Source: an uncultured Chloroflexia bacterium (GTDB lineage Bacteria > Chloroflexota > Limnocylindria > Limnocylindrales > CSP1-4). Taken from it: a stretch of 64,000 nt of DNA. A model generated the notes under the pieces. It made no database searches. It saw only the letters and a list, made by a program, of their open reading frames with translations, and was not told where the DNA came from. Shown one piece after another: positions 1 to 64,000 of this stretch (position 1 is the first letter of the stretch; each line of letters starts with the position of its first letter). The position numbers and the translations under genes are program-made. Where the stretch lies: NCBI GenBank assembly GCA_963752475.1, contig CAVVYR010000006.1, positions 160,001 through 224,000 on the forward strand, in the 5' to 3' direction.

Positions 1-43
1 TCACACAGCACCCGCCCGTAGTCGGTTGTCGTGTCGCCCCCAT

Positions 44-357
44 CGACGCCATCGGCCCGGTCCCGCAGCACCTGCTCGTAGAGCAACTCGTCGTGTCGCC
101 CCCATCGACGCTATGGGCCGCTCGTGGTCGGTTGTCGTCCCTGGCGACGCTACGACCCGATTCGGCCGATCGATGTAGTCACTCGTCGCTGGGGTCGACG
201 CTAGTCTCGCGAGACCGTGCTGCGTGGCGCTCGGTGGCAGCTGGCCTGTTCACGGCTATGCCCAGCCACGCTCATCGCGCGCCCTCATGGTCGGCCACGA
301 CCCGGATTCGCTGGCTACGAGTGTGACTGGCGTCGACCGGGACGACGGCTGTCCACA
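44..357 (+). repeat. Left arm of ~315-bp inverted repeat flanking the HTH-nuclease gene
   Basis: Reverse complement aligns to 1064-1385 with about 18 substitutions and one 8-bp duplication (manual alignment, ~94%). Confidence 0.95.
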
Positions 358-414
358 GGTCCCGGCCAAGCCACCGCTAAGTGCACGCGAAGCGACGCCC
401 GCGATGCTGTCTCG

Positions 415-1149
415 ATGGATGACATGAGGATCGGCGCGGCGATTCGCGCCGTGCGAGTTCGACGGCGATGGAGACAAGAAGACGTGGCGGTTCGGGCGGG
501 CGTTCCTCGGTCGCTCGTCTCTGACATCGAGCGCGGTCACTTCAGCACCACGTCTCTGGCTCGACTGCGAGCGGTGGCGAGTGCACTCGACGTCAGGATC
601 GATCTCGTTGCACGCTGGCGCGGCGGTGAGCTTGCCAGGCTCCTCAGCGCGAGGCACTCGGCACTGCATGAGGCGATCGCCGCGTACCTTGCGCGTCTCC
701 CCGGCTGGGAGTTCGCATCCGAGGTCTCGTTCTCGATCTACGGGGAACGTGGTGCCATCGACATCCTGGCGTTCCATCCTGCGACTCGCTCGCTCTTGCT
801 CATCGAGCTGAAGACGGAGATCGTCGACGTCAATGAGTTGGTGGGCACGCTCGATCGCAAGACTCGTCTTGCGCGTCGGATCGCGGCCGAGCGTGGCTGG
901 GAGGCTCGATCGGTGAGTCGGTGGGTCATCGTCACACGCGACAAGACGAACCAGCGGCGTATCGAGGCGCACCGCTCGATGTTGCGAACGGCATTGCCGG
1001 CCGACGGCCACGCGATGCGGAGTTGGCTCGCGCATCCAGCGGCGTCGATCTCCGGCCTATCGATGTGGACAGCCGTCGTCCCGGTCGACGCCAGTCCCAC
1101 TCGTAGTCAGCGGATCCGGGCAGTGGCTGGCCATGAGAGCGAACGATGA
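415..1149 (+). CDS. XRE-family HTH fused to PD-(D/E)XK restriction-endonuclease-like domain
   Basis: N-term IRAVRVRRRWRQEDVAVRAGVPRSLVSDIERG (XRE HTH); C-term EVSF..GAIDILAF..LLLIELKT (E..D..ExK motif). Start set at ATG 415 because the longer ORF begins inside the left repeat arm. Confidence 0.8.
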   Translation: MDDMRIGAAIRAVRVRRRWRQEDVAVRAGVPRSLVSDIERGHFSTTSLARLRAVASALDVRIDLVARWRGGELARLLSARHSALHEAIAAYLARLPGWEFASEVSFSIYGERGAIDILAFHPATRSLLLIELKTEIVDVNELVGTLDRKTRLARRIAAERGWEARSVSRWVIVTRDKTNQRRIEAHRSMLRTALPADGHAMRSWLAHPAASISGLSMWTAVVPVDASPTRSQRIRAVAGHESER

Positions 1150-1385
1150 GCGTGGCTGGGCATAGCCGTGAACAGGCCAGCTGCCACGGAGCGCCACGCA
1201 GCACGGTCTCGCGAGACTAGCGTCGACCCCAGCGACGAGTGACTACATGGATCGGCCGAATCGGGTCGTAGCGTCGTCAGGGACGACAACCGACTACGAG
1301 CGGCCCATAGCGTCGATGGGGGCGACACGGCGACACGACGAGTTGCTCGACGAGCGGGTGCTGCGGGATCGGGCCGATAGCGTCG
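1064..1385 (-). repeat. Right arm of inverted repeat; overlaps the last ~28 codons of the nuclease gene
   Basis: Inverted copy of 44-357. Confidence 0.95.
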
Positions 1386-1444
1386 GTAGGTACGTCGAAC
1401 GTAGCACCGGCTGGGTTGCTGCGTCGGACGGGGAGCCCGGAAGC

Positions 1445-4102
1445 CTAGGAGTCGGCTCGGCGATAGAAGGCGATGAGCTGCGTGGTGCCGCGCAGGTTGT
1501 GGCCGTTGAGGACGAGGAAGTCATCGAGGCCGTTGCCGTCGTGGTCGATGGCGAAGGCATCATCGCCGGCGCCGTCGGAGACCTGCGGGATGATCATCGA
1601 GGACCAGGCCCGGCCGTTGTCACGGTTCACGAGCATGATGTCGTGCACGTTCTTCTCGGGGGCGCTGCGCATGAGGTAGATGTCGCCGCGCCCGTCGCCG
1701 TTGACGTCGCCCGAGGCGAGTGCTCGACCCTCGGTCAGATTGCGCTCGAAGACCTTGGTGAAGCGGCCCTTCTTCTGCAGGCTGACCTTGATCTTGCCTT
1801 GTGAGAGCTGCACGAGGTCCAGCTTGCCGTCCTTGTTGAGGTCCACGAGCTCGGCGTCCATCTCGTCGAAGGACTTGATGCCCATCTTGCCGGTGACGTC
1901 GACGAGACCCGTCTTGGTGTTGCGGTATAGCCGCGTCGAGCCGGCCTCGGCCGTCTGAGGGCCGCCGGTCACGAGCAGCACGTCCTCGCGGCCGTCGCCG
2001 TCGTAGTCGGCATCCTGCAGCGCGCGTGCGCCGAGGCGAGCGGCGATGCCTGGCGTGGCCTTGGCCTTGAGCTTCCGCTGGCCGACGGTGCGGAAGAGCC
2101 GTGCCAGCGAAGGCAGGCCGTCGACGCGCGTCGGCGAGTTGGTCAGAACGAGGTCGATGGCCTTCTGCTTCTTCGACTCCAGGAAGGCCGACAGACGTCC
2201 ACGGCCGGTCTGATCGGCACCGCCCCAGGTCGAGGCCACCTCGACCGGCGCCGGACCGCCCGGATCGAGCCACAGCTCGTTGGTCTTGAGACCCGAGCCA
2301 CGCTTGCCGCCGACCGCGCAATAGATGTCCGGCAGGCCGCTGCCGTCCACGTCCGCGGAGGTGCAGCCGTGGCGGTCGAGCGATGACAGCTTCAACGGCT
2401 CGTGCTCGACGAAGACGCCGTTGCGGTTCAGCAGCAAACGGGCCATCCGTCCGTGGCGCCCGATGAACAGGTCATCCACGCCGTCGCCATCGAAGTCATC
2501 CACGACCGCGTCATACGTGCCCGTCTCCTCGTGCACGCCAGCCGGCTTGGCCACGTCCTTGGCCACGATCTTGGGGTGTGCCTCGGCCAGCGGCAGCGTG
2601 CCGATCTTCTTGTTGATCTTGACCGCCTTCTCGCCGTCCTTGCGGTTGTCGGCCGCCGCGTCCGGGTGGGCTTCATCGTACGTCTCGAGGTCATCGGCTT
2701 CGAACAGATCGAACTCATCCTCGTCCGCCTCCGCCGTTCCAGCCGTCTCGGCCGGTGGCGTGATCTCTTCGGCCGAGGCCGGCTCCGAGGTGCCGAAGAC
2801 GCCGGTCTGGGGCGGGGTACACACGCGCACCGCACGACCACTGCCGTTGGAGCGGCCCACGGCCCAGCCGTTGCCGCTGAGCGAGCCGACCGCGTCGTGG
2901 AGCTCGGTGCCGCCGGACTCGCCCGACACCTCGTTCCAGGCACGTCCGTCCCACCAGGCCGCGATCGACTCGTGCACCTTGCGCTCGTCATCGAAGGCGG
3001 CACCGACGACCCAGATGCCACCGGCCGGGTCGATCGAGATCGCGTTGAGGATGACGTCGTGCGAGTCCCACTTGGGCGCCTTGGCGGTCTTCCACTTCTT
3101 GCCGTTCCAGCGCAGCACGAGCGGCTTCGTTGCGCCATCGCGCTTGTGGTAGCCGACGGCCCAGCTCTCGTTGCCGTGGGTAGCGATGATGTCGGTGAGC
3201 GCGGCCTCGCCCTTGAGGTTGGGCAGCTCGTACTGGCGCCACTTGCCGGCGTCGCGGTTCCAGATGGCCGCCTTCACCTGTGCGCCCGCGCCGCCGTGGC
3301 CGGCGACCCAGGTGCCGCCCTTCTTGTCGGGGGCGACGCCGGTGAGCGTCAGTGACTCGGTGCGGCCGATGGACATGGGGATCGAGCGCCAGCGCGGCCC
3401 GTCCTTGCGGATGACGAGCGGCTTGCGGCGGCCCTTGTCACCCATGCGGTAGCCGACGGCGAAGGGGCTGCCGTCACCCACGATGGTGACGTCGATGAAG
3501 GCGGCCACCGAGGCGTCGACGTTGGGCCGATCGGTCTTCCAGCCGGCGCCGTTCCAGCGCATCGCCAGCGGCTTGACCTCCGCCCCGAGCGTGGTGAAGC
3601 CCACGGCCCACGTGTCCGAGTCATCGCGCCAGGCCACGGACATCAGTCCGTCCTCATCGCCGGGGCTCGAGGCCACGACACGGTTCCAGTCGTTGCCGCG
3701 GTTGACGACGCTGACCGGTGCGCGAAGGCCGCTGTGGCCGGGGATGCTGCGGCGGGCGTAGCCCACCGCGATCGTGCCCTTGCCCGTCCGAGTCACGCCG
3801 TGGAGCGACATGTTGGTCTTGCTGTCGACCTCGACGAAGCCCTGCGCGCAGACGACTGGTTCGCCCTTGGCGTTGTCTGCGCTGGTGATCTTGCCGCTGC
3901 CGTTCTGCTCGCGATCGTCCTTGGCCCCGAGCACGGCGTGGCCCGGTGCGATGGCCAGGCCATCGGCGAGCAGCAGCACAGAAAGGCCGAGCGCGATCAA
4001 CGGCGCGCGCTTCAAGCCACGAAGACGGGGCACGATCGAAGAGATTAGACCGCTCCGCACGAATGTGCCGGTATCGCCCCTTGGTACGGTGCGTGCGCGC
4101 AC
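1445..4102 (-). CDS. Secreted beta-propeller + FG-GAP/VCBS repeat protein (paralog 3)
   Basis: Hydrophobic leader, WAVG/RWNG..W repeats, DFDGDG/DVNGDG Ca-binding FG-GAP motifs. Exact start uncertain. Confidence 0.8.
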   Translation of the reverse strand: MRARTVPRGDTGTFVRSGLISSIVPRLRGLKRAPLIALGLSVLLLADGLAIAPGHAVLGAKDDREQNGSGKITSADNAKGEPVVCAQGFVEVDSKTNMSLHGVTRTGKGTIAVGYARRSIPGHSGLRAPVSVVNRGNDWNRVVASSPGDEDGLMSVAWRDDSDTWAVGFTTLGAEVKPLAMRWNGAGWKTDRPNVDASVAAFIDVTIVGDGSPFAVGYRMGDKGRRKPLVIRKDGPRWRSIPMSIGRTESLTLTGVAPDKKGGTWVAGHGGAGAQVKAAIWNRDAGKWRQYELPNLKGEAALTDIIATHGNESWAVGYHKRDGATKPLVLRWNGKKWKTAKAPKWDSHDVILNAISIDPAGGIWVVGAAFDDERKVHESIAAWWDGRAWNEVSGESGGTELHDAVGSLSGNGWAVGRSNGSGRAVRVCTPPQTGVFGTSEPASAEEITPPAETAGTAEADEDEFDLFEADDLETYDEAHPDAAADNRKDGEKAVKINKKIGTLPLAEAHPKIVAKDVAKPAGVHEETGTYDAVVDDFDGDGVDDLFIGRHGRMARLLLNRNGVFVEHEPLKLSSLDRHGCTSADVDGSGLPDIYCAVGGKRGSGLKTNELWLDPGGPAPVEVASTWGGADQTGRGRLSAFLESKKQKAIDLVLTNSPTRVDGLPSLARLFRTVGQRKLKAKATPGIAARLGARALQDADYDGDGREDVLLVTGGPQTAEAGSTRLYRNTKTGLVDVTGKMGIKSFDEMDAELVDLNKDGKLDLVQLSQGKIKVSLQKKGRFTKVFERNLTEGRALASGDVNGDGRGDIYLMRSAPEKNVHDIMLVNRDNGRAWSSMIIPQVSDGAGDDAFAIDHDGNGLDDFLVLNGHNLRGTTQLIAFYRRADS

Positions 4103-4115
4103 CGTCCGTACGGGC

Positions 4116-6635
4116 CTACTTGCGAGGGAACGAGGCCAGCAGCTGGATGGGGCCGGCCTTGGTGCGGCCGTTGAGCACGACGAAGTCCATCAGCCCGTTC
4201 CGGTCGTAGTCGAGGGCGAAGACGTCATCGGCCGAGCCGGCGGAGGTCTGGGGGATCTTGACCGAGGCGAACTTGGTGCCGGCGTTGCGACTCACGAGCA
4301 GGCGATCGGGCCTGTTGCGTTTGTCGTTGCCACGCGCGACGTAGATGTCCGCTCGACCGTCGCCGCTGGCATCGCCCGTGGCGAGCGCCCAGGCATCGGT
4401 GATCTTGACCTCGTAGATGCGCTTGTAGCCGCCACGGGTCCACTTGCTCACGCGCAGCCGGTTCGAGGACAGCTGGATGAGGTCCTTGTTCCGGTCACCC
4501 GTCACGTCAGCGAAGGAGACGTCGATGTCGCCGATCGGCCTGATGTTCAGCTGCGCCGTGCGGTCCTTGAGCTTGCCGCCCTCGTTGCGCATGAAGCGCA
4601 GGCCGGCCTTGCGTCCGCTGAAGCCGTACTGCGTGCAGTAGACAAGGTCCTCATCGCCGTCACCGTCGAAGTCCCCGGTTTCGACGCACTCGGCACCGTG
4701 GGACGAGTCGAGGCCGACCCCGGGCGTCGGACGGAGCTCGCCATTGACGTTGGTGTAGAAGCGGTTGTAGACCGGCCAGCCGTCGTCGCGGTCGGGGGCG
4801 TTGGTGATGAAGACGTCGGCGTACTTGTCGCGGTTGAGATCGAACACCGCGGCGTGCCGCCCACGGCCCAGCGGGTCGCTGATGCCCAGTGAATCCCTGG
4901 CCAGCGTGCGAGTGGCAAGGGCCGGCTCGAGTGACAGCTCGTGCCGCTTCATGGACTTGCCTCTCGATGCGCCGACCGCGCAGAGGATGTCTCTGCTGCC
5001 GTCGCCATCGAGGTCACCATGGTCACACCCATGGCGGTCGACCGGGCTGTAGGCCTTGTTCCCGGCCGTGTTGAACTTGCCGTTCTTGTTCATGGCGAGC
5101 CGGGGCATGATCGAGCCGTGGCGGCTGTAGAAGACGTCGGTCCAGCCGTTGCCGTCGAAGTCGGTGGCAAAGCCGTCGAACGTCTTGGTCGTCTGCTTCA
5201 GGCCCGATGCCGCGGCCATGTCCTTGACCCAGAAGCGGGGATGGTTGACGGGCTTGGCCGCCAGCTCCAGGGCCCGGGCCGAGTCGCCCGAGATCGAGAA
5301 CGCGCGGTTGGAAGTGTCATCGGTGACGGTGGCGGTGTGCTCATCATGGACGTGTGGCTGTTCCCGCTGCGACGCCTTTCGGGCGCCCATGCGACTGACG
5401 GTCAGCTTGCGCTTGGTCGTGCGCTGCTTGAGGTTGGCCGGCTTGACCGCCGCGGGCAGGTTCTCACCGCAGGCCTTGAGCGCCAGCAGCGAGGCGCCGA
5501 CGGTGGCAGCCGCGACCGCACCCTTGTCGGTGGCGGCCACGGCCATGACCTCCGAGCGGACGTCGTCGGGCGTGCCCAGCGTCGAGAGGCGCCAAGTGTC
5601 CCCCTTGCCGTTGGCCACGAAGCCGCGAGTCTCCCGCGTCTCGTTGGCGGTCTTGGTGCCGGCGATCCAGATGGTGCCGTCGGCGCCCACCGAGACCGAA
5701 CGCGGCAGGCCCTCGAACTCGGTGGCCCAGGGCAGGGGCACGCCACGCCACGACTTGCCATCCCAGTGCAGCAGGATGACGCGGTGGTCGTCCGACCCGT
5801 CCTTCGAGAGGTAGCCCACGGCATAGCCGTTGTTGCCGCCACGGAAGTGCACGTCGGTGAGGACGGCGTTTCCGGCGGGGATGCCGCTGACCTTGTAGGG
5901 CTTCCAGCCCTTGCCCGCGCGACGGACGACGTAGGCGCGCGGACGGCCGGGCTTGGACTCCTTCCAGCCCACGGCCCAGACCGCACCGGTGCTGGCACGG
6001 CTGATGCCGAGCAGTCCGGAGCCGCTGCCCTTGAAGGGGTCCTGGCGGACCCAGCGCTTGCCGTTCCAGTACATGCCGGTGGCCTGCAGCTTGCCGTTCT
6101 GGAGGCGCGTGCCTACGGCCAGCGCCTTGCCGCGTGGGAGCGACACGACGTCGGTGAGCGAGGCGCGAGGACCGGGCATGTCGGGCACGGCGCGGCCCTT
6201 CCAGCTGTTGCCGACGATCTGTCCGCTGGTGGGCTTGAGCGACCCGGAACCGTTGCCGATGAAGGGCCGGTAGTAGCCCACGCCGAGGATCCTGTCGGAG
6301 CCGATGGCAGTCGCGCCCACGAGGCCGCGATGGCCGGTGGTCGAGCGCGCAGCCTGCTTCCACTTGCCGCCGCTCCAGCGCAGCGCCAGCACACCGGTGT
6401 TGGTGCCGCCGACGATCCAGGCCTCCTGGCCCTTGTGCACGACGATGTCGAAGGCGGTGGAAAGGAAGGTCGAGTCCGGCGTGCTCACTTCCCTCCAGCC
6501 GTTCACGCAGGCGCCAGTCGCCGCCTCCGCCGGTGCCGGCGCTCGAACGCCGATGAGACCGACGAGCATCACGGACGCGATGAGCCCGATGGTCAAGCGG
6601 GTGCGGCCGAGCGTTCGTCCCATGGAGGTGGTCAC
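4116..6635 (-). CDS. Secreted beta-propeller + FG-GAP/VCBS repeat protein (paralog 2)
   Basis: Signal peptide ending APAEA, WAVG repeats, DFDGNG/DLDGDG motifs. Confidence 0.85.
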   Translation of the reverse strand: MTTSMGRTLGRTRLTIGLIASVMLVGLIGVRAPAPAEAATGACVNGWREVSTPDSTFLSTAFDIVVHKGQEAWIVGGTNTGVLALRWSGGKWKQAARSTTGHRGLVGATAIGSDRILGVGYYRPFIGNGSGSLKPTSGQIVGNSWKGRAVPDMPGPRASLTDVVSLPRGKALAVGTRLQNGKLQATGMYWNGKRWVRQDPFKGSGSGLLGISRASTGAVWAVGWKESKPGRPRAYVVRRAGKGWKPYKVSGIPAGNAVLTDVHFRGGNNGYAVGYLSKDGSDDHRVILLHWDGKSWRGVPLPWATEFEGLPRSVSVGADGTIWIAGTKTANETRETRGFVANGKGDTWRLSTLGTPDDVRSEVMAVAATDKGAVAAATVGASLLALKACGENLPAAVKPANLKQRTTKRKLTVSRMGARKASQREQPHVHDEHTATVTDDTSNRAFSISGDSARALELAAKPVNHPRFWVKDMAAASGLKQTTKTFDGFATDFDGNGWTDVFYSRHGSIMPRLAMNKNGKFNTAGNKAYSPVDRHGCDHGDLDGDGSRDILCAVGASRGKSMKRHELSLEPALATRTLARDSLGISDPLGRGRHAAVFDLNRDKYADVFITNAPDRDDGWPVYNRFYTNVNGELRPTPGVGLDSSHGAECVETGDFDGDGDEDLVYCTQYGFSGRKAGLRFMRNEGGKLKDRTAQLNIRPIGDIDVSFADVTGDRNKDLIQLSSNRLRVSKWTRGGYKRIYEVKITDAWALATGDASGDGRADIYVARGNDKRNRPDRLLVSRNAGTKFASVKIPQTSAGSADDVFALDYDRNGLMDFVVLNGRTKAGPIQLLASFPRK

Positions 6636-9127
6636 TTCTTGAACGATGCCAACAGCTGGATCGGTCCGGCGGCCTTGCCCTTGCCGTTGAGCACGACGAA
6701 GTCGGCCAGCCCGTTCTTGTCGTAGTCGAGCGCGACGACGTCATCGCCGCGGCCCTTCCTGGTGCCGGCCTGGGGGATCTTGACGGAGGTGAACCTGGTG
6801 CCCTTGCCGTTGTTGACCAGCAGCTGGTCGGCACGGTTGATGTCCGTGCCGCCACGCACGATGTAGATGTCTGCGCGCTTGTCGCCGTTGACATCCCCGG
6901 CGGCGACGGCCTGGGCCTTGTCCGTCTTGCGTTCGTAGACCTTCTTGAAGCTGGCCCCCTTGCGGACGCTCACGCGCACGCGGTTGCTGGCCAGCTGGAT
7001 GAGGTCATCCTTGCCGTCGCCGTTGACGTCGGCCATGGTCACGTCGATGTCGCCGATGGGCTTGACGCCCACGGCCCTGGTGCGGTCCAGGAGCTTGCCG
7101 CCCTGGTTGCGATAGATACGCAGCCCGGGGGTGCCGCCGCCCACGGGGAAGCGGGCGCAGAGCAGCAGGTCCTCGTCCTTGTCGCCGTCCACGTCGATGC
7201 CATCGGCACAGTAGCCGCCGATCGGCCGGTCGAGCCCGATGCCCGGAGCGCTCCTGAATGAGCCCCTGACGTTGCGGTAGAAGCGGTTGGTCGAGGGATA
7301 GACGTCCTCTCGCTCCGGCTGCGAAACCATGTACGCCTCGGGGTACTTGTTCTTGTCGAGCCTGATGAGCGCGACGCTACGACCGCGCCCGAGCGGATCG
7401 GCGATGCCAGCGACCTCGCGATCGAAGCGGGGGTTGGGTCCGGCCACGTCGTAGGACAGCTCGTGGTGGTTGATGGATGTGCCGTAGCGCCGGCCCGTGA
7501 TGCAGAGGACGTCGAGCCAGCCGTTGTTGTCGACATCTCCGACGTCGCAATCGTGCCGGTCCACGAGGCTGAAGGCGGTGTTGGGTCCGTCGGAGAACGT
7601 CCCGCCCTCGTTCAGCGCCAGCTTGGGCGCGCCCTGATGGCGCGAGACGAAGACATCCATCCAGCCGTTCTTGTCGAAGTCGCCCACGTGGGCGTGGTAC
7701 GTGCGCGTGGTCTCAGCCAGGCCTGCCGCCGCCGCCATGTCCCTGATGACGAAGTCCGAGGCCCGGACCGGGGCCCTGGCCGGGGAGATCCGGCGCGACG
7801 GCGCCACGTTGGGCATCGACTCGTCGACGACATGGGCTTCGCGCGACTTCTTGCGCTTCTGGATGGCGCCGACCTTGAGCTTGCGGGCGTTGCCCGAGGC
7901 CACGTCAGGGGAGGGCAGGTCGCAGGTTCGCAGTACCAGCGCGGTGAAGCCGATGGTGCCGGTGACGACCGCGCCATCGTCGGTGGCGTCGACCGACTGG
8001 AGGCTGGAGCGGACGTCCGCGGGTGTGTCGATGTAGCGATGCGTCCAGCGTCCGGCATCACGGTGAGCCACGAAGCCGCGGGTCTCGCGGTTCTCGTTGG
8101 CCAGCTGTGTGCCGGCCATCCAGAGCTCACCATTGGCCTTGGCATCAAGGCTCTGGGGGATGGCCGAGACGCCGACCCACCTGAGGATCTCGCGCTTCCA
8201 ACGCTTGCCATTCCACTTCAGCATGAAGGGCGTGTGCTTGGCGCTGTTGCCCTTGACGAGATAGCCGATGGCCCAGCCCTTGCCGTTGGCGGGCATGGCG
8301 ATGTCCGTGAGCACGGCCGTGCCTGCGGGCACCGGTCCGGGTGCGACCGCCTTCCACTTGCCCCTGACGTTCTTGAGGATGAGCGGGCGCATGGTGCCCC
8401 GCTGCTTGCGCCAGCCCACGGCCCAGACGGTGCCGCCGGGGCTCCTGCTCACGCCCAGCAGGCCTGATCCGCCCTTGGGGAAGGGATCGTTCCGGACCCA
8501 GCGGCCATTCCTGCGTTCCAGGATGAGGGCCTTCCAGAAGCCCTTGTCGAGGTATGAACCCACCGCGGAGCCACCGCCGCTGGGCAGGGTGGCCACGTCG
8601 GCCACGGCGGCGTTCACGCGGGCGCCGATGGCGACGGGCTCCTTCTTGAAGACGTTCTTGACGTAGCGACCGACGAGCGGCGAGATCTCCGCGCCCCACG
8701 CAGGCCGCTGGTAGCCACCCACCAGCCAGAGGCCGTTGCCCCGAGCCTGGCCGTCCGCGAGTCCGCGACGCAGTGGGGACTTGGTGTCCCTGGCCACGAG
8801 CCTCTTGCCGTTCCACTTCAGGGCCATGGGACCGCTGTGGCCACCACCCACGACCCAGTCGAGCTTGCCCTCACGCACGACGGAGCCTTGCGGGATGTCG
8901 TTGAAGCTGCCGTCGGGAATGAACAGCTCCTGCCAGCCGTTGGTGCACGCGCCCACGCCGGAAGCGGCAGCCACCGGGGCAGGCCGGGGTGCGGCTGGTA
9001 CCAGGAGCGCGGCGCCCAGGACAGCGACGACCAGCGCCTTGAAGCGGTTCGAGAAGGTCACGGCAACTCCGACCCTAGCACTACTTCGGGGGATCGGCAG
9101 GACGAATACGACAGACTGTCGTACCAA
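6632..9127 (-). CDS. Secreted beta-propeller + FG-GAP/VCBS repeat protein (paralog 1)
   Basis: Same architecture; stop overlaps the next start. True start may be GTG 9061. Confidence 0.85.
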   Translation of the reverse strand: MVRQSVVFVLPIPRSSARVGVAVTFSNRFKALVVAVLGAALLVPAAPRPAPVAAASGVGACTNGWQELFIPDGSFNDIPQGSVVREGKLDWVVGGGHSGPMALKWNGKRLVARDTKSPLRRGLADGQARGNGLWLVGGYQRPAWGAEISPLVGRYVKNVFKKEPVAIGARVNAAVADVATLPSGGGSAVGSYLDKGFWKALILERRNGRWVRNDPFPKGGSGLLGVSRSPGGTVWAVGWRKQRGTMRPLILKNVRGKWKAVAPGPVPAGTAVLTDIAMPANGKGWAIGYLVKGNSAKHTPFMLKWNGKRWKREILRWVGVSAIPQSLDAKANGELWMAGTQLANENRETRGFVAHRDAGRWTHRYIDTPADVRSSLQSVDATDDGAVVTGTIGFTALVLRTCDLPSPDVASGNARKLKVGAIQKRKKSREAHVVDESMPNVAPSRRISPARAPVRASDFVIRDMAAAAGLAETTRTYHAHVGDFDKNGWMDVFVSRHQGAPKLALNEGGTFSDGPNTAFSLVDRHDCDVGDVDNNGWLDVLCITGRRYGTSINHHELSYDVAGPNPRFDREVAGIADPLGRGRSVALIRLDKNKYPEAYMVSQPEREDVYPSTNRFYRNVRGSFRSAPGIGLDRPIGGYCADGIDVDGDKDEDLLLCARFPVGGGTPGLRIYRNQGGKLLDRTRAVGVKPIGDIDVTMADVNGDGKDDLIQLASNRVRVSVRKGASFKKVYERKTDKAQAVAAGDVNGDKRADIYIVRGGTDINRADQLLVNNGKGTRFTSVKIPQAGTRKGRGDDVVALDYDKNGLADFVVLNGKGKAAGPIQLLASFKK

Positions 9128-9130
9128 GGG

Positions 9131-9988
9131 CTACCAGTCGAGCTCCATGTCGAGGTACTCGGCCAGCTCCTCGTTGTGCGGCCGATAGAACTCACGGAGG
9201 TGGTCGATGACCTCCTCGTCGAACGGGTCGTGCGGCTTGTTGCGGTTGCGCATCACCCGTGGCAGCTCCTCGCGGTGGGGGATCCCGAGGTAGTCGCAGA
9301 CCTCCTCCAGCACGCCTGGCGGATCGCGGAACCAGCGTTCGCTCTGGATGACCATGAGCTGGTCATCCGGGAAGTGCGTGCGCCAGCGCTCGAGCTGCGG
9401 CTGGTAGATCCCGCGGCGCACGATGAGCGGGTCGTTGAGGCGTCGATCGCGCGGGATGCGCAGGCCACCGGCATCGCCGCGCGGGCCGATCTCGGCCTCG
9501 ACGGCGTCCTTGAACGAGCGCGTCTCCCCACACTGGCGCAGGCACCAGGCCCAGTGCGAGGCCGCGCGCAACGCCGGGTCGCGCAGGAGTACGAAGAGCT
9601 TGACGCGCGGGATGGCGCGGGCGACGCGGGCGGGCACGTTGGGGTGCGAGAGGTAGGACGGGCTCGACTCGCCCGTGAGCACCGGGTGCAGCCCCTCGGC
9701 ATAGGCGTCGCGCCGGACCCGGTTGGCCGGGAAGCGCAGGCGGTACCAGCCCAGGCCGTAGGTGTAGCGGTGGGTGTCGAAGAAGTGCGTCTCCGCCGGA
9801 CCCTCGAGGACGTTGGGATGGGCGTTGAGCTGGCCCAGCAGGTGGGTGGTACCGCTGCGGGCGGCGCCGATGATGATGAAGTCGGGCAGCAGGTGGGTGC
9901 GGCCGAGAACGCGCCCACGCAGCCGGCGGGCACTCTTGCGGCCGAGCGTGCGTTCGAGCGTGGACTTGACGCTGCCCTTGGGGTCCAT
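9131..9988 (-). CDS. PAPS-dependent sulfotransferase (heparan-sulfate sulfotransferase-like Sulfotransfer family)
   Basis: LPDFIIIGAARSGTT 5'-PSB loop, ETHFFD, GESSPSY, LRDPALRAASHW 3'-PB motif. Confidence 0.85.
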   Translation of the reverse strand: MDPKGSVKSTLERTLGRKSARRLRGRVLGRTHLLPDFIIIGAARSGTTHLLGQLNAHPNVLEGPAETHFFDTHRYTYGLGWYRLRFPANRVRRDAYAEGLHPVLTGESSPSYLSHPNVPARVARAIPRVKLFVLLRDPALRAASHWAWCLRQCGETRSFKDAVEAEIGPRGDAGGLRIPRDRRLNDPLIVRRGIYQPQLERWRTHFPDDQLMVIQSERWFRDPPGVLEEVCDYLGIPHREELPRVMRNRNKPHDPFDEEVIDHLREFYRPHNEELAEYLDMELDW

Positions 9989-10036
9989 CGGATGAGTATG
10001 CCAGCGCGCTCCGGTTCGCCACCGTATCCTCCGTGC

Positions 10037-10720
10037 ATGGCGCCCAGCCCGGAGAACATCCGCTCCATCACCCACGACATGCGCAACCTGCTGACCGCCG
10101 TGCGTGGTCATGCCGAGCTGGCTCTCCGTGGTGTCTCGCCCGAGGACCCCGCCCGTGAGGACATCGCCCACGCGGTGGTGGTCACGGCCACGATCTTCGA
10201 TCTCATCGATCAGCTCGATGGCAACGACAGCTCCGGCACGCTCCTGGCCGTCAGCCTCGATCCCAGCGTGCAGTCGATGCGCCGCCTGCTCGACGCGCTC
10301 CTACCGCCATCGATCGAGCTCATCGTGCACACCGATAGCGACGGCGCGCGCGTGGGCATCGCCAAACTGCGCATCGAGCGCATCGTGCTCAACCTCGCAC
10401 TCAACGCGCGGGATGCCATGAACGACGGCGGCACGCTGGCCATCCGCACCGACCGTCTCGACGATGACACGGCTCGCATCATCGTCAGGGACACCGGCCC
10501 CGGCTTCACCGAAGAGGCGCTCGAGCACCTCTTCGAGATCGGCTTCACGACCAAGGGTGATCGTGGTGGCAGTGGCCACGGGTTGGCGGCGCTGGCTCCC
10601 TTCGTGCGCAAGGTGGGTGGCGACATCGAGGTCGACTCGGTGGCCGGCGAGGGCGCCACCATCACGGTCTCGCTACCCGTGGCCGACTTGGCCGAAGCGG
10701 ACGAACGAGTCTCCGACTGA
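10037..10720 (+). CDS. Histidine kinase core (HisKA + HATPase) without sensor domain
   Basis: HDMRNLL H-box, NLALNARDAM N-box, DTGPG, FTTK, GSGHGL. Confidence 0.75.
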   Translation: MAPSPENIRSITHDMRNLLTAVRGHAELALRGVSPEDPAREDIAHAVVVTATIFDLIDQLDGNDSSGTLLAVSLDPSVQSMRRLLDALLPPSIELIVHTDSDGARVGIAKLRIERIVLNLALNARDAMNDGGTLAIRTDRLDDDTARIIVRDTGPGFTEEALEHLFEIGFTTKGDRGGSGHGLAALAPFVRKVGGDIEVDSVAGEGATITVSLPVADLAEADERVSD

Positions 10721-10839
10721 CGCTCTGGCACCGTCGCGGGCTGCCCTGCCCTGTGTGAAGTCGCTGCTCGGCTCGACCCCGGAGAGGGGAGTAGGATGGA
10801 CCGCTGAGGAAGGATCTCAACGGAGGAACCGCCCAGCCC

Positions 10840-11799
10840 ATGGCAAACCCGCTCGTCACCGTCATCGGCGCCGGCAATGTCGGCGCAACGACCGCGCAAC
10901 GCATCATCGAGCAGGGCCTCGCTGACGTCTGGCTCGTCGATATCGTCGAAGGCCTGCCGCAGGGCAAGGCGCTCGACCTCGCGCAGGCGGCGCCCGTCGC
11001 CGGTCACGACATGGTGGTCCAGGGCACCAACGACTACGCCGACACCGCCGGCTCTGACGTCATCGTCGTCACCTCCGGGCTCGCCCGCCAGCCGGGCATG
11101 AGCCGCGACGACCTGATGGTCAAGAACGCCGCCGTCGTGCGCAGCGTCGTGGAGCAGTCGGTGGCCTACTCGCCGGAGGCCATCGTCATCGTCGTGACCA
11201 ATCCGCTCGACGCCATGTGCCACGTGGCGCTCGAGGCCAGCGGGCTGCCGTCCGATCGCGTCGTGGGCATGGCCGGTGTGCTCGACTCCAGCCGCTTCCG
11301 TACCTTCATCGCCATGGAGCTGGGTGTCTCGGTGGTCAACACCTACGCCTTCGTGCTCGGCGGCCACGGCGACACGATGGTGCCGTTGCCGCGCTACTCG
11401 ACCGTCGGCGGCGTGCCCATCACCGAGCTCATGACGCCAGAGCGCATCGAGGCCATCGTCGACCGCACCCGCAACGGCGGTGCCGAGGTCGTCTCGCTGC
11501 TCAAGACCGGCAGCGCCTACTACGCCCCGGCATCGTCGACGGCATCGATGGTCGATGCCATCGTCAACAACCGGCACATGGTGCTGCCCTGTGCGGCCTA
11601 CCTCGAAGGCCAGTACGGCTATGACGGGCTCTACGTGGGCGTACCCACGCGGCTCGGCAGCGATGGCGTCGAGGGCATCGTCGAGATCGGCCTGACGTCC
11701 GATGAGCAGGCCATGTTCGATCACTCCGCGAACGCGGTGCAGGGGCTCGTCGACAAGCTCGTCGAGATGGGTGCGCTGCGGGACCCGGCGGAGGGCTAG
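10840..11799 (+). CDS. mdh: Malate dehydrogenase (LDH-like)
   Basis: [38 protein letters not shown]. Confidence 0.93.
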
Positions 11800-11899
11800 G
11801 ATCCAAGGAGCTCGGGGATCGCTCCGGACTCCCTGATAGGCGACTCCTGGCGGCCGAGATTCCCTTGCACGAGGGCCGTTCGGCACGGGCCCACTAGAC

Positions 11900-11911
11900 A
11901 TAATCGATTAT
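11900..11911. promoter_or_regulatory. AT-rich palindrome ATAATCGATTAT upstream of mmsA, candidate operator
   Basis: Perfect 12-bp AT-rich palindrome in a 70% GC background, about 40 bp before the ATG. Confidence 0.45.
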
Positions 11912-11948
11912 CGTTAGTCCAATCACTCCCGGCAGACGAGGTCAGCAC

Positions 11949-13487
11949 ATGACACAGATGAAGGAGTCTCAGTCCGCTGAGACGCAGGGCACCCTCCCCA
12001 GGGTCAGCCACTGGATCGACAACAAGATCGTCCCGAGCACTTCGGGCAAGAGCCGCCCGGTCTACAACCCCGCGACAGGGGAGCAGTCCAAGACCGTCGA
12101 CATCGCCAGCGTCGAGGAGATCGACGCTGCGGTCGCGTCCGCCAAGGCTGCCTTCCCCATGTGGCGCGCGACCTCGCTGTCCAAGCGTGCGGACACGCTC
12201 TTCCGCATCCGCAACGCCTTCGATACGCATCGTGACGAGATCGGCGCGCTCATCACCGCCGAGCATGGCAAGGTCCTGAGCGACTCGCAGGGCGAGCTCG
12301 CGCGCGGCATCGAGAACATCGAGTACGCCTGTGGCGTGCCCCAGCTGCAGAAGGGTGAGTTCAGCGAGCAGGTCAGCGGCGGCGTGGACGTCTACTCCAT
12401 CCGCCAGCCGATCGGCGTCGTCGCGGGCATCACGCCCTTCAACTTCCCGGCCATGGTGCCGATGTGGATGTTCGGCAACGCCATCGCCACCGGCAACACC
12501 TTCGTGCTCAAGCCCTCGACGGTGGACCCCTCCGTGTCGGTCTACCTGGCCGAGCTGATGAAGGAAGCCGGTCTGCCCGACGGTGTCTTCAACGTCATCC
12601 AGGGCGATCGCGTGGCCGTTGCCGGCCTGACCGAGCACCCGGACATCGCGGCCGTCTCGTTCGTCGGCTCGACGCCCGCAGCCAAGCGTATCTACGAGAC
12701 CGGCTCGAAGGCCGGCAAGCGCGTGCAGGCCCTCGGTGGTGCCAAGAACCACATGCTCGTGCTGCCGGACGCGGACATCGGCCTCACCGCCGACGCCTGC
12801 ATCAACGCGGGCTACGGCTCCGCCGGCGAGCGCTGCATGGCCATCGCCACCGTGGTCACCGTGGGCGAGGTCCACGATCCGCTCATCGAGGCCATCAAGG
12901 AGCGCCTCCCGCAGGTCGTGGTCGGCGATGGCACCGACCCTGCGTCGATGATGGGACCGCTGGTGACCGAGACCCATCGCGACAAGGTCGCCGGCTACAT
13001 CGAGGCCGGCGAGAAGGACGGGGCCAAGATCGTGGCCGACGGCCGCGAGCACCAGCTGTACAAGGAGTCGGACGGCTTCTACCTCGGCGTCTCGCTCATC
13101 GACGACGTCAAGCCCAACATGTCCTGCTACACCGACGAGATCTTCGGCCCGGTGCTGACCGTGGTGCGGGTGGACACGTACGAAGAGGGCGTGGCCCTTA
13201 TCAACAGCCACGAGTTCGGCAACGGCACGGCCATCTTCACCCGTGACGGTGGCGCCGCTCGCCAGTTCCAGTTCGACATCGACGTCGGGATGGTGGGCAT
13301 CAACGTGCCCATCCCAGTGCCGGTCTCGTACTACAGCTTCGGTGGCTGGCGTGGCTCGCTCTTCGGCGACACGCACATGTACGGCCCCGAGGGCATGAAG
13401 TTCTACACCAAGGGCAAGGTCATCACCTCGCGGTGGCCGGACCCCTCCACCTCGGAGATCAACCTGGGCTTCCCGCGCACCAAGTAG
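11949..13487 (+). CDS. mmsA: CoA-acylating (methyl)malonate-semialdehyde dehydrogenase
   Basis: GITPFNFPAMVPMW, QALGGAKNH, GSAGERCMA, GINVPIPVP. Confidence 0.92.
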   Translation: MTQMKESQSAETQGTLPRVSHWIDNKIVPSTSGKSRPVYNPATGEQSKTVDIASVEEIDAAVASAKAAFPMWRATSLSKRADTLFRIRNAFDTHRDEIGALITAEHGKVLSDSQGELARGIENIEYACGVPQLQKGEFSEQVSGGVDVYSIRQPIGVVAGITPFNFPAMVPMWMFGNAIATGNTFVLKPSTVDPSVSVYLAELMKEAGLPDGVFNVIQGDRVAVAGLTEHPDIAAVSFVGSTPAAKRIYETGSKAGKRVQALGGAKNHMLVLPDADIGLTADACINAGYGSAGERCMAIATVVTVGEVHDPLIEAIKERLPQVVVGDGTDPASMMGPLVTETHRDKVAGYIEAGEKDGAKIVADGREHQLYKESDGFYLGVSLIDDVKPNMSCYTDEIFGPVLTVVRVDTYEEGVALINSHEFGNGTAIFTRDGGAARQFQFDIDVGMVGINVPIPVPVSYYSFGGWRGSLFGDTHMYGPEGMKFYTKGKVITSRWPDPSTSEINLGFPRTK

Positions 13488-13490
13488 CGC

Positions 13491-13976
13491 ATGAGCCCTG
13501 ACTCACGGCGGAGCGGGCGCTCGTTCGCCCCGCCCCGGTGGGTCTACCGGACGCTCTGGGCACTCCATCGAGCCGGCTACCGCATCAGCGGCGGCCGGCT
13601 CGGTCTTCGTTCGGGAGCCAAGGATCGCCTTGGCACGCTGCGCCTGCGCACGGTCGGGCGCAAGTCGGGCGAGGAGCGGGCCTCCATGCTCTACTACCTG
13701 CCCGCGGGCGAGGGCTATGCGGTGGTTGCTTCCAACGCCGGCGCTACGTACCCGCCGGCCTGGTGGCTGAACCTGCAGGCTCAGCCCGATGGTACGGTCG
13801 ACCTGCCGGGTCGCTCGGTCGCCGTGCGGGCGCGCCTGTCTGCGGGAGCGGAGCGTGACGACCTCTGGCGCCGCTTCGTCGAGCGGCTGGCCGACTACGA
13901 GCGCTACGCTCAGCAGGCCGAGCGGGAGATCCCCATCGTCATCCTCGAACCCAGCGCCGGGAGACCCGATGCCTGA
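13491..13976 (+). CDS. Deazaflavin (F420)-dependent nitroreductase family protein (Ddn-like)
   Basis: LRTVGRKSGEER, VVASNAG..PAWWLNL, REIPIVILEP. Confidence 0.85.
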   Translation: MSPDSRRSGRSFAPPRWVYRTLWALHRAGYRISGGRLGLRSGAKDRLGTLRLRTVGRKSGEERASMLYYLPAGEGYAVVASNAGATYPPAWWLNLQAQPDGTVDLPGRSVAVRARLSAGAERDDLWRRFVERLADYERYAQQAEREIPIVILEPSAGRPDA

Positions 13977-14637
13977 ACTGCGCGTCAGCGCCATGATCTT
14001 CGATATGGACGGGGTCGTCATCGACTCCGGTGATGTCTATGCCAAGCACTGGCGCGCCTGGGGCGCGGAGCATGGCTATGAGTACGATCGTGACATCGCC
14101 CACGTCCATCCCGGCCGGCCGCCGGCCGAGACCATCCGCGTGGTGGCTCCGCATCTCGACGCCGAAGCCGAGTCGGTAGCCTTCAACGATGCGCTCGAGA
14201 CGGACGACGGCGAGGACGCCATCGCGGCCATGCCCGGGGCGCTGGAGCTGCTGGCGAGCTTGCCCCGAGGACGCTGGACCATCGCCACCAGTGCCTTTCG
14301 CGGCGTGGCCCGTGAGTGGCTGGCCCACGTGGGGCTGCCTGAGCCGGCCGAGCTCGTGACCGTCGATGACGTCGAGCATGGCAAGCCGGCGCCCGATCCG
14401 TACCTGCGGGCGGCGGAGCTGCTGGGCTTCGACCCGGCGCGCTGCCTCGTCATCGAGGACGCCCCCGCGGGCGTGCAGGCAGCCAAGGCCGCCGGTGCCA
14501 CCGTGCTCTCGCTACGCACGACGCATGGCGCTGCCGACCTGGCCGCGGCCGACTACGGCACGGCCGGACTGCACACCATCGAGGCCGCCCTCGATGGTGA
14601 GGCCATCGTGGTCAGCTGGGAGCCGGCACAAGACTGA
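13969..14637 (+). CDS. HAD-IA family phosphatase (sugar phosphatase-like)
   Basis: IFDMDGVVIDS, GKPAPDPY, VIEDAPAG. Confidence 0.85.
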   Translation: MPELRVSAMIFDMDGVVIDSGDVYAKHWRAWGAEHGYEYDRDIAHVHPGRPPAETIRVVAPHLDAEAESVAFNDALETDDGEDAIAAMPGALELLASLPRGRWTIATSAFRGVAREWLAHVGLPEPAELVTVDDVEHGKPAPDPYLRAAELLGFDPARCLVIEDAPAGVQAAKAAGATVLSLRTTHGAADLAAADYGTAGLHTIEAALDGEAIVVSWEPAQD

Positions 14638-14689
14638 CCCGGGTCAGTCTCGCGGTGGTGGCTCGTTCACGCCCCGCGGCGGTGCGACA

Positions 14690-16111
14690 CTACTTCAGGT
14701 ACTCGCGAGCGACCTCGCGCTTGAGGAACTTGCCGGCGCCCGACTGGCCCTTCCACTCGCCGTCCTCGACGACGACCGCGCCACGCGAGAGCACGATGTC
14801 GCTGCCGCCCTGGACCTCCATGCCCTCGTAGCAGCTGTAGTCGACGTTCATGTGGTGGGTCTCCGCCGAGAGCATGTGCTTGCGCTCGGGGTCGTAGATG
14901 ACGACGTCGGCGTCGTAGCCGGGAGCGATGACGCCCTTCACCCCGGCAAGACCGAAGATCCTGGCCGCCGACGTCGAGGTGATCTCCACCCAGCGCTCCT
15001 TGGTGTAGCGGCCGTTGACCACGCCCTGGAACATCAGGTCCATGCGTTCCTCGACGCCGGGCAGGCCATTGGGGATCTTGCGGAAGTCGTCCTTGCCCAG
15101 ATCCTTCTGGCCCACGAAGTCGAAGGGGCAGTGGTCCGTGCCCACGGTCTGCAGGTCGTCCCTGATGAGGCCGCGCCAGAGGTCTTCCTGGTGGTCGGCC
15201 GGGCGCAGTGGCGGGCTGCACACGTACTTGGCGCCCTCGAACCCGTTCTTCATGTCCTCGAGCGAGAGGAAGAGGTACTGCGGACACGTCTCGGCAAAGG
15301 CCATGGCGCCACGATCGCGACCACGCACGACCTCCTCGAGCGCATCGCGCGAGCTGAGATGGACGATGTAGACGGGCACCTCCGCAGCCTCCGCGAAGCG
15401 GATGCAGCGGTTGACGGCCTCACCCTCGAAGACGGGATAGCGCGAGACGCCGTGGTAGTAGGGATCGGTCAGGCCGGCCTCGGCGTTGGCGTTGGCGATG
15501 ACGTCGATGGGCACGCCGTTCTCGGCGTGCATCAGGATGAGGCCGCCGTTCTCGGCGGTCTGGCGCATGGCCCGGAAGATGGCCCCGTCGTCAGAGAGGA
15601 AGACGCCCGGGTAGGCCGTGAAGAGCTTGAAATCGGTGATGCCTTCCTCGACGAGCGCGTCCATCTCCTTGAGCGTGGCGTCGTTGACGTCGCCCATGAT
15701 CATGTGGAAGCCGTAGTCGATCGAGGCCTTGCCCTCGGCCTTGGCCATCCAGGTCTCGAGGCCGGGGCGCAGCGCCTCACCCTTGGTCTGGACCGCGAAG
15801 TCGATGATGGTGGTCGTGCCGCCGAACGCGGCCGCACGCGTGCCCGTCTCGAAGTCGTCCTTGGAGAAGGCCCCGCCGAAGGGCAGGTCGAAGTGCGTGT
15901 GCGGATCGATGCCGCCGGGGATGACCCAGCGGCCCTTGGCGTCGATGATGCGGTCGACCGAGGCTTCGGTCAGGCCTGACAGCACCTGGCCGGAGAGCGA
16001 CTCGCCCCGGAGGAGACCGACGGCCGCGATCTTCTCGTCCTCGATCAGGACATCGGCCCGGTATGAACCGTCTGCGTTGACGACGGTGCCGTTGGTGATG
16101 AGCGTTCGCAT
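14690..16111 (-). CDS. hydA: Dihydropyrimidinase / D-hydantoinase
   Basis: PGGIDPHTH, GGTTTIIDFA, AETCPQYL, CSPPLR, TDHCPF, IPNGLPGVEER. Confidence 0.93.
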   Translation of the reverse strand: MRTLITNGTVVNADGSYRADVLIEDEKIAAVGLLRGESLSGQVLSGLTEASVDRIIDAKGRWVIPGGIDPHTHFDLPFGGAFSKDDFETGTRAAAFGGTTTIIDFAVQTKGEALRPGLETWMAKAEGKASIDYGFHMIMGDVNDATLKEMDALVEEGITDFKLFTAYPGVFLSDDGAIFRAMRQTAENGGLILMHAENGVPIDVIANANAEAGLTDPYYHGVSRYPVFEGEAVNRCIRFAEAAEVPVYIVHLSSRDALEEVVRGRDRGAMAFAETCPQYLFLSLEDMKNGFEGAKYVCSPPLRPADHQEDLWRGLIRDDLQTVGTDHCPFDFVGQKDLGKDDFRKIPNGLPGVEERMDLMFQGVVNGRYTKERWVEITSTSAARIFGLAGVKGVIAPGYDADVVIYDPERKHMLSAETHHMNVDYSCYEGMEVQGGSDIVLSRGAVVVEDGEWKGQSGAGKFLKREVAREYLK

Positions 16112-16339
16112 CGGTCCCTCCAGTGGTGTCGGTCCTGTGATCGGCTCGACGGATAGGCGCAGGGGGGCGCGGCCAGTGCTGTCATGGTAGTCCGGGTGAG
16201 CGGGCGACCGCTCGCTGCCAACGGCCGTGGCAGCGGGTCGCGGTTCTGTTTCGGGGCCGACTCGGTGCCTTCAGGCTCGCCTGATGCGCGCGCTGTGCCG
16301 ACGGAGGTACGACAGCTCGTCGTGTACCGTAGGCGTGTC

Positions 16340-19051
16340 ATGCCCATGGTCCACCGTCGATCGCCCCTGCGACGTGCCTTCTCGGCCTTCCTGGCCGCGC
16401 TGATGGTCGCTTTGCTGTTGCCCGCGGCCATGACACCCGGCACCGTCGTAGCGGCCGGGACTGCGACCTGGGCGGCGCGCGCGGTGAGCAGCGCTGACGT
16501 GCGAGCGCGAGACCGGGAGTTGGTCTCCAGGCTGCCGGCCAACGCCAAGATCGGCTATCACCCTGAGACCGGTCGGGTCCGCTTCATCAGCGGCACGCCG
16601 GGCAAGCCTCTGACCGGAGCGCTCAGGGGCGTCGCCGCCGGCAACCGTCGTCTGACCGTGGCCGATGCCCGCGGCAAGGCGCGCAGGTTCGTCGACACCT
16701 ACGGCCCGCTCTTCGGTCTCTCGGACCCGGCCGGCGAGCTGCGCGTCCGTGAGACCACGCGCAACCTGGCCCCGGCCTCGGGCTCGGTCAGGACCGCTGG
16801 AGCCGGGCTGCCCAACGCCACCGTGCGGTTCGACCAGGTGCGTCGCGGCGTCGCCGTCCTGGGCGGCGAGCTCGTGGTGCAGCTGACCGATGCGGGCGAG
16901 GTGCTCTCGGCCACCGGCGAGGTGCTGCCCTCCGCGGCCGCCGCCCGCACCAAGCCCACCGTCGGCGTCAGGCACGCCCGCACGACGGCCTCGCGCTGGA
17001 TCGCTCGTGCGCTGGGCCGCAACGTCGCCGCCGTGTCCACCAAGTCGGAGGGGCTCGGCCTCTACGACCCGGGCCTGATGGACGATCCCCAGCTGGCTGA
17101 TGCCGGCACCCGCCTCGTCTGGCGCATCGACGCCCGCGTGCCGGCCACGAAGAAGAAGCCGGCCGACCGGCGCCTGATGGTGGTGGACGCGAGGAACGGC
17201 CAGGTGCTCACGAGCATCGGCCGCATCTTCGATGCCGCGGTCGACCGTCGCGTCTGCGACAACCGGAACCGACCCGGTGGTCCCTGGCACTGCGACGGGC
17301 CCTTCGCGCGCGTCGAGGGCCAGCCCGCGACTGGCATCTCCGACGTCGATGCGGTCTACCGCCTGATGGGCGTGACCGACGCCTACTTCCGCAGTCGCTT
17401 CGGGCGCGATGGGATCGACGGCAAGGGCGGACGCATGAAGGCCACCGTGCGCTACTGCCCCAGCTACGGCTGCCCCTGGCGAAATGCCGAGTGGCGCTGG
17501 GGACCACAGCAGGCGACGTTCGGGAGCGGCTGGGCCAAGGCCGACGACATCGTGGCCCATGAGTACACCCACGGCGTGCTCGACGCGGAGGCACCGCTCT
17601 ATTACCACTATCAGTCAGGCGCCATCAACGAGTCTTACGCCGACGTCTTCGGTGAGCTCATCGACCTCGCTTACACCGGTGGCAACGACGCTCCACGGAC
17701 CCGCTGGAAGATCGGGGAGGATACGCCCGGGGGTGCCTTCCGCGACATGCGCAACCCCACCCGCAAGGGGCATCCCGATCGCGTGCGTAGCCCCAAGTGG
17801 CACACCGGCGCCACCGACTTCGGCGGCGTCCACCGCAACAACGGCGTGGGCAACAAGGCGGCATACCTCATGGCCGTCGGTGGCCGCTTCCGCGGCTTCG
17901 CCATCAAGGGCATCGGGCGCGAGCGCACCGCGCGTGTCTGGTACCAGGCCCTCACGACGCGGCTGACCTCGGCCGCCAACTACATCGACCTCGCCGATGC
18001 ACTCGTCTCCGCCTGTACTGACCTCGCGGGCACCAACGGCATCGAGTTCTCGCACTGCCAAGCGGTGCGAGACGCCACGCGGGCCACGCAGATGCACGTC
18101 AGGCCCAGGAAGCAGGCGCCGTCCACGGCACCCATCTGCGGCCCGGCCAAGATGCCCTACGACGTCTTCGCCGATGACCTCGAGCGACCGGCCGGCGGGA
18201 CCTGGTCATACATGCGCTCGGTGGGGACGAAGAAGGGCTGGTTCTGGCCCCAGAACCCCAACAACCAGGCTGGCTGGGACGGCACCTGGGGCAGCGGCAA
18301 GGTCAACTTCTACGCCCCCGACTACGGCACGCGCATGGACTCCACGATGCGCATGACCAACGCGGTGGAGCTACCGCCCAACGCGTTCCTGCGCTTCGGG
18401 CACGGGTACGCCTTCGACAAGGACGCACGCAGGCGCTACGACGGTGGGGTGGTCGAGATCAAGGTGGGAGAGGGCCCGTGGCGCGGCGTCGGGGCGCTGT
18501 TCACCCACGGCCGCTACAACGGCACCCTGGCCAGAGGCACGGGCAACCCGCTCGCCGGGCAGCGCGCCTTCACAGGCAACTCCAGGGGCTGGGCCAAGGC
18601 CCGCATCAGCCTGGCCAGGTTCGCCGGCAAGAAGGTGAAGGTGCGCTTCCGCATGGTGTCCGACCGGCAGGTCGGTTCGCAGGGCTGGTACATCGACGAT
18701 GTGCGCATCTACAGCTGCGCGGCTGACCGCGACAAGCCCGATGGCGTGATGGTCATCGATGGTGGCGCGGCCACGACCGCGGACAAGCGGGTGCATGTCG
18801 CGCTCGACTACAGCGACCCCTCGACCTGGGTCAGCCGGGTGCGCATCTCGAGCAGCCCCAAGACCAGGAAGGGCCTCTTGCTCAGGGGCATCACGATGGA
18901 CGCTCGCGAGACGCTGGCCTGGGACCTGTCCGACACCACCTACGGCGGCGCCGGCAGGCCCGGGATGCGGCGGATCTACGCCCAGGTCCGGGACGCGGCG
19001 GGACGCTGGTCGCCGGTCTTCTCCGACGTCATCGAATGGGTGGCACCGTAG
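16340..19051 (+). CDS. Secreted M4 (thermolysin) family metallopeptidase with propeptide and C-terminal beta-sandwich domains
   Basis: Signal peptide, FTP-like propeptide, AHEYTHGV, GAINESYADVFG, GGVHRNNG. Start approximate. Confidence 0.88.
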   Translation: MPMVHRRSPLRRAFSAFLAALMVALLLPAAMTPGTVVAAGTATWAARAVSSADVRARDRELVSRLPANAKIGYHPETGRVRFISGTPGKPLTGALRGVAAGNRRLTVADARGKARRFVDTYGPLFGLSDPAGELRVRETTRNLAPASGSVRTAGAGLPNATVRFDQVRRGVAVLGGELVVQLTDAGEVLSATGEVLPSAAAARTKPTVGVRHARTTASRWIARALGRNVAAVSTKSEGLGLYDPGLMDDPQLADAGTRLVWRIDARVPATKKKPADRRLMVVDARNGQVLTSIGRIFDAAVDRRVCDNRNRPGGPWHCDGPFARVEGQPATGISDVDAVYRLMGVTDAYFRSRFGRDGIDGKGGRMKATVRYCPSYGCPWRNAEWRWGPQQATFGSGWAKADDIVAHEYTHGVLDAEAPLYYHYQSGAINESYADVFGELIDLAYTGGNDAPRTRWKIGEDTPGGAFRDMRNPTRKGHPDRVRSPKWHTGATDFGGVHRNNGVGNKAAYLMAVGGRFRGFAIKGIGRERTARVWYQALTTRLTSAANYIDLADALVSACTDLAGTNGIEFSHCQAVRDATRATQMHVRPRKQAPSTAPICGPAKMPYDVFADDLERPAGGTWSYMRSVGTKKGWFWPQNPNNQAGWDGTWGSGKVNFYAPDYGTRMDSTMRMTNAVELPPNAFLRFGHGYAFDKDARRRYDGGVVEIKVGEGPWRGVGALFTHGRYNGTLARGTGNPLAGQRAFTGNSRGWAKARISLARFAGKKVKVRFRMVSDRQVGSQGWYIDDVRIYSCAADRDKPDGVMVIDGGAATTADKRVHVALDYSDPSTWVSRVRISSSPKTRKGLLLRGITMDARETLAWDLSDTTYGGAGRPGMRRIYAQVRDAAGRWSPVFSDVIEWVAP

Positions 19052-19078
19052 CCCACGGCGCCTGAGCGGGCAGCGGCC

Positions 19079-20056
19079 CTACTCGAAGCGCTCGATGTCG
19101 AGGACCACGCGGGCGTTGTCCTTGGTCGACTTGGCACCCCACTGCACCGAGCCGAGGCGGGCGCAAGCGTCGCCCTTCATGCCGATGACCGTGCGCACCT
19201 TCTTGTTCTGCTCGAAGAGCTGGATGCGCCGTAGCTGACCGATGTCGACGTCCTCGAGCTCCTCCTGCGCGATGACGGTGTTGGCGGCGACCGCGACCGG
19301 TCCGTCGAAGACGATCTCGATGGCACGGTCACCCTGGACGCGCCCGATGGCGTCGCCGTACTTCTCCTTGGCCGCGTCCGGGGTGGTCCACTTCATGGTG
19401 ACGGTGGTAGCCCTGGCGGCCTTCACCTTCTTGCCCGGGTTCTGCCGGTCCAGCCGCCAGTAGATCTGGTCGTACGTCGTGCCGTCCTCGGTCTCGCGGA
19501 TGGTGGCCTTCACGTCGGTCAGGAACCACTTGCCGCGGCTGAGGTCCTTGATCGCGCCGTTCTCGCAGCTGAACGTCTTCATGTTGGCCGTGGTGGCCGT
19601 TGGCGCCACCTCGTCGTCGAGGGGTTCCGTGTTCGCCACGGGTTCGTCGACGTTGGTGTCGACGGCCTCAGGTGCGGTCGTGGGCACGGGGGTGGGGGTC
19701 TCTGCGGGGCCGATGAGCCGGCCGCCCCCGCTGAGGAGGCCGCCGCCACCGGAGATGGCGAGGCTGCCACCGACCAGCAGCAGCGCTACGACCAGCACGA
19801 AGCCGACGGTGGCCGAGAAGCCCGAGCGGCGTGTCCGGGGAAGATCGACACGACCGGGTGCGACGCCACGCACCGGATCCTCGGACGAGGCGATGGGCAG
19901 GCCGCAGTTGCGGCACGTGCGCGCGCCAGCCTCATTGGTGAGACCGCATGCAGGGCAGGTGACGCCGGTTGGGGCTCCTCCCTGGGTCCACGGCTGAACA
20001 GGAGCGCCCCCGGGCTGGGGTCGGTTGGCTGATGTCATCCGCGAGGATGGTGCCAC
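19079..20056 (-). CDS. Zinc-ribbon, single-TM membrane protein
   Basis: CPACG..CRNCG, one hydrophobic helix, PT-rich linker, extracellular domain. Confidence 0.7.
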   Translation of the reverse strand: MAPSSRMTSANRPQPGGAPVQPWTQGGAPTGVTCPACGLTNEAGARTCRNCGLPIASSEDPVRGVAPGRVDLPRTRRSGFSATVGFVLVVALLLVGGSLAISGGGGLLSGGGRLIGPAETPTPVPTTAPEAVDTNVDEPVANTEPLDDEVAPTATTANMKTFSCENGAIKDLSRGKWFLTDVKATIRETEDGTTYDQIYWRLDRQNPGKKVKAARATTVTMKWTTPDAAKEKYGDAIGRVQGDRAIEIVFDGPVAVAANTVIAQEELEDVDIGQLRRIQLFEQNKKVRTVIGMKGDACARLGSVQWGAKSTKDNARVVLDIERFE

Positions 20057-20086
20057 AGCCTCCGGAAATCCGGGCCAGACAGGCTC

Positions 20087-21094
20087 CTAGGCTGCTCCCA
20101 CCGCGTCCTTGAAGGCCGGGATGACGTCTCGTCCGTAGGCCTCCAGCTGGGCCTCCTCGTCCCCGTTCATGAGGTAGACGTTGAACTGGTCGACGCCGGC
20201 TTCGTGCAGCTCGATGAGCCGGCGCACGTGCTCCTCGGGCGGGCCCACGATGCTGAAGCTGTCGGCGACCTCGTCGGAGACGAAGCGCGAGTTGTCCGAG
20301 CCGACCTCCGCGTGGTGGCGGTAGTCGTAGCCCTCGCGGTCGCGGATGTAGCCGATCAACGAGTCGGGTAGCTGCTCGCGGGGGTACTTGTTGACGAGGT
20401 CCACGACGTGGTTCGAGACGAGCGCCGGGAACCAGCGCACGCGCTCGCGGCACTCATCGATGGAGCCGACGTGCGCCGGCGCCGCCGCTTGCACCTTGAT
20501 CTCGGAGGGATCGCGCCCGACTTCGCTGGCGGCGCCACGCATGATGCCGATCATCCACTTGAGCAGGTTCACGTCGGCCAGCTGCAGGATGACGCCATCG
20601 GCGGTGCGGCCGGTCATGCCTAGCACCATCGGGCCGTAGCCGGCGATCCACACCGGTAGCGGGTCGCCCGGCGTCCAGGTCAGCTCCAGCTCGGTATCCA
20701 TGTAGGTCGCCTTGCGACCCTCGACGAGGTCCTTGATGATCTTGACCGCGTTGTCCAGCACGCGGGTCTTGACCGGGCCTTTGCCCAGCACGCGCTGAGC
20801 GCTGTCGCCACGGCCGATACCGAGGTCCATCCGCCCACCGCTGATCTCGTCGAGCGTGGCCAGCACGCTGGCGGTGACGGTGATGTCGCGCGTGGCGGGG
20901 TTGGTCACACAGGTGCCCAGGCGCATGCGCTCCGTGTTGATCGCCATCAGCGTGAGCAGGGGATACACGTCCTTCCACAGGATGTGCGAGTCGAAGAGCC
21001 AGCCGTAGCTGAAGCCGGCTGCCTCGGCCTGCTTGGTGAGGGCCACGGTGCGTTCGACGCTGTGTTCGGGCTTGAGGGTGAATCCGAAGTCCAT
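20087..21094 (-). CDS. LLM-class F420-dependent oxidoreductase (TIGR03842-like)
   Basis: MDFGFTLKP..WLFDSHILW..GTCVTNPATRD..GIGRGDS; co-occurs with hydA and nitrilase. Confidence 0.85.
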   Translation of the reverse strand: MDFGFTLKPEHSVERTVALTKQAEAAGFSYGWLFDSHILWKDVYPLLTLMAINTERMRLGTCVTNPATRDITVTASVLATLDEISGGRMDLGIGRGDSAQRVLGKGPVKTRVLDNAVKIIKDLVEGRKATYMDTELELTWTPGDPLPVWIAGYGPMVLGMTGRTADGVILQLADVNLLKWMIGIMRGAASEVGRDPSEIKVQAAAPAHVGSIDECRERVRWFPALVSNHVVDLVNKYPREQLPDSLIGYIRDREGYDYRHHAEVGSDNSRFVSDEVADSFSIVGPPEEHVRRLIELHEAGVDQFNVYLMNGDEEAQLEAYGRDVIPAFKDAVGAA

Positions 21095-22327
21095 GAGCGG
21101 GGAGCCTACACGCCCGGGGGCCCGAGCGCGAATTGCTTCCTCGAGTCCCACACATGCCCCTGGGTCGGTGCACCGGCCCAGGCACGGTCGCACGGCCTCC
21201 ACCGCCGGAGCGTGGGCCGGGTCGTCATATGGGCGTCGCGCCCACGGCAGGTAGAGCATGGCCAACATGATGGCCAACGTGAGGGGGCTGTAGGCAGGAG
21301 GGAGCCAGGACAAGGCCATGATCAGCAGGACCAGCGGGGTCCAGCGCTGGGCCAGCAACGCGAGTGGCAGCAGGAGAGTGATGAGGTAGTGCTCCCACAA
21401 CTGGCCCATGAGCAGCATCGAGGCGGCAAGCGTGATCATGTAGCCGAGTTCGCGATCACGTCGCAGGCTCGAGGCGACGATGCCCAAGCCGAGGACGAGA
21501 CTACCGAGCCGCAGCACCCCCAGCCAATCCTCGTCGATGCCGAGGTTCACGAGGGTGGCTCCGAGGTCACGGCTCTCCGACTCAGCGCCGGGCATGCGCA
21601 GGTTGAGTAGGACCGTGATGTAGTCGCGATAGCCCTCCACCCCGACCACGAGGGCGCTCAGGCCGACCAGGAGCAGGCCGCCGCCGATGGTCCATGCCGC
21701 CACAGCCCATCGTCGCCGCATCAACTGCCACACCAGGATCGCGCCGAGGCTGGGCCGGATGGAGATCGCGATGGCGACGGCGATAGAGCCGAGCGGTCGG
21801 TCGAGCCAGCGCCAGCCGAGCACGAGGGGCAGCAGCAACAACACGCCCACGTTCCCGAGGACGAAGTCGCGCACGACCCAGTAGGAGAACGTCGCCGCCA
21901 GGAACGTCAGTGCCCTCGTGCGCCGGCTCACCGGCATGAGCAGGCAAGCTGCGAAGAACGCGCCCATCCGGATCAGGTACCACAGTGAGACAGCGTCACC
22001 GATCTCCATCGCAGCTAGCGGCGCCAGCGCCACCCCGAACGGAGGGGCGTAGTAGAAGTAGCCGTACCCACCGGGTGTGAACGCGGTCCCCACGAGCTCG
22101 GCCGCATATAGCGAGCCATCCTCGATCAGTCGTGACGCCGCAGCAAGGTAGGCCTCGATGTCGAATCCCCAGTAGTCGCCGAGCACGGGTACTACGCTGC
22201 CGTCCACGACCTCGCCGTGTGGGTAGCTGAGGAACACGCGCGCTAGCCACAACAGGCCGATCGCGAACAGGCCCATGTCGACCGCCGCGTCGAGCAGGTG
22301 TCGGCGATCGGTCACGACCTTGTTCAC
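21095..22327 (-). CDS. GT87 / DUF2029 polytopic membrane glycosyltransferase, read in-frame into the LLM gene
   Basis: GFDIEAY, FYYAPPFG, LGNVG, LWEHYL, multiple TM helices. No stop before the LLM start, so the 3' end is uncertain. Confidence 0.7.
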
Positions 22328-23450
22328 GCCGCGGACTCCGCCCCGGACTCCGCGGCGGCCGATGCCTCCCCCAAGGGTTCCGGTCGCCCGGTTCGAGCGA
22401 TGAATGGCAGGAAGGTGGCTGTCATCGCGATCGCGGGATAGAGCACGGTCCACGACTCGTCGATGACCGGCAGCCAGGCGACGACGGGCAGGGCGATGGC
22501 CCAGGGTCGGCCGCGGTCCGCAAGGAGGGCCGCGGGCAGCACGAGCATGGATAGGTAGTGGTCCCAGAGCAGCGGGGAAAGAAGCAGCGAGGCTCCGGTC
22601 GTGACCATGAAGCCGACCTCGCTGGATCGGTCGCAGGCTCACCGGATGGCGACGATGGCGACCCCATAGCCGACCAACAGGGCCCCCGAAGCGGTGCCTG
22701 CGTCACGTCCACTCCAGGGCCACCGAGCCCAGGTCGTAGTTGTTCTCCACGCCGGTCAGATCGCTCAGGTTGCCGCAGCACCGTGATGTAGTCGAGGTAG
22801 CCGCCGATCCCCACGAAGGGCAACGACAGCACGACCGACCCGAGCGCCTGCCGATCGTCCACACAACCGCCCGCCAGCGACGACGGAGCGGTGCCAGATG
22901 AGCAGGATCCCAGGGGGGGGCGGATGGCCATGGCCATGGCCTGCCCACCGAGCCGGGGGGCTGTCCAGCCAGCGCCAGGCGATGACCAGCGGCAGCAGCA
23001 ACAGCACGCTCGCGTTGCCAAGCGCCATGTCTTGACCACGCCGAAGCTGAGCGCGGCCAAGCCGAACGTGGCGAGCCGAACCTGCGGGCGACCGGCATCA
23101 GCGCGCACGCTGCTGCCAGGGCCGCGACGTGGAGGCGGAACCAGGCCACATGCCGAGCTGTCGAAGTCAGCCGGTGGAAGGCGTCAAGGCGATCCCGAGC
23201 GGTGGCGTGTAATAGTAGAGCTCGAATGGACCCGGGCGGTACTCGGCCTACGGCGCTCGTCGGGATATAGCGTGCCGGTCTCGGTCAGTCGTTCGGCGGC
23301 GTTGACGTAGGACTGGTAGTCGTACCCCAGGCGGTCGACTGGGGTAGGAAGGCGTAGCCCAGCAGCAACCACAGTCCGCCGAGCGTGGCGAGGACGAGGC
23401 CGAGCAGGAGCGTGCGGTCGGGACCCGGGCGAGATCCGTTCGTCGGGCCT
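22324..23450 (-). pseudogene. Second GT87/DUF2029 paralog broken by multiple frameshifts
   Basis: Fragments in different frames: GYDYQSYVNAAERL, ALGNASVLLLLPLVIAWRWLD, GYLDYITVL, PLLWDHYL. Could be sequencing error. Confidence 0.7.
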
Positions 23451-23454
23451 CTCC

Positions 23455-24303
23455 CTACGGTCGGACGAGGTCCTCGTAGGCGTCGGGGCGGCGGTCACGG
23501 TAGAACTGCCATGTGTCGCGGACCTGCTTGACCATGTCCATGTCGAGGTCGCGCACGATGAGCTCCTCGTCGTGCGCATCGCCGATCTCGCCGAGGTACT
23601 GGCCCCGCGGGTCGCAGAAGTAGGACTGGCCGTAGAAGTCGTCGTCGCCCAGGGGTTCGATGCCCACGCGGTTGATGGTGCCCACGAAGTAGCCGTTGGC
23701 CACCGCATGCGAGCGCTGCTCGATGTGCCAGAGGTACTCCGACAGGCCCCGCGACGTGGCGCTGGGGATGAGCACGATCTCGGCACCGTTGAGGCCCAGG
23801 GCACGCGCGCCCTCGGGGAAGTGGCGGTCGTAGCAGATGTACATGCCGAACTTGGCGATGTCGGTCTCGAAGACCGGGTAGCCCATGTTGCCGGGGCGGA
23901 AGTAGAACTTCTCCCAGAAGCCCTGCACGTGGGGGATGTGGGTCTTGCGGTACTTGCCCAGGTACGTGCCGTCCGCGTCGATGATGGCCGAGGTGTTGTA
24001 GTAGATGCCCGAGGCCTTCTCGTCCTCCTCGTACATCGGCGCCACGATGACCATGCCCGTCTCCTTGGCCAGGTCCTGCATGCGCTGCGTGGTCGGGCCG
24101 TCGGGGATGAGCTCGGTGTACTCGTAGTACTTGGTGTCCTGCACCTGGCAGAAGTAGGGCCCGTAGAAGAGCTCCTGGAAGAGGATGAACTGCGCGCCAT
24201 CCTTGGCTGCCTGGTGAGCGTACTGCTCGTGCTTCTGGATCATCGACTCCTTGTCGCCCGTCCAGGTTGCCTGGACGAGGGCGCCGCGGACGATTCGGGT
24301 CAT
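23455..24303 (-). CDS. Nitrilase-family C-N hydrolase, probable beta-ureidopropionase
   Basis: FQELFYGPYFC, KYRKTHIP, FWEKFYF, ICYDRHFPE (E-K-C triad). Confidence 0.88.
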   Translation of the reverse strand: MTRIVRGALVQATWTGDKESMIQKHEQYAHQAAKDGAQFILFQELFYGPYFCQVQDTKYYEYTELIPDGPTTQRMQDLAKETGMVIVAPMYEEDEKASGIYYNTSAIIDADGTYLGKYRKTHIPHVQGFWEKFYFRPGNMGYPVFETDIAKFGMYICYDRHFPEGARALGLNGAEIVLIPSATSRGLSEYLWHIEQRSHAVANGYFVGTINRVGIEPLGDDDFYGQSYFCDPRGQYLGEIGDAHDEELIVRDLDMDMVKQVRDTWQFYRDRRPDAYEDLVRP

Positions 24304-24523
24304 GGGGCAGCCTCCAGCGGTGTCGTTCCTTCTGAGTCGAACGAGCGTACACCGCGATCCCAAGCGTTCGCGCGGTGAGGAAGGCGGAGAGGATGGCAGG
24401 CCTCCGGTCGTTTCGGTGACGGTTGGGTCGCCGACCGGTCGCTCGCGGCAGCAAGGGCACGGTCAGTCGGCCGTGTGCTGACGATGCCCCTCCCGCTGGG
24501 CGGCACGCGACCGCCCGATGGTC

Positions 24524-26104
24524 CTAGCGCAGGACGAGGAAACCGTTGAAGTCCACGCGCTTGGACGAGCCGATGGGCTTGATCGCGATGGAGTGCCTGC
24601 CTGGCTTGGCCCAGTTCTTGGCGAAGACGATCTTGCGCGGCGTGTTCTTGGGCCGATCGAGGTTGACGACGCCGGCGGACTTGCCGTTGACGAAGACCTT
24701 GACCTTGCCCATCCCGGGCCCGGTGCGCATGACCACGGCCACGGACCGCCCCTTGAATCGGGTCTTGACCTTCTTGTGCTGGGCCGCGGCGGTCTTGACG
24801 TTGCCGGCGAGCGTGACCCCGGCTGGGCCGCGCACCACGACACGTCGCGCCGGGGTGTAGGACCAAGGCCCCCAGTTGCCCTTGTTGTCCTGCGCGCGCA
24901 CGCGGAAGCGGGACTTGCCGTTGAGCTTGACCCACGCATCCGTCGAGGGAGCGCGGGGCCTGGCCAGCCTGACCGACTTCCAGGTTCCGCCGGCGATCTT
25001 GCGCTGCACCTGATAATGCTTCACGCCAGCGCCACGAGCCCTGGGCTTCCAGGACACGGTGGCGGCACCGACGGCGACGTCATTGCCGACCTTGAGCGCG
25101 ATCCTGGGCTTGGTCACGTTGGGTCCGGTCGACATGGACCACACGAACCCGAGGTTGGGCTTGAGGTAGGCCTTGAGGATCCGCTGGAACGTCCAGCCCT
25201 GCTGGGCACAGGCTTCCACGCTCTTGGCGTAGAGCTTCCAGCCGTTGGCGTCGGCGGCACAGCTGCCGGAGATGCCGGCCCGGTAGCCGGTCAGGAAGAA
25301 CTTGCCGTTCTTGCGCAGCGACAGGCCCCAGGTCTTGTCGACGGCCTTCTGCAGGCGCGCATCCGGCTTGACGTAGTGCTTGTACAGCTGATCGCTGGTG
25401 TCATCGAGGACGTCGTAGCACCTGCCGTTGTAGACCATGTGCGAGCGGTGGTTGCCCTCCATGGCGTGATACCAGGCGTACTGCTTGGTGAAGAGCGCAC
25501 CCGCCTCGAGCGTGGCCATCTTCAGGCGACTGGGCCACTCACCCGAAGCCATGACTCTCTTGACGTAGGTACGGAAGGGCACCTTCTCCACCTTGCCCAG
25601 GCGGCGGTTCAGCACCTTGATGCTGCGCGGCGGGGTGGTGATGCTCGTCCAGCCCGTGCAGGACGAGCCGGCTGCGACTGGCTCCGGGCTCACGACCTGC
25701 GGCACCGCCAGCACGGAGAGGGCGAAGATCGCGCCGAGCATGGAGCGGAGGACGGTGCTGCGGGTGCTGGAGCGGTCGGCTCTGAGGGGCGCCGAGCGGG
25801 CGCGATCGGATGGGTCAGGCAATCTATGCCTCCTGTGGGTCGCGCACGAACGCTGGGGCGAACGAGGGCGACGGTGCCGCACAGCGGAGGGCATGAGAAG
25901 GACGGGCCGGTTCTGGGTTCCGGACCGGGTGCGAGCACGTTGGGCACGTGTCGCGGAGGTCGGGCCTGTCGGGACACCTGGGGATGCCTCGGGGGGACTC
26001 GACGATCGACGCGATCGGTCACGGCTGACCGTGTGCGTCAGGCCCTGCCGCTGGGACGGCGGGTCTTGAGTTTTGAGCCTCGGTTGGCTTGGGCTTGTGG
26101 CCAC
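24524..26104 (-). CDS. Secreted SpoIID/LytB-domain protein with FN3-like and beta-sandwich C-terminus
   Basis: YVKRVMASGEW..LEAGA..KQYAWY, YDVLDDTSDQLY, ILKAY. Real start probably near 25742-25895, not 26104. Confidence 0.7.
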   Translation of the reverse strand: MATSPSQPRLKTQDPPSQRQGLTHTVSRDRSRRSSSPPEASPGVPTGPTSATRAQRARTRSGTQNRPVLLMPSAVRHRRPRSPQRSCATHRRHRLPDPSDRARSAPLRADRSSTRSTVLRSMLGAIFALSVLAVPQVVSPEPVAAGSSCTGWTSITTPPRSIKVLNRRLGKVEKVPFRTYVKRVMASGEWPSRLKMATLEAGALFTKQYAWYHAMEGNHRSHMVYNGRCYDVLDDTSDQLYKHYVKPDARLQKAVDKTWGLSLRKNGKFFLTGYRAGISGSCAADANGWKLYAKSVEACAQQGWTFQRILKAYLKPNLGFVWSMSTGPNVTKPRIALKVGNDVAVGAATVSWKPRARGAGVKHYQVQRKIAGGTWKSVRLARPRAPSTDAWVKLNGKSRFRVRAQDNKGNWGPWSYTPARRVVVRGPAGVTLAGNVKTAAAQHKKVKTRFKGRSVAVVMRTGPGMGKVKVFVNGKSAGVVNLDRPKNTPRKIVFAKNWAKPGRHSIAIKPIGSSKRVDFNGFLVLR

Positions 26105-26160
26105 AGCCTATCAGGGCGTCAGCCCCGTTGCAGACCCGCTATCGCACGGTTGGGGCTGAG

Positions 26161-26169
26161 TTATCCACA
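26161..26169 (+). promoter_or_regulatory. Perfect DnaA box TTATCCACA
   Basis: Exact consensus 9-mer in the intergenic region upstream of the SpoIID/LytB gene; single copy. Confidence 0.4.
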
Positions 26170-26251
26170 GAATCGAAGACCGGGCCGCGACTTATGCGGC
26201 CCGGTCGGAAGTGCGATGTGGCCGCGTCTTGCGGCCTCTCAAGGTGCGGGA

Positions 26252-26809
26252 TCAGTCCTCGCGAGTGCGGAAGACCTGCCAGGCACCGACGAAGGCAGCC
26301 ACACCGGCGGCCCAGTAGAGCAGGCGGCCGATGAGGTGCATGAAGTCGGTCGAGTTCCCACCAAGGCGGGCCCAGCCGAGCAAGCTCATGAGGGCGAACA
26401 ACGCCAGCGATACGCCGAGCGCGCCGACGATGATCCGATAGGCCGTGCCGAAGTCGTAGTGACCCCAGCGATGGATCCAGATCGCCAGCACCGTGAGAAC
26501 GGAGACGACGACGACGAAGTTGTCGACGAAGATCCGATAGTCGAGCAGGAACTGCCAGATCAGGTAGACGGCGACGATGCCGCCCGCGGCGCCGAGCACG
26601 AACTGCTCCCCGGCGATCAGCTTCGCGCGGACATCACTGATCGCGGCCGTGGCCGCGGCCGTGGCTTGCGCCGTCTGTGATGGACCCGTCGATGCGGGCT
26701 CAGGCGCCGATGGCTCGGTGGGGGTCTTGGGAGTCTTGGGGGTCTTCGCGGCCTTCGTGGCCTTCGGAGTCTCGGGTGTCTCGGGAGTCTCGTTGTTCGG
26801 TCCGGACAT
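26252..26809 (-). CDS. Hypothetical 4-TM membrane protein with ETP/KTP tripeptide repeats
   Basis: RBS-like AGGAGG upstream; 9-bp repeats at the N-terminus; four hydrophobic segments. Confidence 0.7.
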   Translation of the reverse strand: MSGPNNETPETPETPKATKAAKTPKTPKTPTEPSAPEPASTGPSQTAQATAAATAAISDVRAKLIAGEQFVLGAAGGIVAVYLIWQFLLDYRIFVDNFVVVVSVLTVLAIWIHRWGHYDFGTAYRIIVGALGVSLALFALMSLLGWARLGGNSTDFMHLIGRLLYWAAGVAAFVGAWQVFRTRED

Positions 26810-27150
26810 TCAGGTCCCTCCTACATGACAGGCGTCGTCCCTGTGTGACAGGCGCCGGCGCGACTGTAACGCCTGCCGATCGCTCGGGTGTCAGTATCGC
26901 GCAGTCGGTGGCTGTCCCTCAAGCCCATATCGGTGCCGTTGTGGTGCCGGCACGCCTCCAGCCGCAGAACGGTGCGGTCCACAGCCGGGGGATTGTGGGT
27001 GGGTGCGGGTCGGTGCTCCCCGTACCTCCGAGCCATCTCCCCCGGCGCCGAGATGACGATGCCCACGAGCGCGGCGCGGCCCTAGCCTCTCGGTAGCGCC
27101 GGATCGCTCAGGCAGGCGAGCGACCGGCGCCTTCCCCCTCTTGCCCGACC

Positions 27151-27966
27151 GTGCGTCAGACTGCGCTCGTGCGCGCGCTATCCCTGCTCCTCGTGGCCCT
27201 GCTCGTCCCTTCGGCCGTGGCTGCCGATGACGTCCCCTCTGCGGAGACTGCGGCGACCCCCGCGGCAGCGCCGTTGCTGGAGTGGGAGGTGGTGTCCCGT
27301 CGGCCCCACGACGAGTCGGCGTTCACCCAGGGCCTGCTGCTCGATGACGACGGACGGATGTTCGAGTCGACCGGCCTGTACGGCGGATCCAGCCTGCGTG
27401 AGGTCGACCCGCTCAGCGGCGAGGTCCTGCGCCGCGTAGCCGTGCCCGACGACTCGTTTGCCGAGGGGCTGGCGTTGGTCGAGGACGACCTCATCCAGCT
27501 GACCTGGCGCGCTGGTCTGGCGCGTCGCTACAGCCGCGATGGCCTCATGCTCATCGGGTCGCATGCCTACGACGGTGAGGGCTGGGGCCTGTGCCACGAC
27601 GGCGAGCGCCTGGTCATGAGTGACGGCAGCGACACGCTCACGTTCCGCGATCCAATGACCTTCGCGCGGCTCGGGTCGGTGACGGTGACCGTCCTCGGCG
27701 AGTCGCTCGCTGCGCTCAACGAGCTCGAGTGCGTGGAAGGCGCCGTCTGGGCCAACGTCTGGCAGACCGACGCCATCGTGCGCATCGACCCCGCCGACGG
27801 ACGCGTCACCGGCGTGCTCGACCTGGCCGGGATCGTCGAGCCCGATCCCGCCGCGAGCGACCCCTCGGCCGTGCTCAACGGCATCGCTCACGACGCAGAG
27901 GCCGGGACCTTCCTCGTGACGGGCAAGCGCTGGCCCGAGCTGGTCGAGATCCGCATCCTGGAGTAG
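27151..27966 (+). CDS. Glutaminyl-peptide cyclotransferase (type I, beta-propeller)
   Basis: PHDESAFTQGL, ESTGLYG, EGWGL, SDGS, LNELE, ANVW, VLNGIA, VTGKRW. Confidence 0.92.
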   Translation: MRQTALVRALSLLLVALLVPSAVAADDVPSAETAATPAAAPLLEWEVVSRRPHDESAFTQGLLLDDDGRMFESTGLYGGSSLREVDPLSGEVLRRVAVPDDSFAEGLALVEDDLIQLTWRAGLARRYSRDGLMLIGSHAYDGEGWGLCHDGERLVMSDGSDTLTFRDPMTFARLGSVTVTVLGESLAALNELECVEGAVWANVWQTDAIVRIDPADGRVTGVLDLAGIVEPDPAASDPSAVLNGIAHDAEAGTFLVTGKRWPELVEIRILE

Positions 27967-27978
27967 TCGCCGGCGCCG

Positions 27979-28884
27979 CTAGAAGCCCGGCACCCCGGCG
28001 AGCGCGAGCTCATCGAGCAGGTGGTCGACCGTGCGTGCCTCCTGCGCGTCGAGCGTTCGCGCCGGGGCCCGCAGCACCTCCGTGGAGAAGACCCCGCTGC
28101 GGCGCAGATGCCGTTTGGCCGTGAGCAGCAGGAGTTCGAGCGAAGCCGTGGCCAGCGAGAGATACGGCAGGATCCGGCGATAGCGGTCCCGGGCCTGCTC
28201 CGTGTCGCCGGCACGTGCGGCATCGTCGATGGCCTTGATGGCCGGACCCAGGTCGCAGCCGGGGAAGCAGCCGACGGCGCCGCGTGCGATCTGCTCGAGG
28301 TAGTTCAGCCCGCCCCAGCCGGCGACCAGCTCCAGGCCGGCCGCGTGGATGGCGCTGGCCTTGGCGCCGGCGCCTGGGATCTCCGACTTCACGGCCAGCA
28401 CCGAGGGCTCGGCCTCGCGCATGCGGGCAAGGGTCTCGACGTCGAGCCGCACGCCGGTGACCTGGGGTGAGTCCTGCACCATCACCGGCAGTCCGGCGGC
28501 GCCGGCCACGGCCGCATAGTGTGCGATCAGCTGGTCGGGCGTGGTGGCCTGCCTGGGCGGCAGCACCATGAGGCCCGCCGCGCCTGCCGTGGCAGCCCGA
28601 CGTGCGCGATCCACCGCGACCGCGGTCGTGCCATCGAGACCTACCACGAGGGGTGCGCGACCGGCGCAGGCCTCGGCCGCGATGGCCACGACCCGATCCC
28701 GCTCGGGCTCGGTCAGGCTCCACGCCTCGGACGCCAGCTGGGGCACGGCCAGCCCGTCGACACCGAGGTCGAGCATGCGCTCGGCCAGCGCTGCCAGCTC
28801 ATCCTCGAGGACGGGCTGCTCTGGCGACTCGGCGAACGGGATGTGCAAGACCGGCCGGACACCTTCGAAGGTCATCGTCACCAT
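27979..28884 (-). CDS. Dihydrodipicolinate synthase / class I aldolase family protein
   Basis: DapA-like TIM barrel, LASEAWSLT, VQDSP, AVKSE. Confidence 0.8.
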   Translation of the reverse strand: MVTMTFEGVRPVLHIPFAESPEQPVLEDELAALAERMLDLGVDGLAVPQLASEAWSLTEPERDRVVAIAAEACAGRAPLVVGLDGTTAVAVDRARRAATAGAAGLMVLPPRQATTPDQLIAHYAAVAGAAGLPVMVQDSPQVTGVRLDVETLARMREAEPSVLAVKSEIPGAGAKASAIHAAGLELVAGWGGLNYLEQIARGAVGCFPGCDLGPAIKAIDDAARAGDTEQARDRYRRILPYLSLATASLELLLLTAKRHLRRSGVFSTEVLRAPARTLDAQEARTVDHLLDELALAGVPGF

Positions 28885-28971
28885 GATGCCCCGCTGTGCC
28901 CCCGGCTGCTCACTCGGCCTGGCCTCGGTCAGGCATCATCAGGGCATGAGCAAAGCTACTCGTGTCCCGGC

Positions 28972-29691
28972 ATGAAGCCGCTCGTCGCGATCACCGGAGC
29001 CAGCTCGGGGATCGGTGCGGCCATCGCTCGGCAGTTCGCCGCATCCGGCCATCCTCTGCTGTTGATGGCGCGCCGTCTTGAGCGCCTGCAGGCGCTCGCG
29101 CTGCCGAACGCCATCTGCGAGCGCATCGATGTCACCGAGCGCGGCGCGGTCCGCGCGGCCATCGAACGAGCCGAGGCAGACCACGGACCGGTCGACTGTC
29201 TGGTCAACAACGCGGGCACGATGATGCTCGGGCCGCTCGAGACACAGGACCCTGGCGAGTGGGAGCGCATGCTCGAACTCAACGTGCTGGCACTGCTCGA
29301 GTCCATGGCCGCGGTCCTGGGGCCGATGCGTGAGCGCGGCGCGGGCACGATCATCAACATGAGCTCCACCTCGGGCCGCAAGGCCTTCCCTGACCACGCC
29401 GGATATACCGGTACGAAGTTCGCCGTCTCCGGCATCACCGAGAACGTACGCGAGGACGTGGCTGCCGATGGGGTGCGCGTCATCAGCATCTGCCCGGGTG
29501 CCACGAGCACCGAGATCATGGGCCACACCGCCTCGGACACCATCCGCGAGGGCTACGCCGCATGGCGCGATGAGATCGGTGGGGTGATGAACCCCGAGGA
29601 CGTTGCTCGCGCCGTGCTCTTCGCCTACCAACAGCCCCCGCACGTGTGCGTGCGAGAGATCGTCCTGGCGCCCACGCGCCAGGAGAGATAG
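28972..29691 (+). CDS. SDR oxidoreductase
   Basis: TGASSGIG, NNAG, YTGTK. Confidence 0.88.
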   Translation: MKPLVAITGASSGIGAAIARQFAASGHPLLLMARRLERLQALALPNAICERIDVTERGAVRAAIERAEADHGPVDCLVNNAGTMMLGPLETQDPGEWERMLELNVLALLESMAAVLGPMRERGAGTIINMSSTSGRKAFPDHAGYTGTKFAVSGITENVREDVAADGVRVISICPGATSTEIMGHTASDTIREGYAAWRDEIGGVMNPEDVARAVLFAYQQPPHVCVREIVLAPTRQER

Positions 29692-29701
29692 CGAGCGACC
29701 G

Positions 29702-31145
29702 ATGCCGCTGGTAGCCGGGATCGATTCCTCGACGCAGGCCTGCCTGGTCGTCCTGCGCGACGCCGATGACGGACGGGTCGTGGCGTCGGCCGAGGCGCCC
29801 CACCCGCCAGCCCACCCGCCAGCCAGCGAGCAGTGGCCCGACGACTGGTGGTCGGCACTGTGCGCGGCAGCCGGTCAGCTCGACCTGCGCGACGTCGCGG
29901 CCATCAGCATCGATGGGCAGGGCCACGGTTCGGTCGTACTCGATGCCTCGGGACGGGCGGTGCGGCCGGCCAAGCTCTGGAACGATACGACCGCCAGCGC
30001 GGAGGCGCGGGAGCTCGTGGAAACGCTCGGGCCCGAGGCCTGGGCCCGCCGCACGGGTATCGTGCCGACGTCGGCCATCACGGTGGCAAAGCTGCTCTGG
30101 CTGCACCGGCATGAATCCGCGAAGTATGACCGCGTCGCCATCGTGCTCCTGCCGCCTGGCTACCTGACGTATCGACTCACGGGCAGTCTGGTGACCGACC
30201 GCAGCGAAGGCTCGGGTAGTGGCTTCATGGAGGCCGCCGCTTCAGCCTGGGACCTGGGTGTGCTCGCGCTCGTCGACCGCGACCGCGACTGGACCGCCGC
30301 CTTGCCCCGCATCGCGGGACCGACCGAGATCGTGGGAGCCATCACCCCCGAGGCCGCACGCGCGACGGGCTTTCCCGTTGGAGCCGTCGTCGGTCCCGGT
30401 GCCAACGACCAGCCCGTCAGTGCGCTGGCCATGGGTGTCACCGGCGACGAGGTCATCATGTCGCTGGGCACCTCCGGAACCGTGAGCGTCCGCACGGTCT
30501 CGCCCGTGGTCGACGCGACCGGAGCGGTCCAGTCGGTCGCGGATGCTGCCGGTTCCTATCGGCCGCTGGTTTGCACACAGAATGCGACCCGCGTCACCGA
30601 CGCGTTCGCCGCCGTTCTGGATGTCGATCTCGATACCTTGGCCGGACTCGCGTTGCTGGCCCCCGGAGAGACGGGGCGGCCGATCCTGCTGCCCTACCTC
30701 GAGGGCGAACGCACGCCGGACCGACCAACGGCCACGGGCACGCTCACCGGCCTGCGGACCGACACGACGCGTGAAGCCTTGGCTCGCGCGTCGTTCGAAG
30801 GCGTCCTCTGCGGACTCTTCTCTGGCCTCGACCGGCTCGCCGAGGTCGGCGCACCCGACGGCGGTCGGCTCGATCCTGACCGGCGGCGGGGCCAGGTCGG
30901 TGGCCTACCGCCAGCTGGCCGCCGATATGGCGGGACGACCTGTGTTCGTGGCCGATGGGGAGGAGACCTCGGCCAGTGGCGCGGCCGTGCAGGCAGCCGC
31001 GATCTTCCACGGCGTACCCATCGATGATGTCGCGGACGCGTGGGCGCCACCACAGCGAGAGGTGGCGACGCCTCGGTCCGGGCAGGCATGCGCCGAGCTC
31101 AGGGCCAGATATCGCCAGCTGTCGGAGCTGCCCGGCCTCGACTGA
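29702..31145 (+). pseudogene. xylB: Xylulokinase (FGGY family) with one frameshift at ~30872
   Basis: GIDSSTQ, GQGHG, KLWNDT, SLGTSG, PYLEGERTP; continues ILTGGGARS in another frame after one extra base. May be an assembly indel. Confidence 0.75.
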
Positions 31146-31164
31146 CCTCACCGTTCCTGGTAGC

Positions 31165-31206
31165 AGATGTTGATAAACATCTTGACGTGCCAAACATCAT
31201 ATGTTT
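31165..31206. promoter_or_regulatory. Two palindromic operator candidates flanking a TTGACG -35 box
   Basis: AGATGTT-gata-AACATCT (31165-31182), TTGACG (31182-31187), AAACAT-cat-ATGTTT (31192-31206), directly upstream of the FadR gene. Confidence 0.65.
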
Positions 31207-31217
31207 AGGTAGGTCGC

Positions 31218-31958
31218 ATGAGTGAGCTGCTCTACTACGACCTCAAGGAGGTCGCTGGGCTAGCGCGCAGCCTGTCCAGCCAGGTAGCACGTGAGATCGG
31301 CCGCCGGATCGTATCGGGCAACTACGCCCCCGGCGATCTGATCGAGGATGAAGCAGCGCTCGCCGCCCGCTACCAGGTCAGTCGCTCCGTGGTGCGCGAT
31401 GCCGTCAAGATCCTCGTCGGCAAGGGCCTGCTCGAAGTGCGACGCGGCATCGGCACACGCGTGCGGCCCCGTTCCAGCTGGGGACTGCTCGACGACGACG
31501 TCCTGGCGTGGCACCAGTCCATCCCGCCGAGCAGCTCGGACCTGCGACAGCTTCTGGAAGTACGGCAGGTCGTCGAGCCGCACGCCGCGGGCTGGGCGGC
31601 TGAGCGTGGCACCGAGGACGAGGTCGGGCTCATCCGCGCGGCCCTCGAACGCATGGAGCATGCCCAGGGCTCAGTCGAGGATTTCGTCGTGGCTGACGCC
31701 GCGTTCCACCGATCGGTGCTGCGCGCGGCCAAGAACGAGTTCCTGGGCGCCTTCGAGGGCGCCATCTTCTCAGCCCTGCTGGGCAGCATCCGCTTGACCA
31801 ACAAGTCATCGAGTGAGAACGCGGAGTCGATGCCATTCCACGTTGCGGTCTGTGAGGCCATCGAGGCCCGTGAAGCCGGCCCTGCCGGTCAGGCCATGCA
31901 GCGTCTGCTGGGTGACACGAACCGACGTTTGGGAGGACGCCTATTCGAGGAGACCTGA
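31218..31958 (+). CDS. GntR/FadR-family regulator (DgoR-like)
   Basis: wHTH VSRSVVRDAVKIL..KGLLEVRRGIGTRV, WGLLDDDVLAW, FCD domain ADAAFH. Confidence 0.9.
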   Translation: MSELLYYDLKEVAGLARSLSSQVAREIGRRIVSGNYAPGDLIEDEAALAARYQVSRSVVRDAVKILVGKGLLEVRRGIGTRVRPRSSWGLLDDDVLAWHQSIPPSSSDLRQLLEVRQVVEPHAAGWAAERGTEDEVGLIRAALERMEHAQGSVEDFVVADAAFHRSVLRAAKNEFLGAFEGAIFSALLGSIRLTNKSSSENAESMPFHVAVCEAIEAREAGPAGQAMQRLLGDTNRRLGGRLFEET

Positions 31959-32083
31959 ACTGACGCCCGGTCAAGTCGACCGGGGTCGCTCTCCGATCCC
32001 GCTGGAAAGGGAGTTTCCAAGGGACCCCGGCTGAGCCGGGGCGGAACGAGAGTAGGGCCGGACTTGAGAAGGCCCACGACGAC

Positions 32084-33181
32084 ATGGAGGAGTCGATGAA
32101 TCGCACACAACGAACCCTGGTCCGCGCCGGCGTGGGCCTCGCAACGGTAGCACTGGCAGCCTCGAGCCTCGGTTCGGCGGCTCTGGCACAGGATGACGAG
32201 AAGTACGTCGCCATGCTCCTGCCGGAGAACGTGAACCCGCGCTGGGAGAGCCAGGACGCGGCGTTCTTCGTCGAGCACATGGCCGAGTACGCACCCGACG
32301 CGGTGGTCGAGGTCTTCAACGCCAACAACGACACCGCTACCCAGCAGCAGCAGGCCGAGCAGGCCCTGACCAACGGCGCCGACGTCCTGGTGGTCATCCC
32401 TATCGACGGTGAGGCCGCGGCGATCATCGCCGACTTCGCCGAGGAAGAGGGCATCCCGGCCCTCGCGTACGACCGCATGATGCAGTCGGAGAACACCGAC
32501 TTCTGGGTCCAGGCCTCGATGTTCGAGACCGGGCGCTCCCAGGCACAGCACGTGGTCGACAACACTGCTGAGGGCGATACGCTGGTCCTGCTCAAGGGCT
32601 CGCCGACCGACCCCAACGCGGGCGTCATCTTCTCCGGCCAGATGGACGTGCTGCAGCCGCTCTTCGACAGCGGCGAGCGCGTCCTCGGCTACGAGAACTG
32701 GACCCAGGGTTGGGACCCGGCCATCGCCCGCCAGTCCATGGACCAGGCGCTGACCGACCTCGACAACGACGTCCAGGGTGTCGTCTCCTCGAACGACGGC
32801 AACGCGGCTGCCGCGATCGCCTCGCTCGACGAGCAGGGCATGGCCGGCAGCGTTCCGGTGAGCGGTCTTGACGGCACCGTCCAGGCGCTGCAGCTGATGC
32901 TGTTGGGCGAGCAGACCCAGTCGGTCTGGCGCCCATTCGACACGATGGCTGACATCACGGCCCAGGTCGTGGCCCGGCTACTCGAGGGTGAGAGCGTGGA
33001 CGACCTCGTCGACGGCACCGTCGAGAACGCTGCCGGCGCACAGATCCCCTTCGTGCCGATCCCGCACTACTCGGCCGTCGGCGAAGAGGGCGTCGCCTAC
33101 ATCATCGAGAACGATCCCTCGATCACCAAGGAAGACGTCTGCCAGGGCGAGGCCGCTGAGACCGCGTTCTGCCAGGCATAG
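32084..33181 (+). CDS. Sugar ABC transporter substrate-binding protein (XylF/ChvE-like)
   Basis: Signal peptide, RWESQD, AYDR, KGSPTDPNA, SSNDG. Confidence 0.88.
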   Translation: MEESMNRTQRTLVRAGVGLATVALAASSLGSAALAQDDEKYVAMLLPENVNPRWESQDAAFFVEHMAEYAPDAVVEVFNANNDTATQQQQAEQALTNGADVLVVIPIDGEAAAIIADFAEEEGIPALAYDRMMQSENTDFWVQASMFETGRSQAQHVVDNTAEGDTLVLLKGSPTDPNAGVIFSGQMDVLQPLFDSGERVLGYENWTQGWDPAIARQSMDQALTDLDNDVQGVVSSNDGNAAAAIASLDEQGMAGSVPVSGLDGTVQALQLMLLGEQTQSVWRPFDTMADITAQVVARLLEGESVDDLVDGTVENAAGAQIPFVPIPHYSAVGEEGVAYIIENDPSITKEDVCQGEAAETAFCQA

Positions 33182-33200
33182 GAAGGAAGCACACGCTCCG

Positions 33201-34061
33201 ATGACTGCGGAACCGCAGCACCCAGCGGGGACTCGATCCCCGCTGGGTGAGCCGCCGGCGGGGACCTCGTCCCCGCCGCGCGAACCCCACCTCAAGGTGG
33301 CCGGTGTCGTCAAGCACTTCGGTGGTGTCGAAGCGCTGGCCGGAGTCGACTTCGAGCTACGGCGCGGCGAGGTCATGGGCCTCGTGGGGGACAACGGCGC
33401 CGGCAAGTCGACGCTCATGAAGATCCTCGCGGGTGCCCACACGGCCGATGCTGGCCAGTTCTACATCGAGGGCCAGCAGGTGACCATCTCCTCGCCGCAT
33501 GAGGCTTCGGAGTTGGGCATCCAGATCGTGTACCAGGATCTGGCGCTGTGCGAGAACCTCGACGTCACCGCCAACCTCTTCCTGGGCAACGAGCCGGTCC
33601 TCAGTGGCTGGGCCAGGTTCCTGCCCGAGCGGCTTCGTCCGATCGATGGCCTCAACATGGAACTCGAGGCTCTCGCTGCCGTAGACCGCCTCGACGTGCG
33701 TACCCTCAAGTCTGTGCGCGCCAAGGTCGGCGTCCTCTCGGGAGGCCAGCGCCAGGCCGTGGCCATCGCCCGCGCCGTGGGAAGCGAGTCGTCCATCCTC
33801 CTGCTCGACGAACCGACTGCCGCCTTGGGCGTGGCCCAGACCGCGCAGGTCCTCAATGCCGTGCGGCGACTGCGCGAGAGCGACCACGCCATCGTCTATA
33901 TCTCGCACAACCTGGGCGACGTCTTCGAGATCACCGACCGCATCACGGTCCTGCGTCAGGGCACGAACGTGGGTGTCTTCGAGACAGCCCAGACCAACAA
34001 CGACGAGATCGTGGCTGCCATCACCAGCGGCCGTGAGCTGGGGAACGGCAACCGTGGCTAG
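33201..34061 (+). CDS. Sugar ABC transporter ATP-binding protein
   Basis: GDNGAGKST, LSGGQRQ, LLDEPT, ISH. Confidence 0.92.
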   Translation: MTAEPQHPAGTRSPLGEPPAGTSSPPREPHLKVAGVVKHFGGVEALAGVDFELRRGEVMGLVGDNGAGKSTLMKILAGAHTADAGQFYIEGQQVTISSPHEASELGIQIVYQDLALCENLDVTANLFLGNEPVLSGWARFLPERLRPIDGLNMELEALAAVDRLDVRTLKSVRAKVGVLSGGQRQAVAIARAVGSESSILLLDEPTAALGVAQTAQVLNAVRRLRESDHAIVYISHNLGDVFEITDRITVLRQGTNVGVFETAQTNNDEIVAAITSGRELGNGNRG

Positions 34062-35235
34062 CGCCGCGAACCGCGTACTCAGCGCGCTCGGCACCATGCG
34101 CGAGTCGCGCTTCGGCTCGTTCATCCCAGTCATGGTCGCGCTCGTGGCGATCTGGGCCTACTTCGGGCTGACCGAGCCCAACTTCCTCAGCCCGCGCAAC
34201 TTCCACTTCCTGTTCCTACAGAGCGCGGTCGTGGGCACGCTCGCGGTGGGCATCACCATCGTTCTCCTTATCGGCGACATCGACCTGTCGGCCGCCGCTA
34301 TGGCTGGTGTCTGCGCCGCGCTACTCGCGGTCCTCATCACCAATGAAGGCGTGCCCGTCCCCATCGCCATCGTTGTGGTCGTGGTAACCGGGATCCTGCT
34401 GAGCGGCGCCGAGGGTGTGATCGTGGCGTTCGTCAGGATCCCCTCGTTCGTGGTCACGCTCGCCGGGCTCCTCGTATTCCAGGGCCTGATGCTCAAGGTC
34501 CTGGGCATCCACGGGGCTCTCAACATGCGCGATCCATTCATCCGCGGTCTCACGACCACCGAGCTGCCCAACGAGGTTGGCTGGATGCTGGTGGCCCTGG
34601 GCGTGGTTGCGCTGGCTATCGTCGTCTGGCGCAACCGACGCAAGCGCGCCAGTCTGGGGCTGGAGCTCGACCCCATCTACGCGGATGCGGCCAAGGTGGT
34701 GGGCTTCGGTCTGCTCTCCGGCATCGGCGTGGCCATCCTCAACGGCTACCGCGGCGTGCCCGTCGTGGTTGTCTTGCTGCTGACCGTTACAGCGATCCTT
34801 GGCTGGATCACTACCTCGACCCGCTTCGGTCGCTCGCTCTTCGCAGTCGGTGGCAACACCGAGTCCGCTCGCCGCGTGGGTATCTCCATCACGTGGACCC
34901 GCGTCGCGGCCTTCGGCATCGTCGGCCTCATGGCGGCCTTCGCCGGGATCGTCGGCGCGTCGCGCTTCGCGTCGGTCTCGTACAACGCCTTTGCCGGCGG
35001 CCCGTTGTTGCTCAACGCCATCGGAGCGGCCGTCATCGGCGGTACCTCACTCTTCGGCGGTCGCGGCAGCGTATGGAACGCGATCCTTGGCGCGCTCGTC
35101 ATCGGCTCGGTCGGTAACGGCCTCGATCTCGGCGGTGCCACCGCGGCCGACAAGTTCATCATTTCCGGCGCGATCTTGCTGCTCGCAGTCTCGCTCGACG
35201 CCGTCTCGCGCAGGGGCGCACAACAGACCCGGTAG
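34054..35235 (+). CDS. Sugar ABC transporter permease (XylH-like)
   Basis: IDLS, IPSFVVTL, FAVGGN, AAVIGGTSLFGGRG. Confidence 0.9.
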   Translation: MASAANRVLSALGTMRESRFGSFIPVMVALVAIWAYFGLTEPNFLSPRNFHFLFLQSAVVGTLAVGITIVLLIGDIDLSAAAMAGVCAALLAVLITNEGVPVPIAIVVVVVTGILLSGAEGVIVAFVRIPSFVVTLAGLLVFQGLMLKVLGIHGALNMRDPFIRGLTTTELPNEVGWMLVALGVVALAIVVWRNRRKRASLGLELDPIYADAAKVVGFGLLSGIGVAILNGYRGVPVVVVLLLTVTAILGWITTSTRFGRSLFAVGGNTESARRVGISITWTRVAAFGIVGLMAAFAGIVGASRFASVSYNAFAGGPLLLNAIGAAVIGGTSLFGGRGSVWNAILGALVIGSVGNGLDLGGATAADKFIISGAILLLAVSLDAVSRRGAQQTR

Positions 35236-35251
35236 GGGAGGAGTATCGGAT

Positions 35252-36226
35252 ATGAGGACCTTCAGGATCGCCGCTCTGGACAAGCCCATCTCGGTCATGG
35301 GCTTGGGCACGATGATCTTCCATCCCGACACGCAGGAGCGGGACAACAGCCTGCTCGATGCCTTCGTCGAGGGCGGTGGCACCTACATCGACACCGCCGA
35401 AGTCTACGGAGCCGTGGAGGAGCATGGCTACTCCGAGATGGTCATCGGGGAGTGGCTGAGCGCCCGGCCGGGCATGCGCGAGAGGATCGTGCTCACGACC
35501 AAGGGGCTGATTCCGGGCTACTGCGCACCCATCCATCCGGGCGGCGCGAAGATCGACCCGGAGTCCATCCACAAGGCCATCGAGATCTCGCTCGGGAAGC
35601 TGCAGACCGACTACCTCGACATGTGGATGTTCCACCGCGACGACCCGAGCCATCCGGTGGGCCCGCTGGTCGACGCCCTCGACGAGGAGGTCAAGGCCGG
35701 ACGCATTCGCAGCTACGGCGGCTCCAACTGGACAACCTCCCGCATCGCCGAGGCCATCGCCTACGCCCGCGAGAACGGCAAGGCCGAGATGAGCGCGTCG
35801 AGCCCGAACTTCTCGCTGGCCCAGGCCAAGGAACCGTTCTGGCCGGACACCGTAGTGACCGATGGCGCGGATAAGCAGTGGTTCGCCGACAACCAGCTTC
35901 TGCTGGTGGCGTGGTCGGCGCTCGGACGTGGCTTCTTTGCCAAGGCCGATCCGGCTGACCAGAGTGATGCCGATCTGGTGCGCGTCTTCTACTCCGAAGA
36001 GAACTTCGCGCGCAAGGCACGGGCTGAGGAGTTCGGCGCCGCCAAGGGCATGTCCATGTTCGAGATCGCCCTGGCCTATGTCACCAGCCAGCCCTTCCCG
36101 GCAGTGGCGCTCAGCGGTCCCGAGACCGTCGAGCAGGTTGCGTCGTCCATCGCCGCCGGCGACCTTGAGCTGAGCGCCGCCGAGCGCGACTGGCTCGACC
36201 TGACGAGCGACGAGCGACCGTTCTAG
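35252..36226 (+). CDS. Aldo/keto reductase
   Basis: GLGT, IDTAEVYG, LTTKG, HRDD, GGSNW. Confidence 0.88.
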   Translation: MRTFRIAALDKPISVMGLGTMIFHPDTQERDNSLLDAFVEGGGTYIDTAEVYGAVEEHGYSEMVIGEWLSARPGMRERIVLTTKGLIPGYCAPIHPGGAKIDPESIHKAIEISLGKLQTDYLDMWMFHRDDPSHPVGPLVDALDEEVKAGRIRSYGGSNWTTSRIAEAIAYARENGKAEMSASSPNFSLAQAKEPFWPDTVVTDGADKQWFADNQLLLVAWSALGRGFFAKADPADQSDADLVRVFYSEENFARKARAEEFGAAKGMSMFEIALAYVTSQPFPAVALSGPETVEQVASSIAAGDLELSAAERDWLDLTSDERPF

Positions 36227-36254
36227 CACCCGCTGATCCTGAGGAGGACCTGAC

Positions 36255-37694
36255 ATGCCAGAAGCCATGAAGATGTACATCGGCGGCGAACTCGTCGATG
36301 CCAAGTCCGGGGCCACGCACGACGTCGTCAACCCCGGTACCGAGGAGGTCGTGGGCTCCATCGCCTGGGCGGGAGCCGCCGACGCGGAGATCGCCCTGCA
36401 GGCCGCGGACGAGGCTTTCGAGAGCTGGTCGCGCACACCGATCGCCGAGCGCACCAAGTGGATGAGCAAGCTGCGTGACGCGGTCATCGCCGACCAGGAG
36501 AAGCTGCGCGAGCTCATCAGCCTCGAGATGGGCAAGAACTGGGCCGGCACGGAGGAGGACTACGAGTCCCTGCGCAACAGCCTCCACTTCTATGCGGAGG
36601 AGATCACGCGCCATCGCCCCGAGGCGCTCGTCGATCGCGACGGGTCGCACAGCCACTGGCTGGTGAACGAGCCGGTTGGCGTGGCCGTGGCCTTCATCGC
36701 CTGGAACTTCCCTCTGCTCAACTTCGCCTTCAAGATCGGCCCGGCCATGGCGGCTGGCTGTCCGACCATCATCAAGCCCTCTGCGGCGTCCCCGCTATCG
36801 GCCTATCGCGTCGGCGAGCTGTGCGCTGACGTAGGCCTGCCGCCAGGCGCCGTCAACATCCTGTGCGGCCCGTCGGCTGAGGTCGGCGACACGCTTTCGG
36901 AGTCCACCATCCCGGCACTCATCACCATCATCGGCTCAGTGGCAACCGGTCGCCACGTGATGCGCGTGGGCGCCAGCTCCATCAAGCGGTACTCGATGGA
37001 GCTGGGCGGCAACGCCCCGGTGCTCGTCTTCGCGGACTCCGATCTCGACCTCGCGGCCGAGATCGTGGGCAACGTCAAGTTCGGCAACGCCGGCCAGATC
37101 TGCGTGACCCCGAACCGCGTCTTCGTGGAGGAGTCCGTGGCGGCGGCCTTCAAGCAGAAGCTCGTCGATCGGGCCAACTCGACCACGGTCGGGTGGGAGC
37201 TGCGTGGTGACGTGGACATGGGTCCGCTGATCGACGCGAAGGCGTGGGAGCGCGTCGACAAACTGGTGCAGGACGCCATCGCCGACGGCGCCAACCTCCT
37301 CGCGGGCGGTGGTCGCCCTGCCGGCCTCGAGAAGGGCAACTACTACTCACCCACGGTCATCGACGGCGTCACGCCCGAGATGCGCATCTACCAGGAGGAG
37401 ATCTTCGGACCGGTCGTCAGCATCATCGACTTCACCGACGAGGACGCTGTGCTCAAGGCAGCCAACGAGACCGATGCCGGGCTGACCGCCTACGTCTTCA
37501 CCCGGGATCTGGCCAAGGCCGACCGGTTGGCGGCCCATCTGCGCTTCGGTGAGGTGCAGATCAACGGTGTGAAGTACGACATCGACCTGCCACACGGCGG
37601 CATCAAGCAGTCCGGCATCAGTTGCGATTGCTCGCACCTGGCCCTGGAGGACTACTTCGCGACGAAGCGGATCTCACGCGGGCTGGTGGCATAG
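36255..37694 (+). CDS. NAD(P)-dependent aldehyde dehydrogenase (GabD-like)
   Basis: AWNFP, MELGGNAP, NAGQIC, EEIFGP. Confidence 0.88.
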   Translation: MPEAMKMYIGGELVDAKSGATHDVVNPGTEEVVGSIAWAGAADAEIALQAADEAFESWSRTPIAERTKWMSKLRDAVIADQEKLRELISLEMGKNWAGTEEDYESLRNSLHFYAEEITRHRPEALVDRDGSHSHWLVNEPVGVAVAFIAWNFPLLNFAFKIGPAMAAGCPTIIKPSAASPLSAYRVGELCADVGLPPGAVNILCGPSAEVGDTLSESTIPALITIIGSVATGRHVMRVGASSIKRYSMELGGNAPVLVFADSDLDLAAEIVGNVKFGNAGQICVTPNRVFVEESVAAAFKQKLVDRANSTTVGWELRGDVDMGPLIDAKAWERVDKLVQDAIADGANLLAGGGRPAGLEKGNYYSPTVIDGVTPEMRIYQEEIFGPVVSIIDFTDEDAVLKAANETDAGLTAYVFTRDLAKADRLAAHLRFGEVQINGVKYDIDLPHGGIKQSGISCDCSHLALEDYFATKRISRGLVA

Positions 37695-37704
37695 GACGCC
37701 ACTG

Positions 37705-38871
37705 ATGAAGATCACCGAGGTCGTCAGCCACGTCCTTCGGTACGACCTGCCGGAGGAACTCGGCTACTCGCAGCAGTACTACTCGGCGCGCACCGCGCAT
37801 CTCGTGGAGGTCCGCACCGACGAAGGGCTCGTCGGTTGGGGCGAGTCGTTCGGCCCCGGCAACGTCGCGCTGGCTAACAAGACGATCGTCGAGCGGGTCA
37901 TCCAGCCACTCATCGTGGGCCGTGATCCGCTCGACCGCGAGGTCATCTGGCACGACGTCTACAACCTGCTGCGTGATCACGGCCAGAAGGGCATGCCCAT
38001 CCAGGCGCTCTCCGGGATCGACATCGCGCTGTGGGACCTGTCTGCCCGGATCGCGGGACTGCCGCTATCGAAGATGATGGGCGGTCAGTTCCGCGAGCGG
38101 GTGCCCGTGTACGGCTACGGCATGATGCTCAAGCGCGAGGACACGGCAGCTCACGTCGCCCGCTTCCGTGACGAGGCGGCGGGTATCAAGGCTGACGGCT
38201 TCCGCGCGACCAAGATGAAGGTGGGCCTCGGTATCGCTGACGATATCCGGCTCGCCGAGGCCGTTCGACTGGGCGTCGGAGACGACTTCGACTTCATGGT
38301 CGACGCCAACCACTGCTACACCCTGGGCGATGCCATGCGCGTCGGCCATGCGCTCGATGACCTGGGTGCCTATTGGTTCGAGGAGCCGGTGGCGCCAGAG
38401 GACCAGGAGGGCTATCACGAGCTGCGTGTGGCACTCGACACCAACGTCTCGGGGGGAGAGGTCGAGTACACACGTTGGGGCTGGCGACAGCTTCTCGAAG
38501 GGCGTTGTCTCGACATCGCCCAGCCTGAGGTCTGCGCCCTCGGTGGCATCAGCGAGTTCCTCAAGGTGCTCTCGATGGCACACACGCACCTGACGCCGGT
38601 CGTGCCCCATGTGTGGGGCTCTGCCGTGGCCATCGCCGTCAATCTCCATCTGCTTGCGGCCATGCCGCCGGTCCCCGGGGGCATGTACCCACGCGAGCCG
38701 ATGCTCGAGTTCGACACCACCCACAACCTGTTCCGCGACGAGTTGCTGCAGGAGCCGCTCGACATCCAGGGACAAGTCAAGCGGAACGGTGGCTACGCCT
38801 CGATCCCGACCGGCCCGGGCCTGGGCGTCGTGCCCGACCGCGAATTCATCGCACACTACGAGGTGACGTGA
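37705..38871 (+). CDS. Mandelate racemase/enolase-superfamily sugar-acid dehydratase
   Basis: VGWGE, DIALWD, KMKVG, MVDANH, WFEEP, GPGLG. Confidence 0.87.
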   Translation: MKITEVVSHVLRYDLPEELGYSQQYYSARTAHLVEVRTDEGLVGWGESFGPGNVALANKTIVERVIQPLIVGRDPLDREVIWHDVYNLLRDHGQKGMPIQALSGIDIALWDLSARIAGLPLSKMMGGQFRERVPVYGYGMMLKREDTAAHVARFRDEAAGIKADGFRATKMKVGLGIADDIRLAEAVRLGVGDDFDFMVDANHCYTLGDAMRVGHALDDLGAYWFEEPVAPEDQEGYHELRVALDTNVSGGEVEYTRWGWRQLLEGRCLDIAQPEVCALGGISEFLKVLSMAHTHLTPVVPHVWGSAVAIAVNLHLLAAMPPVPGGMYPREPMLEFDTTHNLFRDELLQEPLDIQGQVKRNGGYASIPTGPGLGVVPDREFIAHYEVT

Positions 38872-38938
38872 CCTCACCGCCACACGCACCGATCAAAGGG
38901 GCGGCTGTCGGATCGACCCCTGACCACAGGAGGACCCC

Positions 38939-39988
38939 ATGAGCCCTGCAGATCAGGAGCGCCCGCTCGTCGTCACGCTCGGCGAGATCATGATGCGGCT
39001 CAAGTCGCCCGGTCATGAGCGCCTGTTCCAGTCGGGTGCGCTGGAGGCGACGTTCGCCGGAGGCGAGGCCAACGTGGCCGTGTCGGTGGCCAACTACGGC
39101 CTGAGGGCGCGCTACGTCACGGCTCTGCCGGCCAACCCCCTCGGTGATGCGGCGGTGCGCGCGCTGCGCACGATGGAGGTCGAGACCGACCACATCATCC
39201 GTCGCGAGGGGCGCCTGGGCATCTACTTCGTCGAGGCCGGCGCCTCGCAGCGGGCCTCCACCGTGGTCTACGACCGGACGGGTGCGGCCATCGCGCAGGC
39301 CGAGCCCCAGGAGTTCGACTGGCAGGCCATCTTCAGCGGTGCTCGCTGGTTCCACATCTCGGGCATCACGCCGGCGCTCTCGGAGACCGCTGCGGCGCTG
39401 ACCGAGGCGGCGCTCAAGGCGGCCAAGGCGGCCGGGGCCACGACCTCGATCGACCTCAACTACCGGGCCAAGCTGTGGAACTACGGCAAGTCGGCACCGG
39501 AGGTCATGCGACCGCTGATGGATCACGTCGATGTGGCCATCGGCAACGAGGAGGATGCCCAGCAAGCGCTGGGGCTGGCGGCGACAGCAGACGTGACCTC
39601 GGGCGAGCTCGATCACTCCGTCTATGAGGCTTTGACGCAGCGCGTCATCGATGAGTTCCCGAACCTCTCGGCCGTGGCCATCACGTTGCGTGAGAGCCGC
39701 AGCGCCGACATCAACGGCTGGTCGGCCTGCCTGCGCGACGCCGACGGCTTCTATCTGAGCCGGCACTACGATATCCACGACATCGTCGATCGAGTGGGCG
39801 GCGGCGACTCCTTCGCCGGCGGGCTCATCTTCGGGCTCGTCGACGGACGCTCGGCGCAGGACGCGCTCGAGTTCGCCGTGGCCGCCAGCTGCCTCAAGCA
39901 TTCGATCCCGGGTGACTTCAACCGGGTCAGCATCACCGAGGTCGAGAAGCTCGCCGGCGGCGACGCCTCCGGCCGTGTCAGCCGCTAG
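38939..39988 (+). CDS. kdgK: PfkB-family 2-keto-3-deoxy sugar-acid kinase
   Basis: [35 protein letters not shown]. Confidence 0.8.
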
Positions 39989-40001
39989 AACGGAGTCCCT
40001 G

Positions 40002-40634
40002 ATGACCGACCGACCACCGATCCCTGACCTGCTGCGCGAGTCGAAGGTCATCGCCATCGGGCGCAACGTGCCGCCCGCGCGGGCGGCGAGCATCGGCGAG
40101 GCCTTCGCCGCGGGGGGCGTGCGCGTGATGGAGCTCACGCTGAACGAACCGGAGGACGAAGCCCTGCGGTCGATCGCCGCACTGGCCGCCGTGGCCGATG
40201 ATCTGGGGGCACTCGTCGGTGCGGGGACCGTGCTCTCGATCGGGGCGGCCAGGCGGGCCGTCGATGCCGGTGCCCGCTTCATCGTGTCGCCGCACACCGA
40301 CGCGGAGCTCATCTCCTGGTGTGCCCTCGGCGGCGTGCCCTGCTACCCCGGTGCCCTCTCACCGACGGAGATCCACACCGCCTGGTCGGCCGGTGCCAGC
40401 GCCGTCAAGCTGTTCCCCGCCGCGGCCGTCGGGACGGGATACCTCAAGCAGATCGCGGGACCGTTCCCCGACATCCCGTTCGTGCCCACCGGTGGTGTCT
40501 CGGCCGAGACCGCCGGTGACTGGATCGCGGCCGGCGCGGTGGCCGTGGGCATGGGCGGCTGGCTCATCGGCGACGGCGAGCCGGCCGGCATCACCGAGCG
40601 CTCGAAGCAGGTCGCGGCCGCCGTTTCGGGCTGA
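40002..40634 (+). CDS. eda: KDPG/KDPGal aldolase
   Basis: VGAGTV, FIVSP, PTEI, VKLFPA, PTGGV. Confidence 0.85.
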   Translation: MTDRPPIPDLLRESKVIAIGRNVPPARAASIGEAFAAGGVRVMELTLNEPEDEALRSIAALAAVADDLGALVGAGTVLSIGAARRAVDAGARFIVSPHTDAELISWCALGGVPCYPGALSPTEIHTAWSAGASAVKLFPAAAVGTGYLKQIAGPFPDIPFVPTGGVSAETAGDWIAAGAVAVGMGGWLIGDGEPAGITERSKQVAAAVSG

Positions 40635-40807
40635 CCCGAGGGGGAAAGTGGCGCCCTCGGACATGACGGTGAACATGACCGAAGGCACCGCCCAAACGGT
40701 AGAGCCGAGTCCACGCCGCGGCAACGACTTTCGCAACGCGAGCCGTGAAATGTCGCCCAGCCGCAAACGAGCTTCGAGATGGTCCGGCCGGGTGGTGTTG
40801 AGAGGTC

Positions 40808-40935
40808 ATGCACATCGACGTGCGCTGGCGCGACGAGGTCGTGCGCGGGGTACCGGCCATCACCGCGCCCATCCCTACGAGCCCGAGCCGCAGTACCGTT
40901 GGTACTACGAAGACGGAGGCGTACCCGAGTGGTGA
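40808..40935 (+). pseudogene. Probable 3' remnant of a galactonate dehydratase-like gene
   Basis: Ends YRWYYEDGGVPEW-stop, similar to the DgoD C-terminus (..WRHEDNSVAEW); stop overlaps the next start (GTGA). Confidence 0.45.
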
Positions 40936-41876
40936 AGACGGAGCTGGCACACCGGATGTGGGGCGACTGGCCCTCGGTCCTGCTCTCGACCGACGCGGTC
41001 GAGCTGGAGGTCCTGAGCGAGGTCGGCGCGCGCGTCGTGTCCCTGCGCGACAAGCGGCGTGACCGCGAGTGGCTGCTGCAGGGTCAGAAGCCGCGTGACC
41101 TCGACTACATGGACTGGGCCGACGAGGACGCCGTCTTCGCCGGACGTGAGTCGTTCGGCTGGGACGAGTGCCTCCCGACGACCGCGCCGTGTGATGACCC
41201 CACCGAGCCCGGTGCGGTCCTGCGCGATCACGGTGACCAGTGGGGCCGCGGCGCGTACCTCCGTCTCGACCACGCCGGGGGAGCCGTCGAGCACAGCTGG
41301 GCTGCGCCTCGCTGGGACTACCGGTTGCATCGCCGTCTCTCCTTCGCCGACGAGTCGACGGTGCTGGCCGAGTACAGGGTCCAAAGCCAGGCCGATCAGC
41401 CGCTGCCGATCCACTGGGCCCAGCATCCGGTGATCCGGCCCGAGCCCGGGAGCTACATCGACCTGCCCGAGGTGCACACGGTGCGCTGTTCGTGGCGCAA
41501 CGGCATCGACCTGCCGGATGAGACGACCTGGCCCAAGGCCACGCTGGGCGACGGCTCCGAGAAGGACCTGGCCTGCGTGGGCAGCGGTGAGGGTTGGGCG
41601 ACCGTGCTCTACGCCGACGCGCGCGAGGGCGCTCGCGTCGTGGCGCCCGACGGGGCCCGGCTGGACTTCGAGTGGGACCACGAGTTCGCTCCGGCCCTGC
41701 GCGTGTGGATCTCCTGCGGGGGCTGGCCGCCCGACGCCGAACCCTCGGAGCAGATCGCGCTCGAGCCCTGCACCTCGATGCATGACCATCTGGCGGGTGC
41801 CATGGCCGACGGGGAGGAGCGGATCCTGCGGCCCGGCGAGAGCCTCCACTGGTGGGTGCGGCTGGCCCTCTCCTGA
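40932..41876 (+). CDS. Galactose mutarotase-like (aldose 1-epimerase fold) protein
   Basis: GARVVSL..REWL, GWDECLPT, DHG, WAQHP, IALEP. Confidence 0.75.
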   Translation: MKTELAHRMWGDWPSVLLSTDAVELEVLSEVGARVVSLRDKRRDREWLLQGQKPRDLDYMDWADEDAVFAGRESFGWDECLPTTAPCDDPTEPGAVLRDHGDQWGRGAYLRLDHAGGAVEHSWAAPRWDYRLHRRLSFADESTVLAEYRVQSQADQPLPIHWAQHPVIRPEPGSYIDLPEVHTVRCSWRNGIDLPDETTWPKATLGDGSEKDLACVGSGEGWATVLYADAREGARVVAPDGARLDFEWDHEFAPALRVWISCGGWPPDAEPSEQIALEPCTSMHDHLAGAMADGEERILRPGESLHWWVRLALS

Positions 41877-41927
41877 TCCCCTCGCGGATCGCCGCACGTT
41901 GACGTACAAGCCACTTCGCACGATGAG

Positions 41928-42836
41928 ATGAGGACGATGGTCGACAGGCTCCGGACAGGACGGCTCGAAGACGAGGTCGCCATCGTCACCGGTGGCGGTC
42001 AAGGCATCGGTGCTGCCATCAGCAGGTTCTTTGCGCGCGAGGGCGCACGCGTCGTCATCGCCCAACGCTCGAGCGGGACCGGCGAGGCACAGGCTCAGGT
42101 CATCCGGGCTGATGGCGGTCAGGCACAGGCGATCGCCACCGACGTCACCAGGGCCAGCGATATCGAGGCCCTCGTGGCCGGCACCATCGAAGCCTTCGGA
42201 CCGCCCAGCATCCTCGTCAACAACGCTGGCGTCTCCGTGTACGAGGACCCGCTGAGGCTCGACCGCGAGGCCTGGGATCGGTGCATGCGCGTGGATCTGG
42301 ACGCGGTCTGGTGGTTGAGCCAGGCCGTCCTGCCGCACATGCTGGAGGCCGGCCATGGCGCCATCGTCAACATCGCCTCCTCCCATTCCTTCCAGATCAT
42401 CCCCGGCTGCTTCCCCTATCCGGTGGCCAAGCACGGGCTCATCGGGCTGACGCGAGCGCTGGCTGCGGAGTACGGTGCGCGGGGCGTGCGCATCAACGCC
42501 ATCTGCCCCGGGTACATCGAGACCGATGGGCTGCAGGCCTACCTCGAGTCCTTCCCCGACCCGGCGGCCGAGCGCGAGCGCGTGGGTGGCCGTCACGTCG
42601 TCGCGCGCATCGGTTCACCGGAGGAAGTGGCCGGTCCGGCGCTCTTCCTGGCGTCGTCGGAGGCCTCGTTCATCACCGGCGAGTCGCTCGTCGTCGATGG
42701 CGGGATGACCATCGTGACCAATGGCCACGGACTGCCGTTCGTGCCAGGACAGGGCCCAAGCGGCGTCACATCCGGGGTCGACACCTCGCCACGCAGCGGG
42801 CCCGCCAGGGCCACCGAAACAGGGGGAACCAGATGA
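41928..42836 (+). CDS. SDR oxidoreductase resembling the dehydrogenases of dgo (galactose) clusters
   Basis: TGGGQGIG, NNAG, IIPGCFPYPVAKHGL. Confidence 0.85.
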   Translation: MRTMVDRLRTGRLEDEVAIVTGGGQGIGAAISRFFAREGARVVIAQRSSGTGEAQAQVIRADGGQAQAIATDVTRASDIEALVAGTIEAFGPPSILVNNAGVSVYEDPLRLDREAWDRCMRVDLDAVWWLSQAVLPHMLEAGHGAIVNIASSHSFQIIPGCFPYPVAKHGLIGLTRALAAEYGARGVRINAICPGYIETDGLQAYLESFPDPAAERERVGGRHVVARIGSPEEVAGPALFLASSEASFITGESLVVDGGMTIVTNGHGLPFVPGQGPSGVTSGVDTSPRSGPARATETGGTR

Positions 42837-43951
42837 CGATGAGCCATCGCGACCGTGTCACGGCCGCCCTGCAGCGCGAAGAGCCGGACCGCTGCCCCAT
42901 GCAGATCAGCTTCACGCCCGAGTTCGCCGACCGGCTACGCGAGGACATGGGCGTCCGCGGCGAGCTCAACGTGGCTCGCGGGGGCGAGCACAATCCGCAC
43001 GGCGGCGGCAACACCTACGAGCTGGAGCGCGCCATCGGCTCCGATCTCATCCTGACCTCGGTCGGCTGGGCCAACAACTACTACGCCGACCACGGCACCT
43101 ACACCGACGAGTGGGGTGTGACCTGGCAGGAGCATCCTTACGAGACGCAGTTCGGCACCGGTCACTACACCGAGATGGTGGGCTTCCCCCTGGCCGACGA
43201 CGAGGCCATCGACTCGTACGTCCCGCCCGACCCGAACCGCCCCGAGCTCTACGTCGACTCCGAGCGCGTCATCCGCGAGTACGGCGACGACTACTGGATC
43301 GTGGGCGTGACGGTCACCACCATCTTCGAGACCGCCTGGGCCCTGCGCGGCTACGAACGGCTGCTGATGGACCTGGTCATCAACCCCGAGATCGCCGATC
43401 GCGTCCTCGAGATCCCATTCCGCTACCACCTCACCGCGGCCGAGAGACTGGCCTCGATGGGCGTCGACATGATCTGGACCGGCGACGACATCGGCAGCCA
43501 GAAGGGCATGCTCTTCCACCCCGACACCTGGCGCCGCTTCCTCAAGCCACGCATGGCCGAGCTGGTCAGCCGGGTCAAAGCCATCAACCCGGAGCTCAAG
43601 GTGGCCTATCACACCGACGGCGACGTACGCGAGGTCATCCCCGAACTCATCGACATCGGCATCGACGTGCTCAACCCCGTGCAGCCGGCGTGCATGGACC
43701 CGGCCGAGCTCAAGCGGGACTACGGCGACGAACTCCTCTTCTGGGGCTCGCTCGATGAGCAGAAGACGCTGCCCTTCGGCTCGGCGCAGGACGTGCGCGA
43801 GGAGATCGACCTGCGGCTGCGCACGATCGGCGCGGGCGGTGGACTCATCCTGGGCCCGACCCACCACGTCCAGCTCGACACGCCGCTGGAGAACTTCTGG
43901 GCCATGATCGAGACGATCCGCGAGACGTCGTACCAGTCGCTCGCTCGGTAA
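42833..43951 (+). CDS. Uroporphyrinogen decarboxylase (URO-D)/MtaA-like family protein
   Basis: EPDRCP, DEWG, GDDIGSQ, YHTDG, LNPVQP, LPFGS. Confidence 0.85.
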   Translation: MTMSHRDRVTAALQREEPDRCPMQISFTPEFADRLREDMGVRGELNVARGGEHNPHGGGNTYELERAIGSDLILTSVGWANNYYADHGTYTDEWGVTWQEHPYETQFGTGHYTEMVGFPLADDEAIDSYVPPDPNRPELYVDSERVIREYGDDYWIVGVTVTTIFETAWALRGYERLLMDLVINPEIADRVLEIPFRYHLTAAERLASMGVDMIWTGDDIGSQKGMLFHPDTWRRFLKPRMAELVSRVKAINPELKVAYHTDGDVREVIPELIDIGIDVLNPVQPACMDPAELKRDYGDELLFWGSLDEQKTLPFGSAQDVREEIDLRLRTIGAGGGLILGPTHHVQLDTPLENFWAMIETIRETSYQSLAR

Positions 43952-44124
43952 CGATAACCGGGCGTCCACGCGGCCCGTCCGAATAGGGACCGATGGACCC
44001 CGATTCCCCGCTGCTGGGAACGTAGAATGAGCCTGCTAGGCCTGTAGCCCCCGCGGGTCTCGTTATCGCGCGGGCGGCACCTGGGCCGAGGCCACTCTGA
44101 CCAACGATCCCGAGAAGGGGGCGT

Positions 44125-44616
44125 ATGCCGATCCCGTATAGCAAACCGACTCCGCCGAACGACGACAAGCGATGGAAGATCGTCGCCACGCGGATGCGTC
44201 GCCTGGGTGACCGACCCGAGGCGCTCATCGAAGCCCTGCACGCCGCACAGGAGGCCTTCGGCTTCCTCGACGACGACGCGCTCGAGTTCGTGGGCGACAC
44301 GCTCGGCGTCCCGCACTCCCGCGTCTTCGGCGTCGCTACGTTCTACTCGTTCTTCACGCTCAAGCCCCAGGGCGACCACACCTGCGTGGTCTGCACCGGC
44401 ACCGCCTGCTACATCACCGGTGCGGGCGACATCATCGAGGCCTTCGGTGACCAGCTCGGCGTCAAGCCCAAGGGCACCACCGATGACGGCAAGATCTCGC
44501 TGCTGACGGCGCGATGCATCGGCGCCTGCAGCCTCGCCCCGGCCGTGGTGGTCGACGGTGAGATGAAGGGCAAGGCCCGGATCGATGAGCTTATGGCTGA
44601 ACTGGAGGCGATGTGA
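44125..44616 (+). CDS. hoxE: Bidirectional hydrogenase subunit HoxE (NuoE-like)
   Basis: LIEALHAAQ, VATFY, CTGTAC, CIGACSLAP. Confidence 0.9.
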   Translation: MPIPYSKPTPPNDDKRWKIVATRMRRLGDRPEALIEALHAAQEAFGFLDDDALEFVGDTLGVPHSRVFGVATFYSFFTLKPQGDHTCVVCTGTACYITGAGDIIEAFGDQLGVKPKGTTDDGKISLLTARCIGACSLAPAVVVDGEMKGKARIDELMAELEAM

Positions 44617-46265
44617 GCGACAGCGCAACCGCGGCACGCCCCAAGCGTCACCGCACCATCAAGATCGACGAGAACGCCGGACCGCCGCGCGCGACCGCCC
44701 GCGTCTGCGAGGCCGCGTCGTGTGTCAGCGGCAACGCCAGCGACGTCACCGCGCGCCTGCGTGAGCTGACCAACGAGCAGGATGACGTCGAGATCAAGCG
44801 CGTCGGCTGCCTCGGCCTCTGCGCCGCCGGCCCGCTGGTCGAGATCGCCCAGACCGGCGAGATGGTCGAGCAAGTCGACCCCGAGAACGTCCAGCCGGTG
44901 ATCGACGCGCTGGCCAAGGTCAAGCCGGACTCCAAGCGCCAGGAACAGGCGCCCTTCTTCGAGAAGCAGGTCCGGGTGGCCACGGAGAACTTCGGCAAGG
45001 TCGACCCCGAGAGCCTCGACGACTACATCGCCGCCGGCGGCTTCCAGGCCCTGCGCCGGGTGCTGTCGGAGATGAGCTCGGCCGAGGTTCGCGACGAGGT
45101 CATGGAGTCCGGTCTCCGCGGTCGCGGTGGTGCCGGCTTCCCGACCGGCCTCAAGTGGACCACCGTGGCCAAGGCCAGCGGTGACAAGAAGTACGTCATC
45201 TGCAACGCGGACGAGGGTGACCCGGGTGCGTTCATGGATCGCAGTGTCCTCGAGAGCGACCCCTTCCGGGTGCTCGAGGGCATGGCCATCGGGGCCTTCG
45301 CGGTCCACGCCACCGAGGGCTATGTCTACTGCCGTGCGGAGTATCCGCTGGCGGTGCAGCGTCTGCGTACGGCCATCCGACTCGCACAGCGCGCTGGCTA
45401 CCTCGGTGACGGCATCATGGACACGTCCTTCAGCTTCAACGTGCAGATCCGCCTCGGTGCAGGTGCGTTCGTGTGTGGCGAGGAGACGGCCCTGATCTCG
45501 TCGGTCGAAGGACGTCGCGGCACGCCCCGACCCCGCCCGCCGTATCCCGCGGTGGCCGGCCTGTGGGGCAGCCCCACGCTCATCAACAACGTCGAGTCCC
45601 TGGCCAGCGTGCCCAAGATCGTGCGCGAGGGCCCAGAGGGCTATGCCGAGATCGGCGTGGGCAAGTCGAAGGGCACCAAGGTCTTCGCGCTCGCCGGCCG
45701 CGTAGTCAACACCGGCATGGTCGAGGTCCCCATGGGCATGACCCTGCGGGAGATCATCTTCGATATCGGTGGCGGCATCCCGGAGGGCCGGCCCTTCAAG
45801 GCGGTCCAGACGGGCGGCCCGTCGGGTGGCTGCATCCCCGAGGAGCACCTCGACACTCCGGTCAGCTACGAGACCCTCATCGAGCTCGGCTCGTTCATGG
45901 GCTCGGGCGGCATGATCGTCATGGACGATACGTCCTGCATGGTCGACGTCGCCAAGTACTTCCAGGACTTCTGTCGTGACGAGTCGTGCGGCAAGTGCAC
46001 GCCCTGTCGCGTCGGCACCACCCAGATGTACATGCTCCTCGACCTCATCACCAAGGGTGAGGCCACGGAGCGCGATCTGGCCCAGCTCGAGCGGCTGGCC
46101 GGCATCGTCCAGAAGATGTCCCTCTGCGGCCTCGGCCAAGGTGCCCCCAACCCGATCTTCAGCACGCTGCGCTACTTCCGGGATGAGTACATGGCGCACA
46201 TCGTCGACAAGACCTGTCCCGCCGGCGTCTGTTCCATCTCCAAGCCAGCTGAGGTAGTGGCATGA
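44613..46265 (+). CDS. hoxF: Diaphorase subunit HoxF (NuoF-like)
   Basis: GLRGRGGAGFPTG, CNADEGDPG, ESCGKCTPCR. Confidence 0.92.
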   Translation: MSDSATAARPKRHRTIKIDENAGPPRATARVCEAASCVSGNASDVTARLRELTNEQDDVEIKRVGCLGLCAAGPLVEIAQTGEMVEQVDPENVQPVIDALAKVKPDSKRQEQAPFFEKQVRVATENFGKVDPESLDDYIAAGGFQALRRVLSEMSSAEVRDEVMESGLRGRGGAGFPTGLKWTTVAKASGDKKYVICNADEGDPGAFMDRSVLESDPFRVLEGMAIGAFAVHATEGYVYCRAEYPLAVQRLRTAIRLAQRAGYLGDGIMDTSFSFNVQIRLGAGAFVCGEETALISSVEGRRGTPRPRPPYPAVAGLWGSPTLINNVESLASVPKIVREGPEGYAEIGVGKSKGTKVFALAGRVVNTGMVEVPMGMTLREIIFDIGGGIPEGRPFKAVQTGGPSGGCIPEEHLDTPVSYETLIELGSFMGSGGMIVMDDTSCMVDVAKYFQDFCRDESCGKCTPCRVGTTQMYMLLDLITKGEATERDLAQLERLAGIVQKMSLCGLGQGAPNPIFSTLRYFRDEYMAHIVDKTCPAGVCSISKPAEVVA

Positions 46266-46978
46266 GCGACGTCTTTACGCTGACCATCGACGGCAAGGAC
46301 GTCGCTGGCAACGAAGGCCAGACCGTGATGGAGGTGGCCGAAGAGAATGGCATCGACATCCCTGGTCTGTGCCACATGGAGGGCATCACCGACCGTGGTG
46401 CCTGCCGCCTGTGCATGGTCGAGATCGCGGGTTCACCCAAGCTCGCGGCCGCCTGCATGACCAAGATCGCCGAGGGCATGGACATCACCGCGCACTCGGA
46501 CAAGCTGCTCGAGTATCGGCAGTCGATCACCGAGATGATGTTCATGGAGCGCAACCACGTCTGCGCCGTGTGCGTCGCCAACAACCATTGCGAACTTCAG
46601 AACATGGCCGACGAGCTTGGTATCAAGCACTTCGACCTGCCCCGTATCAACCCTGACGTCGACATCGACGCCAGCCACAAGTTCTTCGCCATCGATCACA
46701 ACCGCTGCATCCTGTGCCTGCGCTGCGTGCGGGTCTGCGATGAGATCGAGGGCGCACACACCTGGGACGTCATGCACCGCGGTCTCGAGACCCGGGTGCA
46801 GACGGACATGGGCCAGCCCTGGGGCGAGTCCACGACCTGCACCAGCTGTGGCAAGTGCGTCCAGGTCTGTCCCACCGGCGCGCTCTTCGAGAAGGGCCGA
46901 CCGGTCGCAGCCGGTAGCAAGGACCGCCGCCCGTTCCTTCCGTGGCTGAAGGTGGTCCGAGAGGAGCGCGGTCTATGA
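46262..46978 (+). CDS. hoxU: Diaphorase subunit HoxU
   Basis: CRLCMVE, HVCAVC, CILCLRCVRVC, CTSCGKCVQVCP. Confidence 0.92.
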   Translation: MSDVFTLTIDGKDVAGNEGQTVMEVAEENGIDIPGLCHMEGITDRGACRLCMVEIAGSPKLAAACMTKIAEGMDITAHSDKLLEYRQSITEMMFMERNHVCAVCVANNHCELQNMADELGIKHFDLPRINPDVDIDASHKFFAIDHNRCILCLRCVRVCDEIEGAHTWDVMHRGLETRVQTDMGQPWGESTTCTSCGKCVQVCPTGALFEKGRPVAAGSKDRRPFLPWLKVVREERGL

Positions 46979-47514
46979 GTGAGTCAAAGAAGCCAACCGT
47001 CGCGACCGTCTGGCTGGACGGGTGCTCGGGATGCCACATGTCCCTGCTGGACATGGACGAGCGCATCCTCGACATCTTCACCCGGTCGGACCTCGTGTAC
47101 AGCCCGCTGGTCGATTTCAAGGACTATCCCGACGAGGTGGACGTCTGCCTCGTCGAGGGTGCGGTGTCGAGCCAGGACGATCTGGACAAGGTCAAGAAGG
47201 TGCGCGAGCACACCAAGACGATCATCGCCTTCGGCGACTGTGCGGTCACCTCGAACGTGCCCGGCATGCGCAACCCCTTCGGCACGCAGGCCATCCTCGA
47301 CCGCGCCTACCACGAGAACGTCACCGTCAACCCGCAGACACCCACCGAGAACGTGCCGCCGCTGCTGGCGATGTCCAAGCCGGTCCATACGATCATCGAC
47401 GTGGACGTCTTCCTGCCCGGTTGCCCGCCGTCGGCGGACCTCATCTACACCATGCTCGACGACCTGCTCTCCGGCCGCGTGCCGGAGGTCGCCGGCTCGC
47501 GGTTCGGCCGCTAA
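46975..47514 (+). CDS. hoxY: [NiFe] hydrogenase small subunit HoxY
   Basis: [20 protein letters not shown]. Confidence 0.92.
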
Positions 47515-47528
47515 GGGAGCCCCCACCC

Positions 47529-48947
47529 ATGAGCAAGACCATCACCATCGATCCGGTCACGCGGATCGAAGGCCACTCCAAGATCACCATCCAGCTCGAC
47601 GAGGGCGGCCAGGTCACGGACGCCCACTTCCACGTCACGCAGTTCCGAGGGTTCGAGAAGATCGTCGAGGGCCGTCCGGTCCACGAGATGCCCTCGATCA
47701 TGGCCCGTATCTGCGGCATCTGCCCGGTCAGTCACCTCGTCGCCTCGGCCAAGGCCGTGGACGACATCCTGGCCGTGGACCCGCCGCCCGCGGGTGCCGA
47801 CATCCGCCGGCTCATCAATCTTGGCCAGATCGTGCAGTCGAACGCGCTCTCGTTCTTCCATCTCTCCAGCCCTGACCTGCTCTTCGGCTTCGACGCCGAC
47901 ATGTCCAAGCGCCACATCGTGGGCGTGGCCCAGGAGAACCCGCAGCTGGCCAAGGACGGCATCGCCCTGCGCAAGTGGGGCCAGCAGATCATCGAGCGCC
48001 TCGGCGGCAAGCGCATCCATCCCGGCGGGGTCATCCCCGGCGGTGTGGCCGAGCCGCTGACCGAGGAGGTCCGCGACGAGATCCTGGCGGGTGTGCCGGA
48101 GGCCCTCGAGCGCATCACCCGCACCATCGAGTGGTACAAGAGCAAGATGATGGGCTGGGAGGAGGAGGCCACCCACTTCGGTGACTTCCGCTCCGCCTTC
48201 ATGGCCCTCGTCGACGAGAAGGGCAACGTGGACCACTACGGTGGCCGCCTGCGCTTCGTCGATGCAGACGGCTCGGTGCTCGAGGACTTCGACCCCAAGG
48301 ACTTCAACGACTACATCGGCGAAGCCGTGGAGCCGTGGTCCTACCTCAAGTCCACGTACTACAAGCCCATGGGCTACCCCGACGGCATCTACCGCGTGGG
48401 CCCGCTCGCGCGCATGAACGTGGCCGAGGCCTGCGGTACGCCGCGTGCCGACGAGGAGCTCAAGAAGTTCCGCTGGCGCGTCGGCCGGGTGGCGAGCTCG
48501 TCCTTCCACCAGCACTACGCGCGCCTCATCGACCTGCTCCACTGCATCGAGAAGATCGACCAGATCCTCAACAAGCCGGAGATCATGTCGACACATGTGA
48601 CGGCCACCGCGGGCATCAACCGCAACGAGGGCATCGGCTGCTCCGAGGCTCCGCGTGGCACCCTGATGCACCACTACAAGGTGGACGACAACGGCCTGGT
48701 CGAGTGGGCCAACCTCGTCATCGCCACCGGCCACAACAACATGGCCATGAACCGCTCGGTCGCGCAGGTCGCCAAGGCCTACGTCAAGTCCGACAAGATC
48801 GAAGAGCCGATGCTCAACCGGGTCGAGGCGGTCATCCGTTCCTACGACCCTTGCCTCAGCTGCTCGACGCACTCGCTCGGTGACATGGCGCTGGACATCC
48901 AGCTCCTGTCGCCGGAGGGCGAGGTCATCGACCGCATCAAGCGCTGA
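47529..48947 (+). CDS. hoxH: [NiFe] hydrogenase large subunit HoxH (group 3d)
   Basis: RICGICP (L1) and DPCLSCSTH (L2) with a cleavable C-terminal tail. Confidence 0.94.
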
Positions 48948-48963
48948 CCCGCTGCCACCGGAC

Positions 48964-49500
48964 GTGAGTCCACTCGAGAGCGCCGCCCCTGGGGGAGGGA
49001 GCGGCGCTCTTGCGCGTTCCGTGCTGGTCCTCGGCTATGGCAACACGTTGCGGCGGGACGACGGTGCCGGGGCCGTGGCTGCGCGCCTGCTGGCGGCCGA
49101 TCCGCGCCTTGCTCGCCCCGAGGTCGAGGTGCGCGAGGCCTATCAGCTGCTGCCGGAGATGTCGATGGACATCGCGGAGGCCACGCTCGTCGTCTTCGTC
49201 GATGCCGACATGCGCGGCCTGCCCGGCGCTCTCGAGATCCACGAGATCGACCCTGGGACCGCAGCGCGTGACGATGCCGATGCGCGAGGCGATCCGGGAG
49301 CGTCATCGCACCACGTCGGAGGTGGCGAGCTGGTGGCGCTGGCCGCGACGCTCTCAGGTCGCGCGCCGGAGGCCGTGGCCATCGGCATCGGCGTGGCCGA
49401 CCTGGAGCTGGGGGAGGGCCTCAGTCCGGCCGTGGAAGCGGCCCTACCCAGGGTCGTCGAGATCGTGGCCGACCTCGTGGAGGAGCACCTCAGCCATTGA
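48964..49500 (+). CDS. hoxW: Hydrogenase maturation protease
   Basis: VLGYGNTLRRDDGAG, VFVDA, SSHH, GEGLS; follows hoxH. Confidence 0.82.
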   Translation: MSPLESAAPGGGSGALARSVLVLGYGNTLRRDDGAGAVAARLLAADPRLARPEVEVREAYQLLPEMSMDIAEATLVVFVDADMRGLPGALEIHEIDPGTAARDDADARGDPGASSHHVGGGELVALAATLSGRAPEAVAIGIGVADLELGEGLSPAVEAALPRVVEIVADLVEEHLSH

Positions 49501-49557
49501 GGCTGCCAGCTGGAAACCCGGACTCCACAGGCCTGGGATCGACCTCGCTCGGGGTCG

Positions 49558-49736
49558 GGAGCAGCCACCTCGACGGGGCAGCAGCCACCTCGACCGGGAG
49601 CAGCCACCTCGACGGGGACGGCCACCTCGACGGGGCACAGCCACCTCGACGGGGCGCAGCCACCTCGACGGGGAGCAGCACCTCGACCGGGAGCAGCACC
49701 TCGACGGGGCGCAGCCACCTCGACCGGGAGCAGCAC
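49558..49736 (+). repeat. Tandem array of nine 18-20-bp units, consensus GCAG(C)CACCTCGAC(C/G)GGG
   Basis: CACCTCGAC counted 9 times at ~19-bp spacing. Confidence 0.9.
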
Positions 49737-49983
49737 CGACCGCTCTCGCTGCTGCCGCCGTGTCGCCTCCATCGACACCGCACGCAGCTTGTGGTCAGGC
49801 GTCGCCAGGGCCGACCCTACCGGCCGATCCGGTGGATCCAGATGGACATATGTCGGCGAGGTCGACGGTAGTCCGACGGGCTGGTGGTCCTGGTGGTCGG
49901 ATCGACGTAGACGTGGCGCCGGCTATGCCCAGCCACGCTCGGTGCAGGCCATCGATCGCCTCGATCGGCCGGATCTCGTGACT
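49737..49983 (+). repeat. 247-bp direct repeat copy 1, interrupted at its 3' end by the IS
   Basis: Matches 51285-51531 with 2 substitutions. Confidence 0.93.
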
Positions 49984-50053
49984 GCTATGAAGGGGGCCTC
50001 ACTGGTGAGACAGTGGGTTCTCTTCGGAACCAGCACCAGGAGGCCCGGAAGCC

Positions 50054-51086
50054 ATGTTATACGCCGGATTGGACCTGTCACGGAGGAAGCTCGACGTCCA
50101 TGTCCTCGACGAGGACGGGGCCACGGTCGAGGCGCTCGCGGTCCATCCCGATGCCGACGCGCTGCGGACACTCGCGGAGCGCTTCCCCGGGCCCGTGACC
50201 GCGACCATCGAATCGATGAACGGGGCCCGCTTCGTGCATGACGAGCTGCAGGGCCACGGCTGGGACGTGCTCATCGCCGACGCGGCCAGGGTCAAGGGCC
50301 TCGCACCGCTCGCGGCCAAGACCGACGAGATCGACGCGCGGGTGCTCGCGATCCTCGCCTGGCGCGACCTCGTGCCCGCGGTCTGGCTGGTCCACCCGGC
50401 CATCCGTGCCGAGCGCGAGCGTGCCCGCTATCGGCTGTACCTCGTGCGCCATCGCACCTCGATCAAGAACCGGGTCCACGCCACGCTCTTCGCGTTCGGC
50501 CACAGCGTGCCCGCCACGGACCTCTTCGGGGTCCGGGGCCGGGAGCTGCTCGCGGCGCTCGAGGTCCCCGAGCCCTGGGACCGGACGCTCGCAGCGAGCC
50601 TCGCGCGGCTCGACGCGCTCGAGGCCGAGATCCGCGGCTGCGAAGCCGAGCTGGCACGGCTCGGGGCCGACCACGAGTACGTGCCGCTGCTTGCGGACGG
50701 TGCCGGGGGTCGGGCCCATCCTCGCCTACACCATCGCCGCGGAGATCGGCGACATCGGCCGCTTCGCGAGCGCCAAGCGGCTCGTGGGCTACACCGGGCT
50801 CTGTCCCCGGGTCTACCAGTCGGGCGGGACCGACCGGCGCGGGAAGCTGGCCAAGACCGGCCCGAAGTACCTGCGCTGGGCGCTCGTCGAGGCCGCGGTC
50901 CACGCGGCGAGCCATCCACGCTATCGGAGGAAGTACCAACGCACCAAGCGCCGGCTCGGCAAGCAGCGGGGCAGTGGGGTGGCACAGGTGGAGCTGGCGC
51001 GCGAGCTGGCCACCGCCATCTGGTACATGCTCACGCGCCAGGAGCCGTTCCGAGCGGCAGGCCCCCCTCGTAGTCTGGTCGCCTGA
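50054..51086 (+). pseudogene. IS110 DEDD recombinase/transposase with one frameshift at ~50691
   Basis: GLDLS, IES, KTDEIDA (RuvC DEDD); then TVPGVG..RFASAKRLVGYTGLCP..QSGG..LRWALVEAA in another frame. Confidence 0.88.
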
Positions 51087-51200
51087 CGACCCTCGTGTGA
51101 CTTGGGCCGCCGCTGTCACCTACCAGCCAGGTCCTCCCAGCAGGAGGCACATAGAGACATGAGACGCGTTACCGCATCCGCTCCACGACCGCCGCCGGCT
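51060..51200 (+). ncRNA. Candidate bridge/seek RNA of the IS
   Basis: CTCGTAGTC (51067-75) is the reverse complement of target GACTACGAG; GTGACT (51097-102) matches the left target; CATAGAGAC (51150-58) matches the donor end 51211-19. Boundaries approximate. Confidence 0.6.
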
Positions 51201-51220
51201 TGACGATCTTCATAGAGACT

Positions 51221-51288
51221 ACGAGCCCGACTACGGTCGGCTCCAGCGACAGGCGACTACGAGCCTGACTACGGTCGGCTCCAGCGAC
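51221..51288 (+). repeat. 38-bp hairpin-containing unit, 1.8 copies
   Basis: ACGAGCCYGACTACGGTCGGCTCCAGCGACAGGCGACT; stem GAGCC(y)GAC / GTCGGCTC. Confidence 0.88.
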
Positions 51289-51531
51289 CGCTCTCGCTGC
51301 TGCCGCCGTGTCGCCTCCATCGACACCGCACGCAGCTTGTGGTCAGGCGTCGCCAGGGCCGACCCTACCGGCCGATCCGGTGGATCCAGATGGACATATG
51401 TCGGCGAGGTCGACGGTAGTCCGACGGGCTGGTGGTCCTGGTGGTCGGATCGACGTAGACGTGGCGCTGGCGATGCCCAGCCACGCTCGGTGCAGGCCAT
51501 CGATCGCCTCGATCGGCCGGATCTCGTGACT
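51285..51531 (+). repeat. 247-bp direct repeat copy 2 with intact IS target
   Basis: Near-identical to 49737-49983. Confidence 0.93.
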
Positions 51532-51651
51532 ACGAGCCTGACTACGGTCGGCTCCAGCGACAGGCGACCACGAGCCCGACGACGGTCGGCTCCAGCGACA
51601 GGCGACCACGAGCCCGACGACGGTCGGCTCCAGCGACAGGCGACCACGAGC
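51532..51651 (+). repeat. Three tandem 38-bp hairpin units
   Basis: Units at 51532, 51570, 51608; no variable spacers. Confidence 0.9.
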
Positions 51652-51677
51652 GAGCGGATCCAGAGTCCATCGGCGGG

Positions 51678-52589
51678 TCAGGACGATGGCGGCGTGTTCG
51701 ATGCGGGCTTCGGCTCGCGGCTGGCCCAGAGCACGGCCACGATACCGGCGGTGGTGACGGCGATGCCGGCGATGTCGATGGGCGAGATGACCTCGCCGAG
51801 CACGATGATGCCGGCGATCACGCCCACCGCCGGCGCGCCCAGGTAGCCGATGCCGGCGGTCAGAGGCCCGAGTGCCCTGACGATCATCTGCGAGGCCCAG
51901 AAGGCGAAGGCCGTCGCGAGCGGGCCCGAGTAGAGCACCGCCAGCAGCGCTGCCAGGTCCCAGCTGATGGCCCCCAGCCGATCGCCCTCGAGCAAGAGCA
52001 TCAGCAGCGTCATCGGTACCAGCGCCACCAACAGCTGCCAGATCTGCGCATCGAAGGGCGTACCTACCCAGGTGTGCATCCGCACGTGCACCATGGCCAG
52101 CGCGCCGGAGCCGGCACCAAGCACCAGCAACAGCGACGCCAGGAGCGCGCCGTCGGCATCCCAGTCGATCGCGGCCGGGTTCAGCAGCAGCACCAACCCG
52201 GCCATGCCCAGCACCAGGCCGACGATCTCCGCGCGCTTGGGCAGCACCCGCGCGACCACGGCCATGATGGGCACGATCCAGAGCGGTGTGGTGTAGGCCA
52301 GGATCGACGAGCGCCCGGCCGGGATGTGCGGCAGCGCCAGGTTCATGGTGATGATCATCAGCGCGACCGCGAGGATGCCGTAGCTCAGGATGATGGGGTA
52401 GTCGCCGCGGATCGGCCGCTTCAGTCGTCCGGTCGCGGCCATGAGTACAGCCAGCGTGGCGATACCGCTCGCGAGCCTGAGCACACCGTAGGTGAAGGCG
52501 GGGATCGTCTCCAGCCCGACCTTGACCACGACCCAGTGGCTGCCCCACACGACCACCAGGGTGACGAGCAGCAGCCAGGCGCGGGTCAC
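51678..52589 (-). CDS. DMT/EamA family transporter
   Basis: VWGSHW, ten TM helices, VLGEVIS. Confidence 0.85.
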   Translation of the reverse strand: MTRAWLLLVTLVVVWGSHWVVVKVGLETIPAFTYGVLRLASGIATLAVLMAATGRLKRPIRGDYPIILSYGILAVALMIITMNLALPHIPAGRSSILAYTTPLWIVPIMAVVARVLPKRAEIVGLVLGMAGLVLLLNPAAIDWDADGALLASLLLVLGAGSGALAMVHVRMHTWVGTPFDAQIWQLLVALVPMTLLMLLLEGDRLGAISWDLAALLAVLYSGPLATAFAFWASQMIVRALGPLTAGIGYLGAPAVGVIAGIIVLGEVISPIDIAGIAVTTAGIVAVLWASREPKPASNTPPSS

Positions 52590-52634
52590 GGACGACGGTC
52601 GATGGGGGTCACTCGGCGAGGGTAGCCGCGCAGC

Positions 52635-53819
52635 CTAGTACCACGCACCCTCCAGGGCCGTCTCGACGAAGGCCTCGACGTTCGCCATCGGCGTGCCGTA
52701 CTCGAGGAAGTCGGCATTCTGGAGGATGAACCGCCCGCCGGGTTTGCCGGCTGCCATGGCCGCGGCGGTCGCCCGACGCACGTCGTCGACGGTGCCCTTC
52801 CCGATGACGTCGACCTGATCGACGCCGCCGATGATGACGTAGTCGTCGCCGACGAGGCGCACCGCCTCCGCCAGGTCGGCGTCGCCCAGCTTGGGTGGTG
52901 GCGAGAACGGCTCGACGGCTGCCACGCCGAGGCCCTTGTAGGCCTCTACGAGGTCCTGGATCTGACCGCAGTTGTGATAGGCCGCCGGGGTGCCGCCCTG
53001 CTGCGCGACCTCGATCTGCTGACGCTCCCAGCCGAGGACGTGCTGCTCGTAGTTCGGACGGCCGATGAAGCCGCCGGGCACGTTGCCACCGACGAAGAGG
53101 ATGTCCACGCCGGGCGCATCGCAGGCGCGCGTGTACTCCCGGACGCGATCGAGCGAGACCTCCATCAGGCGTCGGTAGTACTCGGGGTCCTCGTAGAAGA
53201 GCGAGTAGAGGACGTCTTCGGTGGTCAGCAGCGAGGCCATGTTGAAGGGCCCGTGCGGGGCCCAGACCCCGACCCAGCCGTCGTCCCCCACGGCCTCGCG
53301 TACGGGCGCCACGGCCCGGGCCAGCCGCTCGGGATAGTCGGGCAGCATCCGCGGTTCGTAGGCGGCCACGAGCTCGAGGTCCGCACGCGAGTGCACCGGC
53401 TTCCGCGTGCACGCGTACATCAGCGTGCCCGGGCGGATCTCGTCGATCGAGTACTCCTGTCGCAGATCGCCTTGGGGCGTGTGGATGAGCGACGAACGGA
53501 CCGTCGTGCGGCCGTCGCGGCGCTCGGTCGTCTCCACCTGCCAGTCGTCGGTCGAGCGGCTGACGTCGAGCCCGCCCAGCAGCATCCACTGGAACTCGCC
53601 CAGGGTGCCGAAGAGGAGGCGCGCCATGATGTCGACCCCGAGCTCGCGCTGCACTTCGACGGTCTTGAGCTGGATCTCGAGCGAGTCCCACGGGTCGATG
53701 TCGGGATAGAGCTGGTTGATGAAGTGGCCCTGGTCCTGGATGAACAGCGTCACCGGGACGCGGTCAGGCAGCTCGCCCCGGAAGACGGCCTCGAAGCGTT
53801 GGCGCCCGGTCATCGTCAT
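52635..53819 (-). CDS. URO-D/MtaA-like family protein
   Basis: PDRVPV, HTPQGDL, YHNCG, GGVDQ, GTPMANV. Confidence 0.85.
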   Translation of the reverse strand: MTMTGRQRFEAVFRGELPDRVPVTLFIQDQGHFINQLYPDIDPWDSLEIQLKTVEVQRELGVDIMARLLFGTLGEFQWMLLGGLDVSRSTDDWQVETTERRDGRTTVRSSLIHTPQGDLRQEYSIDEIRPGTLMYACTRKPVHSRADLELVAAYEPRMLPDYPERLARAVAPVREAVGDDGWVGVWAPHGPFNMASLLTTEDVLYSLFYEDPEYYRRLMEVSLDRVREYTRACDAPGVDILFVGGNVPGGFIGRPNYEQHVLGWERQQIEVAQQGGTPAAYHNCGQIQDLVEAYKGLGVAAVEPFSPPPKLGDADLAEAVRLVGDDYVIIGGVDQVDVIGKGTVDDVRRATAAAMAAGKPGGRFILQNADFLEYGTPMANVEAFVETALEGAWY

Positions 53820-54979
53820 CGGTCGAGCCCTCTGTTGTGACGCGAGATGACCTCCCAGGCCTCGAGCCCGGTTCGATGCGAGTCTCGTCGCACCGGCGTC
53901 ACCTGGGCCGTGCCGTAGTGGAGTGCGGTCGCGGCCGCCGGATACGTGGCCACGATGGCGCCCCGTGGCTCGAGTCCCGCGAAGAGGTCAGTGAAGTAGG
54001 CCTCCGGGTCGGTGGGCGTGTAATCGCAGACCATGATGGCGGCACGCTCGCCGATGACGCGCTGGGCCTCGAAGATCTGCTCGAACTCGCCCATGCACCA
54101 GGCGTTCAGGCCCACCAGCCCGGGCGTCGAGAGGTAGTTCTCCAGCTGGTGGTAGGCGTTGCCGCAGTAGTGCAGGGTCCCGCCGCCGAAGGCTTCGAAG
54201 ACGCGCCCGTTGTAGGGCACCACGAACTCACGGTAGAGGTCCGGCGAGAGCACGGTGCTGTCGTCGTCACTGAGCCAGACGCCACCGAAGCCCGGCGGGA
54301 TGGCGATCAGGTGCGGAAAGGCCCCGCCCTCGAGCGGTGCGCCGGCGCGCTCCTTCTGCAGCCGGACCCAGTCGATGAGCACGGTCGTGCAGAAGTCCAT
54401 CAGCTCGTGCACAGCGGTCGGGTGCTCGAACATCCAGATGCAGAGCCGCTCGAGCCCGACGAGGTTGAGCGCGATGTTCAGCGGACCCTGGTTGTCGGTG
54501 AAGCTGATGGGCAGCTCCGATCCGGCGCGGAAGTGATCGATGCAGGCGAGCACCCGGGGCATGAGGCCGTCACGCTCGGGGTCGGGCGGCACGAGCCGGG
54601 CCACGGACGCGGGGTCATCGAGGACGGTCCCTGCTACCGCCGGCTCCTCGCCCGCCTGCAGCAGCACCTCGCAGCCGATGGCCGAGGGCACCACGCCGGT
54701 GCCGTACCAGGGGAAGAGGTAGGGCAGGTAGGCGTCGTCAGCGAGGCCCTCGAGGTGGGTCGTCATCTTCGCGGACTGGAACTCGAGCTGAGTGCCATAG
54801 GCGCCCTCGTCGAAGTAGTGCGGCGGGATCAGCGCCGGGTCTTCCCCGGTGATCCAGTAGTTGACGTCGCCCACCAGCACCGGCACGCGCTCGACCGGCT
54901 CGTGCCGGTAGGCGGCTCCGATGCGCTCGTGGACTGCCCGTGTCCGCGCTGGATCCGGCGTGATCGATGTACTCGGCAC
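53816..54979 (-). CDS. URO-D/MtaA-like family protein
   Basis: ERVPV, DNQGPLNIA, SDDD..LSPDLYREF, LHYCG; GGAGG RBS before GTG 54979. Confidence 0.78.
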   Translation of the reverse strand: MPSTSITPDPARTRAVHERIGAAYRHEPVERVPVLVGDVNYWITGEDPALIPPHYFDEGAYGTQLEFQSAKMTTHLEGLADDAYLPYLFPWYGTGVVPSAIGCEVLLQAGEEPAVAGTVLDDPASVARLVPPDPERDGLMPRVLACIDHFRAGSELPISFTDNQGPLNIALNLVGLERLCIWMFEHPTAVHELMDFCTTVLIDWVRLQKERAGAPLEGGAFPHLIAIPPGFGGVWLSDDDSTVLSPDLYREFVVPYNGRVFEAFGGGTLHYCGNAYHQLENYLSTPGLVGLNAWCMGEFEQIFEAQRVIGERAAIMVCDYTPTDPEAYFTDLFAGLEPRGAIVATYPAAATALHYGTAQVTPVRRDSHRTGLEAWEVISRHNRGLDR

Positions 54980-55111
54980 TGGCTCCCTCCCGCACTGACT
55001 GTCGGCTGAGCCTCTGGCTCCGAGACAGTGCCGAATGGGGCCCCGAAGCGGGCCGGTGGGTCCGCTGCCTTCGCTATCATCAAATGACGAAGGGGGGCAT
55101 TCCGACTCACG

Positions 55112-55810
55112 ATGGGCCTGATCGGGCGTCCGCTGAGCACACGCCGGGCCTACTTGCCCTGGGTAGCCGCAGCCGCGGCCGCCAGCGTAGGCGCAGGCCT
55201 GCTGCAGCTGGCCGGCTCGACGTCCGACCTGGCCCGCTACCTGGGGCCGCTGCCGCCGGCCGCGACGGTGGCTGCCCTGGGCGCTGCCGGGCTTGGCGCG
55301 CTCGCCCTCCTCGAGCGGCGCGGCTACTGGCGCCGGGCCTGCGACTCGCGCACGGTCAGGGGTCTGGCCCTGGCTACGGTGGCGACGCTGCCCTTCGTGG
55401 CCATCGCCGTCACCGTGGACCTGGCTATCGGCTTCCCCGAAGACACCAACATCACCTGGCCGGCCGCCTGGCTCTTCTACCCAGCCATCGCGGTGGCCGC
55501 GGAGACGGTCTTCCACCTGCTTCCATTGGCCGGGCTGACGTGGCTCTCTGGCATCCGCCTCCAAGGGCGTGGCCTCAGCCGTCGGACCGCAGCGCTGATG
55601 GTGCCCACGGCAGCGGTCGAACCGGCCGCACAGGTGCTGCTGGGCTCGGCCCTACCCGCGTTCGTGATGCCGCACGTCTTCGTCTTCGGGCTGGTCCAAC
55701 TGGTCCTGTTGCGCCGCTACGGGTACGTGCCCATGCTCTGGTTTCGCGTCTGCTACTACCTGCTCTGGCACGTCCTCTGGGGTGCCGCTCGACTGCGACT
55801 GTCGTGCTAG
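55112..55810 (+). CDS. Polytopic membrane protein (CPBP/Abi-like)
   Basis: Multiple TM helices, AETVFH, YYLLWHVLWG. Confidence 0.6.
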   Translation: MGLIGRPLSTRRAYLPWVAAAAAASVGAGLLQLAGSTSDLARYLGPLPPAATVAALGAAGLGALALLERRGYWRRACDSRTVRGLALATVATLPFVAIAVTVDLAIGFPEDTNITWPAAWLFYPAIAVAAETVFHLLPLAGLTWLSGIRLQGRGLSRRTAALMVPTAAVEPAAQVLLGSALPAFVMPHVFVFGLVQLVLLRRYGYVPMLWFRVCYYLLWHVLWGAARLRLSC

Positions 55811-55835
55811 TCCATCGCTCGCCCAGGGCCGGGCA

Positions 55836-56984
55836 TCAGCCGGCGCCGTAGTTGATGGCGGTGTCGTAGGCCGCTTCGATGTTCTCCGGGGGCACGAAGG
55901 CCTGGATGTTATGGACCGTGGCGAAGACGAAGCCGCCACCGGGTGCGAAGTCGTCGATGCGCCGCTTGACCTCATCTCGGACCTCGTCGGGCGTACCGAA
56001 GGGCAGCACCTTCTGGGTGTCGACGCCACCGCCCCAGAAGACGATGTCGTTTCCGTAGGCCGCCTTGAGCCGCGCGGAGTCCATGCCCTCGGCATTGACC
56101 TGCACCGGGTTGACGATGTCCACGCCGATCTCGATGAGATGGGGGATGAGCTCGTAGACCGCGCCGCAGCCGTGGTAGAAGAGCTTGGCGTCGGTGCGGG
56201 ACTTGATGGCCTCGAAGAGGCGCTTCTGGCGCGGCTTGATGACATCCACGTAGGAGTCGGGGTTGATCATCCAGCCCTGCTGCGTGGCCACGTCGTCCCA
56301 GAAGGTGAAGACGTCGATGAGTCCACCGACCTCGGCCAGGTAGCGGTCGACCGCCTCGATATAGATGTCGGTGATGCCGTCGGCCAGCTTGTTGGCGAAC
56401 TCGGGCGCCATCAGCAGCGACATCATGAACGGCTCCATACCCATCACGCGGCACGATTGCTCGAAGATGCCGCCGCCGATGACGCCGGAACCGACGAGTG
56501 CGAAGTCGGTCGTCGCCCGCAGTTGCTCGGCGCGCTCGCGCAGCCCGGCGATGAGCTCGGGCGGATCGGGCTCGGGCCAATCGTATGACTCGAGGCTGGA
56601 CAGCTCCATGTCCTTGATGGGGAAGTCCACCCAGTCGTAGTAGAGGGGCTTCTCCTTGGGCATGCGCATCTTGGCGCCCCAGCGATCCCACATCGCGAGG
56701 TAGTCGCCCTCATCGACGATCTCGACGCCCTTCACGTGCGTCGGGGGCAGCTGCACCATGCGCGTATCGACGCGGAACCGCTCCAACACGTCCTCGCCGA
56801 TGTAGGGCAACTGCTGGACCTCGTCGTAGACCACGATCTCCTCGTCGGGCAGACCCAGATGCTCGCGCAGCGGCTCGTACGCCGCTCTCGTGCAGGAGGT
56901 CACGATCGACGATCCGAGATCGATGGGGACGCGGTCCGGCTCCTGGTGGTTCAGGGCGGCCAGGATGCGCTCGCGTGGTGTCAT
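55836..56984 (-). CDS. URO-D/MtaA-like family protein
   Basis: EPDRVPIDLG, DDVATQ, YHGCG, NPVQ, FWGGGVDTQ, VHNIQ..VPPENI. Confidence 0.88.
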   Translation of the reverse strand: MTPRERILAALNHQEPDRVPIDLGSSIVTSCTRAAYEPLREHLGLPDEEIVVYDEVQQLPYIGEDVLERFRVDTRMVQLPPTHVKGVEIVDEGDYLAMWDRWGAKMRMPKEKPLYYDWVDFPIKDMELSSLESYDWPEPDPPELIAGLRERAEQLRATTDFALVGSGVIGGGIFEQSCRVMGMEPFMMSLLMAPEFANKLADGITDIYIEAVDRYLAEVGGLIDVFTFWDDVATQQGWMINPDSYVDVIKPRQKRLFEAIKSRTDAKLFYHGCGAVYELIPHLIEIGVDIVNPVQVNAEGMDSARLKAAYGNDIVFWGGGVDTQKVLPFGTPDEVRDEVKRRIDDFAPGGGFVFATVHNIQAFVPPENIEAAYDTAINYGAG

Positions 56985-57047
56985 GGAGTTTCCCCTCCGG
57001 GTGTCGTGGCTTCGTTGGTTGGGGTCGTCGTTCGCGGTCGTCTCATC

Positions 57048-58355
57048 TCACATGCCGAAGACCGACCGGGCCAGGTCGGTCCAGGTCCGCAGCCGGGAGC
57101 GGTCGCCGCCGACGTCGTAGACGTCGCGGAAGAGCAGCTCCACGTTGCAGTCGCCCCGCAGCGCCGCGTCGTACGTGCGTCGCAGGTCGGCCTTAGCCTT
57201 GTCCCAGTGAGGCTCGGCGCCGCTGATCGGCACCGGGTCGGGCTTGCGGCTGAAGACGTAGCGGTCGCCCAGCAGTTCCGCGGTGCGGTCGAAGTCGGCC
57301 CACGGCGTGACCGAGACCGAGCGCAGGTTGGGCATGGCCTCGATGATCAGCTCGAGCCGATCGGTCTGGGGCTCGCAGCAGCCGTAGTAGACCAGCCCGA
57401 AGCGGTCGGTCACACGCTTGATGTAGGGCAGCACGAACTCGCTGAACATGGCTGGACTGATGGGCGTCGATTCCTGTGACTCGGCCCAGCACCAGAGGTC
57501 GCTCAGCTTGCCAGGGGCCTGCTCGGTGGAGGGCAGGTCTGAGCAGTAGCCATAGGCCCGCGGCCCCGCGAGCATGTTGTCGGTGTTGGGCACGATGAGG
57601 CCCTGCTCCTCGAGGTAGCCGAACTGGCGCTCGCGGTCCGCGACCATGTACTCCATCAGCTGGTGGATGGTCTCGGGCAATTCGTAGACCCACCTCAGCA
57701 GGCCGTCGTTGCCGATGAAGCGGTAGATCTGCCAGGTCAGGCCGATGAAGTAGTTGCCGGCCCATGACTCAGCGCCCTCGTCGGTCATGAAGTGGTCGTA
57801 GTTCCCGACCACCACCGGCAGGATGTCGCCGAAGGTGTCCTCCAGCAGCTGCAGCTTCGCTTGCGTGCCCTCGCGGTCGAGGCTGAACTGCCGTGGCCGG
57901 AGCGATGCCACATCGGCAGGCGTCTTGATGGGGAAGTTGAAGGTGTAGCCGATGGACGAGCCGTCGGCCGCGGTCGGGCCGGGGATCTGGACCACGTCGA
58001 CGCCCCAGCCGGTGTCCTCGATGTCCCAGCCCAGTCGGAAGTAGGGCTCGAAGACGATGTCGTCACCGACCTCATCGAAGTGGTGGATGTGCTCGAGCAT
58101 CGTGGCCTCGACCGCCCGCAGCACCGGGTGGCTGCACTCGATCTCGTCCGCGCGCACGTACTGGTCGACGGTGCCGACCTCGAAGAGCACCATCGGCCGC
58201 TCCGGTCGCAGGTCGTGGAGGGCGGTCCAGGCGCGCTTGCGCTCGGCCATCGCGGGCAGGGCCGCGATCTCCGCCCAGCGGGAGGCGAGGGCTCGGACGC
58301 GCTCCCGCTCGGTAGCGCTCACGGCGCCGCTTGCCGTGCTGCCATCGGCGTTCAC
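57048..58355 (-). CDS. Divergent URO-D-like family protein
   Basis: ERPMV, ESQE..ISPAMFSEF, YYGCCEP, SVTPW, SRKP. Confidence 0.72.
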   Translation of the reverse strand: MNADGSTASGAVSATERERVRALASRWAEIAALPAMAERKRAWTALHDLRPERPMVLFEVGTVDQYVRADEIECSHPVLRAVEATMLEHIHHFDEVGDDIVFEPYFRLGWDIEDTGWGVDVVQIPGPTAADGSSIGYTFNFPIKTPADVASLRPRQFSLDREGTQAKLQLLEDTFGDILPVVVGNYDHFMTDEGAESWAGNYFIGLTWQIYRFIGNDGLLRWVYELPETIHQLMEYMVADRERQFGYLEEQGLIVPNTDNMLAGPRAYGYCSDLPSTEQAPGKLSDLWCWAESQESTPISPAMFSEFVLPYIKRVTDRFGLVYYGCCEPQTDRLELIIEAMPNLRSVSVTPWADFDRTAELLGDRYVFSRKPDPVPISGAEPHWDKAKADLRRTYDAALRGDCNVELLFRDVYDVGGDRSRLRTWTDLARSVFGM

Positions 58356-59320
58356 GTGCCTGGCTCCCCGAAGGTGTAGGCGGCACCGGGGGTCTTGACG
58401 AAGAGCGTATCGATCTCGGCATCGCCGAAACCGATCTCCGCGCGCATGCGGTCGCTCCACTCGCCCAGCAGGTAGGCCCAGCCGGGCCAGCCGCCGTACT
58501 GCTTCCAATACTTCTGGCGAGCGGCGTCGAGCCCGATGGTGATGTGGTCGAGCAGGCCGTCCTCGGCGGCCCAGGCCAGCAGCTGCAGCGTGCCGTTGGG
58601 CTGGCCCTCCTTGGCCCGCATGTGCTGGTCGTACTCGACGCGTGCGCCGGTGGCGGCGATGTCGCGCATGTAGCCGCGGTCGACGATCTTGTCGGTGTGG
58701 CTGAGCACGATATGTGCGGGGTCGGCGCCGTGCTTCACGAGGAACTCGACCTGCTCGAGCGCGCCGGTGCCGTGCTCGCAGTGGGTCAGGATGGGGCAGC
58801 CGGTGCGGTGCTGGGCCTGGCCCGCGGCCGCGAACACGACCTCGTCGCGCGGGGTCAGCCCGCCGTCGGACCCGGCGATCTTCATGACCCCGGCCTTGTG
58901 TGGCGTCCGCTTGACGATCGGGCCGTTGTAGTCCAGCTCGTCGATGCCTTCTTCGATGTCAGCCACGAAGAGGTCCGCGATCTCGTCGGCGGACAGGCGT
59001 ACCGACCAGTGGCGGTCGTGGTAATAGCGCTCGTGGTGCAGCCCGGATGGAGCGATGACGTTGACGCCGCTGGCCTTGGCGATGTCGGCGAGCATGATCA
59101 CGTCCCGGCCCGCGTCGCAGGGCATGGCGTCGACGACCGTGCGCAGGCCCAGCGCCTGTGCCGGGGCCAGCTCGGCCACGGTCTTGTCGACGTCCGCGAG
59201 GTCGAAGTCCGGCTGGTACTCGATGGGCCGGCCCCCGTGGATGACGAGATGCTCGTGGGCGTAGACGATGCCCATCTCCCCGGTGGGGATGTCGCCAAGG
59301 ACGGTGCGGGCGAAAGACAT
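58352..59320 (-). CDS. Phosphotriesterase-family amidohydrolase/lactonase
   Basis: RTVLG, HEHL, DAMP..GRD, THCEHG, LSHTD. Confidence 0.87.
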   Translation of the reverse strand: MSFARTVLGDIPTGEMGIVYAHEHLVIHGGRPIEYQPDFDLADVDKTVAELAPAQALGLRTVVDAMPCDAGRDVIMLADIAKASGVNVIAPSGLHHERYYHDRHWSVRLSADEIADLFVADIEEGIDELDYNGPIVKRTPHKAGVMKIAGSDGGLTPRDEVVFAAAGQAQHRTGCPILTHCEHGTGALEQVEFLVKHGADPAHIVLSHTDKIVDRGYMRDIAATGARVEYDQHMRAKEGQPNGTLQLLAWAAEDGLLDHITIGLDAARQKYWKQYGGWPGWAYLLGEWSDRMRAEIGFGDAEIDTLFVKTPGAAYTFGEPGT

Positions 59321-59342
59321 GGGGCCTCCTATCGGGCTGGGG

Positions 59343-60359
59343 TCAGGGCGACGCGGAGCCCGATGCGGGGGCAGCATCGGCGACGGTCTGCATGACGCGG
59401 GCGACGGCGCCGAGGACGCCGGCATGGTCGGAGCGTTCGGCGCGCCGGATGGGGATGATGCGCTCCTTGGGATAGCGGAAGGCGTAGCGGTCGACGTAGG
59501 CCTGGACCTGTGGCAGGAAGTGATCGGCCTGGGCCATGGGGCCGCCGGAGAGGACGACGACCTCGGGATCGTAGGCATGGATCGCGGTGACGATCGTCGC
59601 ACCGAGGTCGCGGCAGAAGTGCTGCATGATCTCGCGGGCCACGCGGTCGCCGGCATCGACCCCTTCGATAAGGGTCCGGAAGGTGATGGCGCCGGGATCT
59701 TGCTGGTAGGCCTCGGTGATGGTGGAGGGCACCTTGCGCGTGACGTAGTCGCGCATGCGGGCCACGACGGCGTTGGCCGAGACCAGCGTCTCCGCGCAGC
59801 CGACGTTGCCGCAGAGGCAGGTCCGTCCGCCGATGGCGATCGTCGCGTGCCCGAAGGAGACGCCGCCCGCGAGGTTCTTGGTGGCCAGCGGCCGACCGCC
59901 GATGATGGCGCCAGCGCCGATGCCGGTGCCGATGGTCAGGCCGACCGCGTCCTCGTGGCCTCGTGCCGCGCCGAAGCGCCACTCCGCGAGGATGGCCGCG
60001 GCCCCATCGTTGACGCAGCGGGCGGGAACGCCGAAGCGCGTTTCGAGTCGCTCGCGGATGGGGAAGTCCTCGATGCCGGGGACCTTGCCGGGCAGGTTGC
60101 GCACCCCGAAGCCAGGCTCCACGAGGCCGGGGGCGGCGACGCCGATGCCGCGCAGCCCATCCTGACCGCGTCGCTCGACGGCCTCGTCGGCGTACGCCAG
60201 GATCTGCCTCCAGACGGCCTCGAAGGGCTGGTGATCGACCTCCACCACGCGAGCGTCGAGGACCTCGCCGTCATCGCTGACGACGCCGACCTTCGTGCGC
60301 GTCCCTCCGACGTCGTAGCCCAGCCACCAACCGATGGTTTCCGTCGTGTGCAGCTCCAT
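59343..60359 (-). CDS. ROK family sugar kinase
   Basis: DVGGT, NDG..AE, IGTGIG, CLCGNVGCAE. Confidence 0.9.
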   Translation of the reverse strand: MELHTTETIGWWLGYDVGGTRTKVGVVSDDGEVLDARVVEVDHQPFEAVWRQILAYADEAVERRGQDGLRGIGVAAPGLVEPGFGVRNLPGKVPGIEDFPIRERLETRFGVPARCVNDGAAAILAEWRFGAARGHEDAVGLTIGTGIGAGAIIGGRPLATKNLAGGVSFGHATIAIGGRTCLCGNVGCAETLVSANAVVARMRDYVTRKVPSTITEAYQQDPGAITFRTLIEGVDAGDRVAREIMQHFCRDLGATIVTAIHAYDPEVVVLSGGPMAQADHFLPQVQAYVDRYAFRYPKERIIPIRRAERSDHAGVLGAVARVMQTVADAAPASGSASP

Positions 60360-60389
60360 GGTCAGACGATACCGCCCCGAGACCGCGAC

Positions 60390-61724
60390 TCAGGCAGGGA
60401 GCTCGAGCACGGCCCCGAGGTCGCGCAGTCGGTCCTGCAGGATGGCGGTGTCGACCTCGCGCGGCTCGGCGTCGGACTCGACCGCGAGGGCCGCGGCCGA
60501 TCCCGCAGCCTGGCCCATCGACATCGTCTGGCCCATCGAGCGCACCGAGGCGTGGGCATCGTGCGTCGCGCTGAAGCAGCGGCCGGCGACGAGGGTGTTG
60601 CTGCTGTCTCGCACCACGAGCGTGCGGTAGGGGATGCCCACGACCTCGCCGTCGGGCAGGTACTGCCACTTGGTGTCGGCGCCCGGGTGGTGGTCCTCGA
60701 GGGGCGCGCCACAGAGGCCCACCTCGTCGTCGAAGCGACGAGCGCCCAGGACGTCGTCCCGTGTCAGGCGGTAGTCGCCGAAGACCCGGCGGGTCTCCCG
60801 CACGCCGATCTGCGACGAGAGCGCCACCAGGGAGGCCTCGGCATAGCCCGGGACCTTGTCGATGAGGAAACGGGCGTACTCCATGGCCTGGCGCCGACCG
60901 GCCATCTCCGCCTCGGCCAGCAGGACCGGATCGGTGGCGTTGATGACCTCGCCGTCCTGCTCCCGATACGACGGCAGCCGGGTCATGATCGTGGCGGTCA
61001 TGCCATCGATGGGCGTGATGTGATCCGAGCCCTCGCGTCGGGGCAGGTCGTAGTCGCCCGAGTCCGCGGCTTGGCCCATGAGCGCGTGCATCTCGGCGGT
61101 GGTGATGGCCTTGCGCGCGGGAACGTCGACGTTGACCATGCGGAAGGACGTGGTCAGCGTCTGGGCCGGATCCTGTGCTCCAGCCAGCTCGTAGCCGAAG
61201 CCGGCGTGGTGCGTGAGATCGGCATCGCCGCTGGCGTCGATGAAGACGCGGCCGCCTACGCGAGCGAGCCCGGCCTTGGTGGCCACCAGCAGCTCGTCGA
61301 CCCGCCCGTCGCTCACGCTCACGTCCTGCACGAACGAGTGCAGCAGCACGCGCACGCCTGCGTCGCTGACGAGTCGCTCCCAGACGAGCTTGAGGTGCTC
61401 GGCGTTGTAGGTCACGCCGGTGCCGGCGCCATAGGTGTTGGGTCGCTCGACCACGGGCCCCAGGGCACGCAGGCCGGCAACGACATCGTCAGGCACCCCG
61501 CCGGCGATCTTGAGCGAGCGGCTGCCGGGGGTGTAGAAGCCGTAGAACGTATCCAGCACGGCCGTGCTGGTGCCGCCGAGAAAGGCCTGCTTCTCGATGA
61601 GCACGACCGAGGCGCCGCCTCGAGCGGCGGCGATCGCGGCCGACGAACCGGCCGTACCCGAACCGACGACGACGACGTCGGCCTCGGCCAGCAGCGGGGG
61701 ATCGATGGTCACGCGCGCGCCCAT
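60390..61724 (-). CDS. FAD-dependent oxidoreductase (FAD_oxidored family)
   Basis: VVVGSGTAG, IDASGDAD, GVRETRR, IPYRTL, AGRCFS, MGQAAG. Confidence 0.87.
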   Translation of the reverse strand: MGARVTIDPPLLAEADVVVVGSGTAGSSAAIAAARGGASVVLIEKQAFLGGTSTAVLDTFYGFYTPGSRSLKIAGGVPDDVVAGLRALGPVVERPNTYGAGTGVTYNAEHLKLVWERLVSDAGVRVLLHSFVQDVSVSDGRVDELLVATKAGLARVGGRVFIDASGDADLTHHAGFGYELAGAQDPAQTLTTSFRMVNVDVPARKAITTAEMHALMGQAADSGDYDLPRREGSDHITPIDGMTATIMTRLPSYREQDGEVINATDPVLLAEAEMAGRRQAMEYARFLIDKVPGYAEASLVALSSQIGVRETRRVFGDYRLTRDDVLGARRFDDEVGLCGAPLEDHHPGADTKWQYLPDGEVVGIPYRTLVVRDSSNTLVAGRCFSATHDAHASVRSMGQTMSMGQAAGSAAALAVESDAEPREVDTAILQDRLRDLGAVLELPA

Positions 61725-62536
61725 CAGGCCTCGTCCCAGGACTCCGGCACCGCGATGGCGCCATCGCCGTCGTAGGCCAGCTGGACGCGCCGGAAGTACT
61801 CCTCGTAGACGTTCTCCAGCTGCCCCGCACCGACATCGTCACCCACGAAGTGCGGGCTGGTCAGCACGGTGGGCACGACCCCGCGCTCGACCATCAGCTC
61901 GGCGGTGCGGGTCTTGAGCGCGTTGACCACGGCGATGGCACCGATGGAGCTCACCGGCCCGACCTTGAAGGGCACGCCCTCGATCTCGGTGACGGCATCG
62001 CCGGGCGGGCTGCAGTTGTCGATGGTGACGTCGGCGATCTCGGCCAGCTTCCTGCCGGACGGATGACGCGAAGGCGTGGCCTCGGTGTGCTGCAGCGAGG
62101 TCACGGCCACGACCTGCAGACCCATGGCCTTGGCCAGCAGCGCGACCTCGACGACGGTGCCGTTGATGCCGGTGGAGCTGAAGATGAGGAAGCTGTCGCC
62201 GGGGTGGATCTTGAACTGCTGCAGGATGATGCGCGCGAAGCCCGGGACCTTCTCCAGGTACATCGCCTGGCGCAGGCCGTTGGGGCCGACGACTCCGACG
62301 TGGTTCGAGAGCGCCAGCTCGGCGATGGGGTGGAAGCCGGGGTAGGAACCGATGCGCGGGAACATCTCCTCGGTGTTCATGCGCGAGTGGCCCGAGCCGA
62401 AGACGTGGACCAGGCGGTCGGCCGCGATCGAGTCAGCGAACACGGTGCTGGCGGCGTCGATGGCCTCGGTCTGGGTCGTGGCGACTTGCTCGAGCACGTC
62501 TCGGGCGGATGCCAGCCAGCGGTCGGATGCGGTCAC
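61724..62536 (-). CDS. SIS-domain sugar-phosphate isomerase-like protein
   Basis: FGSGHS, SSTGIN, VAVTS, IDN..GDA. Confidence 0.85.
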   Translation of the reverse strand: MTASDRWLASARDVLEQVATTQTEAIDAASTVFADSIAADRLVHVFGSGHSRMNTEEMFPRIGSYPGFHPIAELALSNHVGVVGPNGLRQAMYLEKVPGFARIILQQFKIHPGDSFLIFSSTGINGTVVEVALLAKAMGLQVVAVTSLQHTEATPSRHPSGRKLAEIADVTIDNCSPPGDAVTEIEGVPFKVGPVSSIGAIAVVNALKTRTAELMVERGVVPTVLTSPHFVGDDVGAGQLENVYEEYFRRVQLAYDGDGAIAVPESWDEA

Positions 62537-63343
62537 TCAGTGCCTCCTGATGTTGGTGCTGCCGGGCTCGCGCGAGTACCGGCGCGTGGTGCTGTCAGAC
62601 GCCGTTCGCGAGCGGCGGTCGGTGGGTCTCTCCACCGTGCGCTTGTAGATGTAGCGGGATCGGTCACCGCGCAGCAGGACGTGGCCGAGCGCGACCACGA
62701 CTCCGTTGGCATCGGTCGTGATACGGCGCGTGAGCAGCGCCGTGGTGTGCTGCGGAACCTCCAGCAGTTCGCACTCTCGCGGCGTGAGGATGACCGGCTC
62801 GAGCGTCTCCTGGGCCTCGGCCACGGTGCGGCCGTAATCGGTCTCGAGCACGTCATAGAGCGAGCGCTGCTCGAAGTCGACCGTCTCGACCCCCGGGAAC
62901 AGGTCCGCGCGCAGGTGGGCCGTGTCGAGCACCATGGGCTCACCGTCACCGATGCGCAGGCGCTCGATGAAGACGACCTTCTCACCGGGCAGGCAGGCGA
63001 GGTCCGAAGCGAGCTGTCGGCCGGCCTCGAGGACCTCGACGCCCACGACCCGCGTCGACATCCGGATGCCGTAGGCCTCCATGGCGTCGCGGATGGAGAA
63101 GACGCCCACGATCGGCAGCTGGACCCGCGGCTTGGTCACGAAGGTGCCCCGGCCTCGATGTCGCGTGATCAGGCCCCGCTGCTCGAGCTCGTCGAGGGCC
63201 TGGCGCAGGGTAGCGCGGGAGACGCCGAAGTCGCCACATAGCTGCCGTTCTGCGGGCAACCGGTCGCCCTCCTCCCAGCCACCCGATGAGATGCGGTCTT
63301 CCATCTGGCTGGCGATGAGCGAATAGAGCGGTTCGTCCGGCAT
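62537..63343 (-). CDS. GntR/HutC (UTRA) family regulator, DasR/NagR-like
   Basis: LPAERQL..FGVSRATLRQAL..RGRGTFV, SLYDVL, RGDR. Confidence 0.9.
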   Translation of the reverse strand: MPDEPLYSLIASQMEDRISSGGWEEGDRLPAERQLCGDFGVSRATLRQALDELEQRGLITRHRGRGTFVTKPRVQLPIVGVFSIRDAMEAYGIRMSTRVVGVEVLEAGRQLASDLACLPGEKVVFIERLRIGDGEPMVLDTAHLRADLFPGVETVDFEQRSLYDVLETDYGRTVAEAQETLEPVILTPRECELLEVPQHTTALLTRRITTDANGVVVALGHVLLRGDRSRYIYKRTVERPTDRRSRTASDSTTRRYSREPGSTNIRRH

Positions 63344-63382
63344 TGCACCCTCCTTACGCTCGATCGTAGCATCGATTGGCAT

Positions 63383-63400
63383 GATTGGTCCATACCAATC
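63383..63400. promoter_or_regulatory. Palindrome GATTGGT-ccat-ACCAATC, candidate HutC/DasR-type operator
   Basis: 7-bp perfect arms with a TGGT-N4-ACCA core 40 bp upstream of the regulator. Confidence 0.7.
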
Positions 63401-63484
63401 CGCGCGTGGCACTCCGGCTATCATGCCTGCACGCTGCGGTGGCACGGGGCCAGGGTCGCGGAGACAAGAGGAAGAGCAGAGCAC

Positions 63485-64000
63485 GTGAGCACGACAGCAG
63501 CGACGACCGATCCCAACGAGGCACGCCGGCGACGGACGGAGGGTCTGGACGCGGACCTGGCCTCGCGCATCCTGGTCAAGGACGGCGCCACGGGCACGCT
63601 CCTGCAGTCCTTCCAGCTGACCGAGGCCGACTTCCGCGGCGAGCGTTTCGCTGATCATCCGCGTGACCTGCGCGGGGGCAACGATGTGCTCTGCCTGACG
63701 CAGCCGGACGTCGTGCGCCAGATGCATCGCACGTACCTCGAGGCCGGCGCTGACATCATCAGCACCAACAGCTTCACGGCCAACCGACCGTCGATGGCGG
63801 ACTACGGGCTGGAGTCGTACACCGCCGAGATCGACCGTGAGTCGGCCCGCCTCGCTCGTGAGATGTGCGACGCGGCCGAAGCCGCCGACGGCGTCACGCG
63901 CTACGTGCTGGGCTCACTCGGCCCGACCACCGTGACCACCTCGATCTCGCCCGACGTCAACGACCCCGGTGCACGCAGGATCGGTTTCCGTCAGCTGGCC
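63485..64000 (+). CDS. metH: Cobalamin-dependent methionine synthase, 5' part (runs off window)
   Basis: Manual translation: RILVKDGATGT..LTEADFRGERF..GNDVLCLTQPD..YLEAGADIISTNSF..GSLGPT..SISPDVNDPG. Confidence 0.88.
   Translation, partial: MSTTAATTDPNEARRRRTEGLDADLASRILVKDGATGTLLQSFQLTEADFRGERFADHPRDLRGGNDVLCLTQPDVVRQMHRTYLEAGADIISTNSFTANRPSMADYGLESYTAEIDRESARLAREMCDAAEAADGVTRYVLGSLGPTTVTTSISPDVNDPGARRIGFRQLA

Follow-up and report, generated by a model that had tools for sequence, protein, structure and literature searches.

A predicted HTH-nuclease gene family physically coupled to dispersed extragenic repeats in Limnocylindria, and its putative role as their partner

Dispersed palindromic repeats are common in bacteria. 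To our knowledge, GTAG-type REPs are the only ones for which a dedicated enzyme, the RAYT, has been identified, and we know of no PD-(D/E)XK enzyme that acts alone as a bacterial transposase. A locus in an uncultured member of the Limnocylindria (Chloroflexota) brings these two subjects together, and raises the question of what a small nuclease-like gene is doing between two long inverted repeats and what the repeats themselves are. The window analysed here is a stretch of 64,000 nucleotides (contig CAVVYR010000006.1, positions 160,001 to 224,000) from one genome, referred to below as G000, and the locus lies at its left end. An initial annotation of the same DNA had read the locus as a selfish unit, with one gene enclosed by its own long terminal arms. 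The descriptive parts of the account given here are held with high confidence, and a functional link between gene and repeats is, in our judgement, evenly balanced between true and false. The features of the locus are as follows.

1..119, minus strand: outer tandem array of the left arm (TRF: 60-nt units, 2.9 copies)
100..357, minus strand: left arm, comprising one full repeat-family unit, inverted (nhmmer 2e-59, model positions 1-258; CM 1.6e-33)
174-206: module B of the left arm
~255-277: central box of the left arm
325-357: module A of the left arm, with the terminus TGTCCACA at 350-357
358..414, plus strand: leader from the left arm to the start codon, 57 nt
415..1149, plus strand: nuclease gene (244-aa protein), the only gene between the arms
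residues 5-66 of the protein: XRE-type HTH
residues ~80-220: PD-(D/E)XK nuclease domain, predicted (E103, D116, E131-x-K133)
residues 222-244: disordered tail (AF2 prediction)
1064..1321, plus strand: right arm, comprising one full repeat-family unit (nhmmer 2.7e-60; CM 1.2e-33)
1064-1096: module A of the right arm, starting in the Met217/Trp218 codons
1145-1167: central box of the right arm, containing the TGA stop (1147-1149)
1215-1247: module B of the right arm
1322..1390, plus strand: outer module-like tandem units of the right arm, the partner of 39-100

The two arms pair over 270 nt (88-357 with 1064-1333, 94% complementary) and, further out, over 62 nt (39-100 with 1329-1390, 90% complementary); a gapped BLAST of 44-357 against 1064-1385 gives 91.9% over 322 columns. 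In the right arm lie the codons for the final 28 residues of the protein, together with its stop. The single 244-aa gene enclosed by inverted repeats of ~94% identity, with its end coded by the right-hand one, stands as first described. The extent and the nature of the arms were found to be different from that description. The left arm had been taken to begin at 44, but its outer part is a tandem array whose start (C6:159946; TRF, L146 7946-8119) lies 54 nt ahead of the window. The arms had also been regarded as 315-bp terminal repeats of one gene-enclosing element. Instead, each is composite: a unit of ~190 nt, with inverted modules of 33 nt at its ends, leads into a series of tandem module-like units. 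The two arms represent a small repeat twice over, each copy being complete and pointing its terminus at the nuclease gene. That repeat is of the REP/MITE-like kind, dispersed and extragenic, and the arms carry it in opposite orientations. About 50 nt of the leader is conserved at homologue loci of several clades (motif TAAG..GAAGC, 13 upstream regions aligned), and this stretch is tandemly duplicated in some relatives. A fold-back assembly artefact was ruled out, since the arms differ at 18 positions and by an 8-nt indel; it is also contradicted by the same two-arm locus, with diverged arms, in two related genomes (G013 and G064).

The protein is an XRE HTH protein with a predicted PD-(D/E)XK nuclease domain, in line with the HTH and E..D..ExK restriction-like core that had been proposed from the letters alone. 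Its start codon at 415 is backed by 28 aligned homologues, two of which are N-terminally shorter and have no aligned start and a few of which have longer annotated N-termini; an upstream GTG at 217, which would give 310 aa, was dropped because the homologue alignment puts the start (M or V) at 415. Pfam matched the protein to HTH_37 (1.1e-10) and HTH_3 (2.7e-10), the rest being HTH families and a sub-threshold YhcG_C, and a sequence profile search of the PDB matched the HTH domain alone. In the AF2 model (pLDDT 84), the HTH domain, a five-helix domain of the HTH_3 type, resembles HipB, C.AhdI and C.BclI (VIA Z 10-11), and the nuclease domain matches PD-(D/E)XK structures with Z values of 8.0-9.3 over 104-127 residues at 11-17% identity, among them 2okf (Z 9.3), 1y88, 2vld, 1xmx, Can2/Card1 and the R2 endonuclease (Z 8.0). 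Values of Z near 8 are common in VIA, so that the catalytic motif carries much of the weight for the PD-(D/E)XK assignment. E103, D116, E131 and K133 are invariant in all 28 homologue sequences, and the α-β-β-β-α-β core with its E..D..(D/E)xK motif is present according to the AF2 model, VIA and the 28-sequence alignment. No known transposase class (DDE, DEDD, HUH, serine or tyrosine recombinase) was recognised in the protein by Pfam or VIA. Searching the ESM Atlas returned only 'hypothetical protein' clusters from Chloroflexota, and the literature search, which covered papers outside their supplementary files, found none on the gene family or its repeats.

The repeat unit has a 33-nt module A (TGTGGACA..GTCG-N7-CGAC..AGTC) at one end. 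A centre of ~120 nt, holding the invariant box GAGCG..GGGCAT, separates it from module B, which is inverted; tandem B-like units come after that. Within the modules, xTAG precedes CGTCG-N5-7-CGACG, the CGTC lying inside the stem, and the modules are themselves parts of units of 190-260 bp. Over their 33 nt, A and B show 72% complementarity (34 copies). This is just marginally greater within a copy (0.724) than from one copy to another (0.705), and 49 of 2000 permutations reach the within-copy value. The terminal pairs are clearer in P3-type and G073-type elements than in P1-type units.

An nhmmer profile built from 13 copies of this ~190-260-bp repeat gave 110 matches in G000, 38 of them near-full at E<1e-19; without contigs C23 and C24, which duplicate a region of C8, 34 non-redundant near-full copies remain. 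None of the 34 lies within a spanning ORF, and all are intergenic. By a crude GC3-based gene call, 27 of the 34 could be classified by their neighbours, which were convergent for 13, co-directional for 14 and divergent for none. Searching for the central box with a regular expression lacked specificity: of 46 matches, 19 fell in coding sequence. At ~70% identity, the majority of units are old and diverged; in the tree, units of different genomes intermingle. Such activity as there may be is slow. Two solo copies were compared with their orthologous sites in five relatives each, and at none of these sites was the unit found: for the first copy, three relatives have a spacer of 11-57 nt, and for the second, one has a spacer of 21 nt, while the remaining sites carry other sequence in which nhmmer found no unit. 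When the junctions were set against the empty sites, no clean target-site duplication could be defined, the spacers differing between species. The spread of the arms elsewhere in the genome, proposed at the outset, takes the form of a dispersed family with insertion polymorphism between relatives.

Within the window, further members of the family lie beside an insertion sequence.

49767..49985, minus strand: family unit lacking module A (model positions 40-258), adjoining the IS110-family element
49984..51221, plus strand: IS110-family insertion sequence (DEDD_Tnp_IS110 and Transposase_20, read in two frames)
51315..51571, minus strand: full family unit, then 38-nt tandem units at 51528-51651

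These are the 'solo arms' at 49.7-51.65 kb that had been suggested as non-autonomous derivatives. They are real family members (nhmmer E 3e-32 and 3e-40) flanking the IS110-family element, but they stand where they do because that element inserted into a repeat unit; 51282-51531 is 99% identical to 49734-49983. The IS110-family element has a 99.9% copy at the end of C26 and a partial 99% copy at C6:98861-99358, the latter adjoining a unit cut at model position 155. The two insertions, at model positions 40 and 155, are each at the inner edge of a module. The IS110-family element is not part of the nuclease element, and there is no IS110 gene near 1-1400.

At the nuclease locus itself, the arm-gene-arm block of 1.54 kb lies between lgt and an FG-GAP gene, an arrangement present only in G000, G013 and G064. 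The empty orthologous sites that had been suggested as a check on mobility were found at no fewer than 18 of the 30 lgt loci read: there, lgt and the FG-GAP gene are convergent and the end of the FG-GAP match lies within ~60 nt of the lgt match, with spacers of roughly 5-55 nt at the seven junctions shown. Comparison of these sites supports an insertion of the whole arm-gene-arm block. Because the empty sites contain no repeat unit at all, gene and units would have come there together or in steps. In G064 (L067) the centre of the block is reversed relative to both flanks. The initial annotation had stated that inversion between the arms would exchange the C-terminal tail while keeping the stop, and both halves of this agree with the data: an inverted state exists in G064, and with the opposite arm in place the tail would keep both its length and its stop. 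Arm identity has fallen to 58-69% in G013 and G064, compared with 94% in G000. Logan contigs from four sequencing runs include none that bridges an arm from flank to centre; the X3 contigs have 'opposite strands' joints, as the inverted repeat itself yields. In one contig of X4, lgt is followed by the FG-GAP gene after a skip of 1635 nt; this contig (90% likeness) probably represents a relative with an empty site. No recombinase was found near the locus, the neighbours being Lgt, the FG-GAP protein, VIT1, OCD and others, with the nuclease as the sole ORF between the arms.

Across the genus, a covariance model (R1) found the P1-type repeat in 11 of 49 genomes. It replaced an arm BLAST census that was underpowered, with 15 candidates scored per genome. 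All seven genomes with a P1-type gene have at least three R1 matches each, and 29 of the 33 other genomes scored for gene and repeat have none. Two genomes depart from this pattern: one (G006, only 64% complete) has 15 model matches and no gene found, and in another (G069), with four model matches, the sole gene, at the P2 locus, contains a stop. The co-occurrence of gene and repeat is confounded by phylogeny, since the genomes with repeats may belong to a single subclade. Every nuclease gene also carries one unit by construction. Y1_Tnp (RAYT, PF01797) was found in none of the six repeat-bearing genomes searched (G000, G013, G064, G006, G014 and G035) and was found in six of 14 control genomes.

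The coupling is seen more broadly in the protein family. In GTDB genomes the family has 311 loci. Homologues occur in 27 of 36 congeneric genomes, with up to six matches per genome; they are multi-copy and patchy, whereas single-copy homologues would have counted against the first reading. Homologue loci of other genomes, 75 in all, were examined for an inverted partner, 90-330 nt downstream, of the 47 nt at the Trp218 codon (score of at least 12); 28 loci have one, vs none of 375 control segments (Mann-Whitney p 1e-17). An upstream inverted copy was found at 8 of 78 family loci (3 of 390 controls), most loci having the 3' copy only. In paralogue P3 (45% identity), the 3' end is the terminal repeat of at least four solo ~200-bp elements in G000. 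The L076 gene (59% identity) is accompanied in its genome by solo elements with its own terminal repeats, three with both ends matched plus two single-end matches. Paralogue P2 has the 3' inverted pair, and no solo copies of it were found in G000. In an alignment of tails from different clades, the protein pattern W..P.TRSQR[IV]R tracks CTCGTAG, which is invariant in the DNA of solo units. The gene family is physically coupled to the repeats, with its last ~27 codons and stop lying within one unit, and its clades carry different module sequences that are matched by solo elements of the same genome.

The explanation favoured here is a REPtron-like pair in which the HTH-nuclease would be the partner of the repeats, its activity being putative; we place it midway between improbable and assured. 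On this view, the arm-gene-arm block was inserted between lgt and the FG-GAP gene in this lineage, and recombination between its arms reversed the centre in one species and left those of G000 homogenised. In the most likely mechanism, the HTH domain would recognise the dyad modules and the nuclease domain would cut at or near the unit termini, so that the protein would act as a dedicated partner spreading, maintaining or homogenising the repeats. Such a pair would parallel RAYT/REP ('REPtron') or TIRYT/TIR, with a restriction-like nuclease replacing the HUH tyrosine transposase. The wider proposal is a second and independent REP/RAYT lifestyle in which HTH-guided PD-(D/E)XK nucleases of Limnocylindria, as dedicated enzymes, mobilise and maintain clade-specific ~200-bp terminal-repeat elements by transposition or gene conversion, each gene staying attached to its substrate because its end lies within an element; it is put forward tentatively, as possible but somewhat doubtful.

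The same gene-repeat contact could arise if the repeats spread otherwise and a selfish HTH-nuclease gene whose product recognises the end of a unit was copied beside resident units by break repair; the gene would then be a parasite of the repeats, just as the IS110 element uses them as targets. The gene is invariably found against the TGTGGACA terminus of a unit and occurs in at least three different contexts besides the syntenic P2 locus, and the IS110 copies show that units do serve as insertion targets, all of which suits such homing. So does one locus at which G014, G026 and G024 carry gene and unit and G000 carries the unit alone, a situation that fits gene loss or gene gain beside a resident unit equally well. 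However, head-to-head unit pairs, the possible empty homing sites, are absent among the G000 nhmmer matches, the empty lgt/FG-GAP sites are devoid of units, and clade-specific modules matching solo families suit a partner as well as a parasite. We consider homing rather unlikely. Gene and repeats could also be unrelated neighbours, the repeats being ordinary REP/MITE-like sequences that accumulate 3' of genes and the gene a regulator or defence-type nuclease that inherited one 3' insertion, with the second arm due to chance. Units found only downstream of genes (no divergent neighbours among the 27 classifiable copies) are compatible with this, P1-clade genes could share a 3' unit by descent, and the best Foldseek match is the Shedu defence nuclease SduA, though with a TM of only 0.26; REPs inside gene ends are known (PMC3733652). 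Chance is nevertheless hard to reconcile with the use of the same codon in clades of 45-59% protein identity with different module sequences, with the inverted partner of the Trp218 segment at 28 of 75 homologue loci and none of 375 controls, or with a protein tail that tracks a DNA invariant of the solo units; moreover, PADLOC matched the protein to HTH models only (E<=1e-4). This makes mere neighbourhood unlikely indeed.

The remaining two explanations concern the unit as RNA and the block as a switch. Because the unit overlaps the end of the ORF and reaches ~170 nt downstream, and because units sit 3' of genes, it could be a structured 3' UTR or small RNA (a terminator, a stabiliser or a guide-like RNA), the solo copies being RNA genes; overlap of an ORF end with downstream extension is the geometry of other nuclease-associated RNAs. 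Against this, Rfam gave no match in 1-1600 of the window at E<=1, RNAalifold on 36 copies found only 4-bp local stems, G.U and C.A mismatches showed no asymmetry (103 vs 76), the DNA fold of the unit was no better than that of shuffled sequences (z -0.57), and a promoter and terminator scan of 1-1500 returned 0 sites. A cis-acting RNA is accordingly very improbable. The z value likewise leaves a hairpin substrate unsupported; with the 4-bp stems and the weak A/B pairing, it led to the hairpin-substrate and guide-RNA readings being dropped as leading ideas. As for a programmed switch, in which frequent and regulated inversion toggles the C-terminal tail or the expression of the gene, it would draw on the inverted arms, 94% identical in G000, on the equal-length tail and same stop offered by the other arm and on the inverted state in G064. 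Yet no recombinase is nearby, the tail that would be exchanged is predicted to be disordered (AF2), the arms of G013 and G064 have decayed, and a single inversion among three species is accounted for by rare homologous recombination, so that we give this explanation hardly any credence.

If the favoured pairing of nuclease and repeats is true, a sequence-guided PD-(D/E)XK partner would be a new enzyme class in repeat biology and a possible explanation of orphan repeat families in other phyla, and it would make available a DNA-binding nuclease of small size (244 aa) whose natural target, of ~33 bp, is defined. The repeat units, empty sites and inversion are, in addition, markers of genome dynamics in an abundant uncultured lineage of soil and fresh water.

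Several known systems share parts of this arrangement. TnsA of Tn7, the R2 restriction-like endonuclease and XisH of the cyanobacterial fdxN element act with a DDE transposase, a reverse transcriptase or a recombinase; TnsA works with its DDE partner TnsB and further Tns proteins encoded alongside. The present protein resembles them in fold class and catalytic motif, and the R2 endonuclease domain and the XisH-type protein 2okf are among its VIA matches. However, the similarity is at the level of the fold only (11-17% identity) and no such partner gene adjoins the nuclease gene. The comparison with TnsA made in the initial annotation stands as to fold class and goes nowhere beyond it, TnsA being absent among the 50 VIA matches listed, which alone excludes nothing. 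Bacterial MITEs (Correia/NEMIS, ERIC, RUP, Nezha) are similar in being non-coding, 70-300 bp long, bounded by terminal inverted repeats and dispersed beside genes with insertion polymorphism between relatives. MITEs are deletion derivatives of insertion sequences whose transposase lies between the same terminal repeats, whereas at this locus the gene is external to the unit and adjoins its terminus, the enzyme is not of a known transposase class and no clean target duplication could be defined. The IS110-family element of the window, inside units of the same repeat family, recalls IS110-family elements that target REP sequences, such as ISPpu9 (PMC8450116), but this likeness concerns the solo copies at 49.7-51.6 kb and not the nuclease locus.

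The closest likeness is to REPtrons and TIRtrons. REPs are imperfect palindromes of 20-40 bp tagged by GTAG or CGTC. As in REPtrons and TIRtrons, inverted copies of a genome-dispersed repeat stand on either side of one small gene (here also in G013 and G064), gene clades have cognate repeat families, and the extragenic repeats lie between convergent or co-directional genes; the modules described here hold xTAG beside a short CGTCG..CGACG palindrome, though as parts of longer units and with the CGTC inside the stem. Furthermore, the 3' end of the gene is overlapped by the flanking repeat, as may happen in REPtrons and TIRtrons according to PMC3733652, which also describes CGTC-type REPs as lacking a dedicated enzyme. 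The differences are that the enzyme is an XRE-HTH protein with a predicted PD-(D/E)XK domain and not an HUH tyrosine transposase (IS200/IS605 type, Pfam Y1_Tnp), that the units are 190-260 bp long with 33-nt terminal modules and tandem tails whereas REPs are hairpins of 20-40 bp, that up to six gene matches occur per genome in varying contexts, and that the host belongs to the Chloroflexota (Limnocylindria). With these differences, the analogy to RAYT/REP with another enzyme in the place of the RAYT, as first drawn for this locus, is an apt one.

The initial annotation described a single nuclease gene between long inverted repeats, and this arrangement was confirmed: nucleotides 88-357 and 1064-1333 of the window form an inverted pair of 270 nt with 94% identity, a second pair of 62 nt (39-100 and 1329-1390) is 90% identical, and a gapped comparison of the two arms gave 91.9% over 322 columns. 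The right arm does encode the end of the gene, starting within the Met217/Trp218 codons and including the TGA stop (1147-1149). Each arm is composite and not a single long terminal repeat, and the left arm ends outward in a 60-nt tandem array beginning 54 nt upstream of the window.

Features of the window and its upstream flank
Upstream of the left arm: lgt (LGT match, 2.8e-49)
415-1149, + strand: P1-type nuclease gene, 244 aa, the only gene between the arms
Downstream of the right arm: FG-GAP protein gene, convergent
49984-51221: IS110-family element (DEDD_Tnp_IS110 and Transposase_20, in two overlapping frames), inserted in one of the repeat units

Paralogous FG-GAP repeat protein genes stand in a row at 1445 to ∼9000 (− strand; the first encodes 885 aa), with internal direct repeats connecting 1489, 4154 and 6670. 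Between a VIT1-family gene and lgt, outside the window, is a tandem repeat of 15 nt (GGCGGGCCGGATGGC, 6.3 copies; 6574-6667 of locus record L146, or C6:158574-158667 on the contig of the window). A conserved leader motif of ∼25 nt (GGTAAG..GAAGC) upstream of the nuclease gene occurs in 3-6 tandem copies in several relatives; such copies, 50-250 nt before the gene start at loci L070 (genome G035), L071 (G029), L072 (G026) and L180 (G069), resemble an array of operator-type sites.

Residues 5-66 of the protein form an XRE-type HTH domain (Pfam HTH_37, 1.1e-10; HTH_3, 2.7e-10), and the remainder matched no Pfam or NCBIfam family above threshold (best YhcG_C, E = 0.0055; YraN, E = 0.002). In an AlphaFold model from 28 sequences (mean pLDDT 83.9), residues ∼80-220 matched PD-(D/E)XK nucleases with Z values of 8.0-9.3 over 104-127 residues, values near 8 being common for any model; this predicted structure agrees with the fold proposed initially. 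The matches comprised an XisH-type protein (2okf), AF1548, NucS, VC1899, Can2/Card1 and the R2 endonuclease domain, and the first Foldseek match was the Shedu nuclease SduA, at a low TM-score. Because such Z values are common, the invariance of E103, D116, E131 and K133 in 28 of 28 sequences is the stronger argument for the assignment. Residues 222-244 have pLDDT below 50 and follow the last strand, so that the portion of the reading frame inside the arm is predicted to be a disordered tail.

The arm sequence recurs with ∼70% identity at many sites of the source genome, G000 (4.25 Mb, 38 contigs, 88.8% complete), in which the window occupies C6:160001-224000. A profile built from 13 copies gave 110 matches in G000, of which 38 were near-full at E < 1e-19; 34 of these were left after excluding two small contigs that duplicate a region of contig C8. 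This ∼10-kb stretch (221-231 kb) is repeated in C23 and C24, including two repeat units with identical spacing, probably owing to strain heterogeneity in the assembly, in agreement with a contamination estimate of 5.8%. All copies start sharply at TGTGGACA, and the unit has four parts.

Parts of the repeat unit
Module A: 33 nt; TGTGGACA, next GTCG-N7-CGAC, next AGTC
Centre: ∼120 nt; variable, with the invariant box GAGCG..GGGCAT
Module B: inverted copy of module A
Tail: tandem B-like units of ∼38-60 nt each

In the gene-linked copy, the stop codon of the gene falls within the invariant box. The family is dispersed, extragenic and polymorphic; according to a crude gene call, 27 of the 34 units could be classified by orientation, as convergent (13) or co-directional (14), with none divergent. 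Tandem arrays adjoin units at 49557-49734 (19-nt units, 9.5 copies, GGGAGCAGCCACCTCGACG) and 51528-51651 (38-nt units, 3.3 copies); the unit sequences of arrays next to different repeat units are unrelated.

Across clades, the 3′ end of the gene family lies within such a unit, and several independent lines of sequence evidence tie gene and repeat together. The unit begins at the identical codon in the closest relatives (G014, G013, G035, G026, G024 and G064). At 28 of 75 loci from other genomes, the 47-nt stretch at codon Trp218 had an inverted match 90-330 nt downstream with a score of at least 12, compared with 0 of 375 control windows within the genes of these loci. At least four solo elements of ∼200 bp in G000 have as their terminal repeat the sequence found at the 3′ end of paralogue P3 (45% identity, contig C19), from the Phe-Trp codons onward. 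A gene with 59% identity (L076) is likewise accompanied in its own genome by solo elements bearing its terminal repeats (three both-end and two single-end matches), and the picture in a third genome (L107) was less clear. The inverted pair also occurs at the 3′ end of paralogue P2 (63% identity), whose stop falls within the GAGCG..GGGCAT box; no solo copies of this kind occur in G000. Furthermore, the conserved tail motif TRSQRIR is spelled by CTCGTAG..CGGATCC; since CTCGTAG is invariant or nearly so across 23 aligned units, 21 of them non-coding, we infer that the protein tail follows a constraint at the DNA level. In a young subfamily, three solo copies (C26, C6b and C7a) match the coding sequence for an extra 8-20 nt just before the unit, which hints that they derived from a gene-linked copy.

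A covariance model (R1), built on sequence only from the 23 units and run on 49 genomes, found the P1-type repeat in 11.

Matches to R1 per genome (counts exceed unit counts because both strands of one unit can score)
G000: 51
G013: 28
G064: 20
G006: 15
G014: 9
G026: 7
G035: 7
G069: 4
G024: 3
G022: 1
G070: 1

The homologues are multi-copy and patchy: members of the protein family were found in 27 of 36 congeneric genomes searched, with at most six matches per genome, and in none of 24 sister-family genomes. Close relatives of the 244-aa protein are all from Chloroflexota, mostly metagenome-assembled genomes labelled Limnocylindria or Limnocylindrales. Identity and synteny place P1-type genes in G000, G013, G064, G014, G026, G035 and G024 (broken across two frames in the last), and all seven genomes have at least three R1 matches; 29 of the remaining 33 genomes tested for both gene and repeat have none, these counts being phylogenetically non-independent and each gene carrying one unit along. 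No gene was found in G006 (64% complete), and the sole gene of G069, at the P2 locus, contains a stop.

The arm-gene-arm block is an insertion between lgt and the FG-GAP gene. Of 30 lgt loci examined across the genus, those of G000, G013 and G064 alone have the gene with units, and the empty orthologous sites sought do exist: the end of the FG-GAP match is ∼60 nt or less from the lgt match in at least 18 others. Spacers at seven junctions measure about 5-55 nt. Some genomes with an empty site have a P1-type gene elsewhere (G035, G024 and G026). The inversion between the arms envisaged initially has occurred once at this locus, as seen in one assembly: in G064, the contig (L067, 3.7 kb) aligns forward over its central 0.8 kb and reversed over both flanks, and the centre is therefore inverted with respect to G000 and G013. 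Because the G064 arms are only ∼69% alike, the assembler is unlikely to have mis-oriented the centre. Identity is 58-69% among the arms of G013 and G064 and between these and the G000 arms; since the G000 pair is 94% identical, it has presumably undergone recent gene conversion or replacement. P1-type genes occupy at least three genomic contexts, and the P2 locus is syntenic across G029, G026 and G069. At C7:409282-410460 of G000, a 372-aa reading frame with a long Pro/Glu/Ala-rich repeat tail occupies the place of the nuclease gene and unit of L070 (G035) between the same flanking genes; the gene has thus been replaced, and the site is not an empty one.

Two solo copies of G000 were compared with five relatives. 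At the first, the flanking genes are 11-57 nt apart in three relatives and separated by other sequence in two; at the second, one relative has a spacer of 21 nt, another has one of ∼220 nt, and two have 1.1 kb of other sequence. Scanning of the five relative loci with nhmmer found no units at the orthologous sites, and the junctions defined no clean target duplication. A tree of 63 units has mainly long branches with genomes intermingled and also a few young genome-specific clusters, into which both tested copies fall.

The solo arms noted at 49.7-51.65 kb are repeat copies, and they flank the IS110-family element, itself bordered by 250-nt direct repeats with 99% identity (49734-49983 and 51282-51531). 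Just upstream of this cluster (47022-49500) are a gene resembling that of the [NiFe]-hydrogenase large subunit and one for a HycI-type maturation protease, the latter a sub-threshold match (21.5 bits, cut-off 23). Two further IS110 copies occur in G000, at the end of C26 (99.9%) and, partial, at C6:98861-99358. The latter adjoins a unit cut at profile position 155, and the window element cuts its unit at position 40, both at the inner edge of a module. IS110-family elements are known to insert into REP-like repeats (PMC8450116), and these two copies show the same habit, which does not make IS110 the mobilizer of the units.

In the preferred reading, the HTH domain would read the dyad modules and the putative nuclease domain would cut at the unit ends, so that the repeats would have the protein as their partner. 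As the main rival, the gene would itself be a parasite homing beside resident units. The gene and unit locus of G014, G026 and G024 has as its G000 counterpart a lone unit, which lies at the end of contig C8. A coincidental association is less likely, given the shared codon and the control windows, as is a programmed switch, given that a single inversion is seen among three species. An RNA element is also less likely: Rfam has no match in the arm region, the unit has no more folding tendency than its shuffled versions (z −0.57), and RNAalifold gave nothing beyond 4-bp GTCG/CGAC stems. Modules A and B have 72% complementarity overall, with pairing of 0.724 within a copy and 0.705 between copies (49 of 2000 shuffles as high in a permutation test); their relation looks like conserved sequence rather than a maintained hairpin.

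For the reading of the protein as partner of the repeats, the nearest known systems are REPtrons and TIRtrons, RAYT or TIRYT genes flanked by cognate REP or TIR repeats. No description of this gene family or its repeats was found in the literature searched, supplementary files being outside its scope. RAYT is absent from the genomes searched: Y1_Tnp had no match in G000 and five other repeat-bearing genomes, the same search being positive in 6 of 14 control genomes. The locus thus differs from a REPtron in the enzyme that defines it; however, its arrangement agrees with published REPtrons and TIRtrons, including a repeat that can overlap the 3′ end of the gene (PMC3733652).

Follow-up and report, generated by a model that had tools for sequence, protein, structure and literature searches.

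Does the short non-coding end downstream of an IS110-family transposase gene carry a guide RNA, and can the guides be read against the DNA into which the element has inserted? The question is raised by a locus on contig CAVVYR010000006.1 of an uncultured Chloroflexia bacterium, of which 64,000 nucleotides (positions 160,001 to 224,000 of the forward strand; hereafter "the window") were analysed. A sequence-only reading of this stretch had placed target and donor guides at the 3' end of the element, with one of the guides inside the last codons of the transposase gene, and had noted an empty copy of the target nearby. The features that bear on the question are collected in Table 1.

Table 1. 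Coordinates of the element, its predicted guide modules and its insertion site (positions in the window)
Feature	Position	Strand	Basis or remark
Left flank (250-nt unit, copy 1; its last bases are the left target CTCGTGACT, 49975-83)	49734..49983	+	
IS1111-type insertion sequence, 1237 bp	49984..51220	+	Occupied and empty 250-nt units compared
Left subterminal inverted repeat CTATGAAG	49985..49992	+	Reverse complement of 51208-15
Recombinase gene (DEDD_Tnp_IS110 + Transposase_20), frameshifted	50054..51086	+	Pfam, NCBIfam
Predicted target-binding module	51057..51110	+	RNAalifold (55 sequences) and pair counts
Right-target guide CTCGTAGTC	51067..51075	+	5' side of internal loop (51065-76); 9/9 match
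Left-target guide CGTGTGACT	51094..51102	+	3' side of internal loop; sense, left target plus core
Putative donor-binding module	about 51112..51167	+	Consensus helix and group-wise RNAalifold
Left-donor guide CATAGAGAC	51150..51158	+	3' side of second internal loop
TTGACG, -35-like hexamer near the right end	51200..51205	+	
Right subterminal inverted repeat CTTCATAG (51208-15) and right end AGACT	51208..51220	+	
Empty target, CTCGTGACT joined to ACGAG, in the second 250-nt unit	51523..51536	+	

The element and its insertion site

The segment is an insertion sequence of the IS1111 type, within the IS110 family. Its flanks are a 250-nt direct repeat (D3; 49734-49983 and 51282-51531, 99% identical), and comparison of the occupied unit with the empty one shows that only GACT (49980-83 and 51217-20) is common to both junctions: the boundary of the element is ambiguous by this shared tetranucleotide, and there are no terminal inverted repeats and no further target duplication. 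The right junction reads GACT/ACGAG (51217-25; the slash marks the junction). The empty target that had been claimed some 300 bp from the element is present in the second unit. The two units differ at 3 positions and are followed by unequal numbers of 38-nt repeats (2 versus 3 or more). At this insertion the target is palindromic (CTCGT..ACGAG). The sequence GGTGACTACGAG occurs 13 times in the 4.2-Mb genome versus 0.5 expected, and the target sites of the element are part of a dispersed repeat of its host. A second full copy of the element is present in the same genome (at G000:C26).

The recombinase gene of the window copy is broken by one extra base near 50689, and the two halves of the ORF match PF01548 (2.7e-15) and PF02371 (4.4e-26) in Pfam. 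This base is absent from the deepest DNA contig of run X1 and from a contig of RNA library X6; if the base is real and not an artefact of assembly, its frameshift leaves the window copy unable to produce a recombinase of its own. An intact recombinase of 343 aa is present in copy L002, and the intact copy scores 236 bits (cut-off 140) against the NCBIfam model NF033542, "IS110 family RNA-guided transposase". Among solved structures, those of the ISCro4 and IS621 transposases are the nearest: GLD (D7), IES (E53), KTDEID (D91, D94) and YQSG (S256) align to GID, MEA, KTDAVD and YESG of ISCro4. Mapped by motif only, D7, E53, D91, D94 and S256 would be the catalytic DEDD residues and the SG serine (in IS621, the catalytic positions are D11, E60, D102, D105 and S241; PMC11208158).

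Recombinases of the IS1111 group are 330-350 aa in length and have a GL-P----S(t)G motif (PMC11187229); the protein described here has 343 aa, with GLCPRVYQSG at residues 248-257. As in that group, the longer of the two non-coding ends, with the guides, is downstream of the transposase gene. This end had been put at about 135 bp and measures 134 nt (51087-51220), and the left end measures 70 nt. The subterminal inverted repeats are 8 bp in length (7-17 bp in the IS1111 group) and are longer in relatives, in which left and right repeats change together (ATGCAG/CTGCAT in L006, L008 and L053; ATGAAAAGG/CCTTTTCAT in L014). The left donor, CATAGAGAC, is found in the right end at 51211-19. In 54 of 55 relatives, a TTGA occurs within 18-27 nt of where the CATAGAG motif ends; by analogy with published elements, TTGACG may be half of a promoter assembled at the circle junction (PMC11187229, PMC12288879), in which it would be followed, after 17 nt, by TATGAA from the left end. 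A scan of the linear copy for sigma-70-type consensus found no promoter-like site on the + strand.

Predicted guide modules at the 3' end

The predicted target-binding module consists of an outer stem (GGCCC 51060-64 with GGGCC 51104-08, plus GC 51057-58 with GC 51109-10), a 12x12 internal loop (51065-76 and 51092-51103) and an inner hairpin (GGTCG 51077-81 with CGACC 51087-91) with the apical loop CCTGA (51082-86). Across three helices, 97.2% of cells are paired (RNAalifold consensus and pair counts, 55 distinct homologous sequences), and compensatory change is seen in 10 of 15 pairs, with no more than 3 such pairs in slid controls; values as high as those observed were reached in none of 500 shuffles. 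Single-sequence folding recovers both stems of the target module, and the 58-nt module folded alone has a z of -1.99. Single-sequence folds of 177 nt and 118 nt do not outperform shuffles (z -0.39 and -0.07, respectively), and whole-region folds of this kind argue neither for nor against the predicted structure. An Rfam search gave no match at the guide region; a hit to the GRIK4 3' UTR element inside the ORF (E 0.46) was rejected as a chance match.

The sequence-only reading had proposed that the guides should sit in internal loops, and the consensus fold (55 sequences) places them there, outside the stems. The right-target guide is as it had been described, both in its sequence and in its 9/9 match, and a 9-nt right-target match was reached in 37 of 5000 mononucleotide shuffles of the stretch 51040-51200. 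For the left-target guide, the position and the 7/9 match hold, but the match is not significant on its own: the longest exact runs are of 6 nt (CTCGTG 51092-97 and GTGACT 51097-102), which are equalled in 2374 of 5000 shuffles. The 7/9 figure refers to an ungapped alignment with CTCGTGACT; if two extra guide bases are allowed, the 11-nt stretch 51092-102 contains CTCGTGACT in full, and a remnant copy (L003) has a flank that ends in TCGTGTGACT, identical to the last 10 bases of this same stretch. Support for the left-target guide comes from its structural position and from covariation in relatives, not from its match alone. The two target-guide matches overlap on GACT and, since GA is the part common to all relatives, GA is likely the core dinucleotide. 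Because the target itself is palindromic, the two target guides of the window copy can also pair with one another (5 pairs, 2 of them G-U).

Conservation across homologues and guide-target covariation had been named as checks, and both are borne out by the relatives: the guides are the variable positions within an otherwise conserved segment, and permutation tests (58 and 47 loci) show that the loop segments track the flanking DNA. Right guides match their right flanks at 6.21 of 8 positions over 58 loci (46 distinct guides), versus 3.61 +/- 0.14 when permuted (maximum 4.12 in 2000 permutations). Left guides match their left flanks at 3.70 of 5 positions over 47 loci (32 distinct guides), versus 1.65 +/- 0.15 (maximum 2.19 in 2000), and the values are 3.69 versus 1.76 +/- 0.19 if one locus is kept per distinct guide. 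Individual flanks may agree poorly: only 5 of 8 positions match the guide in the right flank of the second full copy (GACTAGATG), and 4 of 8 in those of L004, L028 and L050. The target matches and the structure at the 3' end of the element are not the product of chance.

The second module presumably functions as a donor loop. Its inner hairpin (CCTCC 51133-37 with GGAGG 51143-47) shows compensatory change in 3 of 5 pairs, and its outer stem (GC.GTC 51112-17 with GACGC 51163-67) appears in group-wise RNAalifold only, with 13 sequences. The 9/9 identity between the left-donor guide and the element's own end was confirmed (51150-58 equals 51211-19); 4 of 5000 shuffles do as well. At this position the 55 sequences hardly depart from ATAGAGA, which makes covariation almost powerless here: L017 has ATAAAGAG in both the left-donor guide and the right end, a single joint change, versus four loci (L036, L062, L070 and L028) in which guide or end has changed on one side only.

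The right-donor guide that had been tentatively read as AGCAG (51139-43) could not be upheld: the string is present but is not conserved and is in the hairpin loop, and this loop reads GCG or ATG in the close relatives L004 and L005 despite the same left-end start (GCTATGAAG). No register that tracks the left end across relatives was found on the 5' side of the second loop, and no right-donor match was found beyond CATAG, which is already implied by the inverted repeat. A further candidate, AGGCCCCC (51059-66), is complementary to the left end at 49992-99; it was rejected, with 264 of 5000 shuffles doing as well and no covariation with the left end where the outer stem has changed (L013, L027).

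Overlap of the target loop with the recombinase gene

The stop codon of the transposase gene (TGA, 51084-86) is in the apical loop of the inner hairpin. Because the hairpin of the first module encloses the stop codon, the right-target guide also serves as codons 338-341 of the 343-codon ORF, in agreement with the dual coding suggested from sequence alone; a change of target therefore alters the C-terminal tripeptide. In 57 of 61 relatives, the stop codon falls within or at the apical loop, and the tails of these proteins read GP-xxx-LVA and stop, with a variable tripeptide. In the alignment of the relatives, third codon positions inside the stem change only jointly with their pairing partners, and the third position of the last codon, which is in the loop, varies freely (C, T, G, A). 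Relatives with this layout come from several phyla (soil and sediment bacteria). Two comparators were taken from outside the element's clade: in the IS5075-like L084, the top-strand match is 97-105 nt past the stop codon and the right end is 255 nt in length, and in Acidobacteriota relatives the match is 19-29 nt past the stop codon and the right end is 160 nt. Durrant et al. modelled flanks that included 50 bp of coding sequence (PMC11208160). The running text of PMC11208160 and PMC11187229 makes no mention of "stop codon", and the passages of PMC12288879 that were compared use the term only for an engineered transposase knockout; an overlap of ORF and guide may exist in some published element.

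We consider it improbable that the overlap is functional in the sense that translation is coupled to guide loading in cis, with each protein charged by the RNA of its own element. In such a scheme, the ribosome would have to open the target loop in order to translate the final four codons, and termination would occur inside the apical loop, so that the target loop would fold only behind the terminating ribosome, beside the recombinase just released. Coupling of this type would set the ratio of mRNA use to guide use and would tie the C-terminal tripeptide to the target sequence.

A predicted bridge RNA, its alternatives and its relatives

A bridge RNA (seekRNA) some 110-115 nt in length, comprising two stem/internal-loop/hairpin modules, is very probably encoded at the 3' end of the element. 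The prediction draws on the anatomy of the locus, the stems, the covariation of guides and flanks, the empty site and the protein family; from these we infer that the guide RNA is transcribed, processed and bound by the recombinase. Most likely it would be transcribed with the transposase gene and then cut from the joint transcript, after which it would bind the DEDD recombinase and align the circle junction with sites of the GTGACT/ACGAG type. Module 1 would be the target-binding loop and module 2 the donor loop, with the element's right end (CATAGAGAC) copied on its 3' side. Two RNA libraries were compared with the stretch as assembled contigs; the two contigs that align to it span no more than 50453-50731, which is within the ORF and leaves 51057-51167 uncovered, and they may be DNA carry-over.

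It is possible, though unlikely, that only module 1 is a guide, equivalent to a short seekRNA, and that 51112-51167 is a protein-binding scaffold or processing signal; CATAGAGAC would then be conserved for another reason, e.g. because the recombinase binds it both there and at the right end. The fruitless search for a right-donor guide fits this arrangement, as do the near-invariance of the donor-guide segment, with its one joint versus four one-sided changes, and the 82-nt short RNA of ISEc11, which alone supported movement, the role of the long form not being established (PMC11187229). However, a 9-nt match to the end of the element is rarely reproduced by shuffles, CATAGAGAC is on the same side of the same type of loop as the left-target guide, L017 alters guide and end jointly, and donor loops have been reported in the bridge RNAs predicted for IS1111-group elements (Durrant et al., PMC11208160). 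We think it extremely improbable that the hairpins are instead a translational or transcriptional signal at the end of the transposase gene (termination, attenuation or a 3' stabiliser), with flank matches that are coincidental or a by-product of the palindrome: 46 right and 32 left distinct guides track their own flanks far better than permuted ones, the targets of many relatives are non-palindromic, and no T-run terminator was found after the hairpin on the + strand. These observations outweigh the features that such a signal would account for, namely a stop codon inside a hairpin loop, a palindromic target in which the match of one arm partly implies that of the other, and single-sequence folds no better than shuffles.

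The guide system could also be real and the window copy a dead relic, with the "empty target" an unoccupied allele of a mixed population that was joined in tandem by the assembler. The host genome is a bin (88.8% complete, 5.8% contaminated), the deepest X1 DNA contig is free of the frameshift, and one X1 contig runs from 49979 straight to 51255, lacking the element. We nevertheless regard this account as rather doubtful, as the 3 differences between the units and their unequal 38-nt repeat numbers fit two paralogous sites, and the 49979-to-51255 joint is equally expected from the second 250-nt unit. The joint was also rejected as independent evidence of excision, given that this unit itself produces it. 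An unoccupied target exists under the paralogous-site and allele views alike.

The predicted bridge RNA resembles known systems to different degrees. An IS1111-type element should carry its guide RNA downstream of the ORF, and in that RNA the top-strand match should precede the bottom-strand one (PMC11187229, PMC11208160); the guides claimed here are indeed 3' of the transposase gene and follow this order. Further features shared with the IS1111-group seekRNA elements ISEc11, ISPa11 and ISKpn4 (PMC11187229, PMC11208160) are a DEDD recombinase of about 340 aa with GL-P----SG, subterminal inverted repeats, matches that overlap in the target, a target that is a repeated genomic sequence and a -35-like box at the right end. 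Unlike in that group, target loop and ORF overlap, so that the apical loop holds the stop codon and the right-target guide is part of the coding sequence; the 134-nt right non-coding end is another difference, and the two modules span about 110-115 nt versus 145-170 nt for long seekRNAs (PMC11187229).

Like the bridge RNA of IS621/ISCro4 (PMC11208160, PMC11208158), the RNA predicted here has two internal loops, each reading both DNA strands, with left guides in top-strand sense, right guides as reverse complement and the core in both. As in these elements, the right-target guide base beside the core complement (complement A) fits the donor (CATAG-A-GA) and not the target, in which the base at this position is never A (0 of 49 left flanks); a donor-matching base beside the core is the handshake-guide rule (PMC11208158). 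In contrast to IS621/ISCro4, in which the RNA is 5' of the gene, the RNA is 3' of the gene, each loop has its guides in the opposite order, the probable core is GA instead of CT, the subterminal repeats are long and a right-donor guide was not found. Protein similarity to IS621 is limited (phmmer E 6e-14). IS5075/IS4321 also belong to the IS1111 group and have subterminal repeats. Their target is the inverted repeats of Tn21-type transposons. They have 26% protein identity to the element described here, and their non-coding end is 255 nt in length, with the guide about 100 nt past the stop codon and clear of the ORF.

The element belongs to a known kind, the IS1111 type with a 3' guide RNA, and its compact layout is unusual. 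The locus presents a complete natural bridge-recombinase system that is readable from sequence alone: it displays the recombinase, both target guides, one donor guide, an occupied and an empty site, and a dispersed repeat that offers further sites. The element is small, at 1237 bp, its predicted two-module RNA would measure about 110-115 nt, and dozens of its relatives are naturally retargeted; these properties could be useful for engineering. The failure to find a right-donor guide is relevant to the way in which IS1111 elements, with their long subterminal repeats, recognize their own ends. A guide can be embedded in codons and yet be freely retargeted, the price being a hypervariable C-terminal tripeptide; with this layout kept in 57 of 61 relatives, a coupling of translation to guide maturation becomes testable.

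Junctions, flanking repeats and recombinase

At the left junction of the element CTCGTGACT meets GCTATGAAG, and at the right junction CATAGAGACT meets ACGAG; as GACT is common to both junctions, crossover took place somewhere within these four bases. A 250-nt unit flanks the element on either side (49734-49983 and 51282-51531, 99% identity), and each copy of it is followed by 38-nt tandem repeats: two past the element and at least three past the empty site. This unoccupied target (CTCGTGACT followed directly by ACGAG), claimed near the element by a sequence-only reading, is present at 51523-36, and all of the guide and target strings listed in that reading were found where it placed them. Each 38-nt repeat opens with the right target of the element and holds a small palindrome, CCGAC..GTCGG. 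A further tandem array (49556-49734; at least seven repeats of 18-19 nt, consensus about CAGCCACCTCGACGGGG) abuts the first 250-nt unit upstream. Contigs of the DNA run X1 leave the element ends for other sequence at 49978 and 51224-51250, which suggests further insertion contexts in that community. By their motifs, the ORFs upstream of the element (47022-49500) presumably encode an [NiFe] hydrogenase large subunit (DPCLSCSTH) and a hydrogenase maturation protease.

Coordinates of the element, its predicted RNA helices and associated repeats (G000, source genome bin; C-numbers, its contigs)
Feature	Position	Sequence or description	Basis
IS1111-type element	49984-51220	1237 bp	
Recombinase ORF	50054-51086	PF01548 (DEDD_Tnp_IS110) and PF02371 (Transposase_20)	
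Outer stem, module 1	51060-64 / 51104-08	GGCCC / GGGCC	RNAalifold, 55 sequences
Inner hairpin, module 1	51077-81 / 51087-91	GGTCG / CGACC	RNAalifold, 55 sequences
Second hairpin	51133-37 / 51143-47	CCTCC / GGAGG	RNAalifold, 55 sequences
38-nt tandem repeats	51217-51292 and 51528-51651	GACTACGAGCCyGACkACGGTCGGCTCCAGCGACAGGC	
250-nt family members (among others)	G000 C7:448740-448995, C29:61303-61567, C23:18316-18568, C8:221354-221606, C24:22977-23229		

The recombinase ORF is split by one extra base (G) near 50689. This base is absent from a second full copy at a contig end in the same genome (L002, G000:C26), which encodes an intact 343-aa protein, and also from the deepest X1 DNA contig and one contig of the RNA library run X6; it may be an assembly error or a true mutation of the window copy. 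Against NF033542, "IS110 family RNA-guided transposase", the intact protein reaches 236 bits (cut-off 140); among solved structures, the ISCro4 and IS621 transposases are closest to it. The element belongs to the IS1111 group because of its 8-bp subterminal inverted repeat (CTATGAAG 49985-92, CTTCATAG 51208-15), protein length, motif GLCPRVYQSG and a 3' non-coding end that is longer than the 5' one (criteria from excerpts of PMC11187229). The 70-nt left end contains a hairpin (GGTTC-loop-GAACC, 50013-50031) just 5' of an AGGAGG ribosome-binding site. Many relatives have GGTTG/CAACC there by compensatory change; possible roles of the hairpin are regulation of translation or binding of the recombinase.

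Relatives and predicted RNA structure of the 3' end

With the intact protein as query and one genome per species, 249 relatives were found and 80 loci were kept. Bins of Chloroflexota (Limnocylindrales and others) and Actinomycetota account for most of them, while Dormibacterota and Acidobacteriota supply a few. We tabulated 63 of these, namely the rows of L004-L078 with a match into the C-terminal part (identity 49-87%). The loci left out comprise L047, L051, L052 and L068, whose matches end at residues 226-290, well before the C-terminus; two C-terminal fragments reaching residue 336-337 (L071, L074); and distant rows at 34-37% identity (L069, L073, L075-L077, L079-L083), seven of which served as separate comparators (L073, L075, L076, L079, L080, L082, L083), four of them in the guide-match scan (L073, L076, L079, L082). 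One close copy (L044, 74% protein identity) lies on a 1266-nt contig binned as Bathyarchaeia; given the short contig, binning is a more likely explanation than transfer to an archaeon.

At their 3' ends the tabulated loci align well, with short variable stretches set in a constant frame: GGCCC-C(about 8 variable)CTGGTCGCyTGACGACCCTC(3-4 variable)TGAnnTGGGCC. RNAalifold was applied to 55 distinct sequences (51055-51175 and homologues, alignment A1). Across the three resulting helices, standard pairs occupy 97.2% of 823 cells, and 10 of the 15 pairs show changes on both sides (for example GGTCC/GGACC, GGCGC/GCGCC, AGCCG/CGGCT and GACTG/CAGTC). None of 500 shuffles reached any of five pairing measures, and sliding the partner by 1-3 columns gave at most 3 both-sided pairs and at most 55% pairing. 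A putative outer stem of module 2, the presumed donor-binding module (GC.GTC 51112-17 / GACGC 51163-67), from group-wise folding of the 13 closest sequences, has less evidence than these helices.

The helices therefore make module 1, the target-binding loop, a symmetric 12x12 internal loop (51065-76 / 51092-51103) between two stems, and both target strings fall inside it, as expected if they are guides. The minimum-energy fold of the window sequence also joins the two target guides through 5 base pairs, including 2 G-U, which is possible because the target is a palindrome; this pairing is unconserved.

Target guides, putative donor guide and probable core

Left guides are in top-strand sense, and right guides correspond to core plus right flank in reverse complement (excerpts of PMC11208160); in IS1111 elements the top-strand match comes first, according to parts of PMC11187229, and the guide order of the window element agrees. 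Its right-target guide matches at 9/9 positions, as first read. The left-target guide matches at 7/9 without gaps, and with two extra guide bases 9/9 of CTCGTGACT are found within the 11-nt stretch 51092-102 (CTCGTG-TG-ACT versus CTCGTG-ACT). A 498-bp internal remnant on the same contig (L003, G000:C6:98861-99358, minus strand; element positions 241-742 at 99% identity, interrupted by several 1-base gaps) has a left flank ending in TCGTGTGACT, the last 10 bases of this stretch (51093-51102). The remnant lies between an inverted pair of ~26-nt sequences (GGACAGATGTCGGTCGAGTCGACCGT and its complement) that look like the ends of another small mobile element.

Across homologues, both target guides track their own flanks in permutation tests. 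At the 58 loci where loop and right end could both be placed, the reverse complement of the 5' loop segment agreed with the DNA that follows the conserved CATAGAG at 6.21/8 positions on average, compared with 3.61 +/- 0.14 (maximum 4.12 in 2000) when guides were permuted onto flanks of other-guide loci (46 distinct guides). Poor fits, at 4/8, were L004, L020, L028, L050, L058 and L063; the second genomic copy matched at 5/8. For the left guide (47 loci), the five bases before an invariant GA in the 3' loop segment matched those before GA in the left flank at 3.70/5, versus 1.65 +/- 0.15 permuted (maximum 2.19); counting each distinct guide once (32 loci) gave 3.69 and 1.76 +/- 0.19.

For the proposed left-donor guide, too, the match is confirmed: CATAGAGAC at 51150-58 is identical to the element end at 51211-19, a match reached by 4 of 5000 shuffles. 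In the second internal loop it occupies the 3' side, as the left-target guide does in module 1. Throughout the 55 sequences, ATAGAGA hardly varies here. Guide and end have both changed to ATAAAGAG in L017; one-sided changes occur in L036, L062, L070 and L028. The suggested right-donor guide, AGCAG, was not sustained: it falls in a hairpin loop that varies, and L004 and L005 do not have it despite the same left-end start (GCTATGAAG). No right-donor guide was found.

Left junctions end in GACT or GAAT at 47 of 50 loci, and GA stands four bases before the outer stem in all left guides. Because GA is the sole sequence common to the left-target end and the right element end in several relatives (e.g. 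L015 and L040), the core is probably GA, and the GACT shared in the window copy would be a coincidence of target and donor. In the right guide the core complement is followed by T (complement A), which fits the donor (CATAG-A-GA) and not the target, where this place is taken by T, G or C and by A in 0/49. The handshake-guide rule of IS621 would predict such an A-free target base (excerpts of PMC11208158), although in a phylogenetically related sample it is only a hint of a handshake position in this clade.

Genomic targets, proposed working and dual coding

GGTGACTACGAG occurs 13 times in the genome and GTGACTACGAG 17 times, against 0.5 and 2 expected in a uniform 4.2-Mb genome. Kin of the 250-nt unit form a dispersed family (65-77% identity over 90-267 nt, more than 10 loci), several members of which carry the GGTGACTACGAG motif; since many target sites sit inside its copies, the element targets a repeat, as do many IS1111 and IS110 members (PMC11208160, in part). 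The window copies of the unit had no match in Rfam.

The guide RNA would probably be part of the tnp (recombinase gene) transcript and then be cut out, as likewise proposed for ISEc11 in a part of PMC11187229, and would be bound by the recombinase. No promoter-like site was found on the + strand of the linear copy. Of 55 relatives, 54 have a conserved TTGAC close to the right end, and a circle form of the window copy, read by eye, would place TTGACG 17 nt from TATGAA of the left end. RNA-library contigs (two libraries) are confined to the central part of the ORF.

As the sequence-only reading had it, one guide lies inside the last ORF codons: the right guide is P338, R339, S340 and the first base of L341. 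GGTCG of the stem falls on codons L341-V342-A343, and the inner hairpin holds the stop codon TGA (51084-86) in its 5-nt apical loop. An in-frame stop in or at this loop is found in 57 of the 61 relatives with the loop pattern (exceptions L008, L063, L064 and L078). C-terminal tails have the form GP-xxx-LVA* or a four-residue variant of it, and wherever the guide is different, so is xxx. Inside the stem, no third codon position changes without its pairing partner; the third position of the last codon, in the loop, takes all four bases. In comparators outside the clade, by contrast, the guide follows the stop codon: an IS5075-like element (L084) has a 9-nt top-strand match 97-105 nt past the stop in a 255-nt non-coding end, and four Acidobacteriota relatives (35-37% identity; L073, L076, L079, L082) have 9-11-nt matches 19-29 nt past the stop in a 160-nt end.

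The guides first noticed in the 3' end are real and their interpretation holds, except for the right-donor guide. The element joins the IS1111-type bridge RNA/seekRNA systems as a further member, and its notable feature is a layout that the clade conserves: the stop codon sits within the target loop, and one of the guides doubles as codons.
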